A DNA stretch of 64,000 nt from contig OZ242029.1 of assembly GCA_965205015.1 (NCBI GenBank), positions 3,520,001 through 3,584,000 of the forward strand, read 5' to 3'. A program made the position numbers and the translations under genes. Below, one piece after another: positions 1 through 64,000 of this stretch; position 1 is the first letter of the stretch; each line of letters opens with the position of its first letter. The DNA is from Candidatus Poribacteria bacterium (GTDB taxonomy: Bacteria; Poribacteria; WGA-4E; WGA-3G). A model generated the notes under the pieces. That model did not search any database and was not told the origin of the DNA. It saw only the letters and a program-made list of their open reading frames with translations.

Positions 1-681
1 TTTATCACCGCCCTTGATAAGCGGACAGGGGATGTCCTATGGAAGACTAACCGCAACGAAAGGACGACTTGGTTCTCACCGATTGTTGTTGAACAGGATG
101 GAAAACCGCAGGTGATTACAACAGGCACAAATCGCGTCCGTAGTTACGATTTGGAAACCGGTAAACTTTTATGGGAAGGCGACGGGTTGACTGCCAATGC
201 TATTCCTTCACCTGTCGCTGCGGATGGCTTCGCTTACCTTATGAGCGGCTTCCGGGGCAATGAATTGCAGGCAGTCCATCTGGCAAAAGCGATGGGGGAT
301 ATTAGCGGTTCGGCAGCAGTTGTTTGGGAACACCGTCGGGATACCCCTTATGTGCCATCACCGCTTCTCTATGAGAATACACTCTATTTCTTAAAAAAGA
401 ACGACGGTATCCTCTCCGCTTTCGATGCCAAGACGGGAAAGGCACACTACGGTCCGAAACGGCTACAGGGGGTTTCTGGTGTCTATGCTTCCATTGTTGC
501 CGCAGCGGATCACATCTACATCGCTGGACGGAACGGAACAGTGAACGTTGTCCAACACGGTCCTGAATTTACAATCGTAGCGGAAAATACGCTTGACGAT
601 AGTTTCAATGCATCCCCGGCGATTGTTGGTTCAGAGTTATATCTCCGCGGGGGTCAGTACCTCTACTGCATCGCAGAATAA
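1..681 (+). CDS. PQQ-binding-like beta-propeller repeat protein, 5'-truncated by window edge
   Basis: Frame open from base 1 (FITALDKRTGDVLWKTNR...); repeated AxDxxTGKxxW and SP motifs; ends LYCIAE. Confidence 0.85.
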   Translation, partial: FITALDKRTGDVLWKTNRNERTTWFSPIVVEQDGKPQVITTGTNRVRSYDLETGKLLWEGDGLTANAIPSPVAADGFAYLMSGFRGNELQAVHLAKAMGDISGSAAVVWEHRRDTPYVPSPLLYENTLYFLKKNDGILSAFDAKTGKAHYGPKRLQGVSGVYASIVAAADHIYIAGRNGTVNVVQHGPEFTIVAENTLDDSFNASPAIVGSELYLRGGQYLYCIAE

Positions 682-706
682 TCAGTTAATGGTGATTATA
701 AAAATA

Positions 707-761
707 TGTAGGGGCAGGTCTTGTGCCTGCCCCCTTGTAGAGACAGGTCTTGTGCCTGCCC
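707..761 (+). repeat. Tandem pair of GTAG-type REP-like hairpins
   Basis: TGTAGGGGCAGGTCTTGTGCCTGCCCC followed by TGTAGAGACAGGTCTTGTGCCTGCCC, between convergent genes; same family at 14423 and 14481. Confidence 0.8.
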
Positions 762-774
762 ACTACCATAATTA

Positions 775-1521
775 CTAATACGTTGCCCTTCCGCCGCTGA
801 CATCGTAACACTGCCCTGTTACAAAACTCGCCTCATCTGAGGCTAAGAAATTCACTACAGCGGCAACTTCCTCCGGTTTCCCGACGCGTCCCAACGGAAT
901 CTTGCTCACCATATAATCGACTGTCGATTGTGCCATGCCCTCCAAAATCGGTGTCTCGATCACCGCCGGAGATACAGCGTTGACGCGGATATTATAGTCT
1001 GTGACCTCCTTCGCGAGTGCTTTCGTCAGACAGATAACCCCTGCCTTAGACACCGAATACGGTATGAGTGTCGGATTGCCCTCCTTGCCGGCTATTGAGG
1101 CGATGTTCACAATCCTTCCGTAATCCTGTGCAATCATCGGACCGATCACTGCTTTACAGCAGAGAAAAACGCCGGTCAAGTTTACACCTATCACGGCATC
1201 CCAATCCGCTTCTTCCAAGTCAGTTAAGGGCAGGGTCCGCCCCGCAATACCGGCGTTGTTGACGAGAATGTCAACACGACCCAAGGTAGAAATCACCTTT
1301 TCCACGGCGGCATTGACCTCTGCGAAAACTGAAACATCTGCTGCAATAGGTAAGGCTTGGCGTCCAGTCGTTTCAATTTCCTCTGTTACTGCTTCAGCTG
1401 CTGCCATGTTTAAATCCATGATAGCGACATCTGCCCCTGCGTTTGCGAGTCTGATGGCAATCGCTTTGCCGATGCCCTGCCCCGCCCCTGTCACAATTGC
1501 AATTTTATCCGTTAGATTCAT
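775..1521 (-). CDS. Short-chain dehydrogenase/reductase (FabG-like)
   Basis: TGAGQGIG, NNAG and YSVSK motifs; start chosen at MNLTDKIAIV. Confidence 0.9.
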   Translation of the reverse strand: MNLTDKIAIVTGAGQGIGKAIAIRLANAGADVAIMDLNMAAAEAVTEEIETTGRQALPIAADVSVFAEVNAAVEKVISTLGRVDILVNNAGIAGRTLPLTDLEEADWDAVIGVNLTGVFLCCKAVIGPMIAQDYGRIVNIASIAGKEGNPTLIPYSVSKAGVICLTKALAKEVTDYNIRVNAVSPAVIETPILEGMAQSTVDYMVSKIPLGRVGKPEEVAAVVNFLASDEASFVTGQCYDVSGGRATY

Positions 1522-2074
1522 CAAAATTTCTCCCTTCCAAAAAATCATCTAATTCAATTCCGAACGCATCCGCTATCCGGTTGACATAACAAAAAAAGCC
1601 GACGACCTCCACAATAGCAAAGAGTGCCTCGTCCGTGAGTCCATAGTTACGGAGATGTTCCAAATCTGCCGGTGTAATCGTAGGTGCCGCTTTTGTCACC
1701 TTAACGGCAAATTCAAGGATTGCTTTCGTGGTTTCGTCAATATCAGCCGTCTGAAAATCCGTTACAATCTCTGAAATCTGTTCGTCTGTGAATTGTTCCC
1801 GCAACTCATCGGCGTGTGCTATGATTCAGTAGTGGCATTCGTTCACTTTCGATACAACGGTGGCGATCATTTCCCGTTGCATCCGACTCAACGGGGAGTC
1901 GGGGTCGTGCATCACGATTTTGTAAAGTTCCACGAAAGCACGCATACTTTTCGGTCGCACACTGAAAAGTTTGACGATATTGTAAAGTTGTCCCGCCCGT
2001 GCGATCGCCGCGTCGTATTCCGCTTTCACAATGCCGGTTGCATCTGCCGCATCTACGGTTTGAATCCATGCCAT
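1505..2074 (-). CDS. AhpD/carboxymuconolactone-decarboxylase-like peroxidase, probable selenoprotein (CxxU)
   Basis: ORFs 1826..2074 and 1505..1804 are in frame across TGA 1826-1828: ...REMIATVVSKVNECHY-U-IIAHADELREQF...VNRIADAFG; 189 aa when joined. Confidence 0.85.
1789..1808 (-). promoter_or_regulatory. Candidate bacterial SECIS hairpin
   Basis: mRNA UGAGUUG-CGGGAA-CAAUUCA; loop starts 24 nt after the UGA and has G at loop position 2. Confidence 0.6.
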
Positions 2075-2077
2075 ATT

Positions 2078-3307
2078 TTATTCTCCAATCACAACGCCGT
2101 ATTCACCAACGACTGCGCCTTTGTGTCCGGTTTGGTAGTGTAGGTGTCTTTCGCCAACAATCGGTTGTGTGCTTTGCACTTCGACAGTGCCGCGCACTTT
2201 CCCCATTGCCCCCTCATCCATATCTACACAGCAGAGGGGCTTAATCTGGCGATGCACTTGCCGCTGAATATGACCTTCTCGGTTGCGGACGATGACGTTA
2301 ACGAAGGCATCTGCTTCCCCGACGTTAAGGAATCGAAACCAGTCCCAGGCACCTCCCGCAATTTCAGGAAAAAAGAGCCGAATGCCAATCTGGCCGCCCT
2401 CCACCGATGCGCCGGGTAAATCGATAATGGCTGTCCCACTTTGCATGTGTCGTTCCGCGACAACCGGTTGGTTGCTGCGGACTTCTACGGAGGATTTCAC
2501 TTTAATGTCGTCCATGGGCGGTGTCCAACACTGAAAGGGTCTGAGTCCATCGAATTTTTTTGTCCATGTCGCTTGCGCATTGTCATCTTTCCGTGCGATC
2601 ATCGTTACTTCTGCCTCTTCTCTTCCGACGTTGACGATGACGACCCAATCTTCCCATGCGGGTCCGACCTCTGGAAAAAAGAGCGTGTGCGGCGCCTCCG
2701 CAATTACCTGTCCAAATTGCCCGACACTCGTTTTACCCCCTTGATAGTGGAGATGACGTTCTCCGACAATCGGTTGTGAACTTTGCATCTCAACGGTGCC
2801 TGTGACGTTACCCATGACACCTTCATTGAGATCCCAACAGCAGAGCGGTTTGATGACGTGGTGGCGTTGCCGTAGCACATCGCCATTCCTGTTTCGGACG
2901 GTGATGTTGACGTGCGCGTCTGCCTCACCGACGTTCAGAACCCGAAACCAGTCGTGAGCACCGGAGACCAGTTCGGGGAAAAAGAGCCGCTGTCCGACTG
3001 TCCCGTATTCTGGAGCCGCACCGACAAAATCCAACACGTTCGTGTCCTTGTGCATGTGTCGTTCTGCCACAATCGGCTGGTCCGCAGTGAATTGCATTGA
3101 GGAGTTCGTTTTAATCTCGTCAACGGGGGGGATCCAGGACTCAAAGGAACTTATTGTTTTCTCCGCAGACCACGTCGGTTGCCCGTTACCGGCATGCCTC
3201 GCGATTGCGGTCACTCGGGTGTCTTCGGTTCCCACATTTGTGACTTGGACCCAGTCTTGCCATTCGGGTCCCACTTCTGGAAAATAAAGGGTCGTCGCAC
3301 CTGCCAT
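2078..3307 (-). CDS. Uncharacterised four-repeat beta-rich protein (LFFPE...DW...NVG...QPIVxERH repeats; possibly DUF5719-like)
   Basis: Four ~100-aa repeats in ABAB order; DNA-level duplication offset 609 bp; no signal peptide; GGAGG-like RBS. Confidence 0.75.
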   Translation of the reverse strand: MAGATTLYFPEVGPEWQDWVQVTNVGTEDTRVTAIARHAGNGQPTWSAEKTISSFESWIPPVDEIKTNSSMQFTADQPIVAERHMHKDTNVLDFVGAAPEYGTVGQRLFFPELVSGAHDWFRVLNVGEADAHVNITVRNRNGDVLRQRHHVIKPLCCWDLNEGVMGNVTGTVEMQSSQPIVGERHLHYQGGKTSVGQFGQVIAEAPHTLFFPEVGPAWEDWVVIVNVGREEAEVTMIARKDDNAQATWTKKFDGLRPFQCWTPPMDDIKVKSSVEVRSNQPVVAERHMQSGTAIIDLPGASVEGGQIGIRLFFPEIAGGAWDWFRFLNVGEADAFVNVIVRNREGHIQRQVHRQIKPLCCVDMDEGAMGKVRGTVEVQSTQPIVGERHLHYQTGHKGAVVGEYGVVIGE

Positions 3308-3402
3308 TGTTCCCTCCTATTTAAAGTCTTTTCTGTTACGATACGCACTCACAAAGTATAATTTAAGAATCTCCTGTTGGAGATTACTGTTACTATTTTA
3401 AC

Positions 3403-3431
3403 TTGCATATATTTATCTTTTCCACTACAAT
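3403..3431 (+). promoter_or_regulatory. Sigma70-type promoter
   Basis: TTGCAT-N17-TACAAT upstream of the pterin dehydratase operon. Confidence 0.55.
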
Positions 3432-3522
3432 TTCGATCAATGCCATTTGGTTCGCACGCTTATGACGACCCATCACTAAATGGCACTCGCAATTCTACTA
3501 CACACCTTGAGGAGAATATTCT

Positions 3523-3810
3523 ATGGCAGCGAAGAAACTCTCAGACGCTGAAATCCAGGAAAACTTGGGGCAGCTCAACGGTTGGACCGTTGAAGACGGT
3601 AAGTTGCACAAGGAATTCCAGTTTGATACCTTTGTTACGGCGTTCGGTTTCATGGCACAACTCGCCTTAATCGCCGAATCCATGAACCATCACCCTGAAT
3701 GGTTCAATGTCTATAACCGTGTAACGATTGACCTTATGACCCACGATGCGGGTGGCATCAGTGAACTCGATTTTCAGTGGGCAAAGCACGCAGATTCGAT
3801 GAGCGGTTAA
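3523..3810 (+). CDS. phhB: Pterin-4-alpha-carbinolamine dehydratase
   Basis: NHHPEWFNVYNRV and THDAGG motifs; GAGGAG RBS. Confidence 0.9.
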   Translation: MAAKKLSDAEIQENLGQLNGWTVEDGKLHKEFQFDTFVTAFGFMAQLALIAESMNHHPEWFNVYNRVTIDLMTHDAGGISELDFQWAKHADSMSG

Positions 3811-3858
3811 ACCGATTTTCTATAGATGGAAATGACATAACCCGCACTGGAGAAATGC

Positions 3859-4806
3859 ATGGATACTACGAAAGTCTTGATTGGCAGTCGGCAAGCATCA
3901 GAAATTGAGGCGATGCTATCGGATGTTCCGCCAGGGGTTGCGGTGCGCTTTTTACCAGACGGTGAGTCTTTGCGTGACCACATCGCCGATGTTAATATTT
4001 TGTTTGGAGGCATTGGCGAAGATGTGATGCAAGCAGCAACGGCGTTACGTTGGGTGCATCAACCGCATGCAGGGGTTGAAGGATTTATGTATCCTGCTTT
4101 CAAGGCGAGCGATGTTACACTCACCAACTGCCGAGGCTTGTACGGCACACAGATTGCGGAGCATGCTTTTGCCTTGCTTTTATCCATTACCCGTCGGATT
4201 CCCGAGCAATTGGAATTTATGAAGACGAAGCATTGGGAACGTGTGCCCTGTGTTGAACTGGCGGGAATGACAATGGGCATCCTCGGGCTCGGTGGGATCG
4301 GACGGGCGATTGCGGCACGCGCACAGGCGTTTGAATTTAATGTCATTGCCGCTGATGTAGAGCCAATCGACAAACCCGATACCGTCTCAGAACTTTTTCG
4401 TTTGGATGGGTTGATGGCGTTTTTGGCGAAGTCCAACATCCTCATGGTATGCTGTCCGAGTACCCCTGAAACGCATAAACTCCTATCAGATGCGCAATTT
4501 AATCAGATGCCCGATGCGAGTTACCTCGTCAATGTCAGTCGTGGTAAGATTATTGACGAAACGGCGTTGGTAACCGCGCTTCAGAGCGGGAAATTAGCGG
4601 GAGTAGGACTGGACGTAACGTATACGGAACCGTGTCCCCCCGAAAACCCGCTATGGGAACAGCAGAATGTCATTCTGACCTCACACAGTGCGGGTTCCTC
4701 GCAGCACGTCCGGAGACGTGCCATGCAACTTTTTATAGACAACCTACACCGTTACGTAAAGGGTGAACCCTTAGTCAACGTCGTTGACAAGCAGAAGGGA
4801 TACTAA
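3859..4806 (+). CDS. D-2-hydroxyacid dehydrogenase
   Basis: GLGGIG Rossmann motif, NVSRG, LDVT.EP, TSH. Confidence 0.9.
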   Translation: MDTTKVLIGSRQASEIEAMLSDVPPGVAVRFLPDGESLRDHIADVNILFGGIGEDVMQAATALRWVHQPHAGVEGFMYPAFKASDVTLTNCRGLYGTQIAEHAFALLLSITRRIPEQLEFMKTKHWERVPCVELAGMTMGILGLGGIGRAIAARAQAFEFNVIAADVEPIDKPDTVSELFRLDGLMAFLAKSNILMVCCPSTPETHKLLSDAQFNQMPDASYLVNVSRGKIIDETALVTALQSGKLAGVGLDVTYTEPCPPENPLWEQQNVILTSHSAGSSQHVRRRAMQLFIDNLHRYVKGEPLVNVVDKQKGY

Positions 4807-4831
4807 ATCACAACATAGAAATGGAGAGAAA

Positions 4832-5905
4832 ATGAGTCAGAAAACGTATCGCGCCGCGGCAATCGGGCATACCGGTGCCGGCAACTTCGGACACGGACTC
4901 CACACCCCGTATAAAGAGATAGAGAACGTCGAATTTATCGCCGTCTCTGATCCGAACGAAGAGGGTAGGGAAAAGGCAGCCGCGGAGGCAGGGGCATCGC
5001 GGAGTTACGCCGATTATCGAGAGATGCTTGAGAAAGAGGATCTTGATATTGTGAGTGTCTGCCCGCGTTGGACCTCGGAGCACGTTGCTATGGTAACTGC
5101 GTGTCTTGAGGCAGGATGCAGCGTCTACAGTGAGAAACCGATGACGAGTACGCTCGCAGATGGTGATATAATTGTTGAGACGGCGAAGACACACGGATTA
5201 AAGGTTGCTGTGGCGCATCAGGCGGTATATCTCCCGGCGACACATGCGATCAAAGAGATGCTCGACGATGGGAAAATCGGCACCATCCAAGCGATCCATG
5301 CCAGCGGTAAGCAGGATCATCGCGGCGGGGGTGAGGATATGATTGTGCTCGGCACCCACATTTTTAACATGATGCGCTTCTTCGTCGGTGATGTCGCATG
5401 GATGCAGTCTCATGTCACAACGAACGGCAAGGAGATCGCATACGGAGACGACCACGAACCGACAGAACCTGTTGGGCCCGTCGCGGGGGATTCCATCAAC
5501 AGCTACTTCGCTTTTAAAAGTGGTGCCTCTGGCTTTTTTGAGTCCCGCAGAGACCAGGCTGGCTCCGGTCGATACGGCATGGAAATCGTCGGCAGCGAAG
5601 GTATTTTCTCACTCCGCGGTGATGTCGCCAACCGGCTCATGGTCTACCCGTATCCAGTGCTACTCCCTTCAAATCCGGATCAGGAGTGGGAGGCAATCGA
5701 CTTAGATCAAACACCTTTCTCCAGCGGTAATGAACTTGCGATTCGCGATCTGATTGATGCGATTGAGAACGACAGAAAACCGATTTCCGCGGCGGAAGAC
5801 GCTGTTGCCGCCTTGGAAATGATCTTGGGTGCCTACGAGTCTCAACTGTCAGGCGGACGCGTCCCCTTCCCCATTGCCAATCGTGAACACCCTTTGAGCA
5901 GATAA
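4832..5905 (+). CDS. Gfo/Idh/MocA family oxidoreductase
   Basis: SEKP motif, N-terminal NAD-binding fold; start at MSQKTY after GGAGAG. Confidence 0.9.
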   Translation: MSQKTYRAAAIGHTGAGNFGHGLHTPYKEIENVEFIAVSDPNEEGREKAAAEAGASRSYADYREMLEKEDLDIVSVCPRWTSEHVAMVTACLEAGCSVYSEKPMTSTLADGDIIVETAKTHGLKVAVAHQAVYLPATHAIKEMLDDGKIGTIQAIHASGKQDHRGGGEDMIVLGTHIFNMMRFFVGDVAWMQSHVTTNGKEIAYGDDHEPTEPVGPVAGDSINSYFAFKSGASGFFESRRDQAGSGRYGMEIVGSEGIFSLRGDVANRLMVYPYPVLLPSNPDQEWEAIDLDQTPFSSGNELAIRDLIDAIENDRKPISAAEDAVAALEMILGAYESQLSGGRVPFPIANREHPLSR

Positions 5906-5922
5906 TCCTACACCGCTTCGCT

Positions 5923-5943
5923 GGCGGGGTTGCAAACCCCGCC
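5923..5943. terminator. GC-rich hairpin between convergent genes (terminator or REP-like)
   Basis: GGCGGGGTT-GCA-AACCCCGCC. Confidence 0.55.
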
Positions 5944-5948
5944 CTTCC

Positions 5949-6665
5949 CTATACCGGTATTGTCTTCCGGACACCATTTTCATAACGTACCTGATAATCG
6001 GAATCTGGCACGTCCATTGCACGCACAGCAAGTTCGCCGAATGTAATGAGCGGTTCGGAAAGCAGGAGCAGTTCATCGAGCGATTCAGTCGGCGTCTTAT
6101 CGGTTGTGTCCAACACAATCTTACGTCCTTTTTGCGTAAACAGAGACCTGTCAATCTCTTCCTGAAAGAGGTGTTTAAGCGTTGGAATATCGGCTTCCTT
6201 GATAATCTGATATTCGTGTGGGTCTGTTGCCATCCGTTCCTTGATCGCCTCGTCGCTGGCAGTGACGTGGATCATCACGACATCTGGCAATCGTGCTTCA
6301 ATCACCTGTGTTTCATAGCCGCGTTGGGCATTAATGTGATACTTCGAGTAATATGAGCTTTCTGGATCATCGCCATAGAAGGACGAGTAAACCAGTTCCT
6401 CGATATGCCAGCCTGCGATCATCGTATTCGCATAATTTCTAATCACCTCTACGTGATACTGAAGTTGCATCCGCTGCATCCGTTCCTTCACGTCATCTGG
6501 GAAATTGACATACGCCGCCCTTGATTCAGGGCTGAGCGTCGAGTCGGGGATCGTGAAGTGATCATCAACGTGGACAGTCAGTTTCCGGTGCCGATAATAC
6601 TCGGTCATCAGGTCTACCAGGGTCGATTTTCCAGCGTATTCGATACCCACAAAAATACATCTCAT
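5949..6665 (-). CDS. P-loop nucleoside monophosphate kinase-like protein
   Basis: Walker A GIEYAGKST at N-terminus; LDTTDKTP C-terminal motif; start MRCIFVG after GAGGT. Confidence 0.7.
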   Translation of the reverse strand: MRCIFVGIEYAGKSTLVDLMTEYYRHRKLTVHVDDHFTIPDSTLSPESRAAYVNFPDDVKERMQRMQLQYHVEVIRNYANTMIAGWHIEELVYSSFYGDDPESSYYSKYHINAQRGYETQVIEARLPDVVMIHVTASDEAIKERMATDPHEYQIIKEADIPTLKHLFQEEIDRSLFTQKGRKIVLDTTDKTPTESLDELLLLSEPLITFGELAVRAMDVPDSDYQVRYENGVRKTIPV

Positions 6666-6784
6666 AAGAAAATACCTCGCTATTGGAATTGGGGGTGAAT
6701 GGTAACGTCCCACAGTTTATCTGCCCTTATGTTTATCACGAAAATAGAAAAATGTCAAATACCTATTCCAATTTTTCGGTCGTC

Positions 6785-6813
6785 TTGACAATGGGACATT
6801 TGCACGGTATAAT
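6785..6813 (+). promoter_or_regulatory. Consensus sigma70 promoter
   Basis: Perfect TTGACA-N17-TATAAT upstream of 6852. Confidence 0.75.
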
Positions 6814-6851
6814 AACTTTAATCTGAACGGTTTTAACACAAGGAGACACAG

Positions 6852-7154
6852 ATGGAAAAAAATCAGACCGTAGAAATCTACGATTCAGAATATGAGACAA
6901 CCTATACTGCCCACATCCAAAAAAACGGCGAGGGATGGGTAGGCTGGATACAGGAACACCCCAAGGTAAAGTGTGAGGACAGCACACAAGAAGCATTGCT
7001 GAAAACCCTTGAGAATACCCTTTATGAAACTTTAGAAGCCGACTGGGAAACTTGGGATAGACAGTTGGAAGAGGATGCTAAAACGGGTAAACTTGATAAA
7101 CTTGAAGGGAACGTCCTTGAGGATTTGAGGGCAGGTAGGTGCAAAGGTTTATAA
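6852..7154 (+). CDS. Putative antitoxin: HicB-like N-terminal domain plus WDRQxEED...GKLD antitoxin-type tail
   Basis: YTAHIQKNGEGWVGWIQEHP (HicB-like) and WDRQLEEDAKTGKLDKL...RAGRCKGL; AGGAG RBS. Confidence 0.6.
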   Translation: MEKNQTVEIYDSEYETTYTAHIQKNGEGWVGWIQEHPKVKCEDSTQEALLKTLENTLYETLEADWETWDRQLEEDAKTGKLDKLEGNVLEDLRAGRCKGL

Positions 7155-7199
7155 AACTAATTTGGCAAACACGATGAATACATACGGCGAATTCAGTGA
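7147..7199 (+). pseudogene. Deletion remnant of a RelE/ParE-like toxin gene
   Basis: 7164-7199 reads GKHDEYIRRIQ*, resembling the WIGxHDEY C-terminus of such toxins; the rest of the gene is missing. Confidence 0.5.
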
Positions 7200-7236
7200 C
7201 AGAAAGGTCGCTGGAATTATTTCATAAATAAACACT

Positions 7237-8229
7237 ATGCTAACAATCGACAACCTCAACATTCCAAATTTCCCACTGTTACTCGCACCGATGGAAGATG
7301 TGAGCGACCCGCCTTTTCGCGCCGTCTGCAAAGAGAACGGTGCCGATCTGATGTACACGGAATTTATCTCCTCTGAGGCACTTATCCGTGATGCCGCACC
7401 GAGTGTCGCAAAATTGGACATTTTTGAGGTGGAGAGACCCATCGGGATCCAAATTTTTGGGCACAACATCGATTCCATGCGCGCCTCTGTCGAAATTACT
7501 GAGAAGGTCCAACCCGACATCATTGACATTAACTATGGGTGTCCCGTTAAAAAGGTTACCTGTAAAGGGGCAGGTGCCGGTATCCTACAAGACATCCCCA
7601 AGATGGTAAAAATGACTGCCGAGATGGTGAAAGCCACGGATCTACCTGTAACCGTCAAAACACGACTCGGGTGGGACGATAAGACGAAGTACGTCGTTGA
7701 AGTCGCCGAGCGGTTGCAGGATGTGGGTATCCGAGCGATTGCTATCCACGGCAGGACCCGGCGACAGATGTATAAAGGGGAAGCCGATTGGACACTCATC
7801 GGTAGGATCAAAGACAACCCGCGCATGACGATCCCGGTCTTCGGAAACGGTGATGTTGATAGTCCACAAAAAGCCGCGCAAATGCGGCAACAATACGGCG
7901 TTGACGGTATCATGATCGGGCGCGCTGCGATCGGTTACCCCTGGATTTTTAACGAGATAAAACACTATTTCGCAACCGGCGAATTGCTTCCACCCCCTTC
8001 GATAGATGAACGGATTGCCGTTTTTAGGAAGCACCTCGATTTCTCGATCAAATGGAAAGGCTTAAAACTCGGTATCCTGGAGATGCGTCGACACTATAGC
8101 AACTATTTTAGGGGCATCCCGCACGTTAAGCCCTTTCGCTATCGTCTCGTCACATGTGATAGTTACGACGGTGTTTTAAGCATTGTATCGGAACTCCGAA
8201 TGCATGCCCTAACGTTAGGGTTCTCGTAA
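7237..8229 (+). CDS. dusB: tRNA-dihydrouridine synthase
   Basis: LAPME, DINYGCP, HGRT, GNGD, MIGR motifs. Confidence 0.92.
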   Translation: MLTIDNLNIPNFPLLLAPMEDVSDPPFRAVCKENGADLMYTEFISSEALIRDAAPSVAKLDIFEVERPIGIQIFGHNIDSMRASVEITEKVQPDIIDINYGCPVKKVTCKGAGAGILQDIPKMVKMTAEMVKATDLPVTVKTRLGWDDKTKYVVEVAERLQDVGIRAIAIHGRTRRQMYKGEADWTLIGRIKDNPRMTIPVFGNGDVDSPQKAAQMRQQYGVDGIMIGRAAIGYPWIFNEIKHYFATGELLPPPSIDERIAVFRKHLDFSIKWKGLKLGILEMRRHYSNYFRGIPHVKPFRYRLVTCDSYDGVLSIVSELRMHALTLGFS

Positions 8230-8283
8230 AAATAAGATGCAGAGGTCCTTCCTATACCGGATTCAGAGATACGCAAAAAACGC

Positions 8284-8312
8284 TTGACTTGAAAACCACA
8301 TAATATTATCAT
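8284..8312 (+). promoter_or_regulatory. Sigma70-type promoter of dapF-dapA
   Basis: TTGACT-N17-TATCAT. Confidence 0.55.
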
Positions 8313-8347
8313 AAACCAAACTATATCTCCGCAGTAAAGGACACGGA

Positions 8348-9172
8348 ATGGACAAAATACCCTTTATGAAACTCAGTGGTGCAGGTAACGACTTCGTCAT
8401 TATCAATAATTTGGCGGAAATCGTTGATAGCACCGATACAGATTTTGTGAAAAAACTTTGCCTACGCCGTATGTCGGTTGGGGCTGACGGTGTGCTCCTC
8501 GTCGAAAAGGCAGACGATGTCGACTTTCGCATGCGCTACTTCAATGCGGATGGCGGTGAAGTGGAAACGTGCGGGAACGGGGCGCGATGTATCTCTAAAT
8601 TCGCCTATCTGAACGGTCTCGCCTCTGAACAGATGCGATTTTTGACGAACGCTGGAATTTATGAATCCGAAATAGTCGGTCAGAACGTTAAAGTACGTAT
8701 GAGCGATCCTACGGACATACGACTCAATGTTCCGCTCCAATTGGCGGATGGAATGCACACAGTCGGATTCGCGAATAGCGGCGTGCCGCACGTTGTTTTC
8801 TTCGTTGAGGACTTGGAAGGAACGGATGTCTTTGATTTGGGACAGCAGACGCGGTATCACGACGATTTCAAACCCGCTGGCACGAACGCCAATTTTATCC
8901 GTGTTCAATCGCCAGGGTTGATTGATATCCGGACGTATGAGCGCGGCGTCGAAGATGAAACGCTTGCCTGTGGCACAGGGTCGATCGCTTCTGCTATTGT
9001 TGCTGCGACGGTAGGAAAGGTCGTATCCCCGGTTGCCGTCAAAACAGCGAGTGGGGTGGAATTGAAGATTCATTTCGATGTTGAGAACGGCGAAGCCCGA
9101 AACGTTTATCTTGAAGGCGATGCGCGTGTTATCTACGTCGGTGAACTCACAACAGACGCATGGAATTATTAA
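8348..9172 (+). CDS. dapF: Diaminopimelate epimerase
   Basis: GAGNDF, CGNGARC, ERGVEDETLACGTG. Confidence 0.95.
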   Translation: MDKIPFMKLSGAGNDFVIINNLAEIVDSTDTDFVKKLCLRRMSVGADGVLLVEKADDVDFRMRYFNADGGEVETCGNGARCISKFAYLNGLASEQMRFLTNAGIYESEIVGQNVKVRMSDPTDIRLNVPLQLADGMHTVGFANSGVPHVVFFVEDLEGTDVFDLGQQTRYHDDFKPAGTNANFIRVQSPGLIDIRTYERGVEDETLACGTGSIASAIVAATVGKVVSPVAVKTASGVELKIHFDVENGEARNVYLEGDARVIYVGELTTDAWNY

Positions 9173-9174
9173 AA

Positions 9175-9233
9175 GTAGCAGGTCACGCGGCGCAGCTTGC
9201 AAGCGCGTATTGCAAGTCCGTTGCGCCGTAGCC
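9175..9233 (+). repeat. GTAG-initiated long hairpin between dapF and dapA
   Basis: GCGGCGCA/TGCGCCGT outer stem and GCTTGCAA/TTGCAAGT inner stem, ending just before the dapA RBS. Confidence 0.5.
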
Positions 9234-9249
9234 AACAAGGAGGGTTTAC

Positions 9250-10125
9250 ATGTTTCAAGGCTCTTATGTTGCACTCGTCACACCCTTTAAGGACGATGAA
9301 TCGCTTGACGAAGCGAAACTCAAGGAACTGATTCAATTTCAGCTTGACGGCGGCACACACGGCATCGTCCCGTGTGGCACAACAGGTGAATCCCCTGCGC
9401 TGTCTGAGACTGAACATGACAGGGTCATAGAACTCACCGTCGAAACTGTAAATGGACAGGTGCCGATTATTGCGGGTACCGGGTCCAACTCGACAACACG
9501 CACCTTGCGCGCAACGGAGCATGCCAAAGCCGCGGGGGCGGATGCTGCGCTGATTGTTACCCCCTATTACAACAAGCCGACGCAAGAAGGATTGTATGCC
9601 CACTACATGAAGATCGCCGACACGGTGGACATCCCGATTGTCATCTACAACGTTCCCGGACGTTGCGGTACTGACATCCTTTCACCCACGATTGCTCGAC
9701 TTGCCGAACATCCGAACATCATCGCGCTCAAGGAAGCAACGGGTGAACTCAAACGCGCCAGTGAAGTCGTCGACTTATGCCCTGATGATTTCGTTGTGCT
9801 TTCGGGGGACGATGTGAACACGCTGCCGATACTTGCCGTCGGAGGTAAAGGCGTGATTTCAGTTGTGGCGAACGTCGCGCCCGCGGATGTCGCGGAGATG
9901 TGCAACGCTTTCCACGCCGGGAATCTTGAACTCGCCCGCAAACTCCACTACAAAACGTTGTCACTGGCGGTGGATCTCTTTATTGAGACGAACCCGATTC
10001 CTGCGAAAACAGCGCTCCAACTGATGGGGAAACTCAACGGGAAGCTGCGCTTGCCCCTCGCACCGATGGAGCCTGCGAACCTTGAATCCCTACGCAAAAC
10101 GGTTTCGGAAGCGGGTTTGATTTAG
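9250..10125 (+). CDS. dapA: 4-hydroxy-tetrahydrodipicolinate synthase
   Basis: GTTGES, YNVPGR, Schiff-base K in LKEATG, ETNPIP. Confidence 0.95.
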   Translation: MFQGSYVALVTPFKDDESLDEAKLKELIQFQLDGGTHGIVPCGTTGESPALSETEHDRVIELTVETVNGQVPIIAGTGSNSTTRTLRATEHAKAAGADAALIVTPYYNKPTQEGLYAHYMKIADTVDIPIVIYNVPGRCGTDILSPTIARLAEHPNIIALKEATGELKRASEVVDLCPDDFVVLSGDDVNTLPILAVGGKGVISVVANVAPADVAEMCNAFHAGNLELARKLHYKTLSLAVDLFIETNPIPAKTALQLMGKLNGKLRLPLAPMEPANLESLRKTVSEAGLI

Positions 10126-10134
10126 ATGACTTGA

Positions 10135-10428
10135 TTTTCTGAAATAGACCCGATTGCTCCAAGTGCCTACCTCACAACAGGGTTGGCGAAAAAGGTGCCT
10201 TTGGCAGCTGCCATTGGGACTGAGAAGGCGCGCTCCGAACTCATTGTCGCTGACGTACTGGTTGAACTCCGGGAAAAGTTCAACTACCGCATCAGCTTCT
10301 TCTCAGGCATTGATTTTAGCGTCGATCCTGAAAATGACTTAACGGAGGTTTGCGATTTTTTAGTGAGTCTGTCACAGTGTGACAAAATCCTCGGTATCCT
10401 CTCGAGCAGGGTAAACCAAAAAGCCTGA
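10135..10428 (+). pseudogene. Truncated, internally deleted remnant of a TEKARSE...SGxDFxVD...CDF family protein
   Basis: Frame reads FSEIDPIAPS...TEKARSELIVADVLVEL...FFSGIDFSVDPENDLTEVCDFLVSLSQCDKILGILSS; in-frame stop at 10132 and apparent loss of the central part. Confidence 0.55.
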
Positions 10429-10440
10429 AGAGTGTCCCGT

Positions 10441-11772
10441 TTAGGATTGATATGCTGCTGGCAATAACCTATGCACAGTATCAATCACCAACTGCTCAAC
10501 CCCAGGGGCAAATCGGGTCGGTGGACCGAAATAGAGCATCGCGCTCTCACCTTCATAGCCGCCTTCGGCTAATACTCGCTCCGACGGAATGTAGCACGGG
10601 AACGCGTTCGCATACCCACCTACCCACAGTCGATCGGCATCTAACTCTTTTTTCAAGCGGAGCGAGTAATCGACGACCACCTCGCTTGCCAAGAAAACAA
10701 TGGCGAGTTCCTCACCGAATCTCCACGCCTGTACGGGATAGGAGAGTTCCGTCTGCAACGGCAGCCCTTTCTGCAAACGTTCGAGATGCTTCTGGGCGTG
10801 ATAGGCATCGTGACCCCCTGCCGCTACACGTGCCTCCCACTCTTCACGGGTCGGTAGTGTATCAAACGGCAGATTAACCCTCTCAAATATGCCAGTAGGC
10901 ACACGGGTGAGAGGTTTCGCATCTTTCTTCAAGAGACGTTGAACCTCCTCTGAGAGGGCTTCTCCATGTGCTTTCGCATACGCAAGACGGGTGCTGAAGA
11001 CCTCTTCTTGTCCATCCGGCATTGGCATCATCCGTGATGCAGGATTCGCATCGGCACCACATCCGATGGAGATTAAAGCCGTTACGCCGGGGAGGGCTTC
11101 TTGGAGGGCTTCTTGGGCGAAACCTGCCCAGTCTCCACAGATATGATTATCTGTCCCAGCCAACGTCGTGGTATGGCAGGCGTAACTTGCCCACACGGCG
11201 CGGAGTGTACCGTCCTCACGTGTGATTTGCATACACGGTAAAGAATGGTCTACGGGACCCCCTTCAGTGCGCCTATTTTTTGCGAAATCGAGTGCTCCGA
11301 TGCTCCAACTTAAATGTGATGGCTCGCGATTTGCGAGTGCCTCCAATGCAACGGCTTCCATCCAGTCCTTAAATTGCGCTGTGTACTGGTCTATCGTCTC
11401 CTGATGTGCGGGTGGGATATCCGAACTAAACAGGAAAGGTGCGGCGTTGGTCAGGCAGGGTGCACTGTGTGTATGCGTAAAGCACACCACGAAATGGGCA
11501 CGCGGGATTCCCGTTTTCTCCTTGATTCGGTCGGACACTTCCTCGGTCACTGCATCCGGTAAGCCACAGTTTTCGACCGTTACTAAGACAACGGGTTCAT
11601 CTGCGTCGCTGCCGATAGCGAGCGCCTTCGCCCATATTCGCTGGATGATACCGTCGGATTCTGTGCGACGACTCCCGTAGCCGCTCAGTCGGATCGGATA
11701 ATCTGGCGTAATATCTACTTCAGCAACACCAACTTGAATAAAGTTATTTTCCAGGTTCCTATTGTTTGCCAT
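10441..11772 (-). CDS. Neutral/alkaline ceramidase N-terminal-domain family hydrolase
   Basis: DITP, THTHSAP, YACH, GCGADANP, EGGYE motifs. Confidence 0.85.
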   Translation of the reverse strand: MANNRNLENNFIQVGVAEVDITPDYPIRLSGYGSRRTESDGIIQRIWAKALAIGSDADEPVVLVTVENCGLPDAVTEEVSDRIKEKTGIPRAHFVVCFTHTHSAPCLTNAAPFLFSSDIPPAHQETIDQYTAQFKDWMEAVALEALANREPSHLSWSIGALDFAKNRRTEGGPVDHSLPCMQITREDGTLRAVWASYACHTTTLAGTDNHICGDWAGFAQEALQEALPGVTALISIGCGADANPASRMMPMPDGQEEVFSTRLAYAKAHGEALSEEVQRLLKKDAKPLTRVPTGIFERVNLPFDTLPTREEWEARVAAGGHDAYHAQKHLERLQKGLPLQTELSYPVQAWRFGEELAIVFLASEVVVDYSLRLKKELDADRLWVGGYANAFPCYIPSERVLAEGGYEGESAMLYFGPPTRFAPGVEQLVIDTVHRLLPAAYQS

Positions 11773-12280
11773 TTTCCGTCTCCTCTTCTTCGGTTAAAAG
11801 GTGCATAACATATAACTCGTCAGGATGACATTCTTGGAAATCAGGTGAATGGACGCGCCACAGCGGAACGTCACGTGGCGTGTCATCATACCTGGGATCG
11901 TCGCTGGGGAGTGTATCAACAGGTGTCACTTGCAGGTTTAAATATGCGATGATTGGAATGTCAACGAGCGCAGTGGCGAGTTCATAGGTGTTCATAAGAA
12001 TATCAAACCTGGGTCGCGTCCCGCTGCTCTCAATGCCAATTGACAACAAGAGTAAATGGTCGGCAAAATGCCAACTCGTTTCCCACGTCTCTCCCGTAAA
12101 CGTTCCTGGGCCGAGTGGATCCTCTAATTCAAGCGGCATGGGACGTAAGCCTTCTTCAGCCATACGTAAAGCCGTCTCGACTGATTCGAGAATACGTGGT
12201 ATAGGATCAGACCCTTGACGAGGTTTGCTGTACCGTTTCTTCTTCATGTGACGAGGTTTGCGGTGCTGTTTCTTCTTCAT
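11759..12280 (-). CDS. Hypothetical protein with basic N-terminal repeat
   Basis: 173-aa ORF, GGAGG RBS, overlaps the next gene; duplicated MKKKxxxKPR at N-terminus. Confidence 0.65.
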   Translation of the reverse strand: MKKKQHRKPRHMKKKRYSKPRQGSDPIPRILESVETALRMAEEGLRPMPLELEDPLGPGTFTGETWETSWHFADHLLLLSIGIESSGTRPRFDILMNTYELATALVDIPIIAYLNLQVTPVDTLPSDDPRYDDTPRDVPLWRVHSPDFQECHPDELYVMHLLTEEEETENGKQ

Positions 12281-12306
12281 TTGTGTGCCTCCGAATGCGT
12301 CTTAAC

Positions 12307-13470
12307 TTACAAGCGTAGTGTGAGTCCCAAAAGGTGATGTGCCTCTCGGGTGGGTGGCGGAGTTAAGGGACGGCTTAAGGTGTATTCTGCAGAGAGGGTC
12401 CCAAGCATAAAGGCAATGCCGATAGTGAAATGTGTTGGTGTTTCAATACGCCGCAACCCCATACGGAGGGCTGCGGAATGATCACTTTTCCATGCTTTGT
12501 AGAATTCCGTGCCGACCGCGTAACCTATCGGGAGCTGCTCTACCGCATGCAACAAGTCTGCTGCGATTGTCAATCCTTCCAAAGGTTCATAAGCCACACC
12601 GATACCGACTCGGAAAGGGTGAGGCTCCACCAAGTCTGCACGCAGAAGATTTTCAAAAAGGACACCTACCAACAGCGGTGGGTGCGTCTGTTCTGGATCA
12701 AACCATATCGAACGTTGAAACCCGATGTCGAGTTCTAATCGGTTGACTGTTCTTTCAAGTGTCGGTTGGCGTTCATGGGCGATGTCTCGGACTCTGTCCC
12801 CGAATTGCAATTCTTCAACGATTGCTGCAATCAGTGCTTCAGGAGCATCTACATCTACTTCGGGTCCGTGGCGTGCTTCCAAATTTAAAGTCGATATCGC
12901 TGTTCCTCGATTTACAACCTGCTTTAACAATCTAAGACGCAGCCCCGCTGCTGATTTTCCGAGTTCGCGGCTGAATCCTATGACCCAACTCCTTTCTTGA
13001 AGTAGGTTGTAGCGTGTGAACAGATCCGTTGTAGCGGAAAATTGACGCGAGTTTCGACGATATTCAGCATGGGTGCTTTCAAGTGTGAAGTCAGCAAAAT
13101 TTGTAAATCTTGCAGCGTATCCAACACTCGCACCCCATTTACCAAATGCGTGTGAATAATAGAATGCTGGCGAAATATCGATAGTGGCTTCAGCAGCAAA
13201 TTGCACAGTGCCGTGTTTCGGTAGTGCTGCCCAGTGGATGTTTTCAGCGTCAGCCCCGAACGCGAGATTGTGGTGTTTTACACCCACGAGCGATGCTGGA
13301 TTCCCAAATATGCCAGCATCCTCAGCAGACGTTGCGATACGAGTGCTGCCCATCCCAGCAATGCGAAGCATCTCATTTGCCGTGCTGAGAGAGGGTATAA
13401 CAGTGGTTAAGATACAAAGTGCTAAGATAGTGCTGAAGTCGTGCCTCGATACTCTATTGTGAATCCACAC
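12307..13470 (-). CDS. Outer-membrane beta-barrel protein (PorV/FadL/TraF-like)
   Basis: Signal peptide, GMG...GNPASL motif, amphipathic strands, C-terminal LGLTLRL. Confidence 0.6.
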   Translation of the reverse strand: MWIHNRVSRHDFSTILALCILTTVIPSLSTANEMLRIAGMGSTRIATSAEDAGIFGNPASLVGVKHHNLAFGADAENIHWAALPKHGTVQFAAEATIDISPAFYYSHAFGKWGASVGYAARFTNFADFTLESTHAEYRRNSRQFSATTDLFTRYNLLQERSWVIGFSRELGKSAAGLRLRLLKQVVNRGTAISTLNLEARHGPEVDVDAPEALIAAIVEELQFGDRVRDIAHERQPTLERTVNRLELDIGFQRSIWFDPEQTHPPLLVGVLFENLLRADLVEPHPFRVGIGVAYEPLEGLTIAADLLHAVEQLPIGYAVGTEFYKAWKSDHSAALRMGLRRIETPTHFTIGIAFMLGTLSAEYTLSRPLTPPPTREAHHLLGLTLRL

Positions 13471-14377
13471 TCATCACCTCAGCGAAAATATCCTCTAAAG
13501 TATGTTTCACCCCACGGAGTTGGCGAAGTTGGACCCCTGTATCGTGCGCGAGTTTGAAGAAGAATGTCGTTTCTGTCTGCTCCTGACGGACGGACATAAC
13601 CCGCAGGCGTTTATCGGGGTGCAGTTCAACCTGAAAGTTGTGCTGTTCCAAAGCGGTGATATAAGCCTCACTGTCACCCACAATCTTCAGATCGAAAGAG
13701 TGTCCTTTATTCTCTTTAAGTGACGCTATCTGTCCGTGGATAGCAACGCTCCCGTGTGATAAGGCAATTATCTCTTGACATGCGAACTCCACATCAGGGA
13801 GCAGGTGCGAGGATAAGATGACGTTGAGGTTTTTGTCGGTGGCTATATCTTTGACGAGTTCGAGCATCTCTTCTCTACCGCTTGTATCCATCCCATTTGT
13901 TGGTTCGTCGAGAAGTAAGAGTTTCGGGTCATGTACCAGTGCCTGTGCCAGTTTTACGCGCTGTTTCATACCTGCGGAGTATCCGTCCACGGTGCGATAC
14001 CGTTCTTCATCTAAACCGACGTAATAGAGTACCTCGTGTGCGCGTTGCAGCGCATCGCGTCTCGGCATTCCACAGAGTTCCCCGGCATAAGAGACGAGTT
14101 GGACAGCGGTCATACCCGGTATTAAGCATTCATCTTCCGGCATATACCCAACCTGTTTCCGAATTTCCAATGGATTCGCCTGTACATCCAATCCAAATAC
14201 AGTCGCTGTGCCTTCGTTGGGTTTGAGGAAGCCGAGGAGCGTTTTTATTAAGGTACTTTTCCCTGCACCATTCGGTCCAAGTAAACCGACGGCACCGCCT
14301 TCTACTTGCAGTGAAAGGTTGTCCAATGCGGTCGTCGTGCCAAATAAAAGTGAGACATTTTTTGCTTCAATCAACAT
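13454..14377 (-). CDS. ABC transporter ATP-binding protein
   Basis: GPNGAGKST, YSAGMKQR, LLLLDEP, SSH. Confidence 0.92.
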   Translation of the reverse strand: MLIEAKNVSLLFGTTTALDNLSLQVEGGAVGLLGPNGAGKSTLIKTLLGFLKPNEGTATVFGLDVQANPLEIRKQVGYMPEDECLIPGMTAVQLVSYAGELCGMPRRDALQRAHEVLYYVGLDEERYRTVDGYSAGMKQRVKLAQALVHDPKLLLLDEPTNGMDTSGREEMLELVKDIATDKNLNVILSSHLLPDVEFACQEIIALSHGSVAIHGQIASLKENKGHSFDLKIVGDSEAYITALEQHNFQVELHPDKRLRVMSVRQEQTETTFFFKLAHDTGVQLRQLRGVKHTLEDIFAEVMSVDSQ

Positions 14378-14422
14378 TTTTTAAGGTATGGGCCTCCGCA
14401 CAGATTGCCTTAATGGGATTAT

Positions 14423-14508
14423 TGTAGGGGCAGGTCTCGTGCCTGCCCGCGTATTTTGTAATTCTGTTTGAAGAAACGATTGTAGGGGCGGGTCTCGTGC
14501 CTGCCCGT
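14423..14508 (+). repeat. Two GTAG-type REP-like hairpins
   Basis: TGTAGGGGCAGGTCTCGTGCCTGCCCG at 14423 and TGTAGGGGCGGGTCTCGTGCCTGCCCG at 14481; same family as 707-761. Confidence 0.8.
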
Positions 14509-14532
14509 GTGTTAACGATTACAAGTAATGGA

Positions 14533-15612
14533 TTAAAAGGTCCGACCTACACGCGGACCTATTTGCGTTAAGATTTCATAAGGAATGGTTCCAGCGCGCT
14601 GAGCAATCTCATCAACCGTAATTTCGGCGTTTCCCTGTTTCCCGATCAGCACGACTTCATCACCAATGGATACCTTATCTGTCGGTTCCAATTGCACTAC
14701 GCTCACATCCATACAGACCTTGCCGATAATCGGGCGACGCATCCCACCAATCAATACCTCGCCGATACCAGAAAGCGAGCGCGGATAGCCGTCCCCGTAA
14801 CCTATCTGCACCATTGCGACTCGGGTTTGATAAAGTGCTTTGTATGTCAACCCGTAACTTACACCTTCCCCTTCTGAAATAGAACCTGTCCAACCGATAC
14901 GCGCCTTCCATGTAAGTGCCGGTTTTAATGGGATAGGTCTTTCAGTCGCCGGGTAGATACCGTATAGACTCAAACCGGGGCGGACGGCGTTGAAATGGGA
15001 TTCAGGAACCGCCAGCGATGCTGCGCTGTTCGCTACATGCACCATTTTCCCGTTGGTGTCCGAAAGTAGAGATGAAAACCGCTTTAACTGAACAGAAACG
15101 AAACTTTTATCTGCTTCGTCCGCAGTGGCAAGATGTGTAAAAATCCCTTCAACTTCAAGTCCCTGTAGGGTCTGCAATTTACGCAGAAACTGTGGGGCTT
15201 CTGTATAGCACACACCACTCCGATTCATTCCGGTGTTGATATTGACGTGAACTTTTATAGGTGTAGTTTCTGAAGCGACTTCATTCAATACCGTCGCAAA
15301 TTCCCAGTTCCCGAGCGTTGGTGTCAAACTGAATTCAACAATTTGTTCAACCTGCTTAGGGAGGCAACTAAAGAGGATAAGAATCGGTGTGCGAATACCC
15401 GCTTGACGCAGCGCAATACCTTCTTCAACCGTTGCGACTGCAAACATATCGGTGATGGGACGCAGTATTTCTGCTACAGGTGCTGCGCCGTGACCATAAG
15501 CATCTGCTTTCACAACAGCGATCAACTGTTTACCCGTGTGTCTCTTTATCGCTTCAGCATTTTGGCGAATTGCCAGCAGATCGATTTCTGTGTGTGTTCG
15601 GAAATAAGACAT
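14533..15612 (-). CDS. alr: Alanine racemase
   Basis: AVVKADAYGHG PLP lysine motif, TGMNR, GYGDG, CMD. Confidence 0.95.
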   Translation of the reverse strand: MSYFRTHTEIDLLAIRQNAEAIKRHTGKQLIAVVKADAYGHGAAPVAEILRPITDMFAVATVEEGIALRQAGIRTPILILFSCLPKQVEQIVEFSLTPTLGNWEFATVLNEVASETTPIKVHVNINTGMNRSGVCYTEAPQFLRKLQTLQGLEVEGIFTHLATADEADKSFVSVQLKRFSSLLSDTNGKMVHVANSAASLAVPESHFNAVRPGLSLYGIYPATERPIPLKPALTWKARIGWTGSISEGEGVSYGLTYKALYQTRVAMVQIGYGDGYPRSLSGIGEVLIGGMRRPIIGKVCMDVSVVQLEPTDKVSIGDEVVLIGKQGNAEITVDEIAQRAGTIPYEILTQIGPRVGRTF

Positions 15613-15712
15613 CTCGTTTTTTTTACCTTGCTGCGTCAACACGAAAATTATATCACAATTTACACAAATTTACGAATGGTTTCAAATCTTTGCCAGAGAC
15701 ATTCACTGCTCC

Positions 15713-15827
15713 TGTAGGAGGGGAGGAAATCCGCAGAAATCCGCAGAAATACCCTATCAAAAACCCCAAGCAAATACCCCTATCAATACGCAGAAATACC
15801 CAAGCAAAAACACCCCGATTCCCGACT
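15713..15827 (+). repeat. REP-like hairpin whose loop is filled with A/C-rich modular repeats
   Basis: TGTAGGAGGGG...CCCCGATTCCCGACT flanks (compare empty copy at 16731) enclose CCGCAGAAAT x2, ACCCTATCAA, ACCCCAAGCAAAT and related units. Confidence 0.75.
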
Positions 15828-15853
15828 CTTCTGAATCTTTACCAATAACCGTG

Positions 15854-16619
15854 CTATTGTGCCTCTCGTTTTTGGGTAGCGGTAGCATCCCCTTGGAACC
15901 ACAAGAATAACAGGATAAATACGATTGAGTTCGCCAACAGCATCGTTGAGATAGCGTTGATCTTCGGCGTAATCCCGAATTTCAGCAGCGAATAGATGTG
16001 CACAGACAGCGTCGTATAACCCACACCAGCGGTAAAGAATGTGATAACAAAGTCATCAATAGAGAGCGTAAAGGCGAGCAGCGCACCGCCGATAATTCCG
16101 GGAGCAATGAGAGGGAGTGTTATCCGCCAAAAGGTCTGCCATTCGTTCGCGCCGAGGTCGCGGGCGGCTTCTTCTAAGGTGTTATCATAGCCTTGCAGGC
16201 GTGCCCGTACAACGATCGTAACATAGGCGATGTTGAAAACACCATGTGCGATGATTACAGTGATTAATCCCAGGGGGAGGTTGACTTGCACGTAAAAGGT
16301 TAACAAGGCGATCGCCAAGACGATGTCTGGGATAATAATCGGCAGATAGAGCACTCGGACAAGAGCGGTTCGGAAACGGAAGCGGTGTCGTTCTATGGCA
16401 AGTGCCGCTGCTGTCCCGATAACGGTAGCGATAACAGTCGCAATACCTGCTACCATCAAACTATTACGACAGGCGCGCCACAACGCGGCATCCTCAAACA
16501 GTCTCGCATACCAACCAAATGTAAAGCCTTCCCAAACAGAGATTTGCTCTCCCTTGTTGAATGAGAACACCACAACCGCTAAAATTGGCATATATAAGAA
16601 GAGGTAAACCAACCCCATG
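15854..16619 (-). CDS. potC: Polyamine ABC transporter permease (PotC-like); start uncertain because of an insertion
   Basis: LFLYMPI, EAARDLGA, LSIDDF; frame open to 16819 through the inserted element. Confidence 0.8.
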
Positions 16620-16633
16620 TTGGCTTCAAGAAT

Positions 16634-16828
16634 TTTTAATTTTACCTTGCGGGAGAACAACGTGAATTTGGACATTTGACGTGCCTTCCGTAAATCCGCC
16701 TGCGCCGTTGTTGCAGGCTCCGTTTTTGGTTGTAGGAGGGAACTCCGATTCCCGACTTCCATTCGCGCCTTGACCGAAAATCTGTGCGTAATGAAATGGC
16801 GCACAGCCCAAGATCCCATAAATTAAAA
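16634..16828. mobile_element. MITE-like 195-bp element
   Basis: 9-bp terminal inverted repeats TTTTAATTT/AAATTAAAA flanked by AT direct repeats; internal REP and hairpins; related partial copy at 39604. Confidence 0.6.
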
Positions 16829-17677
16829 ATCTTCATTCTGTTGCAAAGCGCGAAAGTATAACACGGTTCCGATCAGGACGATGCCCATCAGCATGAACGA
16901 GAGTGCCGAGCCGAAGGGCCAATCTCGCGCCGTTTTGAATTGCCGCTCGATAACGTTACCGATATAACTCACTTTTCCACCGCCGAGGAGATCCGGCGTT
17001 AGAAACGCACCTACCGTCGGAATAAAGACCAGCATTGATCCAGCAAGGATACCGGGGAGACTGAGTGGGACGGTTACGTGCCAGAATGCGCGCCTCGGCG
17101 ACGCCCCTAAGTCTTGTGCGGCTTCTAACAGTGATACATCTAATTGCTCCAAAGCTGCATAGAGTGGGAGTATCATAAAGGGTAGGTATCCGTAAACGAG
17201 TCCGATCTGCACAGCGAGTGGCGTATTCAGCAGTTCTAATGGACTCCAATTCGGAAGGACTGCCCCCAAGAGACTGTTCAGGAGTCCTTCTGTCCGCAAG
17301 ATCAGTATCCACGCGTAGGTCCGGATAAGGAAGTTCGTCCAAAATGGAACGACCACGAGTAATAACAAAACATTTCTATGTTTCGGTCTGTAGCGTGCCA
17401 GATAATAAGCGAAGGGATAACCGAGCAGTAGACAGATGGCGGTGCAAATCAGCGCTGTCGATACCGAACGCCAGAGGATCCCGAGATAGAGGCCATCGAA
17501 CAGGCGTTGATAGTTTTCCCATGTGAAGTGCCACCGCACCCCGCCGTATGTTCCACGCTCTATGAAACTATAAATGAATACTGATACAAGTGGAAGCAGA
17601 AAAAAGCAGACGAGCCAAAAGACAACGGGAAAAAGGAGGATAAGAAGGTGGTAGTTACGCCGTATATATGTAATCAT
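16823..17677 (-). CDS. potB: Polyamine ABC transporter permease (PotB-like)
   Basis: PFWTNFLIRTYAW, YLPFMILPLY, EAAQDLGA, RDWPFGSA. Confidence 0.88.
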   Translation of the reverse strand: MITYIRRNYHLLILLFPVVFWLVCFFLLPLVSVFIYSFIERGTYGGVRWHFTWENYQRLFDGLYLGILWRSVSTALICTAICLLLGYPFAYYLARYRPKHRNVLLLLVVVPFWTNFLIRTYAWILILRTEGLLNSLLGAVLPNWSPLELLNTPLAVQIGLVYGYLPFMILPLYAALEQLDVSLLEAAQDLGASPRRAFWHVTVPLSLPGILAGSMLVFIPTVGAFLTPDLLGGGKVSYIGNVIERQFKTARDWPFGSALSFMLMGIVLIGTVLYFRALQQNEDF

Positions 17678-17736
17678 ATCTCTGTCTCCATGTTAACCCT
17701 ATTATACACAGTTTCATAAGGAAATACAAGGCAATG

Positions 17737-17823
17737 TGAATCACAGAGTAGCGTGGATTTATAGGGAACCCTCTTAAAATCCGCGTAATCCGTCTCATCG
17801 GCGATAATCCGCGATTCAGACAA
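17737..17823. repeat. Imperfect inverted repeat with iterated AATCCG units
   Basis: GTGAATCAC...GCGTGGATTT ... AAATCCGCGTAATCCG...TAATCCGCGATTCAGACAA. Confidence 0.45.
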
Positions 17824-17886
17824 GCAATCCCTCCCGATTTATGTTTGATTGCAAACACAAAATAGGATAAACTGATATTTCAGAGG

Positions 17887-17913
17887 ATCGCGAGCGCAGC
17901 TCGCTCCTACAAG
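17887..17913 (-). repeat. GTAG-type REP-like hairpin (empty loop)
   Basis: ATCGCGAGC-GCA-GCTCGC-TCCTACAAG; filled sibling at 42318. Confidence 0.75.
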
Positions 17914-17999
17914 TAAAGAGGGTGATTTCCTAAGCACAAACGTTCAATCCAACCTACGGAGAATAAATTCAAAAAAACACAATCAAAAGGAGACAGACG

Positions 18000-18263
18000 T
18001 TGGAAAAGATTCGTGAACTGGTTTCTCTGTTAGAATCCGGGATTGAGGACTACGACGCTCAGATGAAGGTCCTGCAGACGGAACGGTTAAAATATATTCG
18101 ACTCTCTATTACAGATGGGTTTGGCACAGAGGAAGGTGATTCTAAGGAGTCGTGGCTGCTACACCTCAAGCAGCTGGAGGATTCCCTCAGACTCCGCCAG
18201 AACAGTATTCGACAGGCAATTCGGGAAGCCGCAGAAGATATTCAGAAAGAGGAAAATGCATGA
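18000..18263 (+). CDS. Small helical hypothetical protein
   Basis: TTG start after AGGAG; ATGA overlap with the next gene. Confidence 0.7.
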   Translation: MEKIRELVSLLESGIEDYDAQMKVLQTERLKYIRLSITDGFGTEEGDSKESWLLHLKQLEDSLRLRQNSIRQAIREAAEDIQKEENA

Positions 18264-21200
18264 TAGTTAGATACACATATCCTAATGCAAGAAAACACGT
18301 GACGTTTATACTGCTCTTGACATGGCTTTTTACTGTTTGGACAGTAAATGCGCAGGAGTTGAACAGCACCCAAATCATTGAAGAGGCGATCCGACACCAG
18401 AATTTAGGGTTAGCATATCTCGAAGAATCGCAGCCCTCGAAGGCGGTCGAGGCGTTTACAGCACTTATTGAACTGCTTCCCGATGAAGCTATCGGTTACG
18501 GAAACCTCGCTGTCGCACATCTGCGTCTACAGCAGGCAGATGCCGCTGAAGCGTCGGTTAAACGCGGGATCGCTGTCGCACCGATGGACAGTCAATTACA
18601 TTTTATCTTGTCCGAGGTCTATCAACTCCAAGGACAGAGCGAGTTAGCCGTGGAGGCGATGAAGGAAGCCGTGCGGTTGGCACCCGATGAATTGGAGTTT
18701 CGTTATAAACTGGTTCGTCACTACCTTGCACAGCGTAACGATCCAGAGGCACAGCAGGAAATGGTGCGTCATTTACAAGAACTCCATATCCGTTCGCCGG
18801 TGAATGTCGTTGTGCTGTTGAAATTGACGCAAGGACTTTTGGCGCAGGAGAAACTCGCAGCGGCAGAAACTCTTTGTCAAGAATTGATGCTTCTGTTGGG
18901 GGATACCGATCCAGAAAAGCTGAAATATCTCACGCAAGGGATAACCGCGATACAACAAGACGACCTAAAAATTGCTATACGAAACATGCGCATTTTTGAG
19001 AATGTGCAACGCGCGAGTCCGCGTTATCAGCAAGGCATAGGCGAATTGGTAACCAACATCCTTGGACATCCGATAGAAACCTTTAGTCCAGGATTCAAGG
19101 CTCGGATTACAGTCAAACATGGCGCATCGATTACAGTGGATTTTGTGGATGTTACCGAACAACTTGGACTCAGGAACATCGAAGGGGTGCCTTTGCGTTT
19201 CGCAGATGTTTCACTGATTGACTACGATGGTGATGGCGATTTGGATCTCTATACAACACTCACAGGGATGCTCTTTCAAAATACGGGGGAGAAGTTTATC
19301 GCTGTCCGACAGGTCCAAGAGATACTGGAACAGCAGGCTTTACAGCCGCACACCGCCGTGTTGGTAGATCTGGATAAAGATGGGATACAAGAATTTTTAC
19401 TGCAAACCCGCGAAGGAATAACGTCCCTCCAAATGGATGCAGACGGGACCTGGGGAACATCGCCGCTTGTTCAACGTCAGAAGGCGGTATACGAAACAGG
19501 TTTGCTGCTGCCTGTTGATTTTGACCATGATGGTGACCTCGATCTTTTTTCCGCACGAACCAATCTCACGATGTATCGGAATAACGGCATTGTCGATGCT
19601 AAGGGCAATATAACGTTCACCGATGTGAGTGAGCAGACCTTTGTAGGAACTGAGGCAGGCAATGCCTTTGCCGCGCGAGGTGCTCCTATTGAAGCATTCT
19701 CTGCCGATTTTGATGACGACGGGGATATAGATATTTTTGTGACACATGAAGAAATGGGATGCACGCTTTACGATAACCTTCGCCAAGGCAGGCTCCGAGC
19801 GATTTCGAGTGAGACAGGAATCCCGCAGGATGTACGTTATACTGCAGCTGCCGCTGGTGATTACGACAACGATGGCGACTTTGATCTCTTTTTGGCGACA
19901 GCAGATCGCCTCCATCTCTATCGTAATAGAGGGGATGCGAGTTTTGTCGACGCGCCGAATTTAGAGGCAAGTGCCCTTGACTTGCCGGTTGCTCTATTGA
20001 AAAATGTGGATTACGATAACGATGGGCGTGTTGATGTCTGGGTGAGTGGGCGAGACGGGATGTTCCTATTTCGCAACGGTGGCGGTGGCGCATTTAATGA
20101 ACCCTACCCGTTGATAGGATCGATCACCCCCACGGAGGGAGCACTTCTCCAAGACGCAAAGGCTGGGACTGTCGGCGATTATGACAACGACGGCGATCTT
20201 GATCTCTTTTTCATCAATACCGAAGGACAACTGCGCGCATTGCAAAACGACGGCGGGAATCAAAACAATTGGATACAGGTGCGCTTGGAAGGTATCACTG
20301 CCGGAAATAACAAAGTTAATAGAGACGGCATCGGCTCGAAACTGGAAGTGAAGGTCGGGGATCTGTATCAGCTACAATATGTAACAGAACAGGTATCCCA
20401 TTTTGGATTGGGAGGATTTGACACCGCAGATGTCATTCGCGTCGTCTGGACGAATGGCGTGCCGCAGAACGTTGTAACCCCGCAGGCGAAGCAGCGAATT
20501 TTGGAAAAACAGATCCTAAAGGGGTCTTGTCCGTTTCTGTATGTTTACGACGGTGAACACTATCAATTCATCACAGATCTGCTCTGGCGCGCACCCTTGG
20601 GACTCGTTACGTCGATGGGATTCGTCGCACCCGATGAAACAAAGGATTTTGTGAAGATATCGGGAACGCAAATGCAACCGAAGTCCGGCAAATATTCTAT
20701 TCAGATTACGGAGGAATTATGGGAGACTGCCTATTTTGATGAGGTTAAACTAATAGCGGTCGATCACCCCGTAGGGACTGATATTTTCGTAAATGAGCAG
20801 TATACACCGCCACCCTTTGCAGCGTTCAAAATCTATGGTGTCGCAGAGAAACGGTTCCCAAAATCTGCGGTTGACCATCACGGTAAAGATGTGTCCGATG
20901 CTTTAAAGGCGTTTGATTACGGCTACGCCGTTGAACATGCCCCTGGTGCCTATCAAGGCGTTGTTGAACCGCATGCCATTGTCCTCGATCTCGGTGATGT
21001 TCCAAACGATACACCGCTGACACTCTTCCTCGGTGGGTGGATCTTTCCGACGGATACCAGTATCAATGTCGCCCTGTTCCAAAATCCTGCAATCAATCCC
21101 AGTTTTCCATCGGTCGCTGTGAAGGATAAGGCTGGAGAATGGAAAACCGTAATCGATATGATTGGACTTCCTGCGGGGAAAAACAAGACGATCACTGTTG

Positions 21201-21811
21201 ACCTGACGGGTAAATTTCTATCAGAGGATCGGCGCGTGCGGATTGAAACCGATATGCAGATTTACTGGGACACGGCGTTTTTCACTGTCGGCACACAGAC
21301 GGTCCCGATGGAAGTAACAACCTTGAACCCGGATAGCGCGGATTTACACTACCGCGGCTTTTCTGAGATGTATCGTCCGAACCCACATGCCCCGCACCTG
21401 TTTGATTACCAAAAGGTTACAAAGGCAGCACAGTGGCGAGACTTGGCAGGATTTTACACCCGTTACGGTGATGTCGCTCCGTTGTTGCAGGAGGTTGACG
21501 ATATGTACGTTATTCTCAATGCTGGGGACGAAATCACAGTGGAATTTGAAGCGTCGCGCTTACCAACATTAAAAGCGGGTTGGGTGCGTGATTTTATTCT
21601 TTATAGCGATGGATGGGATAAAGATGGCGACATCAACACGCTCACATCACAAACGGTTGAACCGCTCCCGTTTCACGGGATGTCTGCCTATCCCTATCCT
21701 GAAACTGAGCATTATCCAGATGACGAGGCACATCGGCAGTATCGGCTTGAATACAACACACGACGCGTCGAACACCGTTTACCGCCATTACCGACAAGGA
21801 TAAAACCATGA
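18260..21811 (+). CDS. Secreted TPR + FG-GAP repeat + ASPIC/UnbV (CRTAC1-like) protein
   Basis: Signal peptide, N-terminal TPRs, many DYDNDGDLDL repeats, GSCPFLY, DGWDKDGD C-terminal domain. Confidence 0.88.
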   Translation: MIVRYTYPNARKHVTFILLLTWLFTVWTVNAQELNSTQIIEEAIRHQNLGLAYLEESQPSKAVEAFTALIELLPDEAIGYGNLAVAHLRLQQADAAEASVKRGIAVAPMDSQLHFILSEVYQLQGQSELAVEAMKEAVRLAPDELEFRYKLVRHYLAQRNDPEAQQEMVRHLQELHIRSPVNVVVLLKLTQGLLAQEKLAAAETLCQELMLLLGDTDPEKLKYLTQGITAIQQDDLKIAIRNMRIFENVQRASPRYQQGIGELVTNILGHPIETFSPGFKARITVKHGASITVDFVDVTEQLGLRNIEGVPLRFADVSLIDYDGDGDLDLYTTLTGMLFQNTGEKFIAVRQVQEILEQQALQPHTAVLVDLDKDGIQEFLLQTREGITSLQMDADGTWGTSPLVQRQKAVYETGLLLPVDFDHDGDLDLFSARTNLTMYRNNGIVDAKGNITFTDVSEQTFVGTEAGNAFAARGAPIEAFSADFDDDGDIDIFVTHEEMGCTLYDNLRQGRLRAISSETGIPQDVRYTAAAAGDYDNDGDFDLFLATADRLHLYRNRGDASFVDAPNLEASALDLPVALLKNVDYDNDGRVDVWVSGRDGMFLFRNGGGGAFNEPYPLIGSITPTEGALLQDAKAGTVGDYDNDGDLDLFFINTEGQLRALQNDGGNQNNWIQVRLEGITAGNNKVNRDGIGSKLEVKVGDLYQLQYVTEQVSHFGLGGFDTADVIRVVWTNGVPQNVVTPQAKQRILEKQILKGSCPFLYVYDGEHYQFITDLLWRAPLGLVTSMGFVAPDETKDFVKISGTQMQPKSGKYSIQITEELWETAYFDEVKLIAVDHPVGTDIFVNEQYTPPPFAAFKIYGVAEKRFPKSAVDHHGKDVSDALKAFDYGYAVEHAPGAYQGVVEPHAIVLDLGDVPNDTPLTLFLGGWIFPTDTSINVALFQNPAINPSFPSVAVKDKAGEWKTVIDMIGLPAGKNKTITVDLTGKFLSEDRRVRIETDMQIYWDTAFFTVGTQTVPMEVTTLNPDSADLHYRGFSEMYRPNPHAPHLFDYQKVTKAAQWRDLAGFYTRYGDVAPLLQEVDDMYVILNAGDEITVEFEASRLPTLKAGWVRDFILYSDGWDKDGDINTLTSQTVEPLPFHGMSAYPYPETEHYPDDEAHRQYRLEYNTRRVEHRLPPLPTRIKP

Positions 21812-21819
21812 ATTGGTAA

Positions 21820-23019
21820 TCAGGACTCTGACTGCCGTGATGCGTGTGCGATTTCATTCCTCACTTGGCGTAACGGGATATACAGACAGAGCGTCGCAAT
21901 GATCAAGATGCCCGCCAGCACTACGTAAGGATACGCCTCTTTCGCATAGAGCCACCCGCCGAGCAGTGGTCCCAAAATGCGTCCTAAACTTAAAAAAGCA
22001 TCCATAATACCGATAGCTGCCCCTTGACCAATCTGGGTCTGCTTGGAAATCCACGATGTATTCGTCGGACGGATCAACTGATTACCGATACCGGCGATAG
22101 TGAGATACAAAGTAAGCGATGCGAAGGAGTAAGCCGCGAGCAGTAACACTATGCCGAGCGCGTTGAGCAGCAACCCGGTAAGAATAATCCGCCGCTCCCC
22201 AAACTTATTAATTAATTTTCCAAGCAATCCACCCTGCAATGGCACAACAATCGCGCCCATGACCATAAACATCCACCCCATCTCCCGTTCTCCATAGTCC
22301 CAACCCGCTTCGATGAACAGCGGAAAAGTCATCTCCAATCCTGCGAAACTGAAGGTTGAGAAAAACGCCACAAGAAAAAGGGGTGTAAGCGGCGATCTCA
22401 GAGTCGTCTGGCGAAAGATTTCACGCGGAGAGACCCATTCATGGCGATCTTCGAATTCCTCACTGGTGAGACCTTTCTGAAGCGATTCTGGAAGTAAAAC
22501 AAATGCAAAGAGAAATGTAAGTAGCGATAAACCACCGGCGACAAAGAACGGCATATCGTGCCTGCCCATGATGCCGCCAATCGCGGGTCCGAGAATGAAA
22601 CCGAGCCCCATCGCTGCGCCCATTAACCCCATGCCTCTGCCGCGCTCCTCTGCTGTGGTAACGTCGGCAACATAAGCCATCACACTCGGCAGCACCGCCG
22701 CTGAAGCGATACCCGCTGCACTACGAGCGATGAGAAGCCACACATAAGCCTTTGCCAATCCGAAGCCGACTAAGGCGGCAGCGTTCCCAAGCAGTCCGAG
22801 CAGAATCAAAGGTTTTCTGCCGTGTTTGTCCGATAATCTACCCCAGAGTGGTGCAAACAGTAGTTGCATCCCGGAATAGATAGACATTAATATAGCGATT
22901 TCAGTGGTGGTTGCCCCCATATCTTTGGCGTAATAAGCGAGGTTCGGAATGATGATGCCAAACCCGAGCATCACGAAGAATAGGGTTAAGAACAGGAATA
23001 GCAGTCTTGATTTTTGCAT
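21820..23019 (-). CDS. MFS transporter (TetA/DHA1-like)
   Basis: WGRLSDKHGRKP motif A, GFILGPAIGG motif C, many hydrophobic segments. Confidence 0.9.
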   Translation of the reverse strand: MQKSRLLFLFLTLFFVMLGFGIIIPNLAYYAKDMGATTTEIAILMSIYSGMQLLFAPLWGRLSDKHGRKPLILLGLLGNAAALVGFGLAKAYVWLLIARSAAGIASAAVLPSVMAYVADVTTAEERGRGMGLMGAAMGLGFILGPAIGGIMGRHDMPFFVAGGLSLLTFLFAFVLLPESLQKGLTSEEFEDRHEWVSPREIFRQTTLRSPLTPLFLVAFFSTFSFAGLEMTFPLFIEAGWDYGEREMGWMFMVMGAIVVPLQGGLLGKLINKFGERRIILTGLLLNALGIVLLLAAYSFASLTLYLTIAGIGNQLIRPTNTSWISKQTQIGQGAAIGIMDAFLSLGRILGPLLGGWLYAKEAYPYVVLAGILIIATLCLYIPLRQVRNEIAHASRQSES

Positions 23020-23394
23020 CTAAGATGAACGCGAGAATCCGCGAGGATGAGTCCATACCTTTTCCGCTCCAGTGGATTACATACTATCGGCAAGATCCGG
23101 GAGCAATTCTATAAACATAATATCGTCTATTATAACAGGTTTGCGGAAAGCGTATCAATATAAAAAAGAGAAGTATTCAGTTATCCGTTTGAAATTTACG
23201 CCCAAACCTTTGGCTGGTGAGGTTTGCAAACTCGCCCCGTTAAAGGGAAGATTTTTCTGTCGAAAAGTAAAAATTGAAGGCACATCGGTCCGAAAATTTA
23301 TTATGGCAATTTTGGTCCGTTTTTGGTATTATAAAATTGGTTTCATAGTTCTTAATACACACAAAAATTAAACTTATTAAACACTGGAGGAAAC

Positions 23395-26300
23395 ATGGCA
23401 ACCGAATTTGTTCATCTACATAACCATAGCGAATATAGCATGTTAGATGGCGCGTGCCGCATTGAAGACATGGTCAATTGGGCAGTCGAAAATGGCGCAC
23501 CTGCTGTCGCACTTACGGATCATGGCAACATGTTCGGGGCATGGGAATTATACAGTAAAGCGACAAAGGCGGGGGTCAACCCAATCGTCGGTTGTGAAGT
23601 GTATGTCGCACCCGGCAGCCGAAGAGAAAAGAAGAAGGGACAAGGGGGACCTTATCACCTCACGCTGCTTGCAGAGGATGCAACCGGTTACCAGAATCTC
23701 CTAAAATTAGTATCGCTCGGATATACAGAGGGGTTCTACAGTAGACCCCGTGTTGACATGGAAATCTTGCGTGAATACCATGCTGGGATTATCGCGTTGA
23801 CGGGATGCATCCAAGGACAGGTGCCACAACTTCTCTGTTCAAATCGGCGAGAAGAAGGGATCCAAAACTTCAAAACGCTCATGGAGATAATGGGGAAAGA
23901 TAACCTCTATGTTGAGATACAGAATCACTATATCGACAAGGAACTTGAAGCATATCCAGTGATGGTTCAGTTGGCGAAAGAGTTCAATCTCCCGCTCGTT
24001 GCCACAAATGATTGCCACTACCTCCGCAAATCCGACCACGAAATGCACAATGTGCTCCTTTGTATACAGACGAAAAAGACTGTCAACGATCAGAACCGGC
24101 TGCGGTTCGATAACCATTTCTATTTTAAAAGTGTTGATGAAATGCGGGAGGTGCTCAAGGACTACCCGCCTGAAGCCATCAGCAACACACTTGAAATCGC
24201 GAACCGGTGTAACCTTAAACTCGATTATGATGAGAGTGTAATGCCGAGGTATGAAGTACCCGAGGGGCATACAAATGACAGTTACCTCAAAGAGTTGTGT
24301 TACCAAAGCTTAAAAGAAAAATATGGCGGTCAGCTCTCTGAGCCAATTCGACGGCGCCTGGATTACGAGCTGGATATTATTAGCAAAACCGACTACTCCG
24401 GGTATTTCCTCATCGTGTGGGATTACGTTAAATACGCCCACAAACAGGGTTATCCACTTTCCGCCCGTGGCTCTGCCGCGAGTAGCCTCGTGCTTTACGC
24501 CCTTAATGTAATTACCTTCAATCCAATGGATTACGACTGCCTCTTTGAGCGGTTTCTAAACCTTGAACGTATCAGCCCCCCGGATATTGATATTGACTTC
24601 GCCGACCGTGCTCGTGAGCATGTTATTAATTATCTCAGAGAAAAATACGGTGAAGATTCTGTCGGCAAAGTCGCCACCTTTGCAACATTGGGCGCCAAAG
24701 CCGCGATTAAAGATGTCGGTCGGGCCCTTGAAGTCCCTCTCGAAGATGTCGCAAAGTTGACGGAGCTGATCCCAACTATCCCTGGAATAACACTTGATGA
24801 AGCCTTGGAACAGGTGCCGGAATTTCAGGCACTCGCGGAACGTCCCGAAAATAAAGAGTTGATGGATCTCAGCAGATCCGTCGAAGGCATGAAACGGCAC
24901 GTCTCTTGTCACGCCTCCGCAATCGTTGTCTCAAACGGTCCGTTAACGAACTTCGCCCCGCTCTTCAAGGATAAACATGACCAGGTTGCGACGCAGTTTG
25001 AAGGGAAAACGGTTGAAGATGTCGGTATCGTTAAATTCGATTCACTGGGGCTACGGAGCCTTACCGAGATATACGATTGCCTTCAGATGGTTAAGGCGAA
25101 CCACGGCAAGGATATCAAGTTAGAGGATATTCCCTTTGATGATGAAAAAACCTATTCACTTATTAGTAGAGGCTTAATTGCTGGCTTGTTTCAACTTGAA
25201 ACCTCCTCTGGCATGTATCGGGTTGTTACACAGATGAAGCCGGATAACTTTGAGCAGTTCTCTACGATTCCGGCACTTTACCGACCGGGTCCCCTTGAAA
25301 GCGGGACGATGCAGGACTTCATTGATCGAAAAAACCGGTTGAAGCCGGTGCAATATATCCATCCATCCCTTGAAAGCGCGCTCCAAAACACTTACGGGGT
25401 TTGCGTCTATCAGGAACAGGTCATGCAAATCGCACGCGACATGGCGGGTTTTACGCTTGGCGAAGCAGATATACTCCGCTCCGCTATGGGAAAGAAGGAC
25501 GCGGCACTGCTCCAAGCGCAACGTGATAAATTTATTGAAGGCGCAGTCGAGAACGGTATCACGCAGCAGGAGGCAGAGAACGTATTTACACAGTTGGAGC
25601 CTTTTGCTGGCTATGCCTTCAACAAGTCGCACACCGTTGCGTATTCGATGTTAGCATATCGCATGGCATATCTGAAAGCGCACTATCCACACGAATTTAT
25701 GGCGGCAATGATGACGGGAGAGGCAGCCGATTCATCGAAGGTTACCCGATACCGCACCGAATGTAAGAAACTTGCTGAATTTTTGGAAATAAAGATCAAT
25801 CTGTTACCCCCCGATGTCAATAGCAGTAGAAGGGAATTCACCGTAGAGGGCGAGGATATTTGCTTCGGACTTGTTGCCGTAAAAGGCGTCGGTGATGGGG
25901 CGATAGATGCAATCGTGCAAGAACGGGAACAAAAGGGTTCATTCACATCGTTACAGAATTTCTGTGAGCGTGTGGATACAAAACAGGTGAATAAGCGGGC
26001 TGTTGAAAGCTTAATTTTTAGCGGCGCGTTTGACTCACTTGAAGGACACCGAGCGCAACATATTGACAACTTAGACAATATTATGAGAGTCGCACAAAAC
26101 GCTCAGGCAGAACGGGACCGTGGGCAGATGAGTCTCTTTGGCGACGGAGAGGAAGCACCAACAGCAACCGTAACGCTAACCGATGCTCCGACATATGATC
26201 CATTGGAACGGCTTATGCGGGAAAAGGAACAACTCGGTTTCTATGTTTCGGGACACCCGCTTGAGGAATATAATGACATCATTGAAAACTACACCAGCGC

Positions 26301-26925
26301 CAGCACTCAAACGCTCGTTGAACATCGTATTGATTCCGAAGTCGATGTGGCGGGAATGATAACGGACGTTAAAAATATCACCACCAAAAAAGGGGATCCT
26401 ATGGCGGTGATCGGACTCGAGGATTTGGAGGGCGCGATAGAGGTTGTTATTTTCCCAGAGGCATACAAAACAGCGGGAAATCTCGTTGAAGGCAGGGTCG
26501 TTTGGATTCGGGGGAAGGTCAATATCAACCAGAATAGTAGAAAGCGGAGGTCCGAGAATGGCGACACCGAGCAGGAAGAACGCCAGATACAGGCAGATCG
26601 GCTCATAGATATTGAGTCTGTCAGCGAGCAACAGACCTCTGCACTTGAGGTGACGATTCCAGAGTCTGACGTTGAGAATGTCGAAAAGCTGGAAAGACTT
26701 CAAAAAATTGCCCAGGCGAATAAGGGGGATTTGGATCTGATTCTACGTCTCATGAGTCCTCGCTACGGTGAAGTTATCGCTCGGTGTGCTCAAAAGTATA
26801 GTGTGGCGTACGAACCGCAGGTTATTGAACAGATAGAGGGATTGTTCGGTGAAGATTGTGCCAAACCCAGCAACCGAACGATACGCGGGAATAAAAGTCG
26901 CACCTCACACATGGATTATGTGTAA
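23395..26925 (+). CDS. dnaE: DNA polymerase III alpha subunit
   Basis: PHP domain HLHNHSEYSMLDG, PDIDIDF, YAFNKSH, OB fold. Confidence 0.97.
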   Translation: MATEFVHLHNHSEYSMLDGACRIEDMVNWAVENGAPAVALTDHGNMFGAWELYSKATKAGVNPIVGCEVYVAPGSRREKKKGQGGPYHLTLLAEDATGYQNLLKLVSLGYTEGFYSRPRVDMEILREYHAGIIALTGCIQGQVPQLLCSNRREEGIQNFKTLMEIMGKDNLYVEIQNHYIDKELEAYPVMVQLAKEFNLPLVATNDCHYLRKSDHEMHNVLLCIQTKKTVNDQNRLRFDNHFYFKSVDEMREVLKDYPPEAISNTLEIANRCNLKLDYDESVMPRYEVPEGHTNDSYLKELCYQSLKEKYGGQLSEPIRRRLDYELDIISKTDYSGYFLIVWDYVKYAHKQGYPLSARGSAASSLVLYALNVITFNPMDYDCLFERFLNLERISPPDIDIDFADRAREHVINYLREKYGEDSVGKVATFATLGAKAAIKDVGRALEVPLEDVAKLTELIPTIPGITLDEALEQVPEFQALAERPENKELMDLSRSVEGMKRHVSCHASAIVVSNGPLTNFAPLFKDKHDQVATQFEGKTVEDVGIVKFDSLGLRSLTEIYDCLQMVKANHGKDIKLEDIPFDDEKTYSLISRGLIAGLFQLETSSGMYRVVTQMKPDNFEQFSTIPALYRPGPLESGTMQDFIDRKNRLKPVQYIHPSLESALQNTYGVCVYQEQVMQIARDMAGFTLGEADILRSAMGKKDAALLQAQRDKFIEGAVENGITQQEAENVFTQLEPFAGYAFNKSHTVAYSMLAYRMAYLKAHYPHEFMAAMMTGEAADSSKVTRYRTECKKLAEFLEIKINLLPPDVNSSRREFTVEGEDICFGLVAVKGVGDGAIDAIVQEREQKGSFTSLQNFCERVDTKQVNKRAVESLIFSGAFDSLEGHRAQHIDNLDNIMRVAQNAQAERDRGQMSLFGDGEEAPTATVTLTDAPTYDPLERLMREKEQLGFYVSGHPLEEYNDIIENYTSASTQTLVEHRIDSEVDVAGMITDVKNITTKKGDPMAVIGLEDLEGAIEVVIFPEAYKTAGNLVEGRVVWIRGKVNINQNSRKRRSENGDTEQEERQIQADRLIDIESVSEQQTSALEVTIPESDVENVEKLERLQKIAQANKGDLDLILRLMSPRYGEVIARCAQKYSVAYEPQVIEQIEGLFGEDCAKPSNRTIRGNKSRTSHMDYV

Positions 26926-26987
26926 TCCGCAGAAATCGCGCCTCGCCGGCGCGACTGCCAAATTGCGTAGGAGGAGATTTGCTCATT

Positions 26988-27809
26988 ATGCAGTACCGTA
27001 CACTCGGTAAAACAGGACTCAGCGTCTCAGAGATTGGGTATGGTGGGGGTAGGGTTCGTCCGGAGCACGATGAAACATCGCTTGTCAATATGCTACATTA
27101 CGCGATGGATGCTGGACTTAACTATCTGGATACTGCCCCCGACTATGGCGGTGGCTATAGCGAAACCGTTATCGGTAAAGCGATCGCTGGACGACGGGAG
27201 TCATGTATTATCGCAACTAAGACGGAAGCCTATGATCCTGATGGCATTGCCAATGACGTAGAGGGGAGCCTCCAACGCCTTGGGACCGATTATATTGATG
27301 TCCTGCAATTCCACGGTGGATGGTTCTATGCGGACGATACGGAACTCATTCTGAACGGTGGTGGGTTGGCGGCGTATCTCAAGCTAAAAGAGGAAGGGAA
27401 GGTTCGATTTATCGGATTTTCGGCAGACGGTCCTTCCGGTGGCACGGAGCAGTTGATTGCCACTGGCGAGTTTGACATGATGCAAATCCATTACAATCTA
27501 ATGTATCAAAGCACCTGTGATGCCTTCGGCAGGCGCGGGGTCATTCCTGATGCCGTTGCACAGGAGATGGGTATTGTATTGATGCGCTCTACCACCAGCA
27601 ATGCGTTCCAGAATCTCATGAAAAATTGTTTTCCGAATGAGATGGCGAATGTTGATGTAGATAGTTTCCTACTCAACTATTCTATTTCAAATCCGATGGT
27701 GAACGTCGCACTCATGAGCCTGCAGAGTATTGACGATGTGGATTGGACAAACGCGGTTTCTGACAACGTTGATGGGCGCTTGGATCTACGAGCGGTTCAT
27801 GGGCGGTAG
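26988..27809 (+). CDS. Aldo/keto reductase
   Basis: MQYRTLGKTG, DTAPDYG, SLQRLGTDYID. Confidence 0.88.
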   Translation: MQYRTLGKTGLSVSEIGYGGGRVRPEHDETSLVNMLHYAMDAGLNYLDTAPDYGGGYSETVIGKAIAGRRESCIIATKTEAYDPDGIANDVEGSLQRLGTDYIDVLQFHGGWFYADDTELILNGGGLAAYLKLKEEGKVRFIGFSADGPSGGTEQLIATGEFDMMQIHYNLMYQSTCDAFGRRGVIPDAVAQEMGIVLMRSTTSNAFQNLMKNCFPNEMANVDVDSFLLNYSISNPMVNVALMSLQSIDDVDWTNAVSDNVDGRLDLRAVHGR

Positions 27810-27887
27810 TTGAATTTTTCCACTGGTAGGTGCGATTTCATAAAAATTAATTTATTAATTCGGTAATTCCCTACGCTTCAAATCTCC

Positions 27888-29450
27888 TTACTCAAGTGAC
27901 CGAAGTGCTTTTTCTACAAGGATTTTAATATCTTTATTGCTTGATTTTTCCGAGAGTGCCAATGCAGTCCGAAAATCTTGTTTTGCCTTGCGCGTGCGAT
28001 CTAGCAAAGCGTTCACACTTCCGCGATTATAGTATGCCAAAGCAAAATCAGGTTTTAATCGGATCGCAATATCATAGTCAGCGATAGCAGCATTAGGTTG
28101 CCCGAGTTTTTCTTTCACAAATCCGCGCCTGATGTATGCATGGGTAAAATCAGGTTTTAATCGGATCGCCGTATCATGATCCGTTATGGCATCAGAATAT
28201 CGTCCGAGTTTGTATTTTGCTCTTCCGCGATTGTTGTATGCGTCAGCATAATCAGGGTTTAGCAGTAGAACTATGTTGTAATCGGCAATAGCAGCATTAT
28301 ATTGTCCAAGTTTATACTTCGCATTTCCGCGATTGTTGTATGCGTCAGCATAATCAGAGTTTAGCAGTATGGCTATGTTGTAATTGGCAATAGCGGCATC
28401 ATATTGTCCAAGGTTGTGCTTCGCTTTTCCACGGTTGTTGTATGTATCGACATGATCAGGATTTAGGTATATAGCCGTATCATAATCGGCAATAGCGGCA
28501 TCATATTGTCCAAGTTTATACTTCACATTTCCACGGTTGTTGTATGCATCGACATGATCAGATTTTAGTTTTATCGTCATATCATAATCGGCAATAGCGG
28601 CATCATATTGTCCAAGTTTATACTTCACATTTCCACGGTTGTTGTATGCATTGGCATGATAAGGATTTAGTTGTATAGCCATATCATAATCGGCAATAGC
28701 ATTTTCGTAGTCCCTTGATTCGTATTTTTCTTGCCCCCATCTGTAGTAAACCTCGGAAAACCTGACGGGGTCTACATGTGTGAACGGTATCACTGTACCT
28801 GATCGATCAAGCAAGTCCTTGAGGATATTTATAGGAATCGCGAAATTGAGATTCTGACCATCTACAAGGGTCATAAAAGAAACGCCAATAATCTCACCTT
28901 TGCTATTTAGTACAGGACCGCCACTGCTTCCCGGAGAAATCGGTGCTGTCATTAGAAGACGTTCCTTCATAGATTTTTCGCGCCGACTACTAATAATACC
29001 ATCTGAGAACGTTCCTCCCAGTCCCTTCGAATTGCCCACGACATACACATTCTCGCCAATACGAACGACATCACTGTCACCAAGCGGAAGGGGTTTAACC
29101 CCAGATCCCATGACTTTTAGAATGGCCAGATTGTTTATTTGATCAACTGCTGTAACGCCTTCAAGGATGTATGTTGTGAACTCGCCAACTAACTTCGCTG
29201 TACCACGCATTGCGCCATTTATAACGTGGTAATTGGTAGCGATCAGGTTTTCGCGCACGAAGAACCCGCTGCCAAAGCCGAGAGTTTTGCCGTTGCTATC
29301 CTGCATCTCTAAATAGACGGTGGCAGCTAATGCCTTTTCAGCGATCTCTGGCACAGTCTGAGCAGGTGTAGTGCTTATCATGCAGAATATCAGTAGAATC
29401 ACAAGTATCATTAGCGGTTGTGCCCACATTAATTCGTTTTTATGTTTCAT
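27888..29450 (-). CDS. Trypsin-like serine protease domain + TPR repeat protein
   Basis: GSGFF, TNYH, ISPGSSGGP; about eight 34-aa TPRs (AYNNRG...AIADYD). Confidence 0.88.
   Translation of the reverse strand: MKHKNELMWAQPLMILVILLIFCMISTTPAQTVPEIAEKALAATVYLEMQDSNGKTLGFGSGFFVRENLIATNYHVINGAMRGTAKLVGEFTTYILEGVTAVDQINNLAILKVMGSGVKPLPLGDSDVVRIGENVYVVGNSKGLGGTFSDGIISSRREKSMKERLLMTAPISPGSSGGPVLNSKGEIIGVSFMTLVDGQNLNFAIPINILKDLLDRSGTVIPFTHVDPVRFSEVYYRWGQEKYESRDYENAIADYDMAIQLNPYHANAYNNRGNVKYKLGQYDAAIADYDMTIKLKSDHVDAYNNRGNVKYKLGQYDAAIADYDTAIYLNPDHVDTYNNRGKAKHNLGQYDAAIANYNIAILLNSDYADAYNNRGNAKYKLGQYNAAIADYNIVLLLNPDYADAYNNRGRAKYKLGRYSDAITDHDTAIRLKPDFTHAYIRRGFVKEKLGQPNAAIADYDIAIRLKPDFALAYYNRGSVNALLDRTRKAKQDFRTALALSEKSSNKDIKILVEKALRSLE
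28200..28700. repeat. 102-bp tandem coding repeats (TPR units)
   Basis: TTGTTGTATG recurs at about 28232, 28334, 28436, 28538 and 28640. Confidence 0.85.
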
Positions 29451-29519
29451 CGGGAATCCTTTTATGTTTAATGGAAACATCCCCATTGGAATGCTCCTGA
29501 GCACTCGTCAAGTGATACT

Positions 29520-29888
29520 CTATGATAAAGCATCTATTGTCACATTACCATCTGTTACGACATCTAATATCAGGCGACTTCCATAAAGCAAGGACATTCC
29601 AACCAATGGACCTCCTTCTGCTTGTAGAACATACACATTGCGTTCGGCACCGTGCCATAGCACTTTCGCAATATGTCTCTTTAAGACGACTCTATTTTCG
29701 TCACCGAGTATTGCGCGTTGTTCCGCAGCTTGTTGAAGATTAAGGCGACTCACTAAAGCACTCGGTAATGTCAAATATCCGGTGAATCCTGTATCAATAA
29801 CTGCCTCAATTTTCTCAGATTGATTTGAGCTGCCAACCTCCAATTCAATAACAGCTTCTTGGTAGACTGTGATTTTTCCGGTGATCAT
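29520..29888 (-). CDS. Clan AA (retropepsin-like) aspartic protease
   Basis: IDTGFTG and PLVGMSLL motifs. Confidence 0.85.
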   Translation of the reverse strand: MITGKITVYQEAVIELEVGSSNQSEKIEAVIDTGFTGYLTLPSALVSRLNLQQAAEQRAILGDENRVVLKRHIAKVLWHGAERNVYVLQAEGGPLVGMSLLYGSRLILDVVTDGNVTIDALS

Positions 29889-30154
29889 TGGGTTGACCCT
29901 GAAATTTTAAAGCCGATTCGATGGGCTGCCGGAAATCCAATTCGCAAACAGTAGATGACAGCCTCCGGGTGCTTTTCAAGAAGACGCATTGAAGATGCCA
30001 CCTCATCAGCATCAATCTCATAAGCTCCTGTTTCTATGTCAATGGTCAGGAATTTGCCCTTGTGTTGTGATTCAACTTTTTCACGGAGCTGATGAGAATA
30101 TATTTCTTCGCCGCGGGCTGCAATACTTCCGTGGGGGTAATCGGAATAAGGCAT
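29885..30154 (-). CDS. Small partner protein (DUF5678-like) coupled to the aspartic protease
   Basis: GKFLTIDIETGAYEI...RIG; GAGGAG RBS; ATGA overlap. Confidence 0.7.
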   Translation of the reverse strand: MPYSDYPHGSIAARGEEIYSHQLREKVESQHKGKFLTIDIETGAYEIDADEVASSMRLLEKHPEAVIYCLRIGFPAAHRIGFKISGSTQ

Positions 30155-30187
30155 CGTGATGCTCCTCTTAGTCAAATTCTCTTTCTG

Positions 30188-30214
30188 AGGTGCGGCTTAG
30201 AAACCGCACCTACC
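30188..30214 (-). repeat. GTAG-type REP-like hairpin
   Basis: Minus strand GGTAGGTGCGGTTTCTAAGCCGCACCT downstream of acnA. Confidence 0.6.
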
Positions 30215-30232
30215 TTAAGTTGGGGAAGTCAA

Positions 30233-32905
30233 TTACGCAGACAAGAAATTCCGAATGACATAATCCAGAATCCCACCGTGTTTGTAGTATTCCACTTCTA
30301 CAGGAGAGTCAATTCTGATCAACAGCTCGGTTGTCTGGGTTTCACCGTTTGCACGGACGATGTTCATCGTCGCCATCTGTCCGGGTTGGAGATCCTTGGC
30401 AAAGCCTGTGATGCTGATAATCTCGCTTCCGTCGAGGTTGAGCGTCTGGACATTCTCACCCGATTTGAACTGCAACGGTAAGACTCCCATGCCGATGAGA
30501 TTACTGCGGTGAATACGCTCGAAACTCTCTACAACGACAGCCTTGACACCCAAGAGTTTAGGTCCCTTCGCTGCCCAGTCGCGAGAACTTCCCATGCCGT
30601 AGTCCTGTCCGGCGAAAATAACAGTTGGAACGTCGTTTTCGCTGTAATCGAGGGCTGCTGCGTAGATAGTCGTTTGTGTGCCTTCAGGATACTGAAGTGT
30701 ATAACCACCCTCTACATCCGGGGTCATCAAGTTTCGGACACGTCGATTGGCGAATGTGCCACGGCTCATCACACGGTCGTTCCCGCGTCTGGAACCGTAG
30801 GTGTTGAAATCTCGTGTCTCTACACCGTGTTCTTGGAGATATTCCCCTGCTGGACTTGCGGCTGCAATCGCACCTGCTGGGGAGATATGGTCGGTGGTGA
30901 CGGAATCCCCAAAGATACCGAGGATGCGGGCATCCACAATGTCTGCAATGGGAGCAGGTTCGCGTGCAAACCCTTCAAAGAATGGTGGATGCTGGACATA
31001 GGTGCTTCTCTCGTTCCATGGATAAAGGACTCCCGTCGCGCCTGCGAGTTCTTCCCATTCTGGTGCCTGATGACCGATCGATTCGTACATCTCTCGGAAC
31101 GTCCGGCGATCGACTGCGACAGCGATCATCTCGGCGATCTCTTGCCGGGTGGGCCAGATGTCCTTCAGGTAAACAGCCTCTCCTGCATCGTTGTGTCCAA
31201 CAGGTTCAGTCGTGAAATCGATGTCAATCCGTCCTGCGATGCCATAAGCAACGACGAGCGGTGGGGACATGAGGAAATTGGCTTTTATTTCTGGATGCAC
31301 GCGTGCCTCGAAGTTCCTGTTGCCACTGAGAACGCTTGCGGTAACGAGGTTTACTGTGTCAATTGCCTCTTGAACCACGTCGTTGAGCGGTCCACTGTTG
31401 CCGATACAAGTTGTGCAGCCATAACCTACGACGTTGTAGCCGAGTTCTTCTAAATAGGGCAGTAGACCGGTGTTCTGCAGGTACTCGGTAACGACGCGCG
31501 AACCCGGGGCTAAACTGGTCTTAACGTAGTCGGGGACCCGCACCCCTTTTTCCACAGCCTTTTTCGCGAGCAACCCCGCGCCGATCATCACGGAAGGATT
31601 ACTCGTGTTTGTGCAGCTGGTAATTGCCGAGATAACCACCGATCCGTGAGTGATGCCGGTGCTATCCGCCACGTCTTCTGTTACACCGAATCCATCGTCT
31701 GCTACAGGACGTGTAAGGAGTTCAGTAAAGGTATTTTTGACATCCGACAAAGCGATCCGGTCTTGAGGTCGTTTCGGACCGGCGATACTCGGTTCGATAT
31801 CCGCGAGGTCAATTTCGATGACGTCGGAGTACTCAACATCGCCGAGGCGTGGGATACCGAAGATGCCTTGGGCTTTAAGATAAGCCTCTACCATGTCAAC
31901 GTGCGTTTCGTCGCGCCCGGTGAGACGGAGGTATCGCATCGTCTCTGCATCGGGTGGGAAAAATCCGATAGTCGCACCGTATTCTGGACACATATTAGAG
32001 AGCGTCGCCCGATCGGGTAGAGAGAGGGCTTCTACACCTGCCCCAAAGAATTCCACAAACTTATCAACGACTGCAGCGGCTCTGAGGCGTTGGGTTACAG
32101 TCAACACCAAGTCTGTTGCGGTTACACCCTCACGAAGTTCGCCTTTCAGGTGAACGCCGAGGACTTCGGGGGTCAAAATATAAACGGGTTGCCCTAACAT
32201 TGCGGCTTCCGCTTCTATGCCGCCGACCCCCCATCCAACGATACCTAAGCCGTTAATCATTGTGGTATGCGAGTCGGTGCCAACAACAGTGTCTGGATAG
32301 GCGAGTGAATCTTCCGTCATAACCACTTTGGCGAGGTATTCCAGATTCACTTGATGCACAATACCGATAGAGGGTGGAATGATATTGAATTTTTCAAACG
32401 CCTGTTGTCCCCATTTGAGGAACTCATAACGTTCTTTGTTGCGTTCAAACTCCCGTTGGGTGTTAAATTGAAATGCGTTTTCTGATCCGTAGGCATCGAC
32501 TTGGATAGAGTGATCGATGACTAAATCGACAGGAACGAGGGGTTCTATCATGCCAGCATCACCGCCAAGTTCTGCCACCGCGGAACGCATCGCAGCAATA
32601 TCAACAACGAGGGGAACACCTGTAAAGTCTTGCGCTACCACGCGCGCCGGTTTGAAAGGAATCTCCAAAGCTTTCGGAGAACGCGCGTCCCAATTTGCCA
32701 AATTTACAATATCCTCTTCTGTAATTTGGTGTCCGTCGTAATTTCGCAGTAATGATTCGAGTAAGATACGGAGGCTAACAGGCAAGGTGGTTATTGAACC
32801 GATGTCGACTTCTCCTAAGGCAGGGAGCGAATAATAAGTACACGCAAACCCATCGCCTTCAAGGGTTCGGTGTGTATTAAATAAATTGTGAGCAGGGTGG
32901 GGCAT
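30233..32905 (-). CDS. acnA: Aconitate hydratase A
   Basis: [36 protein letters not shown]. Confidence 0.97.
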
Positions 32906-33020
32906 CTGCTAACTCCTTTATGTTGTAAATATTTTCTATAATTTTACCACAATTGAGGGCTATATTTCAATGGTTCTCCGTCAGCAATTAGCAAAAGGAG
33001 GTCCTTCACCAGAGAATTCT

Positions 33021-35342
33021 TTACCGATGATTAATCAGTTTCGTAATTTCATCGAGTTGCTGACGAGCATGGACAACGATAACGTTTTCAGGATACTCTG
33101 TAATCAACGTAGTATAAGTAGCAGCGGCGTTGGCGAAGTCGGCGTTTTGGCGGTATATCTCGGCGATATTTACGAGTGCCTTCGGGACGCTAAGGCTTTC
33201 CCGCGCAACGACTTGTTCGTATGCCTTGATTGCCTCAGTGGTTTTTGCATTTTTTCGGTAGATATCACCGATGAGCAGCCACACCGCATCGACGATAGTC
33301 GCTTGCGGATAGGTTTCAAGACTTCGTTCACACTGTTGTAGTGCTTCCGCAGTCTCTCCATTTAAATGGAGCTGTACAGCAGTGGCATAATCCGTGAGCG
33401 GAATTTTGAGGTAATCAGAATGATTCTGGATGAGGACAATCCGTTCAAGCGCATCGTTTGTGAGCTGGTCAGATCTTGAGATTCGGATGACTTCATTGTA
33501 TTCCTTCGTGGCTTGGTCGAAATCGGCAGAAAAGAAATAGGAATCGCCAATCAGTTTTCGGGCAACGGCACGGAAGAGGTGGGGACGGCTGGCAATAGGT
33601 TCAAGGACTTCTCTCGCAAGTGTATAGCGTTTCAGTAGGACATGACATTCTGCCAGACCCAGTTGCGCTTCTACCAATTGCGTTGTGAGCAAGCGTTGGG
33701 TGAGCAAAGTTTGGAAAGTTTTCTGGGCGATTTTCGGGGCGCGGATACCGTGGAGTTGCAGCTGCCCAAGTAACAATCTATTTTTGACGGAAGCCTCACG
33801 ATTGTGAACTAATTCTTCTAAGAGAGCGATGGCCTCGGTCCACTCCTCCATTTTTTGGTAGCGTGCTGCAAGCTTAGAACGGGCAGTCCTTATGCGTGTA
33901 CTGTCTGTAGAACCTGCTATCAATGTCTTATAGAAATCTATGGCGTGTGGGTTCTCCTTGCGTTCTAACATCCGTGCGTATGTTTCTAACGTCATGTCAG
34001 TGTGAATCGGATGGTTTCGGTGGAGGTGTGTAAACGTTTCGAGTGCTTGGGACACTTTTCCAGCATGGAAATAGAGTTCTCCCAAAGTCATGACGATGTT
34101 GGCGTTTTGTGGATTTTGTGCCCGTCGTTTCTCAAGTTGCGCAACGAGTTTATCACGGATGGGTTTGTAGAGATCGCCTTCATAAATTTCAAGCATAGCA
34201 CTCCAAATCGCTTCCCGTTGATTCCCTGTAAGCCCGACCTGTTGCAAAGCATCAATATAGACCTCGGCGGCTTGTTCAATTTGTCCTTGGATTTTATACG
34301 CTGCTGCCAATTGTGTGTAAAGGTAGCTATCTTTTGGACGTAAGCGTATGGCTTGCTGATATGCTGCGATGGCTTCCGGGTACATCTTATGGGAGAGATA
34401 GATCGCGCCGAGTTGCTTTTGTTGATCGACTTGGTTGACCTCCTCCTCGACCATTTTTTTCCATTCGGTCACGGCTTGTGTGGTTTTACCGGTTTCAGCA
34501 TAGAGCGCGCCCAATTTCCTGCGGAGTGTTGTGTTGTTGGGGTTCCGTTCAATCGCCTTGCGGTAGAGTTCAAGTGCTTTCGGATGGGCGTTTTGTTGTT
34601 GATAAAGTTCTGCCAATTGTTCTAATAGCGTCGTATCGTCAGGATAGTGTCGCATCCGTTCTTGAATCAATTTTTCAGCCGCTGCATAGCGTTGGTTCGT
34701 TATATAAAGTTGGATGAGGCTATTGACAGCACTGACGCGATAGGGTGAACTCGGAAAATTTTCAAGGAAATACTTGTAGCTATCTATTGCTTCTTCGGAT
34801 TTACCCTCTGTTTGCTGGTATTTTCCAAGGAGATAGGCAGCTGTGGCGGCAGCGGTTGTATTGGGATGCTGCTGAAGAATCTGCTTGCACTGCCTAATTG
34901 CCGCTGTGAACTGATAGCGCTGCCAGTAGAGGTTTCCCAACCGATGAACCGCTTGGGTCGCATAAGAACCGTTCGGATTTTCGTCAATAATTTCTTTGAA
35001 GACTCGCTGTGCTGCCGGATCCTCGCTGACCTTGGCGTAACTTTGTCCTAACATCAATCGGATTGAGTCCTTTTGACTCTGCCGGAGCGGGATATAAGTG
35101 CCATCCAGCCGAGGAATGCCGTTTTCAATCAACGCTTCATACGCTTTAATCGCTTCCGTATACCGTCTTTCGTGGTAATGGTCATGTGCGGCTTCTACTG
35201 GATCAGAGACAGGAGGCACGTTTGGAGTGGCCCCGGGAACTTGGATTTGGGCGGAAGTATATAAACTATTCCCAAGTGTCATAAGAAAGAATAAAAATAA
35301 AATAGAAAGAAAGATGACTCGTTGTCGCATTGTAGTGTCCAT
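33021..35342 (-). CDS. Secreted tetratricopeptide repeat protein
   Basis: Signal peptide followed by numerous TPR helices. Confidence 0.85.
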   Translation of the reverse strand: MDTTMRQRVIFLSILFLFFLMTLGNSLYTSAQIQVPGATPNVPPVSDPVEAAHDHYHERRYTEAIKAYEALIENGIPRLDGTYIPLRQSQKDSIRLMLGQSYAKVSEDPAAQRVFKEIIDENPNGSYATQAVHRLGNLYWQRYQFTAAIRQCKQILQQHPNTTAAATAAYLLGKYQQTEGKSEEAIDSYKYFLENFPSSPYRVSAVNSLIQLYITNQRYAAAEKLIQERMRHYPDDTTLLEQLAELYQQQNAHPKALELYRKAIERNPNNTTLRRKLGALYAETGKTTQAVTEWKKMVEEEVNQVDQQKQLGAIYLSHKMYPEAIAAYQQAIRLRPKDSYLYTQLAAAYKIQGQIEQAAEVYIDALQQVGLTGNQREAIWSAMLEIYEGDLYKPIRDKLVAQLEKRRAQNPQNANIVMTLGELYFHAGKVSQALETFTHLHRNHPIHTDMTLETYARMLERKENPHAIDFYKTLIAGSTDSTRIRTARSKLAARYQKMEEWTEAIALLEELVHNREASVKNRLLLGQLQLHGIRAPKIAQKTFQTLLTQRLLTTQLVEAQLGLAECHVLLKRYTLAREVLEPIASRPHLFRAVARKLIGDSYFFSADFDQATKEYNEVIRISRSDQLTNDALERIVLIQNHSDYLKIPLTDYATAVQLHLNGETAEALQQCERSLETYPQATIVDAVWLLIGDIYRKNAKTTEAIKAYEQVVARESLSVPKALVNIAEIYRQNADFANAAATYTTLITEYPENVIVVHARQQLDEITKLINHR

Positions 35343-35391
35343 TTTTATTGGGTGTTGTGTCTTAATCTGTAAGAACTGTGCTTGTGTAGTC

Positions 35392-38376
35392 TTATCTGAA
35401 TAGACACGTGTTAACTATCTCCTCAAGCGTTCGCGTTTCCATCTCTAATTTGAGTTGTTCAACTTTTTCACTGCCGAGTTCTGCCGCTAATGCATTGATA
35501 GCGTTATTCACTGCATCTGCATAAAACGATGTTGTCGCGTCTGTTTCCGCGTAGATTGACGCGACCTTAAGAAAGAGGGACAAACTCTGTTCAAATTCGC
35601 CTTCCGCGTGAGCTAACTGTCCGAATTGATAGAGCGAGTCTGCGATCTCACGGGGGGTTCCCTTCTCTTTGCGATATTCCAGACTTCCTGTATAGTAGTC
35701 CCTCGCTTCCTCGTGTTTACCGTGGCGCAGTGCTACCTTGCCCAGGCTATCCATTAGATAAGTAAACCCCACGTTGGAAGTAGAGAGGTCACGGGTGAGA
35801 CGTAGACTTTCTGTATAGTAGCGTTGCGCTTCCTCTCGTAGACCTTGCTGGTTCGCGGTTTTCCCGAGATTATTGAGGGCGCGAGCGATACCGAGTTTAT
35901 CTCCAAGTTCGCGAGCGATACGCAGACTTTCGGTATAATGCAGTTTCGCTGTTTCAAAATGGTGACGATTATATGCAGTGACTCCCAGATTGTTTAGTAT
36001 AAGAGCTGTCCGCCATTTGTCGCCTAATACTTTCGCTATTTCTAAGGCTTCGGTAAGGTGTGCATCTGCCTCTTTAAATTTTTTTTCATACCTTGCGATG
36101 ATGCCGAGACAATTTAACGCATTGGCGACACCGAGCTGCTGTCCTACCTTTCTGAAAACTTGTAAGGCGTTTTCGCATAATTGTCGAGCAATTTCACATT
36201 CCTGTTGTTCATTATAGAATGTTGCGAGAGCCACTCGAAGTTCCGCTATTGTCAGTTGGACTGACATTTCGTTCGCTTCAGGTGTGTCCTCTAATCCTTG
36301 ATGTTCGCCGAGTCGCTGGTGCAATTCCGCCTCTGCTTGTTTCAACCATCCCAAACCTTCAGTCCATAACCCGTGTATATAGAAAAATTTCCAGAGCGCA
36401 ACAGCAAGTTGCCCAAACAGGAACCATTCATTATTCTCCTGTGCAAACCCAAAAACAGCACGAAAATTATCGAGCTCAATCACCATCTCTGAGAGTGCAT
36501 CGTTCTGTTCAGGACCTTCTAACTTTCTGTCCTGTTCCTGCGCGAATGTGAGATAATAGTGTGCATGCGCCTCTCTGAATCCAGTGGGGTGTTTCTTCTC
36601 CCGAAGATACAATTGTAACGGAACAGGGAGGCGGTAGCGAGTTCGCGTCAGAGATTCTTCAGTGATGAGTAACGATTTATCGTGTAAATTAAAGATGAGG
36701 TCGATTGTTTCCGTATAGTGCGAATCCTGTTCGGCATCAACACATGCTGAATTACAGATAGTTTCTGCGGCTTCCAAGAAGAATCCACCTGAAAAAAGCG
36801 AGAGTTGACCAAGCAGACGTTGTTCCTCTGGCTCTAAAAGTTCGTAGGACCAGTCAATCACAGCATTAAGCGTCTGATGTCTCGCCGGCACGTCTCGATT
36901 GCTTGTCGACAGAAGTGTAGATGACTTACTTGATGGTGAGCTACCAAGTTGGACCTTTAAGCGAGCGAGGATGTTTTGTGGCGTCATAGCTCGGACGCGC
37001 GCCGCGGTAAGTTCGATCGCGAGGGAGAGCCCGTCAACTATACGGCAAATCGCGCCAATCGCTTCGGCATTGTCGGTCGTTAATTGAAAGTCGGGTGCGA
37101 CGGTTTCTGCTCGCGCTAAAAAGAGCTGGACGCTTTCAAATTCGCGAAGCGTTTCGAAGTCCACATCTTCAGCGGGAGTCGATAGCGGAGGTACCACGAA
37201 CCGCTGCTCACCTGCGACCTTTAATAGTTCCCGCGATGTAGTTAGACAACGTAACGTTGGACATCTGAGCAACAAGGTATTGACATCTTCGGATGCCTCC
37301 ATTAAGTGCTCAAAATTGTCCAGCACCAATAGAAGTGTTTTACCTAAAAGATGTGAAACGACCTGTTCCATGGCATCTTGTGCCGATTCCAATGGAAGAT
37401 CGAGAACCTTTGCGATTTCCGTAATGACGTGGGCAGGTTGTCTCAAATCCGCTAACGCGATGAACCATACACCATCAGGATAAGTGTCCAGAAGTTCTGT
37501 CGCAACCTGTAGACCGAGACGCGTTTTACCGATACCTCCAGGTCCAGTCAGTGTTACCAGTCGTGCCTGTCCGTCGGTGAAATACTCCACAATACGGCGG
37601 ACTTCGGTTTCTCTACCGATAAAACTATTCATAGGTGCTGGTAGGTTATTCGGCAAATTGTTGAGGGTTTTTAGGGGTGGGAACTCGGTTTGTAGTTCAG
37701 GAATAGGGTGGGAGTCTGCAGAGTGCCGATCCTGTGCTGTGTCTCCTTGTGCCGCCTTGCTGAAGACTTCTTGCCACCTTTCTTCACCAGTGATTTTTAA
37801 AATAGAAGCCCGCGGTGCAAGGAATTGAAAAATTGCTTCAGGATGTTGAATGTTTTTCAAGCGATGTTCGCCGAGTGCCGCAAAGCTGCCGGGTGGAAAT
37901 TGCGTTTTCACGAGGGCGTGCGTCACAGTGGAAAGTAGGATCTGTCCACCGTGTCCGGCATCCGTAATTCGTTTGGCAAGATTCGCAGGCATCCCGTGAT
38001 ATTCGTCATCCAATAGAATCATATCACCTGTGTGAATACCGATACGGACGCGTAACGTCTCAATGTTTTCATGCCACTTATAGGCATTGAGTCCTAACTG
38101 TATCTCAAGTGCGCACATAAGGGCTGCACTTGCCGTAGGAAAAACAAAGAAAAAAGCGTCACCTTCATTTCCGATCTCTGTACCACCCCACGCCGAATTT
38201 GCAGCCCGCAAAATCGTGTTGTGGGTATTGATAACCTCCGCCATAACCTCATTGCTGTGCTTCTCCCAAAGTAGTGTTGAACCTTCGATATCAGTAAACA
38301 TCAAGGTGAGGGTGCCGACCGGCAAATGTGGCTGTGGATTGTGTGTTGACACAGGATTATCCTTTTTCAATGCCAT
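35392..38376 (-). CDS. Class III nucleotide cyclase + STAND (NB-ARC-like) ATPase + TPR protein
   Basis: FTDIEGST, RIGIHTG, GPGGIGKT, LLVLDNFEHL, C-terminal TPRs. Confidence 0.88.
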   Translation of the reverse strand: MALKKDNPVSTHNPQPHLPVGTLTLMFTDIEGSTLLWEKHSNEVMAEVINTHNTILRAANSAWGGTEIGNEGDAFFFVFPTASAALMCALEIQLGLNAYKWHENIETLRVRIGIHTGDMILLDDEYHGMPANLAKRITDAGHGGQILLSTVTHALVKTQFPPGSFAALGEHRLKNIQHPEAIFQFLAPRASILKITGEERWQEVFSKAAQGDTAQDRHSADSHPIPELQTEFPPLKTLNNLPNNLPAPMNSFIGRETEVRRIVEYFTDGQARLVTLTGPGGIGKTRLGLQVATELLDTYPDGVWFIALADLRQPAHVITEIAKVLDLPLESAQDAMEQVVSHLLGKTLLLVLDNFEHLMEASEDVNTLLLRCPTLRCLTTSRELLKVAGEQRFVVPPLSTPAEDVDFETLREFESVQLFLARAETVAPDFQLTTDNAEAIGAICRIVDGLSLAIELTAARVRAMTPQNILARLKVQLGSSPSSKSSTLLSTSNRDVPARHQTLNAVIDWSYELLEPEEQRLLGQLSLFSGGFFLEAAETICNSACVDAEQDSHYTETIDLIFNLHDKSLLITEESLTRTRYRLPVPLQLYLREKKHPTGFREAHAHYYLTFAQEQDRKLEGPEQNDALSEMVIELDNFRAVFGFAQENNEWFLFGQLAVALWKFFYIHGLWTEGLGWLKQAEAELHQRLGEHQGLEDTPEANEMSVQLTIAELRVALATFYNEQQECEIARQLCENALQVFRKVGQQLGVANALNCLGIIARYEKKFKEADAHLTEALEIAKVLGDKWRTALILNNLGVTAYNRHHFETAKLHYTESLRIARELGDKLGIARALNNLGKTANQQGLREEAQRYYTESLRLTRDLSTSNVGFTYLMDSLGKVALRHGKHEEARDYYTGSLEYRKEKGTPREIADSLYQFGQLAHAEGEFEQSLSLFLKVASIYAETDATTSFYADAVNNAINALAAELGSEKVEQLKLEMETRTLEEIVNTCLFR

Positions 38377-38405
38377 TGTTCGAGATTCCCATAAGACGCC
38401 GAGTA

Positions 38406-39602
38406 TTAGCGCATCGCGAGATTTGTGAGCAATGCCATGCCGTAAATCATACTATTTTCGTCAATGTCGAACTGTGGGTGGTGACACATATTCACAATGC
38501 CTTTTTCTTCGTTCCCTGCGCCTACCATCACGAAGCACGCTGGAATTTTTTGTGAATAGTATCCGAAATCTTCACCCCCAAGTATCGGAGACATTGGAAA
38601 TATGAGATTGTCCTCACCAACCAACCCGCCTGCTGTGGAGATAACTGTGTTGACACACGGTTCGTGGTTGTAGGTTACCGGGTACCCTTCTTGATAATCG
38701 AATGTATAAATTGCGTCGTGTGCATCTGCGAATCCAGCGAGGAGGCTCTCTAATTGTTCTCGGACGCGTGTCTGTACCGCTTTTTGGAGTGTGCGGACTG
38801 TTCCACCGATCAGGGCTTTCGGAGGAATAACGTTAAGTGCAGCACCCGTGAGCCCGTTTTGCAAGTTTGCGTCCCCTCCATGGAATTGTGTGACGCTGAT
38901 TACTGCTGAGTCCAGTGGATTCACGTTTCTCGAAATGATAGACTGGAGTGCCGTCACAAACTGTGCGCTTATCACAATCGGATCGACAGTGAGGTGCGGG
39001 AACGCCGCATGTCCGCCTCTGCCTGTGAGTGTGATGTGAAACGTATCAGACTGTGCGAGCATTGGACCGGGGCACGTCGCGTATTCTCCAACAGCGAAGA
39101 GTGGAAAGACGTGTATCCCGTAGATTTCATCTACGTCTTCCAACGCACCATCTGCGATCATCGCGGGTGCGCCGCCCGGTAATGCCTCTTCGCTCGGTTG
39201 AAAGATAAATCTAACGTGTGTTTTGAGGCTGCTTCGGAGCTCTGAAAGGATTCGGGCTGTGCCGATGAGCATCGCCGTGTGTGCATCGTGTCCACAGAGG
39301 TGTGCTTTTCCATCAATCTTAGATTTAAAGGGAACATCGGTGAGTTCTTGGATCGGGAGTGCGTCCATATCTGCGCGTAAGGCTATCCGTTTGGTTGCTC
39401 CCGGCACTTCCAAATCCCCGACAACGCCTGTTCTACCGATTCCTGTTTTAACGGGAATTTCGAGTGCTTGCAGGGCATCAGCGGCGATACCTGCTGTGCG
39501 GTGTACATCAAACCCCAATTCAGGATACTGATGGATGTCCCGTCGGATGGCAACGATGCCATTAAAATGTTGGCGACATTGTTCAAAAATTTGATCTTTC
39601 AT
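38406..39602 (-). CDS. M20 family amidohydrolase
   Basis: RADMDALP, CGHDAH, FQPSEE, GEDF, HHP. Confidence 0.92.
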   Translation of the reverse strand: MKDQIFEQCRQHFNGIVAIRRDIHQYPELGFDVHRTAGIAADALQALEIPVKTGIGRTGVVGDLEVPGATKRIALRADMDALPIQELTDVPFKSKIDGKAHLCGHDAHTAMLIGTARILSELRSSLKTHVRFIFQPSEEALPGGAPAMIADGALEDVDEIYGIHVFPLFAVGEYATCPGPMLAQSDTFHITLTGRGGHAAFPHLTVDPIVISAQFVTALQSIISRNVNPLDSAVISVTQFHGGDANLQNGLTGAALNVIPPKALIGGTVRTLQKAVQTRVREQLESLLAGFADAHDAIYTFDYQEGYPVTYNHEPCVNTVISTAGGLVGEDNLIFPMSPILGGEDFGYYSQKIPACFVMVGAGNEEKGIVNMCHHPQFDIDENSMIYGMALLTNLAMR

Positions 39603-39603
39603 A

Positions 39604-39660
39604 TTTTTAATTTACCTTGCGGGAGAACAACGTGGTTTTAGACTTTGACGCGTATTTCTT
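39604..39660. repeat. Partial copy of the MITE-like element end
   Basis: TTTTTAATTTACCTTGCGGGAGAACAACGTG nearly identical to 16633-16664; abuts the amidohydrolase start codon. Confidence 0.7.
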
Positions 39661-39698
39661 AAGGATCGCTTTCCACTTCGTTAATGACTCATGTAAAG

Positions 39699-41270
39699 TT
39701 AGAAGGTGAGTGTCCGACGCAGAATACTTTGATGTCCGTGTTCATTCTCAAGTCGATAGATGATCGTATAAATCCCTGGCATCGTTTGAAAGACCCTGTT
39801 ATCCAGTTCGGGTCTCAATTCTACCTCAGTTGAACCATCATCCGGGATGATCTTTTTTTGGGTGAATGGACCGTAACACCTTTCTCCTAAAGGATTAAGG
39901 ACTTTCCATGTCAAGGTGAGTTGCTTAGGACGTGGAGGGTTATTGATATAGATGGTAATTTTATCGTCCATCTGCCCGTTTTCAAGGTTCAGGGTTCCCA
40001 ATTTGGAAAACAACTTCACTGTCAAGGTGAGTGGCGGCACATATTCCAAATAGCCTCTACCGGGTATGGCGCGCCAGGTACCACCTGTCGCGAGTGCGAT
40101 CTGCCGGATCGGTAAATAATCAATCCCGATGACATCGACACGCACTTGTGCGTTTTGTAGGGTTTCAATAACCTGATCCAAACTGTAAGCAGATTTTCCA
40201 TCGTAGTCAGCATCATGAAAAGCCCCATCACTCGCGAGCACAATGAACCGTTGTGCGTCTTTCCGGAATTTGGTTTCTGTTACCGCGGTCATAAGTCCGT
40301 CTAAACCGGCTTCTGCGATATCTCCACCACCGTCAACCCCTATTTTAAAGAGCCAGTTTTTGAAGGTTCCAAGATCGTCGGTGCGTCCATATTTTCTCGT
40401 TTCGTCCGTGAAAGTCACCAGTCCAAAAGTAGCATCATGTCCTTCTCGCTTGAACGCTTCAAATAGAAAATCGACATAGGCACGAATACCGCGGATGTTG
40501 TCTATCATACTTGCCGTTTCATCAAGAACAAAAACAACATCAACTTTTTTCGTCACGCTTGCTTCAGCAAGCGTTCGGGCAACGTCTTTCATCATATAGA
40601 CGAAAACGCCCCCTACATTGGCACTCCCAGAAGTGCCGCCGCCTCCCCAAGAGTTGCCCATACCGGTCGCTCGGAGTGCGTCCCCACGTTCACTGCCGTA
40701 GTGAATCTTCGGTGCGTCAACAGTTGGTGAGGTGCCACCTAATAAGGTATCATCGGTATTTAAAGAGACCGGTTTGGTTTCTCCTTGTGGTGCTACGTAG
40801 TCTGTTTCTGGTGTGGAGGGCAAGGTAACCGTTGGTTGATTGAGGGATTTTACCGCCAATCGGCTTTCAGGGGCATAGCCGGTTGGTTTCCCGACGACGG
40901 GATTCAATTGTGATAACCCATCTCCGATCTGTCGCGCTCGATTTGCGTTTTCTTGTCTACGTGTTTCAGGATTTGAAACTTCTGGTACGTCTTGCGTTTG
41001 CGATTGCCACGCTGCGCTGAGACCTGCTTTCGGTTTCGGTGGGGGTTTGGGTTTCTCTTTTTCGACGACAACGGGTGCCGCAGGTTCAATAACGGGTAAT
41101 TGTCTAATTGGGAGTGGGGGTCGTTCAACGTGGGTTATCGCAGCTTCTATCTCGTCAATGAACGGCAGCACAGGAACGTGTTGGGGAGCCATCCACCACA
41201 TTATGAGTAGCAGTGTGACGTGGGTGCTGAGTGAGTATATTAGGTATAAGGGTGTTCTTCTATTTCTCAT
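39699..41270 (-). CDS. Membrane-anchored von Willebrand factor A domain protein
   Basis: N-terminal TM with SxxxH and Pro-rich linker; VVFVLDETASM MIDAS-like motif. Confidence 0.8.
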   Translation of the reverse strand: MRNRRTPLYLIYSLSTHVTLLLIMWWMAPQHVPVLPFIDEIEAAITHVERPPLPIRQLPVIEPAAPVVVEKEKPKPPPKPKAGLSAAWQSQTQDVPEVSNPETRRQENANRARQIGDGLSQLNPVVGKPTGYAPESRLAVKSLNQPTVTLPSTPETDYVAPQGETKPVSLNTDDTLLGGTSPTVDAPKIHYGSERGDALRATGMGNSWGGGGTSGSANVGGVFVYMMKDVARTLAEASVTKKVDVVFVLDETASMIDNIRGIRAYVDFLFEAFKREGHDATFGLVTFTDETRKYGRTDDLGTFKNWLFKIGVDGGGDIAEAGLDGLMTAVTETKFRKDAQRFIVLASDGAFHDADYDGKSAYSLDQVIETLQNAQVRVDVIGIDYLPIRQIALATGGTWRAIPGRGYLEYVPPLTLTVKLFSKLGTLNLENGQMDDKITIYINNPPRPKQLTLTWKVLNPLGERCYGPFTQKKIIPDDGSTEVELRPELDNRVFQTMPGIYTIIYRLENEHGHQSILRRTLTF

Positions 41271-41323
41271 TGCATCAACCTATGGCTTGTCTCCAGCAGT
41301 CTATGTGCTTAGGAAAACTAAAA

Positions 41324-42277
41324 CTATAGATGAAACTCAACCACATCCCCATCATAAATGACATCATTGCGACTAACGGATTGTCCATCGTGCCAGTGGG
41401 GTCCCCATATCCGTGCGAACCTGAATTCGGCAAAATCTTTGTGTAGTTCCATAGCAGCTTCCAGCACGGTTGCGCCTGTAGGGAGAACGATGGGATCATC
41501 ACGTTCTATGGCTTTACCGGGTGCCTTCGGATAAATACGCAAGATGTCTAATTCCGTGTAGATTGCTTGCGATAAACGCTCTTTACCCGCACCGGTTTCA
41601 GCAGAAATCGGATGGATTTGAAACATATTCTCATAGAATTCTTTGAGAATTTCCAGCCGTTCTTCTGCGCCTATGGTGTCGAGTTGATTGGCGACGACGA
41701 GAGGTCCACTCTCCGAGGTCTCACGGTCTGCCTCCTTAAGAAACGCTACCACCGTATCAAGGTCATCCAATAGATTATCGCTCGCGAGACTTACAATCGG
41801 CAGAACGAGGTCAGCGTTGCGAGTGAGCGTTAGAACTGTTGATGAAATGAAGTCCGGCAGAATAGAAGGTGTATCAATGAGTTGGAATTGGATGTTCTCG
41901 TAGCGTAGCATTCCGATTGTTGGCAGGGTCGTCGTATAGGGCGTTGGCGACACCTCTGGTTTGGCGTTCGTAAAGTTTGATAGAATTTGTGATTTGCCAC
42001 CGTTCGGTGGTCCTATCAAAACGATCTGCCCGGCTCCCTGCTTTGGAATGTGTTCACTGTGACTTCTTCTACTGGCTCCCTTGCCTCCTTTTTCTGAGGG
42101 GCCTCTTTTGTAACTGGCAATGCGGCGACGGAGGTCGGAAACCACCTTCTCTGAACCTTTATGCTTCGGAATGATGCGTAACATTTCCTCTAAGAGGCTC
42201 AATCGTTCTTCATCTGTTTTGGCAGCTTCATGCTGGTGCTTGAGTTTATAGTAGGTCGGGGGTAGATTTGCTGGCAT
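41324..42277 (-). CDS. DRG-like OBG-family GTPase with TGS domain
   Basis: MPANLPP start, IPKHKG, GPPNGGKS, PYTT, IQFQLIDTP, C-terminal TGS DGDVVE. Confidence 0.85.
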   Translation of the reverse strand: MPANLPPTYYKLKHQHEAAKTDEERLSLLEEMLRIIPKHKGSEKVVSDLRRRIASYKRGPSEKGGKGASRRSHSEHIPKQGAGQIVLIGPPNGGKSQILSNFTNAKPEVSPTPYTTTLPTIGMLRYENIQFQLIDTPSILPDFISSTVLTLTRNADLVLPIVSLASDNLLDDLDTVVAFLKEADRETSESGPLVVANQLDTIGAEERLEILKEFYENMFQIHPISAETGAGKERLSQAIYTELDILRIYPKAPGKAIERDDPIVLPTGATVLEAAMELHKDFAEFRFARIWGPHWHDGQSVSRNDVIYDGDVVEFHL

Positions 42278-42317
42278 GTGTGTCCACTTCCATCCTTGCG
42301 CGTACGGATTCAGCAGA

Positions 42318-42365
42318 ATCGCGAGCACGCGGAAACACCCTATCAAAAACACTCGCTCCTACAAG
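42318..42365 (-). repeat. REP-like hairpin with A/C-rich loop insert
   Basis: ATCGCGAGC[ACGCGGAAACACCCTATCAAAAAC]ACTCGCTCCTACAAG. Confidence 0.75.
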
Positions 42366-42379
42366 CAGAGCATCAGTTA

Positions 42380-42408
42380 TTTACAATCACGGCAGAATCT
42401 GTTATAAT
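42380..42408 (+). promoter_or_regulatory. Sigma70-type promoter
   Basis: TTTACA-N17-TATAAT with TG extension. Confidence 0.55.
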
Positions 42409-42449
42409 GTAAAGCAATTCTGTAAATAGGATACCTAATTTTCGTTCTT

Positions 42450-44057
42450 ATGTCAAGGCAATTAAGGCGGGGTCTACACGCTCCTCTAAAGAACCACCGA
42501 ATTTTTTTCCTTCTTGTATTTATTTCCTTTCCCATTATGGCGGAAGAGGGCAATCAGCCCTTGAGTCGTGGTGATGAACTGCTCACGTTAGTGCAATCCG
42601 ATGCGCTTAAAGCCCAGGTGATGGCGTTGCAGGAGAACTTGGCATCAGGACGAAACTTGCGACCCCATCGTACACGTAACGCCCACCACCGCGAGGCGAC
42701 GGATGACATTGTGCATTACGTTATGCATCAGTTTCGCCGTTCTCCGCGTCTGGAAGTTAGCGAGCAGGTGTTTGGAGGCATTAGAAACGTAACGGCTGTC
42801 TTGCCAGCGATGCCGACTTCATCCAGCAACCGTATCTTCATCATCTGTGCGCATTACGACACACAAGCTGTGCGTGAACCGAATTGGAATCCATTAACGT
42901 CCACTGCCCCGGGAGCAAATGATAACGGGACGGGTGTCGCTGCGATGCTGGAAATTGCTTACCTTTTAAGCCGTTATGAATACGAACATGAAATACGATT
43001 TATCGCGTTAGGGGGTGAGGAACTCGGTTTCCTTGGGAGCCGACACTATGTTCGAGAGGCTTCTGTTACAGGCGGGGGTGGCGAGACGGATCGGGTTCGC
43101 AAAAAGATCGTTGGTGTTTTTAATCTCGACATGTTGGGTTTCAATTGGAAAACCGACCTCGTTGAAATTATTACCAACAATGATTCTGCTTGGATAGGTC
43201 GTGCCCTCATAATTGCAAACACATGGTATAGCGTTGGCTTGAAGATTCGTCGAACGCAAGATGAATTCGTTGATATTTCCTCTCACAAATCGTTCTGGGA
43301 TGGCGATTACGATGCAGTCACTTTAACTGAAAGTTCCACGCCGTGGCGGGATTCTCAAAACTACAATGCCAATCCTTTCTATCACACGTCTCAGGATACC
43401 GTGGATAAGGTTAATTTCGGTTTGGTGAGGAAAGTCACCCAACTTGTGCTTGTTACGGTGGATAGTCTGCTCACATCAATGTTCCATCCGACGCGACAGA
43501 TTCCACAGGTGACATTGGAAGTTCCATCGACTACGAAAGAAAATCAATTGGAAATTAAGGGAACGTTTCGTTCAGGTTTTCCAATTGATATTATTGTCTA
43601 TCCGAGCCAGACACTGGCGGTTTTAGATCGAGAGACGCAAACTTATACTGCAACAGTGCCGTTAAGCCCCGGAAAGAACACGCTTCGCGCGACAGTGCGA
43701 TATCCACTGGGTGCCGTCTCCGTCGAGAAGTCCGTTATTTTGACGCAGCCGTTTGCTTGGGAAGATGTAATTGTGTTTCCGAACCCGACGCGTTCAGACG
43801 GTTTGACTGAATTTCGAGTTGCCGCAAACGTAGATATAACAGACCTACGGGTCCTTATCTATGATTCGGGGGGTAATTTGATAAAGCGGATTGAAGGCGT
43901 CGCTGACAGACTGGATCAACGGATCTGGCGGACGTGGTGGAATCAGCAAACCTCCTATGGATTAGCGGTATCTCCGGGGGTTTATGTCTGCCATATTTCG
44001 GTCGTTTCAAAGGGTGAAACGTATATGTATCTGGAGAAGTTGGCAATTTTTCGGTAG
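42450..44057 (+). CDS. M28 family peptidase with C-terminal Ig/FlgD-like (T9SS-CTD-like) domain
   Basis: AHYD, GANDNGTG, GEELG, NLDM, PFYHT; tail VIVFPNP...SPGVYVCHI. Confidence 0.85.
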   Translation: MSRQLRRGLHAPLKNHRIFFLLVFISFPIMAEEGNQPLSRGDELLTLVQSDALKAQVMALQENLASGRNLRPHRTRNAHHREATDDIVHYVMHQFRRSPRLEVSEQVFGGIRNVTAVLPAMPTSSSNRIFIICAHYDTQAVREPNWNPLTSTAPGANDNGTGVAAMLEIAYLLSRYEYEHEIRFIALGGEELGFLGSRHYVREASVTGGGGETDRVRKKIVGVFNLDMLGFNWKTDLVEIITNNDSAWIGRALIIANTWYSVGLKIRRTQDEFVDISSHKSFWDGDYDAVTLTESSTPWRDSQNYNANPFYHTSQDTVDKVNFGLVRKVTQLVLVTVDSLLTSMFHPTRQIPQVTLEVPSTTKENQLEIKGTFRSGFPIDIIVYPSQTLAVLDRETQTYTATVPLSPGKNTLRATVRYPLGAVSVEKSVILTQPFAWEDVIVFPNPTRSDGLTEFRVAANVDITDLRVLIYDSGGNLIKRIEGVADRLDQRIWRTWWNQQTSYGLAVSPGVYVCHISVVSKGETYMYLEKLAIFR

Positions 44058-44068
44058 TGAAGAAGGCT

Positions 44069-44098
44069 TTGACAAATTGCGGCAGACTATGTTAAAAT
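44069..44098 (+). promoter_or_regulatory. Sigma70-type promoter
   Basis: TTGACA-N18-TAAAAT with TG extension. Confidence 0.55.
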
Positions 44099-44190
44099 AG
44101 ACTATACAAAAATGGGGATAAAGGAAGATCAGACACTGGTTGAACAGATCACAGCGGGACAGAATTTGTTGCGTGTAAGGAGACAAGTTG

Positions 44191-45534
44191 ATGAGGAAAA
44201 GTATAGGTTTCTGTATTCTCTTGGTATCTACTGTAGTCTTGGTCTCTTCTTGTGCTCAACCGATTAACCAACAGAGCGACCTTGACCTGTTGATTGCTAT
44301 TGAAAATGCGCTTGTGAATGTCGTAACTCAGAGTAAGCCCGCAATTGTTGGCATTTTCGTTGAGGGTATGGAAGGGGCTCAATCTCAAGATCGGGTGGGT
44401 TCGGGTTTTATTTTTCGCAAAGAGGGGTACATTCTTACGAACCATCATGTTGTTCATGATGCGAGATATATCACGGTAACGTTGTTAGATGGTAGTAGAT
44501 TTGCGGCGGAGCTCGTTGGAACGGATCTAAACACGGATGTCGCAGTTCTAAAGATTGAGCGAGACGAAGCGTTTCCTGTTATTCCTTTGGCTGATTCCTC
44601 AAGGGTCCAGGTCGGGCAATTTGCGATTGCTATTGGCAATCCATTTGGGCTTGATTACACTGTGACAACGGGGGTTGTGAGTGGTAAGAGCCGATCAATT
44701 CTCCGCGGATTTAGTTTTATTCGATACCAAGACTTCATTCAAACAGATGCTTGGATTAATACGGGGAGTAGTGGAGGACCGTTGCTGAATATTCGAGGTG
44801 AAGTTATCGGTATCAACGCACTCATTCGGCGTATTAATGATGAAAATACACCTGCTCCCGCGATGGCAGGTGCAGGGTTCGCTATTCCAATTAACCTTGT
44901 TAAGAGCGTTGGGAATCAGCTCATTGCGAATGGGCGGGTCATTCGGGGTTATCTCGGTATAGAGATGCGGGAAGCGAGAGGGGGCATTCGCGTTAGACGT
45001 ATCTTTAGGGATACACCGGCATACCTCGGGGGTCTGCGACGCAACGATATTATTTTCCAATACAACGGTAATACGGTGAAAAAAGTTGTTGAACTCCAAA
45101 TGCTCGTAGCCGAATCACAAGTGGGGGAGCGCTCTGTTATCAAAGTTTTGAGGCAAGGGCATGAAAGAACACTCAATGTCACTATTGGAGAAATGCCATC
45201 CGAATTGGCGGGACAGACTGTTGAAATTAAGTCTGTCGCTTGGGAAGTACTCGGTTTATCGGTGCGGAAATTACAAGCGGGAGACTTTGAGAGGTATACG
45301 TACCTGACCAATGAAGATAGCGGTGTTATTGTTGAAAGGGTTAAGGTAGATGGACCCGGATACGACGGAAAGATACCGAATGGGGCGCTTATTGTCGCGA
45401 TCAATGACCAGAAAATCACAGACGTACGGGCTTTTGAAGCACTTCTTCAGGCAAATCAAGATGCCGAGAAATTAATTCTTGACATTAAAAGTAGTCATGG
45501 GGCAGAGAGGATAACTGTTAAACTCGGAGATTAG
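44191..45534 (+). CDS. HtrA/Do-family serine protease with two PDZ domains (possible lipoprotein)
   Basis: TNHHV, DVAVLK, IQTDA.IN.GSSGGPL; VSSC lipobox-like motif. Confidence 0.9.
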   Translation: MRKSIGFCILLVSTVVLVSSCAQPINQQSDLDLLIAIENALVNVVTQSKPAIVGIFVEGMEGAQSQDRVGSGFIFRKEGYILTNHHVVHDARYITVTLLDGSRFAAELVGTDLNTDVAVLKIERDEAFPVIPLADSSRVQVGQFAIAIGNPFGLDYTVTTGVVSGKSRSILRGFSFIRYQDFIQTDAWINTGSSGGPLLNIRGEVIGINALIRRINDENTPAPAMAGAGFAIPINLVKSVGNQLIANGRVIRGYLGIEMREARGGIRVRRIFRDTPAYLGGLRRNDIIFQYNGNTVKKVVELQMLVAESQVGERSVIKVLRQGHERTLNVTIGEMPSELAGQTVEIKSVAWEVLGLSVRKLQAGDFERYTYLTNEDSGVIVERVKVDGPGYDGKIPNGALIVAINDQKITDVRAFEALLQANQDAEKLILDIKSSHGAERITVKLGD

Positions 45535-45541
45535 CGAAAAC

Positions 45542-47551
45542 ATGGAGATAGTGAATCAGACTATGGCAGAAACATCACAAAACATCACCCTCAGAGACAT
45601 ATTTAGTCCCGGCGGTCTCATTTCCCAACAACTTGAGGAATACGAATTTCGCCAAGAACAATTACAGATGGCACACGAGGTCGCTCGTGCCTTTACAGCA
45701 TCTGAACATCTGATTGTTGAGGCTGGGACCGGTGTCGGTAAAAGTTTTGCGTATCTAATTCCGGCAATTTCCCTCGCTCTGAAATCGGAGCAGAAGGTCG
45801 TTATTTCGACGAATACTATCAGTCTACAGGAGCAACTCGTAACGAAAGATATTCCTTTTCTGCAGCGTGTACTCCCGCGCGATTTCAATGTCGTTCTGGC
45901 AAAGGGACGGCGTAATTATCTCTCGCGGAGAAGACTCAAAAATTTGATGAATTATGAGCGAGGATTGTTTGATACACGTGAAGAAGTAGAGGAAATTGCA
46001 GAGATTGAAGCGTGGGTGGATCGAACGGTAGATGGCAGCAGGGCTGACCTACCTTGGCAACCGCAACCCCAGGTGTGGGATAAAGTTGCTTCTGATAGAG
46101 ATAATTGTCTTGGACGTAATTGCGAGACTTACGATATTTGTTTCTATTTCAAAGCCCGAAGAGAAATGTACAACGCCGACGTGCTTATTGTGAATCATCA
46201 TTTACTCTTTAGCGATCTCGCAATACGTAAAGATAGTGAAGCGGCTATGGGTGTGCTACCTGATTACGATTATCTCATAATTGATGAAGCACATCACTTA
46301 GAAGCGACAGCCACGAACCATGCCAGCATCGACTTCAGTAATACTCGCGTCAAATGGCTTCTCGATTCTCTGTACAATGAACGAAGCAAAGAAGGCTTAG
46401 CCAAACAATTCAATTCACCACACTTGCAAACTCAAGTCGAAACGGCACGTGAACAGGCAAATACTCTCTTCAAAACAATTATTGAGGCTGTGCAAGGAGA
46501 TATTGACAGCGAAGAGAGTCATAACGCCCTGACTCCGCGTATCCATAAAAGCAATTTCGTCAGGAATATACTGGACGAACCCCTCGCCGATATTGTGAAA
46601 ACCTTGAAACGCCTTCGCGACGATGCTATGACGGACGATGATGAACAGGAAATTACAGCGCATGAACACTATTGTCAACGCCTTCGTGCCGAATTGGATA
46701 TGATAATTCAGCAGAGCGATCCGAATTATGTCTATTGGGCTGAGATATCGACACGCGGACGAACCCCTCGTATCCTTCTCAACGCCACACCAGCGAATGT
46801 GAATCAGATGTTGCAGGATCATCTGTTCACCGTAAAAAATAGCGTCGTGATGACGAGTGCTACACTTTCTACAAATCGCAACTTCGCTTACTTTAAAAAA
46901 CGGGTCGGGATAAGTGAGTGTCGTGAGCTTCTTGCCAATTCGCCATTCGACTTTAAGCGGCAGGTCCAGATCCATATCCCGCGTAATATGCCGCATCCGA
47001 ACAGTCATCAATTTGTCCCAGCGGCGATTGAAAGGATTAGACACTACCTCAAACTCACCCATGGCAAGGCGTTTGTTCTTTTTACAAGTTACAAAATGAT
47101 GGACGAAGTTTACGATGCTGTCGCACCGGATTTGGAGGAAATGGGGATTGAGACTTTCAAACAGGGAGGCGAGCTTTCGCGAACAGCGATGCTTCAGGCG
47201 TTTCGTGAGGATACAGACTCAGTCCTCTTTGGAACCTCCAGTTTCTGGGAGGGGGTTGACGTTCGCGGCGCGTCCCTCAGTAATGTTATCATTACCAGGC
47301 TCCCCTTTGAAGTGCCAACGCATCCGGTGATGGAAGCACGTGTGAAACAGATTAAGGAAGCGGGCGGGAACGAGTTCTTTGAATTCAGTCTACCGGAGGC
47401 GATATTGCGCTTAAAGCAGGGATTCGGACGGCTCATCCGGACGCAGACCGATACAGGGATTGTTGTGATTCTTGACCCGCGGATTAGAACGGCGAATTAC
47501 GGAAAACAATTTTTACAATCACTGCCGGACTGTGAGATAGTGGAAGAATAA
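45542..47551 (+). CDS. DinG/YoaA-family ATP-dependent helicase
   Basis: EAGTGVGKS, DEAH, SATL, FWEGVD, QGFGRLIR. Confidence 0.92.
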   Translation: MEIVNQTMAETSQNITLRDIFSPGGLISQQLEEYEFRQEQLQMAHEVARAFTASEHLIVEAGTGVGKSFAYLIPAISLALKSEQKVVISTNTISLQEQLVTKDIPFLQRVLPRDFNVVLAKGRRNYLSRRRLKNLMNYERGLFDTREEVEEIAEIEAWVDRTVDGSRADLPWQPQPQVWDKVASDRDNCLGRNCETYDICFYFKARREMYNADVLIVNHHLLFSDLAIRKDSEAAMGVLPDYDYLIIDEAHHLEATATNHASIDFSNTRVKWLLDSLYNERSKEGLAKQFNSPHLQTQVETAREQANTLFKTIIEAVQGDIDSEESHNALTPRIHKSNFVRNILDEPLADIVKTLKRLRDDAMTDDDEQEITAHEHYCQRLRAELDMIIQQSDPNYVYWAEISTRGRTPRILLNATPANVNQMLQDHLFTVKNSVVMTSATLSTNRNFAYFKKRVGISECRELLANSPFDFKRQVQIHIPRNMPHPNSHQFVPAAIERIRHYLKLTHGKAFVLFTSYKMMDEVYDAVAPDLEEMGIETFKQGGELSRTAMLQAFREDTDSVLFGTSSFWEGVDVRGASLSNVIITRLPFEVPTHPVMEARVKQIKEAGGNEFFEFSLPEAILRLKQGFGRLIRTQTDTGIVVILDPRIRTANYGKQFLQSLPDCEIVEE

Positions 47552-47554
47552 AAA

Positions 47555-47589
47555 AAGATGCCCGTGGAATACGTTTCCACGGGCATCTT
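47555..47589. terminator. Bidirectional intrinsic terminator
   Basis: Perfect 15-bp stem AAGATGCCCGTGGAA/TTCCACGGGCATCTT with A-run, between convergent genes. Confidence 0.8.
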
Positions 47590-47642
47590 AATGCTTGTCA
47601 ATAGCCCGAAATGCTATTTTCTCTGCGCGGGCACTCCAATAA

Positions 47643-48695
47643 TTAATAGCGTTTCGGTGATGGCTGCGCGACACGAATCCCGCGATCGTGCGTGAAGGGG
47701 AAATCAAATTCTAGCGTTCGATAGCGTTGTGCGGCTCCTGGCGGTGGGGCTTTTTCGATGGGTAGCACAACCTTTAATTCGACCGCATTCAGTTTCGTCT
47801 GTACAAATGGCAGGAAGCCTTCTGCACTCTTACCGGGCGGAATACCTGTCCGGCGTGTACCCACTTGCTTTTCAACGATAGGCATCCGTTTCTCGATTAA
47901 AATCCGTCGTGCAGTTGCAAGCCCATTTTTGACATAGAGTCCTGTTGCGCGCGCCATGTATAAGAAACGCTCCTCTAAATCATCGTAATCCATACCGTTA
48001 TAGATGTTCTCGTCTTGGTCGATGATTTGGCATTTTTTGACATCAAAGATAATGTTTTCACTCCGATTGTTCGTAATCTTCACGTAAAACACATCTGTTT
48101 TGTCACCTTGGTGGAGTGCTTCCGTCTCATAAAAAGGTGAAAAAGCATTTCCGCGATTGTACTTTCTGTCAAGGTCCGGTCGCCGCCAATACGCGATAGA
48201 AACGGTAATCCCATCCTCAGTTTTCGTTAGAATTGGCTGTCTTGATTGAACGTCAAACAGCTCGGGATGGTCAGACATCATGATGACATCAACGACTTTC
48301 CGATCTTCACCGGAGCCCCTTTCAATTTCTGTTTGAGTGTCTGTCCACGCATTGAGGAAGTCCCCCCACTGATCCTCGGCATGGGCATATTCGTCGAATG
48401 CGAAGATGTAAGTTATGGCTTCCATGTTGGCATCACGCGCTTTCCCAATTCGGAATCCGACAGTACTCATACCGTGTTGGTCAAGTACCGGCTTCGCGAG
48501 TACCTCAGAAGGAACAGCCGGAACAACTACCTCTTCAGTCGGATTTTCACTCTGTAACTCCAACGCTGTCGCTATGTTATGCACGGGTTGGATTGGTGAT
48601 AAATTACTGAGTGACGTACCACAACCCGCAATGCTAAAGGCGAGTGCAAATAGCAGCCCAAGATTGAGTGCTGTGAATTTATTCAACCATTTCAT
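47643..48695 (-). CDS. Hypothetical lipoprotein
   Basis: Lipobox IAGC after a hydrophobic stretch; AAGGAGG RBS. Confidence 0.75.
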   Translation of the reverse strand: MKWLNKFTALNLGLLFALAFSIAGCGTSLSNLSPIQPVHNIATALELQSENPTEEVVVPAVPSEVLAKPVLDQHGMSTVGFRIGKARDANMEAITYIFAFDEYAHAEDQWGDFLNAWTDTQTEIERGSGEDRKVVDVIMMSDHPELFDVQSRQPILTKTEDGITVSIAYWRRPDLDRKYNRGNAFSPFYETEALHQGDKTDVFYVKITNNRSENIIFDVKKCQIIDQDENIYNGMDYDDLEERFLYMARATGLYVKNGLATARRILIEKRMPIVEKQVGTRRTGIPPGKSAEGFLPFVQTKLNAVELKVVLPIEKAPPPGAAQRYRTLEFDFPFTHDRGIRVAQPSPKRY

Positions 48696-48941
48696 TTATA
48701 ATGTTGCCTCCTTGGTTACCATTCTCCGAATGGCAAAACTGTTGACTATTGAGAGTCACTCTTACAAATCCAAAACGCCATAGATTTATTCACGAAAGCG
48801 AATCTATATCCACCGATCGAGATTGGCGGTTTTAGATTCGGAAAATTCGGTAAAAATGGTGCGTCAAAACTGATTTTATGTTTTTAACATAGCATAACTG
48901 CAAATTTTAGTCAAGAAATAAGTAAGAAGAATTTATTGCAA

Positions 48942-51062
48942 TCATTTTACAATACTCAACTTCCCAATTTCTTGGACAAGTATATCTGCCTGCAGTGCGG
49001 AAATACGGTAAATATAGATGCCTGGCGCAAGAGGGGCACCGTTGCGTGTTAGAGGGTGCCATTCAAATTTACCTTGCGTCCCTACAGTTTGTCGCGTTTC
49101 ACTATAGACGAGATCCCCTGTTGGTATAAAAATCTCAAGGTTAATATTGTCAGCAATCTGCGAAGCAGACAGTCGATAGGCGAATGTCACGGCTGTATCG
49201 CCGGTAAGGAATGGATTGGGATATACTTTTACCTCATCAAGTGTGAAATCTCCTGCCTGAAGTTGCTCTACACGCAACCGGTAAGAATCAACACTGCTAA
49301 ATCCACCCTCTGATTCCACGACAATATAGAATGTATCTGTCTTGTCGGGTTGATAGATGAGTTTCAATCCCCCGATATCGGTCGCATTTTCCGCAGTCGC
49401 GATCATTTCACCCGTTGCTGCGTGGAGGGTCAAGCGGTAGTTTTTGCCCAGTGGGATGTCAGCCAGCGTCACCAAAATCGTGAAGCCACGAGTTGCTTCT
49501 AATTTGTAAACATCACGCGTATCGCCTGAATCGAAAAGAAACGATTCATAGGTCTGTCCATATATAATATGGAACGCAGTCGCAAATGTGTCGTTCGGTT
49601 CGTAAGTATCTCCGAACGACACAAGAATAGGGATCGTTCGACCTTCGCGTCCGATATTCGTGATAGAAATACCGGTTACAGTGCCGTCGTTGGCGTTACT
49701 ATTTGGCACGGTTCCGGGTGTAAAAGCCGTCTGTTCATCATCCGCAGAGTAAGCGGCACCGTCGGTTACTGTTTGTATATCTATAAGTTCAACATCGTCT
49801 TGCTGATAGATGCCGAGATGTTCGGGATCCGCTGGGTCTTCAAGCCAAATCTGTTGAGAGGCATCAAAGGTCCCAAGCGGGTAAGGGTTCGTCTCGTCGA
49901 TATGCCAAATCAGGATACCCGATTCAGGTAGGAAGGTATCAAAAATTGCCCCTGACGTTTTGTCTCGATTCTCTATGAGGAAGAACTCTGTGGCTTCTCC
50001 GCCAATGGGTGTTGCTGACGAATGAATATCAATTTTGAAGAGTTTATTATTTTTGGGACCGAGTTCAAAACTCGGAACATCAATTTGTTGGTTTTGCGTT
50101 ATCTGAACGGGTTGAATCCAGCCGAGGCGTCCATTTTGCGGCCGCGCATCAAAATCCCATTTGAGGTATCCCATAATATGGCTCGGCCGTAAACCGTTCC
50201 CGACCCCTAATTCCTCCGGACCTTGATAGGGACCGAATTGGCTCATCAATCCCCATTTATGGTCTCGGGCGTCTGTGAAGTCAAAGTTATAAACGTCGGG
50301 CGCACCGAAATCGTGGAAGAACTCGTGGAAATAGATGCCCAAGTGCGGGTGTTCAAAATCGGGTTCCTCGGCTACGATAGCAGTGGTATCGACACGGACC
50401 CCATCATGGACAGCATTAACACCGGATATGAGAAGAGACTGGATATCGTAATCAATAATACCTGTCGAGGCTTGGTCATTTCCTGAATGGATAAGCATAA
50501 CGTGGTCGACGATGCCGTCATTGTCCCTGTCATATTTTGAAAAGTCAACGCTTGCGTCCACAGCCTCGCACGCTTCCCGGACCAATTCTCGGTAGCGCGC
50601 AAGGATTCTGATGCCTTCGCCGTAATAGGTCATCGGTTTTTTGGCACGGATCCATGTGTTGCCTTTCGGAATGACACCCCCCATCGGACCGGGCTGGATA
50701 TCCATCTGTCCATAAGAATTTTCACGATAATACGTTTTGAGGGAAACACCTTCCGATGCAAAAAGATATTTATCGAACGCTGCCCCTTCCCTACGTCCGG
50801 GCATATCAGCAAAATCTATTTTCAAAGCGAGGACGTATTCTATGCCATCCGACTGCAAGACCCCTTGTTCTCTGGCGAAGCAGCATTCTTCGAGAGCCTC
50901 AAAAAATTCTATTCTGCTTTGAGGGGTTTTCGGCACGAGTTCGCCGCTTGCTGAATCTTCAGTAAAATAGAGATATGGATTTGGCGGGGCAGCGATGCTT
51001 AGCGGAAGAAAGAGGGCTAAGATCATGACACCAATCGTTAAACGCTGCAAGATTCTTCGCAT
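48942..51062 (-). CDS. M6 (immune inhibitor A-like) metalloprotease with PPC-like and T9SS-CTD-like domains
   Basis: YYRENSYG, DRDNDGIVD, HEFFH, EFFLIENR, GILIWHID, DTYEPND, VKVYPNPF...GIYIYRI. Confidence 0.85.
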   Translation of the reverse strand: MRRILQRLTIGVMILALFLPLSIAAPPNPYLYFTEDSASGELVPKTPQSRIEFFEALEECCFAREQGVLQSDGIEYVLALKIDFADMPGRREGAAFDKYLFASEGVSLKTYYRENSYGQMDIQPGPMGGVIPKGNTWIRAKKPMTYYGEGIRILARYRELVREACEAVDASVDFSKYDRDNDGIVDHVMLIHSGNDQASTGIIDYDIQSLLISGVNAVHDGVRVDTTAIVAEEPDFEHPHLGIYFHEFFHDFGAPDVYNFDFTDARDHKWGLMSQFGPYQGPEELGVGNGLRPSHIMGYLKWDFDARPQNGRLGWIQPVQITQNQQIDVPSFELGPKNNKLFKIDIHSSATPIGGEATEFFLIENRDKTSGAIFDTFLPESGILIWHIDETNPYPLGTFDASQQIWLEDPADPEHLGIYQQDDVELIDIQTVTDGAAYSADDEQTAFTPGTVPNSNANDGTVTGISITNIGREGRTIPILVSFGDTYEPNDTFATAFHIIYGQTYESFLFDSGDTRDVYKLEATRGFTILVTLADIPLGKNYRLTLHAATGEMIATAENATDIGGLKLIYQPDKTDTFYIVVESEGGFSSVDSYRLRVEQLQAGDFTLDEVKVYPNPFLTGDTAVTFAYRLSASQIADNINLEIFIPTGDLVYSETRQTVGTQGKFEWHPLTRNGAPLAPGIYIYRISALQADILVQEIGKLSIVK

Positions 51063-51096
51063 GGACCAAGAGAGAGAATGTAGGACTAAAACAGGC

Positions 51097-52392
51097 TTAA
51101 TCAAACTCCCCTCCACACTTCCTGCACAAAATATAGAACTGGATATCATCGGATTGGGCATGTTGTATCATGAGATCAACCGCCTGTTGCGGCAGATCTG
51201 CCGCACATTTCGGGCATTTATAGAGTGAACCTTGTGTTTCTGGGAATTGAGTGATGTCGCCCCATATATCCTGAAGCCAGTATTTAAATTCCCAAGGGAG
51301 TTCAGTGTTGACAGCGGTTGCGATCTGGACAGCGTGGCGGATGAGTTTTTGGCATTCGCCGATAGAAGCAGGTTCGTAGGGGTGCGGCGCATGTTTAACG
51401 GGAAGCGAGTTCCCCCCTGTTTCAGTTTGCGTGTTGAAATCGCGGGTACGGGTAAGCAAAATTTGGTCTAAGCGTGAACCGGCTTCCCTCCCTTTAGACC
51501 AGAGGCGGTAGTAACCTGCCCGTTTAATGTGAAAAAATGCTGGGTTGATACCTTGTTTGGTATTTACGACACTGTCCGGTCCCGTATTCCATAACCAGCG
51601 GTGCCATTTAGAAGTATCATCCGGATCGGGACAAATTCGAATAGCTCCTGGACCTCCATCCCTATCCCAGGGTTTGGCAAGTGCATCATCCATACCGATC
51701 CAATATGAGTCCTTACTCCATTCAAAGAACGCGCGACCCCAGAGGTACCATTTTCCTGTCTTAGGGATATAAATTTCGTGTATTGCCCGGGCGCCCTTCA
51801 AACTGTCAATAGCTCTTCCACCGGAGGCTTCTTCATGCTCGACCATTCTCACACCCTTATCGAGATGGATTGCGGCCTCTGCTTCAATAACGAGTGTATC
51901 CTTTGGTAGACGAATCGGCTCTTTAGGTTCGTCATTGTCCGGTTCTGTAGGTTCCATGAGATTGTAATTCTTGGCAATCCTTTGTGATACCTTCTCAAAC
52001 TGTTTCTCAGAAAGTTTGGCATCAAAAAAGCAATCTCGAATCCCTTTCTTCCAGAGGTCGAGGAGGAGGAACATCGCTTTCAGGTTGCCATCTGGATGTT
52101 TCCGGGTACCCACCACGATTAACATACCGGTATCCTTAGAACGACTGATTAAGCACCGATGCAATGGAAAATCAGGGGTTTTATGGGCTCTGCTGGAGAC
52201 AATCAGGGGTGCGTAATATCGGCATTTTTCATCGCAACCCGGAATCTTGGCACGTTTGGCTCTACAACATTCCGGGCAAATTAACATACCGTTAAGTGCC
52301 GGACAGATCCGTTTGCCACTATCTGAGCGACACGTTCGACATCGTTGGCGTTTAGGCTTTCTATTTGAGGTTTGGTATCGCTGACGTCGCAT
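51097..52392 (-). CDS. Cys-rich hypothetical protein with inserted carbohydrate-binding-like domain
   Basis: N-terminal CxxC...CP...CxxCC...C...C; C-terminal CPKC/CRKC; central IEAE...GREAGSRLDQILLT. Confidence 0.65.
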   Translation of the reverse strand: MRRQRYQTSNRKPKRQRCRTCRSDSGKRICPALNGMLICPECCRAKRAKIPGCDEKCRYYAPLIVSSRAHKTPDFPLHRCLISRSKDTGMLIVVGTRKHPDGNLKAMFLLLDLWKKGIRDCFFDAKLSEKQFEKVSQRIAKNYNLMEPTEPDNDEPKEPIRLPKDTLVIEAEAAIHLDKGVRMVEHEEASGGRAIDSLKGARAIHEIYIPKTGKWYLWGRAFFEWSKDSYWIGMDDALAKPWDRDGGPGAIRICPDPDDTSKWHRWLWNTGPDSVVNTKQGINPAFFHIKRAGYYRLWSKGREAGSRLDQILLTRTRDFNTQTETGGNSLPVKHAPHPYEPASIGECQKLIRHAVQIATAVNTELPWEFKYWLQDIWGDITQFPETQGSLYKCPKCAADLPQQAVDLMIQHAQSDDIQFYILCRKCGGEFD

Positions 52393-52484
52393 GTTTCTTC
52401 CAAAAATGGTAATATGGTGGGCAATCTCACCAAAGAAAATATACCTTGATCGAGTTGTAAGGGATTTATCTCTAACGAAGGAGA

Positions 52485-54785
52485 TTAACTCGGACGATTG
52501 ACGAGATCAGCGAGATATTCAGCAATTTTGTCTGTAATCTGTTGCGCGTCTACATCCGCAAAGTTAAACAGTTCCTTAAGCATAGGGGAGATAGCACCTG
52601 TATCAAGCAAGGCATTTGCGAGCCTACCCATATTACTTCGGTTGAGGCCGCCTTGTCCATCATTGCTCCCCATATCGAGAATTTTGATGCTGTCGATTTT
52701 TTCAACAGGTTTCATGAGTTCTTCAACAATATCAGACGCCTCGTCAATGAGTTCCATAATTGCCTCTTGAACGAGGACGCGTTGTTCAGCGACATTTCGG
52801 GCTTCATATTCTGCCATCTCGCCTTGTGCTTTCGCACGCGCCTCGGCAAGTACAGCATCGGCAAGCCGTTCGATGGGTTGTGCCTGCGCTTCGGCACCAA
52901 TGATTGCCACCTCACGCTGCCATTCGGCTTCTTTCACCTGTTCTGTTGCCGTCACAGTCACTTCTGCACCCATACGTTCAGCTTCCGCGACTAACTGCTC
53001 TTTCTCTGCGAGTGCCGTTACCTGCTGTTTATTCGCAACCTCGATCTTCCGATCCTCGTCGGTTAAAGCGACCTGTAATTCCTGGTTAATGCGAGTCTGC
53101 TCTACTGTCAAGGTTTTCGCAATCTCGGCGAGTGAAACCTGTCGCATCTGATCGATTTGTGCGGTTTCTACAACGAGATTCTTCTCGATTTCCCGCTGTT
53201 GAACCTGTTGTTCCTGACTGAAGCGTGTCGTCTGGACGGTTAAGTCGCGCGTAATATCCCGCAAGGATACGCCCTCTTCTTGGGCAATGCGAGCTTTCTC
53301 GACCATAAGCTCCTTCTCAATATCGCGGGTTTCAACCTGTTGTTCCTGTGCGATGCGTGCTATTTCTACTGTCAAGGTCTTGGCAACTTCGGCGAGTTCG
53401 ACTTGACGCATCTGATCGATTTGTGCGGTTTCAACGACGAGGTTTTTCTCAATTTCCCGCTGTTGGACCTGCTGCTCTTGACTGAAACGTGCGGTTTGCA
53501 CTGCCAATTCACGCTGAATATCGCGTAGCATAACCCCTTCTTCTTGGGCAATACGGGCTTTCTCTACAGTCAATTCTTTCTCTATTTCACGAACGGCAAT
53601 CGTCTGTTCTTGCGCGATTCTCTGCATTTGAACGACGAGATGTTGCTCAATTTCGGCGAGTTGCACAACTTTGGATTGCTCAATTTGTTGTGTTTCGACG
53701 ATGAGGTTTTTCTCAATTTCACGTTCCGCGACGATCTGTTCCTGTTGGACGCGAGCGACTTCGATGTCGCGGTTCATCTCGATTTCACGTTCTTGGATGA
53801 CCTGTTCTTGTCTAATACGTGCGCGCTCAACCTCCTGCTTCATCTCGTATTCACGTTCTTGCACACCCTGTTCCATCTCAAATTGGAATTTGAGCGTCTC
53901 GGCTTCCCGTTCCGCGGCATAGATGGCAATATTTTTCTGCTGGTCGGATTCTGCCCATGCTTGTTGTTGTTCGGCTTCGAGTTTCTGTATGCGGGCATCG
54001 ACCTCGATCTGAACAATGGCGACCTCTTTTTCTTGTACAATCCGTTCTTTTTCTCGTTCCTGCTCGGCTGTGATTTCGGTGATTTCTCGGATACCGACGG
54101 CGTCAAATCGGTTTTCGGCATCAAGCGTTTCAACGGGGGTCTGATCTACCCGAATAATAGATACAGTTTCAAGCGTTAAACCGTTCTGGGTTTCCAGATC
54201 CTCACCACACGCCGATTGCACCTTGTCAGCAAACTCTTGGCGTTTCTGGAGGAGATCTTGAATATCACTTTCGGCTGCAACACTTCGCAATGCGCCCTCG
54301 AGTTTCGGTTCAATTAATTCGCGCACCGTCTCTGGCGTCATAGATTTATCGCCGAGCGCTTGTGCAGCGCGTAAAATATCGGTTTCTTCGGGTTCAACTT
54401 TAAGGTAGAAAACAACTTCGACATCACCGCGGTTAAAGTCGTAGGTAATCAAAGCCTCCGGACCTTCTCGTATCACTTCAATACGCATGGTATTCAGAGA
54501 GATCTCTTTGATTTCATGGATAATAGTATTAACCCAGAGACCCCCAGTGATACGAATTTTTTCTTTTGCACCACCCGTTCGCACAAGGGCGACATCGGCT
54601 TTGGGGATACGGTAGCGAATAACTGTCGCCGCAAAGGTCGCCAGACTCGCGAATAATACGAAGAGAATGACTGTCAACCACCGTATGACCTCGTTTTGTC
54701 CAAAGCGGTCGAGGTTTTGATATGCAAACCAGCCAACAGCGACTGCAACGGCTATTAAGAAAACGATAGCGGCAATGAAACGCAT
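52485..54785 (-). CDS. Flotillin/SPFH-domain protein with expanded coiled coil
   Basis: Two TM helices, ALVRTG, ISLNTMRIEV, GLTLETVSI, NRFDAVG, KPVEKIDSIKI. Confidence 0.9.
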   Translation of the reverse strand: MRFIAAIVFLIAVAVAVGWFAYQNLDRFGQNEVIRWLTVILFVLFASLATFAATVIRYRIPKADVALVRTGGAKEKIRITGGLWVNTIIHEIKEISLNTMRIEVIREGPEALITYDFNRGDVEVVFYLKVEPEETDILRAAQALGDKSMTPETVRELIEPKLEGALRSVAAESDIQDLLQKRQEFADKVQSACGEDLETQNGLTLETVSIIRVDQTPVETLDAENRFDAVGIREITEITAEQEREKERIVQEKEVAIVQIEVDARIQKLEAEQQQAWAESDQQKNIAIYAAEREAETLKFQFEMEQGVQEREYEMKQEVERARIRQEQVIQEREIEMNRDIEVARVQQEQIVAEREIEKNLIVETQQIEQSKVVQLAEIEQHLVVQMQRIAQEQTIAVREIEKELTVEKARIAQEEGVMLRDIQRELAVQTARFSQEQQVQQREIEKNLVVETAQIDQMRQVELAEVAKTLTVEIARIAQEQQVETRDIEKELMVEKARIAQEEGVSLRDITRDLTVQTTRFSQEQQVQQREIEKNLVVETAQIDQMRQVSLAEIAKTLTVEQTRINQELQVALTDEDRKIEVANKQQVTALAEKEQLVAEAERMGAEVTVTATEQVKEAEWQREVAIIGAEAQAQPIERLADAVLAEARAKAQGEMAEYEARNVAEQRVLVQEAIMELIDEASDIVEELMKPVEKIDSIKILDMGSNDGQGGLNRSNMGRLANALLDTGAISPMLKELFNFADVDAQQITDKIAEYLADLVNRPS

Positions 54786-54827
54786 TCAATTCTCCTATCT
54801 TTCACTTTCAAGATACGCCTAAAAATT

Positions 54828-56243
54828 TTACCGGAAAATGGTCTCGCTGCTGAGATGCGTCCGGTATCGTCCCTTGAGCGGTTGACGGGGGGAGGTCTGC
54901 CACGCAAGATTTGCTAAGTAACAGAGAGCATTCTCGATGAGAGGTTTCGCGAGAGTCGTCCGATATGTATCCCGGGTATCAGCTGCAAAAGCGACATAAT
55001 ACCCGTCTCCCCATTGTAATTGCACACTGATCGGATCCCCGTTATCCTCTCTGACAGCCAATTTTCGGTAACTTCCGTCGTTTGTCACCCAATGATCATC
55101 GGTTACGAGCGTATCTACATTCACCTTATGGGGCCAGGTAAACATCCCTGTTTTTTGCCCGTCATCGGTGATCCTGACGTTTCCGTCGTTGGAATTAATC
55201 ACACGAATTGGGTGGCGATTCACTGGCAGCCAGTCGCCACGCCATGTCGGTTCAGTGGTATGGACACCATCCGGGGGTGTAATATTGTTGTCCATTGCGG
55301 AAGCCCAAACAATCCCACCCTTCCGAACAAAATCCTGAATCGCTTGGTCGGCGTCTTCAACGAAATATTCGCCGTCATGCCCTGTCGCGAACCAAGTGAA
55401 CCAGATGATGTCATACTCCGAAAGCGTAATACTTGAGAGTTTGATGGCGTTGTTCGGATCCCCACGATTATCGGGATTGTCATTGATATGGACAGTCGTG
55501 AAGTGGAATTCTAATCCTTCAATAGTGGTGAGCGACTCCAAGACTGCCGGCTCACCCGTCGAATTATCACCAACAACAACCAGCACGCGGAATACGCCTA
55601 ACGGCACAATTTTTATCGAAGAAATAATATCTGAAAATGATTGCGAATGGGGCAAGGATCTGAGATTCCGAAGTGCCAATTGAAATTCTTGTGAACTTAA
55701 ATTGAGGTTCAATCGCCGACCTTCAAAGTTAACATGCTCGTAGAAAATAATATGACATCCGCTGAACGGAAAACTCGGACCGCGCTGGATTCGGATTGAC
55801 GAAACGGTATCGTTCATACCGATATCAAACATTGAACTGACATCGCGCATAATAACGCTCCGTTGCCCGTTATAATCTACGTCCTGAAACACTTCGATGA
55901 TGACAGGCACGGCGCCATACTCTGGTGGTGTTGGATGCGCCGATGGGCTGAAACTAATAGATGTAATCGCGTCTCCGAAGTTGTAAGGGATGTCATGAAT
56001 GTTTGGATAGAACCCTGGCGCCAGTACCAGCCGGCGTCCCTTATAGTTATCATGCTCATGAAAGATGGCTTTGTAGTTGGGGGACGCGTTGAATCCTGGT
56101 CCCTTGTAGATTTTGATCGAAGAGATAATATCTTGTGCACCAATCTCTCCAGTGTTCGGGACCGATTCAACAATCGTAACCTTACGTCCATGAAAATTCA
56201 CATGTTCAAAGACTTCAACGACGAGCCTCGGCATGTTGGTCAT
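54828..56243 (-). CDS. Beta/gamma-crystallin domain protein with C-terminal alpha/beta domain
   Basis: Four Greek-key motifs (FEHVNFHGR...DIISSIKI and similar). Confidence 0.8.
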   Translation of the reverse strand: MTNMPRLVVEVFEHVNFHGRKVTIVESVPNTGEIGAQDIISSIKIYKGPGFNASPNYKAIFHEHDNYKGRRLVLAPGFYPNIHDIPYNFGDAITSISFSPSAHPTPPEYGAVPVIIEVFQDVDYNGQRSVIMRDVSSMFDIGMNDTVSSIRIQRGPSFPFSGCHIIFYEHVNFEGRRLNLNLSSQEFQLALRNLRSLPHSQSFSDIISSIKIVPLGVFRVLVVVGDNSTGEPAVLESLTTIEGLEFHFTTVHINDNPDNRGDPNNAIKLSSITLSEYDIIWFTWFATGHDGEYFVEDADQAIQDFVRKGGIVWASAMDNNITPPDGVHTTEPTWRGDWLPVNRHPIRVINSNDGNVRITDDGQKTGMFTWPHKVNVDTLVTDDHWVTNDGSYRKLAVREDNGDPISVQLQWGDGYYVAFAADTRDTYRTTLAKPLIENALCYLANLAWQTSPRQPLKGRYRTHLSSETIFR

Positions 56244-56252
56244 CAAGTTCTT

Positions 56253-56294
56253 CGGGTTGGAAACCCCCGCATTGATGCCAGGGTTTCCAACCCG
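56253..56294. promoter_or_regulatory. Perfect 14-bp hairpin between an SD-like sequence and the crystallin gene start
   Basis: Minus strand AAGGAG-CGGGTTGGAAACCC-14 nt-GGGTTTCCAACCCG-AAGAAC-TTG-ATG. Confidence 0.55.
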
Positions 56295-56471
56295 CTCCTT
56301 AGTCTTTAGGCGTAACTTGAAAATGAAATTGCAGGTAAAATTAAAATACCATTAGCAAAAGCAGTTTGTCAAGGGAAACTTTTCTTTTTTCTTGAATCTC
56401 TGAGAAAAATATGATAAAGTATAGGCAAGAGTCTTGGAAAGAACTCTTTAGGGATGTAAGATGGAGGAAAT

Positions 56472-57347
56472 ATGATGTCTTACAAAAGAGTGCTTCTGAT
56501 TTTTTCGATCACAATTATAAGTATTGCGTTAGTATATTTTTTGGTCCGGATGGAGCAATCGGTGAAAAAAGAAACGGTAACCTCACGTCCAGTCGCACTG
56601 CCGTATAATTGGATCGGGAATATAACGCAATCGCAAATAGCGGAACCCTCTGGTATTACCTACCACCCGACCCGACGGAGTCTATTTATTGCTGATGATT
56701 CAGGGAGTGTCCATGAGGTAAGCATAGAAGGTAGGCTTCTTCAGTCAAAAGGATTAAACGAGCGGGATATTGAAGGAATTACCGTGAACCCGAGTACGGG
56801 TTTACTTTACGCGGCTGTGGAAGATGACGAAGCGATCCTCGAGCTTGACCCAGAAAATCTCACCATTCACAGGGAATTTAGAATCGGCAGAAACTTTAAA
56901 GGTGAACAACTCCTAAGAAAAGGGGGCATGGGTATTGAAGCGATCGCTTTCGTTCCAGATGCCTCACATCCGGAAGGGGGTACTTTTTGGGTCGGTAATC
57001 AATCCTTCAGTCTTAAAGCGAAAGATGAACCCTCAGTCGTCTGCGAAGTCGTTGTGCCTCTGCGTTCCGCGACAGAAAAACAGTCAGAAGGGGCGATCAT
57101 CCACGCTTATAAAATGAACTTCATTGACATTTCCGGCTTGGCTTACGATGCTCAAGGCGATTTTCTGGTCTTAATCAGCGATACAACAAACCTCTTAGTG
57201 GAACTCAAACGGGAAGGCACTATTCTAAGGCAATACCTTTTACCCGGGGATGAACAGGAAGGGATTGTGTTAGACGGACACGGTTATATGTACCTCGCAC
57301 AGGAGAACGGAAAAATTATCAAATTGGCAGATCGGCGACTGCGTTGA
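56472..57347 (+). CDS. SdiA-regulated (YjiK-like) beta-propeller protein
   Basis: N-terminal TM; EPSGITY, DIEGIT, DISGLAYD, QEGIV repeats. Confidence 0.8.
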   Translation: MMSYKRVLLIFSITIISIALVYFLVRMEQSVKKETVTSRPVALPYNWIGNITQSQIAEPSGITYHPTRRSLFIADDSGSVHEVSIEGRLLQSKGLNERDIEGITVNPSTGLLYAAVEDDEAILELDPENLTIHREFRIGRNFKGEQLLRKGGMGIEAIAFVPDASHPEGGTFWVGNQSFSLKAKDEPSVVCEVVVPLRSATEKQSEGAIIHAYKMNFIDISGLAYDAQGDFLVLISDTTNLLVELKREGTILRQYLLPGDEQEGIVLDGHGYMYLAQENGKIIKLADRRLR

Positions 57348-57358
57348 ATGAAGATACC

Positions 57359-57607
57359 TCAGTTTCTCGATGTTTTTTCGCTTTTCGAATCTTTGTTGGT
57401 TTCTTCGCCATCCCCTTCAAGGCGCAACACAGCGATTCCTGGAACCAAATCTAATACCAGATTGATGGATGCGTACTGTTCTGCTGTATGACCACAATCG
57501 TGACGCCACAGGATCTGCACATTGCCTTCATCGTAGAGGATTCCGTGCGCGAGGTTCTTACCATCAACATTTTCTAAGTGGAAATACCTGCGGCGTTTTG
57601 CATCCAT
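57359..57607 (-). CDS. Small hypothetical protein
   Basis: 82-aa ORF filling the gap downstream of mqnD. Confidence 0.55.
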   Translation of the reverse strand: MDAKRRRYFHLENVDGKNLAHGILYDEGNVQILWRHDCGHTAEQYASINLVLDLVPGIAVLRLEGDGEETNKDSKSEKTSRN

Positions 57608-57673
57608 GATGTTGCTCGGTGTACCAAAGGGATGAGGGGTCGGACCCCCCTTGAGAAAAATAGATCGAAAAGG

Positions 57674-58513
57674 CTATTCAAGCGAGACAAAATCAGCATC
57701 TACACGGTGCGGAATAATCCCAGCAGCACTACCACGGTGAAGCAATTCCCGCACGCCTGCTCTACCTTTTTCCCCGTAATCAAGCGTGTAGTCATTGACG
57801 TACATTCCGACAAACTTATCGGCGAGCGAGGTTTCCATGTCGCGTGCGTAAGTCATTGCATATTCTAACCCGCTTTCTCGATGTTCGAGTGAGTACTGGA
57901 TGCTCTGTTTGAGTAATGCTGTTATCTGACGAATTTTTTCGGGACCGAGGTTACGACGAATGACATTCGCACCGAGAGGCAGCGGCAATCCTGTTTCCTC
58001 ATACCACCACTCACCCAAATCAATGACCTTGTGAAACCCTTCACGGGCGTAGGTTAATTGTCCTTCATGGATGATGAGTCCCGCATCGACTTCATCCTGT
58101 TGGACGGCATCCAATATTTTATCAAAGGGACGCGGTTCTGCCTCAAAATCTGATTGGAAGAGACGAAGCGTGAGATAGGCGGTCGTCATTTTACCGGGGA
58201 TAGCGATGCGTTTCCCGGCGAGTGTGTCCAGGGGTTCCTTGGAAACGACAAGCGGACCGTACTGATCGCCGATACTCGCGCCGCAAGGCATGAATACATA
58301 ATCCTTCGCGACGTAAGCGTAGGCGTGAACCGAGATGGCTGTAACCTCAAGTTCGGCGGCAAGTGCGCGTTGATTGAGGGTTTCAATGTCTTCAATGACA
58401 TGAACAATTTCATAAGGATCCGTCGGGATTAACCCTTTGGCGAGCGCGTAGAACATGAAAGCATCGTCGGAATCTGGGCTATGCCCAATCCGAATTTTTT
58501 CTGTCTGTGACAT
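57674..58513 (-). CDS. mqnD: 1,4-dihydroxy-6-naphthoate synthase (futalosine pathway)
   Basis: GHSPDSDDAFMF, IIHEGQLTY, DLGEWW, PLPLG, MYVN. Confidence 0.88.
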   Translation of the reverse strand: MSQTEKIRIGHSPDSDDAFMFYALAKGLIPTDPYEIVHVIEDIETLNQRALAAELEVTAISVHAYAYVAKDYVFMPCGASIGDQYGPLVVSKEPLDTLAGKRIAIPGKMTTAYLTLRLFQSDFEAEPRPFDKILDAVQQDEVDAGLIIHEGQLTYAREGFHKVIDLGEWWYEETGLPLPLGANVIRRNLGPEKIRQITALLKQSIQYSLEHRESGLEYAMTYARDMETSLADKFVGMYVNDYTLDYGEKGRAGVRELLHRGSAAGIIPHRVDADFVSLE

Positions 58514-58600
58514 GGTATTCCTTTTTGGTATCAGAGTGTCGTTTTTCTTTAGATAGTGATATAATCAAATTGCGAGGACGCGAAATTCTCTTAAAAATAA

Positions 58601-59542
58601 ATGCGTTTCAAAGTAATGCCTAAATATCTTTATCTCACAGCAACCCCAGATGGACTTACAGAGTTAGTGCGTGCGGAGTGCGTTGCGCTGACAGGAGCTG
58701 CGCCAAATACAGAGGGCATCGCGATTTCAGACAAGTGCGTTGATGTCCGTCGAGGGGCGTATCTGAAAAGTTGCAGCGAAATCCTTTTTGAAACAACCAG
58801 CCTCACTGAACTTTGCGCGAACATCAGCTCGATCGGTTTACATGCGGACGAATTTCGAGTTTCTGTCGTAAAAAAGCCCCGCAACCTAAAAATAAACTCT
58901 ATGACACTCGCGCGGGACATCGGTACTGCTATCAGCGGTCGTGCGAATTTATGCCAGCCACGGACGACCTTCCTAACGGTTGTGGCGGCTGATAAAATGT
59001 GGTTCGGACAGCTCCTTTCGGAGTCCGATGGTGTTTGGCTTGCGCATAATCAACGCCCTTATGTGACATCCAGCTCGCTACCGGCTCGGCTTGCGCGTGT
59101 ACTCGTCAATTTAGTGGCATGCCCAGGAGATCGTCTACTTGACCCGTGTTGTGGAACCGGCACTATTGTCATGGCTGCCGCACATAGCGATATCCACGCA
59201 ACGGGTTACGATATTAACCCTCGAATGATAGGGGCAACGACGAAAAATCTGCAGCATTTCGGACTCTCAGCGGACGTAGGACTCGGTGATGCAAGACACA
59301 TTGATGGGCAGTATGACGCGATTGCAACAGATCTACCCTACGGCATTAATCTCGTCAGAAATAACACTCAAGAGATAGAGGTTTTGTCCAATTTACGGAC
59401 ACGTGCGTCGAGAGCAGCGTTCATCGATCTTCGGGATATCAGCAAAACGCTAATCGACCTTGGTTACCAGATTGAGGTGGTTCTACCAGTGCCAAAGTTG
59501 AGCATGGTGCGGCGTATTTTTATTACCTCTATAGTAGCCTAA
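58601..59542 (+). CDS. SAM-dependent RNA methyltransferase (Trm11/TrmG10-like)
   Basis: SSSLPARLAR, LDPCCGTG, TDLPYG; N-terminal THUMP-like region. Confidence 0.7.
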   Translation: MRFKVMPKYLYLTATPDGLTELVRAECVALTGAAPNTEGIAISDKCVDVRRGAYLKSCSEILFETTSLTELCANISSIGLHADEFRVSVVKKPRNLKINSMTLARDIGTAISGRANLCQPRTTFLTVVAADKMWFGQLLSESDGVWLAHNQRPYVTSSSLPARLARVLVNLVACPGDRLLDPCCGTGTIVMAAAHSDIHATGYDINPRMIGATTKNLQHFGLSADVGLGDARHIDGQYDAIATDLPYGINLVRNNTQEIEVLSNLRTRASRAAFIDLRDISKTLIDLGYQIEVVLPVPKLSMVRRIFITSIVA

Positions 59543-59587
59543 GTTGCCACTTTGTAGCATAATCTGTCAGCGGGTGCCGCTTTGGAC

Positions 59588-60028
59588 TCAATAGTCCTCA
59601 ATGTTATCGTAAAAATTCGTTTCTGGTAAGTACTCATCTTCGTTGAGTTCTTCCTCTTCATGGGATTCGTATTCTTTCCGGTCGAGGAGCGTGTCTATTT
59701 CATTTGGGTTCTCAAGCCGAAATTTACAAATCCATCCATCTCCTTCTGGAAAGCGATTGAGAAGTTCAATGTCATCGTCGAGAGCGGCGTTGATTTCGTA
59801 AACTTCACCTGTCACAGGAGCATAGATATAGAAGTTCCTTCCATCTGATGTTTCAACGCGTCCGATAATTTCTCCCTGTTCGTATTCGCCGAGAATTGGT
59901 AACTCTATGAAAACAATGCTGCTGTAGACTTCTTGAATCCGCTCTGTGATTCCAACATTGCACTCCTTTGAAGTGAGAAATTCAATCCATTCGTGTGTAG
60001 TTGTATACTTTATCTCAATGTTTTCCAT
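59588..60028 (-). CDS. Glycine cleavage H-like protein lacking the lipoyl lysine
   Basis: KYTTTHEWI, VGIT, IYAPVTGEVYEIN, GWI; VETSDG replaces VESVKA; GAGGAGG RBS. Confidence 0.8.
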   Translation of the reverse strand: MENIEIKYTTTHEWIEFLTSKECNVGITERIQEVYSSIVFIELPILGEYEQGEIIGRVETSDGRNFYIYAPVTGEVYEINAALDDDIELLNRFPEGDGWICKFRLENPNEIDTLLDRKEYESHEEEELNEDEYLPETNFYDNIEDY

Positions 60029-60127
60029 CCTGAACCTCCTCTCATGAAATATGATAGATTCTATCACTTGACGATTCCAAGGCCTTGGCGTGTCGCTTGG
60101 AAGGGGTCGACGGCGTTTTGCTAATTG

Positions 60128-61240
60128 CTAAAAGGCTTGCCCGATTGAAAAGGCATACACGGCTTTCCCTTGCACGATGTGGATACGTTCTTCATCTACC
60201 ACAACGGGTGTAAATTGCGGTGTATATGCTACGTTGAGGATGATGTTTCCGAATCTGAAACCGATCCCGAAGCAGAGACCTTCTGCTTTCCAGCGCCGTT
60301 CTTCTGTTTCAAATGAGGTGTCTCGCAAAAGAAACACCGATGTGGAACGGTTTTGTGTATCTCTGAGATACCCAATTCTAATCCCAATTCGGTAGCGATA
60401 CCAGGCTTCAGCCCCTATATTTACTCGAATGCCATCGTGGAAAGGCGGATGTGCATCGAAACCGAATCTCAAAGCCACGTCCGATATTTCGCGCTGATAT
60501 GCGATACCGGTGACAATTGTTCGCTCCATTGTATCTGGAATGGAGGGGGCAGAGAAGGAGAGTCCATTGCTCAAATTTTGGACGACTACGCCAATCTGAA
60601 TTGCCTCTCCAATCTGTTGGATAAGCCCGACATTATAAGCGTATCCGTGCCCAAGGTCTTCGTTGCCCTCAGTGTCAATTGCCTTGGACCGAAGCCATTT
60701 CGTGTCAACCCCTACAACTGTGCCCCCGAACAGATGTACGCCGTAACTGAGACCGAGTGCGAGGTTATTTTTCGGAAAATTGTTCAGCGCCTTTCCGAGA
60801 TAGTCCACTCGACGAAACGCCCCGGCTTGTTCAAAAGCGAGTGCCAATCCGAGTGTGCCAAGTTTTCCTACTGGGAATGCCCAATTTAAAGTTTCGACAC
60901 CATAGGCGTGCTGCTCGTACCGACTATAATCCTCATAATTGGCATTTAGGTTCGGTTTGGAAAGCAGGGCGATCGTGCGTGGAAAACGGGTGGCGTGAAT
61001 AACGAATCGGTTTCCCTCTATTCTACTCATGCCGGCCGGATTACTACCTAACGCATTCGCACCGCGGGTTGCGCCGACAAAACTGCCTCCCATCCCATAA
61101 TGTTCGGCTCCAAGCAGCTGTTTGAGGAATCCATCTGCAGACGCTCTTGTGTTTGCCATTGCGGTAGTACTGCTCAAAGCAAAAAAGAGGCTTACCATGC
61201 AGGGTAGGACAGTCGCGACACAATTTTGGACGTATTTCAC
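60128..61240 (-). CDS. PorV/PorQ-like outer-membrane beta-barrel protein
   Basis: GTG start after GAGGTG; signal peptide; GA..GMGG.F...NPAG motif; C-terminal Phe. Confidence 0.7.
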   Translation of the reverse strand: MKYVQNCVATVLPCMVSLFFALSSTTAMANTRASADGFLKQLLGAEHYGMGGSFVGATRGANALGSNPAGMSRIEGNRFVIHATRFPRTIALLSKPNLNANYEDYSRYEQHAYGVETLNWAFPVGKLGTLGLALAFEQAGAFRRVDYLGKALNNFPKNNLALGLSYGVHLFGGTVVGVDTKWLRSKAIDTEGNEDLGHGYAYNVGLIQQIGEAIQIGVVVQNLSNGLSFSAPSIPDTMERTIVTGIAYQREISDVALRFGFDAHPPFHDGIRVNIGAEAWYRYRIGIRIGYLRDTQNRSTSVFLLRDTSFETEERRWKAEGLCFGIGFRFGNIILNVAYTPQFTPVVVDEERIHIVQGKAVYAFSIGQAF

Positions 61241-61255
61241 TTCTCACCTCTTCGT

Positions 61256-61329
61256 AGTTATCAGTTGTCGGTAACATTCCATGAGAGGTTACTGACAACG
61301 GATAACTGTTAGCTGATAACTGAAAACTA
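61256..61329. repeat. Imperfect inverted repeat with iterated CTGATAAC-like units
   Basis: TAGTTATCAGTTGTCGGTAAC...GTTACTGACAACGGATAACTG...CTGATAACTGAAAACTA. Confidence 0.5.
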
Positions 61330-61740
61330 TACGGAACAGAGTGTAACGTGTGCTACGGCATAGTCATTTGTATGGGACATAGAGACGAACAATGTGCTGA
61401 TATTGCGTTCTTGTGCGTAGCGTTGGACTTCGCCGTGTAGAATGATTTCCGGTTTTCCGATCGTATTCGCCCGAATTTCGACATCTTGCCAGCGCATTCC
61501 TGTCGTCAAGCCTGTACCGAGCGCCTTGAGCGTTGCCTCTTTTGCAGCAAAACGTGCAGCAAGCCGCCAATACCGAGACGGGGCATCTCCACAATAAGCA
61601 AGTTCTTGCTGTGTGTAAACCCGTTGTTCAAACCGTGCGCCCCATCGACGTGATGCGTCTCGGATCCGTTCAACTTCAACAATATCAATGCCGATTCCCT
61701 GAATTTTTTGCTGGTGCATCAGATTATCTATAGAGTGCAT
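61327..61740 (-). CDS. acpS: Holo-[acyl-carrier-protein] synthase
   Basis: GIGIDIVE, ARFAAKEA, GKP, SMSH. Confidence 0.93.
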   Translation of the reverse strand: MHSIDNLMHQQKIQGIGIDIVEVERIRDASRRWGARFEQRVYTQQELAYCGDAPSRYWRLAARFAAKEATLKALGTGLTTGMRWQDVEIRANTIGKPEIILHGEVQRYAQERNISTLFVSMSHTNDYAVAHVTLCSV

Positions 61741-62548
61741 CTGTCATTTTGGCAGCACGAGCGTTTGCTTTGACATCATGGACTCGTACAATGTCGGCGC
61801 CGTGTGCGATTGCCCAACACACAGTCGCGGTTGTTCCTTCAACGCGCTCGGTTACAGGGAGGTCTAAAATGTTACCGATAAATGATTTCCGTGACGTCCC
61901 AATAAGCAGAGGTTTGTGTAACCTTCGGAATTCCGAAAGGCGTTTTAGGATTTCAAGGTTGTGTTCCATCGTTTTGCCAAATCCGATCCCTGGGTCGATA
62001 ATGATACGATCGGCACGAATATCTTGGGATTCGGCGGCCTCGATACGCTTCTGAAGCGAATCACAAATTTCGCTAACGACATCGTCATACTGGGGTGCTT
62101 GTTGCATCGTGCGGGGTGTACCTTTCATGTGCATCAGAATGAGTCCCGCTTCCATTTCTGATACAACCGCTGCCATCGCGGTATCTCCGCGTAACGCTGT
62201 GATGTCATTGATAAGATGGGCACCGGCTTCAAGCGCGTGCCGAGCCACTTCAGCTTTATATGTGTCAACGGAAAGAAGAACATCAAAGGTGTCAACAATA
62301 GCGCGAATGACGGGTAGGATTCGCGCCAATTCTTCATTGATAGACACCGGGGATGCCCCGGGGCGGGATGATTCTCCTCCAATATCAATAAGGGTCGCAC
62401 CTTCCGCCACCATCAGTTCGGCGTGTGCGACCGACTGTTCGACATCAAGATAACACCCACCGTCGGAAAAAGAATCGGGTGTGACGTTCAAGATGCCCAT
62501 TACGTGTGTATGTAACCCTAAAGTGAGCGGTTTGCCACGACAGTTCAT
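61724..62548 (-). CDS. folP: Dihydropteroate synthase
   Basis: [41 protein letters not shown]. Confidence 0.95.
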
Positions 62549-64000
62549 ACGATTGGTTTCGCGGGCAGTTGTGGCCGGGGTCCGAGGATCTCGTCAATCT
62601 CTTCGGTGACAAGCGTTTCCCGTTCTAAGAGCGCGTCTGCGAGTAACTTTAAGCCTTCAAGATTCGTTTCCAAGATTTCCCGGGCTTTATTATAGCACTC
62701 TGTTACAATATCGTGGACCGCCTTGTCGATTTCAATGGCAGTTTTTTCACTGTAATCCTGATGGACACTTAATTCCTTACCGAGGAAGACCTGTTCGTCG
62801 CGTCTACCGTAGGTCAGGGGTCCCATGTGGCTCATACCCCATTGCGTAACCATTCGGCGTGCGAGACTCGTCGCTTGCTCAAAATCGTTTTGGGCGCCGG
62901 TGGTTTGTTCACCAAATATAATTTCTTCAGCGACTCTGCCACCGAGGGCAAAAATGATGTGCGCAAGGAGACGTTTTTTGCTCATATTATGCCGCTCTTC
63001 GAGAGGGAGTTTCGCCGTTACACCGAGTGCTCTACCGCGTGGAACGATAGTGCACTTGTAGTTTGGATCGCTCTCTGGTACGAAGTGTAGCATAAGTGCG
63101 TGTCCAGCTTCGTGATAAGCCGTAACCCGTCTTTCTTCCTCACTGATGACGAGACTACGTCGTTCGGGACCCATAAGCACACGGTCTTTGGCGTCGTCAA
63201 AGCACATCATGTCGATTTCTTCTTTGTCACATCTTGCGGCAAGTAGGGCAGCTTCGTTCGCCATATTCTCAAGGTCTGCGCCAGAGAACCCCGGTGTTGC
63301 CTTTGCTAATATCTCCAAATTGACATTGTCAGCAAGTTTATAAGGCTCTTTCGTATGGACCTTGAGTATTGCTTCTCTACCCCGAACGTCGGGTAAGTCA
63401 ACAACGATCTGCCGGTCAAATCGACCGGGGCGGAGGAGCGCGGGATCTAAAACATCAGGACGGTTCGTCGCTGCGATGAGTATTACACCTTCGGATGCCT
63501 CAAAACCCTGCATCTCCACGAGGAGCTGGTTTAAGGTTTGCTCGCGTTCATCGTGCCCACCGCCAATACCTGCGCCGCGGTGTCTACCGACGGCATCTAA
63601 CTCATCAATAAAGATAATACAAGGGGCATTCTTCTTTCCAGTTTCAAACAGGTCTCTGACACGGGAGGCACCTACGCCGACAAACATTTCGACGAAGTCG
63701 GAACCGCTGATACTATAGAACGGGACATCCGCCTCACCCGCAACGGCTTGTGCAAGCATTGTTTTACCGGTTCCTGGCGGTCCCATAAGGAGGACCCCTT
63801 TAGGGATTTTACCACCAAGGCGCTCAAACTTTTTGGGTGCCTTTAGAAATTCGATAACTTCCTCAAGTGCTTCCTTCGCCTCATCAACACCCGCGACATC
63901 TTCAAATGTCACTTTCGTTTGGTTTTCAGAGTGAAGCCTGGCACGGCTTTTGCCAAAAGACAAGGCTCGATTCCCGCTGCCTTGCATCTGACGCGACAGG
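62545..64000 (-). CDS. ftsH: ATP-dependent zinc metalloprotease FtsH, 5'-truncated by window edge
   Basis: [26 protein letters not shown]. Confidence 0.95.

Follow-up and report, generated by a model that had tools for sequence, protein, structure and literature searches.

The filled element examined here lies in a 64-kb window of a Candidatus Poribacteria MAG, between the start of an alanine racemase gene (14533-15642, minus strand) and the 3′ end of an ABC permease gene (15854-16819, minus strand). Its two arms, TGTAGGAGG and CCGATTCCCGACT, occur twice each in the window, at 15713 and 16731 and at 15815 and 16745, respectively. In the first occurrence the arms are separated by 90 nt of composition A41 C29 G10 T10; in the second the spacing is merely 4–5 nt. 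An earlier note on this DNA had described the filler as about 90 nt of repeated units between arms that match an empty copy nearby, and the sequences are as described. The empty copy had been called a 27-bp hairpin; its arms do match, but its fold is weak (−4.1 kcal/mol with DNA parameters). Tandem Repeats Finder assigns periods of 10 and 13 to the array, and a repeat search placed 15738, 15785 and 42324 in a single 30-nt family. Units of the same kind had also been reported within an unrelated hairpin family at 42318, and they are indeed found there, between different arms. Rfam gave no match in 15400-17000 at a permissive threshold.

The surroundings of the element differ among relatives. 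A search with the alanine racemase returned 55 loci, 51 of them in Poribacteria MAGs, the closest being L011 (87% identical). The direct repeat that borders the whole element is present as a single copy in L011, which lacks the element, and stands on both sides of an empty element in L024. Tails resembling the extension of the long-form host occur at L061 and L065 and at 65210 and 320173 of genome G001. In one X18 contig, about 95% identical to the window, 15694-15814 is represented by 17 nt, a stretch that agrees in length, its letters being unseen, with the short empty form of L024; a locus-specific 25-mer had no matches in metagenome contigs. The second permease probably starts at Met49, and the empty copy of the host is thus intergenic. 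Directly upstream of the second permease gene, 16634-16722 resembles an empty long element of the F5/F6 type (GCCTGCAACAACGGCGCAGG-CGGATTTACGG... on the minus strand), a 43-nt end of which recurs at 39604-39646, upstream of an M20 peptidase gene; the first 48 codons of the ORF at 15854-16819 are therefore probably non-coding.

Several other repeats are present in the window. Two pairs of a classic GTAG-tagged REP (TGTAGGGGCAGGTCTCGTGCCTGCCC, 7-bp stem) lie at 705-768 and 14421-14513, and all four copies are empty; in an X1 contig 14433-14490 is skipped, suggestive of an allele with one copy. High unitig depth and "goes back 45/46" joints, seen in three runs, mark the period-9 repeat at 17776-17823 (AATCCGCGT, 3.9 copies) as a further small repeat that is multi-copy or variable in length. 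In-frame coding tandem repeats are found in a trypsin-like/TPR protein gene (28012-28725; 102-nt unit, 34 aa, TPR repeats) and in a flotillin/Band-7 gene (53071-53823; units of 66, 132 and 264 nt). A near-perfect inverted repeat at 56253-56294 (20-nt arms, 90% complementary, 2-nt gap) is situated between a beta/gamma-crystallin-domain gene and the next gene, and looks like a terminator or a REP. Counted in the window only, CGCAGAAAT (4 matches, 0.81 expected) and ACCCNNNCAAA (5 matches, 2.2 expected) are weakly above chance. The occurrence of CGCAGAAAT at 26928 was considered as a relic or insertion and rejected: five orthologues show diverged sequence at that position and no insertion.

Table. 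Features of the window, host repeat families and orthologous sites. G001 to G005 are the genomes behind L011, L012, L013, L003 and L002, respectively; F1 to F8 are host families, with arrays counted in 1.2 Mb of G001.
Feature	Position	Strand	Sequence	Remark
Cassette array, 90 nt	15725-15814	minus	minus (G/T) strand: GGTG-TTTTTGCTTGGG-TATTTCTGCG-TATTGATAGGG-GTATTTGCTTGGG-GTTTTTGATAGGG-TATTTCTGCG-GATTTCTGCG-GATTTCC	unit grammar common to 57 arrays of G001
GTAG-tagged arm of host F3	15713-15724	plus	TGTAGGAGGGGA	recurs at 16731
Second arm of host F3	15815-15827	plus	CCGATTCCCGACT	recurs at 16745
Extension in long-form F3 host	15694-15712	plus	CAGAGACATTCACTGCTCC	missing from short empty form of L024
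Direct repeat flanking whole element	15685-15693	plus	AATCTTTGC	partner at 15834-15842
Direct repeat	15834-15842	plus	AATCTTTAC	partner of 15685-15693
Empty copy of host F3	16731-16757	plus	TGTAGGAGGGAACTCCGATTCCCGACT	between two ABC permease genes
Filled copy of host F2	42318-42363	minus	minus strand: TGTAGGAGCGAG-[TGTTTTTGATAGGGTGTTTCCGCGTG]-CTCGCGAT	
Host F1			GGCGAGGT..ACCTCGCC	10 arrays
Host F2			GTAGGAGCGAG..CTCGCGA	1 array
Host F3			GGGAATCGGAGT..TCCCTCCTAC	2 arrays; host of 15713-15827
Host F4			CCCCAGCGGGG..	5 arrays
Host F5			..GAAACGAAGTGGAGGG..	8 arrays
Host F6			CTGCAACAACGGCGCAGG..	2 arrays
Host F7			GTAGGT..GTTGAGC	4 arrays
Host F8			GTGGGAGGGGT..CCCC	2 arrays
Other hosts				several recurring contexts; 23 of 57 arrays
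Orthologous site, F3	window			filled long form; L024 empty short form with same bordering direct repeat; L011 no element
Orthologous site	L013			filled; L012, L001 and L027 empty
Orthologous site, F1	G001 457564		GGT-TAG-AAACC to GGT-GTTTTTGCTTGGGTGTTTCCCTTAAG-AAACC	filled; G003, G004 and G005 empty
Orthologous site, F8	G001 203662			filled; G003, G004 and G002 empty
Orthologous site, F7	G001 204538			filled; G002 empty, G005 filled too
Orthologous site, F4	G001 210778			filled, 80-nt array; G003 empty
Orthologous site, F5	G001 428948			filled; G003 empty
Orthologous site	G001 449573			~130-nt segment in tandem, one copy empty and one filled; G003 single empty copy

Structure and distribution of the cassette

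The 90-nt filler is one copy of a short, non-coding cassette of variable length. In Poribacteria that live as sponge symbionts, this cassette is lodged within numerous small intergenic repeats that are unrelated to one another. On the G/T-rich strand it has the form GGGT-[GTTTTTG(CTT/ATA)GGG]n-[TRTTTC(T/CCC)TGCG]n-...TTTC, in which units of 10–14 nt are chained. B units are (G)(T)GTTTTTG(CTT/ATA)GGG and A units are T(A/G)TTTC(T/CCC)TGCG or GATTTCTGCG; short B units, TATTG(CTT/ATA)GGG, come after A units, and the array closes with TTTC followed by CCC or TTC. Judged by their sequences, all of these units look like variants of a single motif, GGGTRTTTYTGC.

A clustering rule applied to the first 1.2 Mb of G001 gave 57 arrays; three of these (168171, 920675, 961633) are probably chance matches inside ORFs, and one array was counted twice. 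The order of units had been thought to be shuffled. It is instead polar: 56 of the 57 arrays begin with a B unit, TTTTTG(CTT/ATA)GGG, and TTTCTGCG units come after it. Arrays contain from 1 to about 16 units and span 20 to about 230 nt, the longest being L292; in the 1.2 Mb, 34 of the 57 consist of a single B unit, and the unit strings of the 22 long arrays all differ. The 5′ boundary is sharp, with the consensus RGG(T/G)GTTTTTGCTTGGG and no conservation upstream of −7 in a logo of 48 first units. The cassette contains no ORF and no hairpin of its own, and it lacks the terminal inverted repeats of a MITE, since its ends, GGGTGTTTTTGC... and ...TTTC(CCC/TTC), are not mutually complementary. It does share with BOX elements an internal tandem module, present in variable number, between end modules. 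At G001 353623 and at L301 (G001:C1:2815080-2815400) two arrays stand head to head, inverted, with GTTTTTGCTT and AAGCAAAAAC meeting at a palindromic centre, an arrangement that looks like a strand switch within a B unit.

The cassette is dispersed and strand-asymmetric, as the earlier note had supposed. Of 120 sampled genomes of the phylum, 47 contain the 17-mer of the B-unit core, TTTTGCTTGGGTRTTTC, and 39 of the 47 hold 8 to 138 copies, with 138 in G001; its reversed control had no match in any of the 120. A longer probe, GGGTRTTTCYGCG, had 85 matches in G001 and 75 in G002 (reversed control, 1 and 2), and 5, 7 and 6 in G003, G004 and G005. Because these last three genomes carry 59–92 copies of the 17-mer, their arrays must be mostly short forms. 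Outside the sampled genomes, a 21-mer search found 23 loci in a few metagenome records. Viral contigs gave 19 matches to the 17-mer, mostly in unrelated sequence, and only L269 and L279 are cassette-like; by our own rough estimate, 19 is close to the chance expectation.

One might ask whether such irregular arrays are products of assembly or of adapter sequence. Logan unitigs of runs X15 and X16 end at 15754 and resume at 15787, and thus break within the array. The cassette nevertheless recurs, in consistent contexts, in dozens of independent MAGs, chromosome-level assemblies among them, and in other metagenomes, and this recurrence rules out an artefact.

Host repeats and orthologous sites

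The cassette was never found alone. Each copy is embedded in another repeat, and within a host family the insertion point and the orientation are both fixed; the 3′ junction, too, is specific to the family. At least eight families carry it, including GTAG-tagged REP-like hairpins, a TA-duplicating MITE and elements of about 110 nt. The units are not a fixed part of one MITE, in keeping with the earlier note. Of the 57 arrays, 30 have one or both flanks repeated elsewhere, compared with 6 of 57 control positions. One F1 host lies within a MITE that has the ends TATAGTAAAG.. and ..CTTTACTATA and a TA duplication.

The hosts vary in the extent to which they resemble REPs. F1 and F2 (16 matches for F2) are short imperfect palindromes in many extragenic copies, and folding of empty copies with DNA parameters gives real hairpins for F1 (−10.5 kcal/mol), F2 (−6.8) and F8 (−7.0). 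F3, with its weak fold, is also rare (the 1.2 Mb of G001 contains 5 copies), and the empty copy of F7 gives no fold. In F4 and F5 the insertion point is directly 3′ of a small hairpin, outside the loop. A GTAG tag stands at the foot of the hairpin in F3 (TGTAGGAGGG), F2 (TGTAGGAGCGAG), F7 (GTAGGT) and the REPs at 705 and 14421 of the window (TGTAGGGGCAGG); no GTAG adjoins the cassette in F1, F4 and F8. Regular-expression searches of the 1.2 Mb gave 78 matches for F1, with about 47 short-loop (3–10 nt) empties versus 9 filled copies, and empty/filled counts of 14/2 for F2, 2/3 for F3, 2/4 for F4, 27/8 for F5 and 4/2 for F6; empties are thus commoner than filled copies in F1, F2 and F5.

The cassette had been placed in hairpin loops. 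This holds for about a third of the copies; the rest lie directly 3′ of a G-run in other repeats. Exact flanking stems of at least 7 bp accompany 10 of the 57 arrays, against 8% in a permuted control, and a rule by which the cassette is always in a hairpin loop is therefore rejected. The common denominator of the insertion points is the preceding G-run.

Hosts and cassette are also nested and multiplied in other ways. At L067, L082 and L085 of G002 a different REP hairpin (CGCTGAATGC..GCATTCAGCG) lies inside a cassette B unit, so that nesting occurs in both directions, and L085 has a further nested insert. At the orthologue of G001 203662 the empty F8 hairpin unit (AATGTGGGAGGGGTTTGTAACCCC) is present in five tandem copies in G002 (L200), two in G004 and one in G003.

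The strongest evidence for movement comes from orthologous loci, for which the earlier note had proposed a comparison of empty and filled alleles. Such alleles were found at eight sites with the same host and the same flanks, spanning six host families (table). The flanks are about 90–95% identical between species. In all eight pairs the cassette directly follows GG(T) or AG(T), and 0–6 nt are replaced with none duplicated, so that the fixed-length target duplication of a MITE is absent; replacement of a few nucleotides without duplication resembles a conversion patch. Where several outgroups are readable the empty state is common to them, which makes the filled state derived.

Whole filled elements have been gained or lost at five further sites: G001 431462, 495732 and 735063 (the last with inverted ends and a TA duplication), G003 1719637, and window 42318, where the entire element is specific to the lineage of the window, the orthologous spacer lacking it in five of five relatives. 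Empty copies of this host, F2, are known from L062, L008 and G001. Length also changes in place: an array of about 95 nt (about 8 units) at G001 602770 corresponds to a single unit at G003 1653798, with the same F2 host and the same flanks. Only 3 of about 16 sites examined are shared in the filled state, among them the minimal copy at G003 1712641. For the G001 arrays at 455095, 408744, 573758, 751250, 763387, 774872 and 789138 no orthologous flanks were found, and 386264 is ambiguous. Taken over these comparisons, the cassette is gained and lost fast between species.

A search of the complete G001 chromosome for donors of two long G001-specific arrays found no identical copy elsewhere. Their best other matches in G001 are 93% identical over 81 of 97 nt and 96% identical over 84 of 116 nt, and such similar stretches sit in other host families. 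With so few unit types, these similarities do not prove transfer between families.

Proposed mechanisms of gain, filling and resizing

The changes at orthologous loci might be explained by a composite repeat that works in the manner of BOX elements, in which a minisatellite core is carried along by mobile hosts, spreads by copying from one paralogue to another and varies in length by slippage. We favour this explanation, at a confidence that stands midway between belief and doubt. On this reading the filler would be one copy of a clade-wide core, a hypervariable minisatellite of 10–14-nt variant units. Filled host elements insert whole at new intergenic sites, as the five gained or lost elements illustrate. 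Resident empty copies become filled, with replacement of 2–6 loop nucleotides; presumably a filled paralogue of that family acts as donor in copy-choice or gene conversion, which would be primed within the arms that both have in common, probably after the hairpin has stalled replication or has been cut and repaired. The number of units changes in place, perhaps because strands slip and mispair, or because exchange is unequal between units with GGGT...TTT in common. The cassette may also pass on rare occasions from one host family to another via the microhomologies GG(G)T and TTTC(C). A dedicated polymerase would be unnecessary. The fact that the 22 long arrays are all different, with 34 of 57 arrays reduced to one unit, fits a slipping minisatellite, and a combination of mobile host with cargo, conversion of empties and in-place length change is the most economical account of the outcomes seen.

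Several observations weigh against the composite repeat. The arms of REP-type hosts (8–14 bp) are short for conversion of the RecA type, and the two long G001-specific arrays lack an identical donor. At least eight host families, together with the 23 of 57 arrays in other contexts, would call for many cross-family transfers. The constant GG(T) at the 5′ junction would fit equally well a primer or target requirement of an enzyme. Moreover, an exact core across species in which filled sites are seldom shared points to a continuing process that specifies the sequence, or else to selection; passive conversion does not account for it.

It is possible, though we consider it distinctly less probable than the composite repeat, that the cassette is an autonomous micro-insertion, which a putative activity other than RVT_1 or Prim-Pol writes or pastes directly 3′ of a GG(T) that hairpins or other repeats expose. 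The template of such a loop-filling activity, an equally tentative proposal, would be a conserved sequence bounded on either side by C-runs, and realignment on it would give the variable number of units and length of G-runs. Such an activity would account for a core that is conserved despite fast turnover of sites, for the invariant 5′ junction, for loop nucleotides replaced in six host families, for the short arms and multiplicity of the hosts, and for the distinctness of each long array, including the two new ones that have no identical donor. The tandem duplicate of G001, with one empty and one filled copy, also speaks for it. On the other hand, family-specific junctions and fixed orientation are also explained by a single founder in each family, and most arrays are placed in a repeated host, with none shown in unique DNA.

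Nor was a candidate enzyme or template locus found. A Pfam scan of 44 ORFs in the window revealed housekeeping genes or no match, and no transposase (no Y1_Tnp), reverse transcriptase or primase; the earlier note, too, had seen no responsible enzyme in the window. The master template locus that it envisaged was not seen. The note had also suggested a RAYT-linked repair route. Among the 120 genomes Y1_Tnp is nearly universal (106 genomes; 38 of the 39 that are cassette-rich and 68 of the 81 others), and it does not discriminate between the two groups. The one G001 copy of Y1_Tnp that was inspected has no flanking REPs; the sequence beside it looks coding, possibly a second IS gene.

The enzyme originally proposed to add the units was of the RT type, such as a telomerase or a retron, or else a primase-polymerase, and the G/T-rich units, variable G-runs and irregular look of the arrays are of the kind that such an enzyme might leave. 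The distribution of these enzymes makes either of them extremely improbable. RVT_1 (PF00078) has no match in G001, a complete chromosome with 138 cassette copies, and it is missing from 16 of the 39 cassette-rich genomes, including the complete chromosomes of G001 and G005; its presence in 23 of 39 cassette-rich genomes and 38 of 81 others shows no association. Prim-Pol (PF09250) is found in 2 of 120 genomes, both cassette-free, and in none of the 39. The failure of RT and Prim-Pol to track the cassette also counts against a dedicated activity of another kind. Furthermore, no repeats occur at DNA ends: the arrays are polar and all internal, with host sequence on both sides.

Selection on the host could keep the sequence instead, if the cassette were a DNA site such as an array bound by a nucleoid or recombination protein, or a G-tract that forms a structure. 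Conservation of the exact 17-mer in 39 genomes is consistent with this idea, as is the intergenic location of 47 of the 57 G001 arrays, though a crude ORF call makes 86% of the 1.2 Mb coding. The earlier note had proposed to test whether copies follow the replichore strand. If dnaA marks the origin, 48 of the 70 arrays of G002 have their G/T strand on the presumed leading strand, but a runs test is not significant (p=0.33); the 1.2 Mb of G001 shows no bias, plus-strand arrays numbering 24 and minus-strand arrays 20 to the left of dnaA, where GC skew is noisy. The strand rule is thus weak. Nor do arrays in the 1.2 Mb favour one orientation towards genes or one distance from them; of the arrays flanked by co-directional genes, 22 have the G/T strand in sense and 19 in antisense. 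Since, in addition, sites are not conserved between species and copy number runs from 8 to 138, a host-selected site seems improbable, less so than an RT or primase and more so than a dedicated writer.

Parallels with known small repeats

A search of the literature available here found nothing that links Poribacteria with repeats of this kind. The closest parallel is perhaps the small dispersed repeats of Nostoc, which Elhai et al. in 2008 reportedly described as about 21–27 nt long and nested in MITE hairpins and other repeats, and which are said to have been judged mobile from orthologous comparisons, their mechanism being unknown. The Nostoc repeats differ in phylum and in sequence, and the cassette is a variable-length tandem array of variant units.

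Insertion sequences can also target REPs, IS1397 among them. REPs are known targets of full-size insertion sequences such as ISPa11 and ISPpu9/10, which resemble the cassette as foreign DNA landing specifically in REP elements of different genomes (PMC1525189). These insertion sequences encode a transposase (PMC1525189), whereas the cassette is geneless, 20–230 nt long, and without inverted ends or target duplication.

BIMEs, REPs and the REPIN-RAYT system share with the poribacterial hosts GTAG-tagged short palindromes, many intergenic copies, other conserved motifs and Y1 transposase genes (PMC3116915, PMC3733652). The extra motifs of BIMEs lie between two REPs, in contrast to the cassette, which lies inside the loop of one REP (PMC3116915, PMC3733652); nor is a cognate RAYT linked to the cassette so far. 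Loops of GTAG-tagged REPs are given in a published survey as mostly 2–5 nt, with 9–15 or up to 27 nt in some families, and that survey discarded unusual loops (PMC3733652).

The working of the cassette is most readily likened to that of the BOX elements of streptococci, without implying membership of a family from another phylum. These have the structure boxA-(boxB)n-boxC with boxB in variable number, boxB modules in S. suis are also flanked by a second kind of ends, boxE and boxF, and slippage or unequal exchange is held responsible for differences in length from strain to strain (PMC3049150). Like the cassette, they are intergenic non-coding composites with a variable-number tandem module, one module being held between different ends. 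The cassette differs in its units of 10–14 nt in several interleaved variants (about 45 nt in BOX), in at least eight host contexts rather than two, and in the filling of resident empty hosts in place (PMC3049150).

The origin and spread of bacterial small intergenic repeats are largely unsolved. In the Poribacteria, an uncultivated phylum of sponge symbionts, the presence of one cassette in at least eight hosts, with clean empty/filled pairs and many chromosome-level genomes, makes the movement of a 20-nt sequence directly testable through genome comparison and population data at the level of reads. If conversion and slippage are responsible, the cassette would be a good natural model of repeat mosaicism as it occurs in BOX elements and BIMEs. 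There is also a lesser but appreciable chance that an undescribed poribacterial activity writes or pastes a conserved cassette of 20 to more than 200 nt, composed of stuttered 10–14-nt units, 3′ of GG(T) in loops and at feet of diverse unrelated hairpin repeats, with no RT, Prim-Pol, inverted ends or target duplication; were this so, it would represent a new class of bacterial micro-mobile element and a possible tool.
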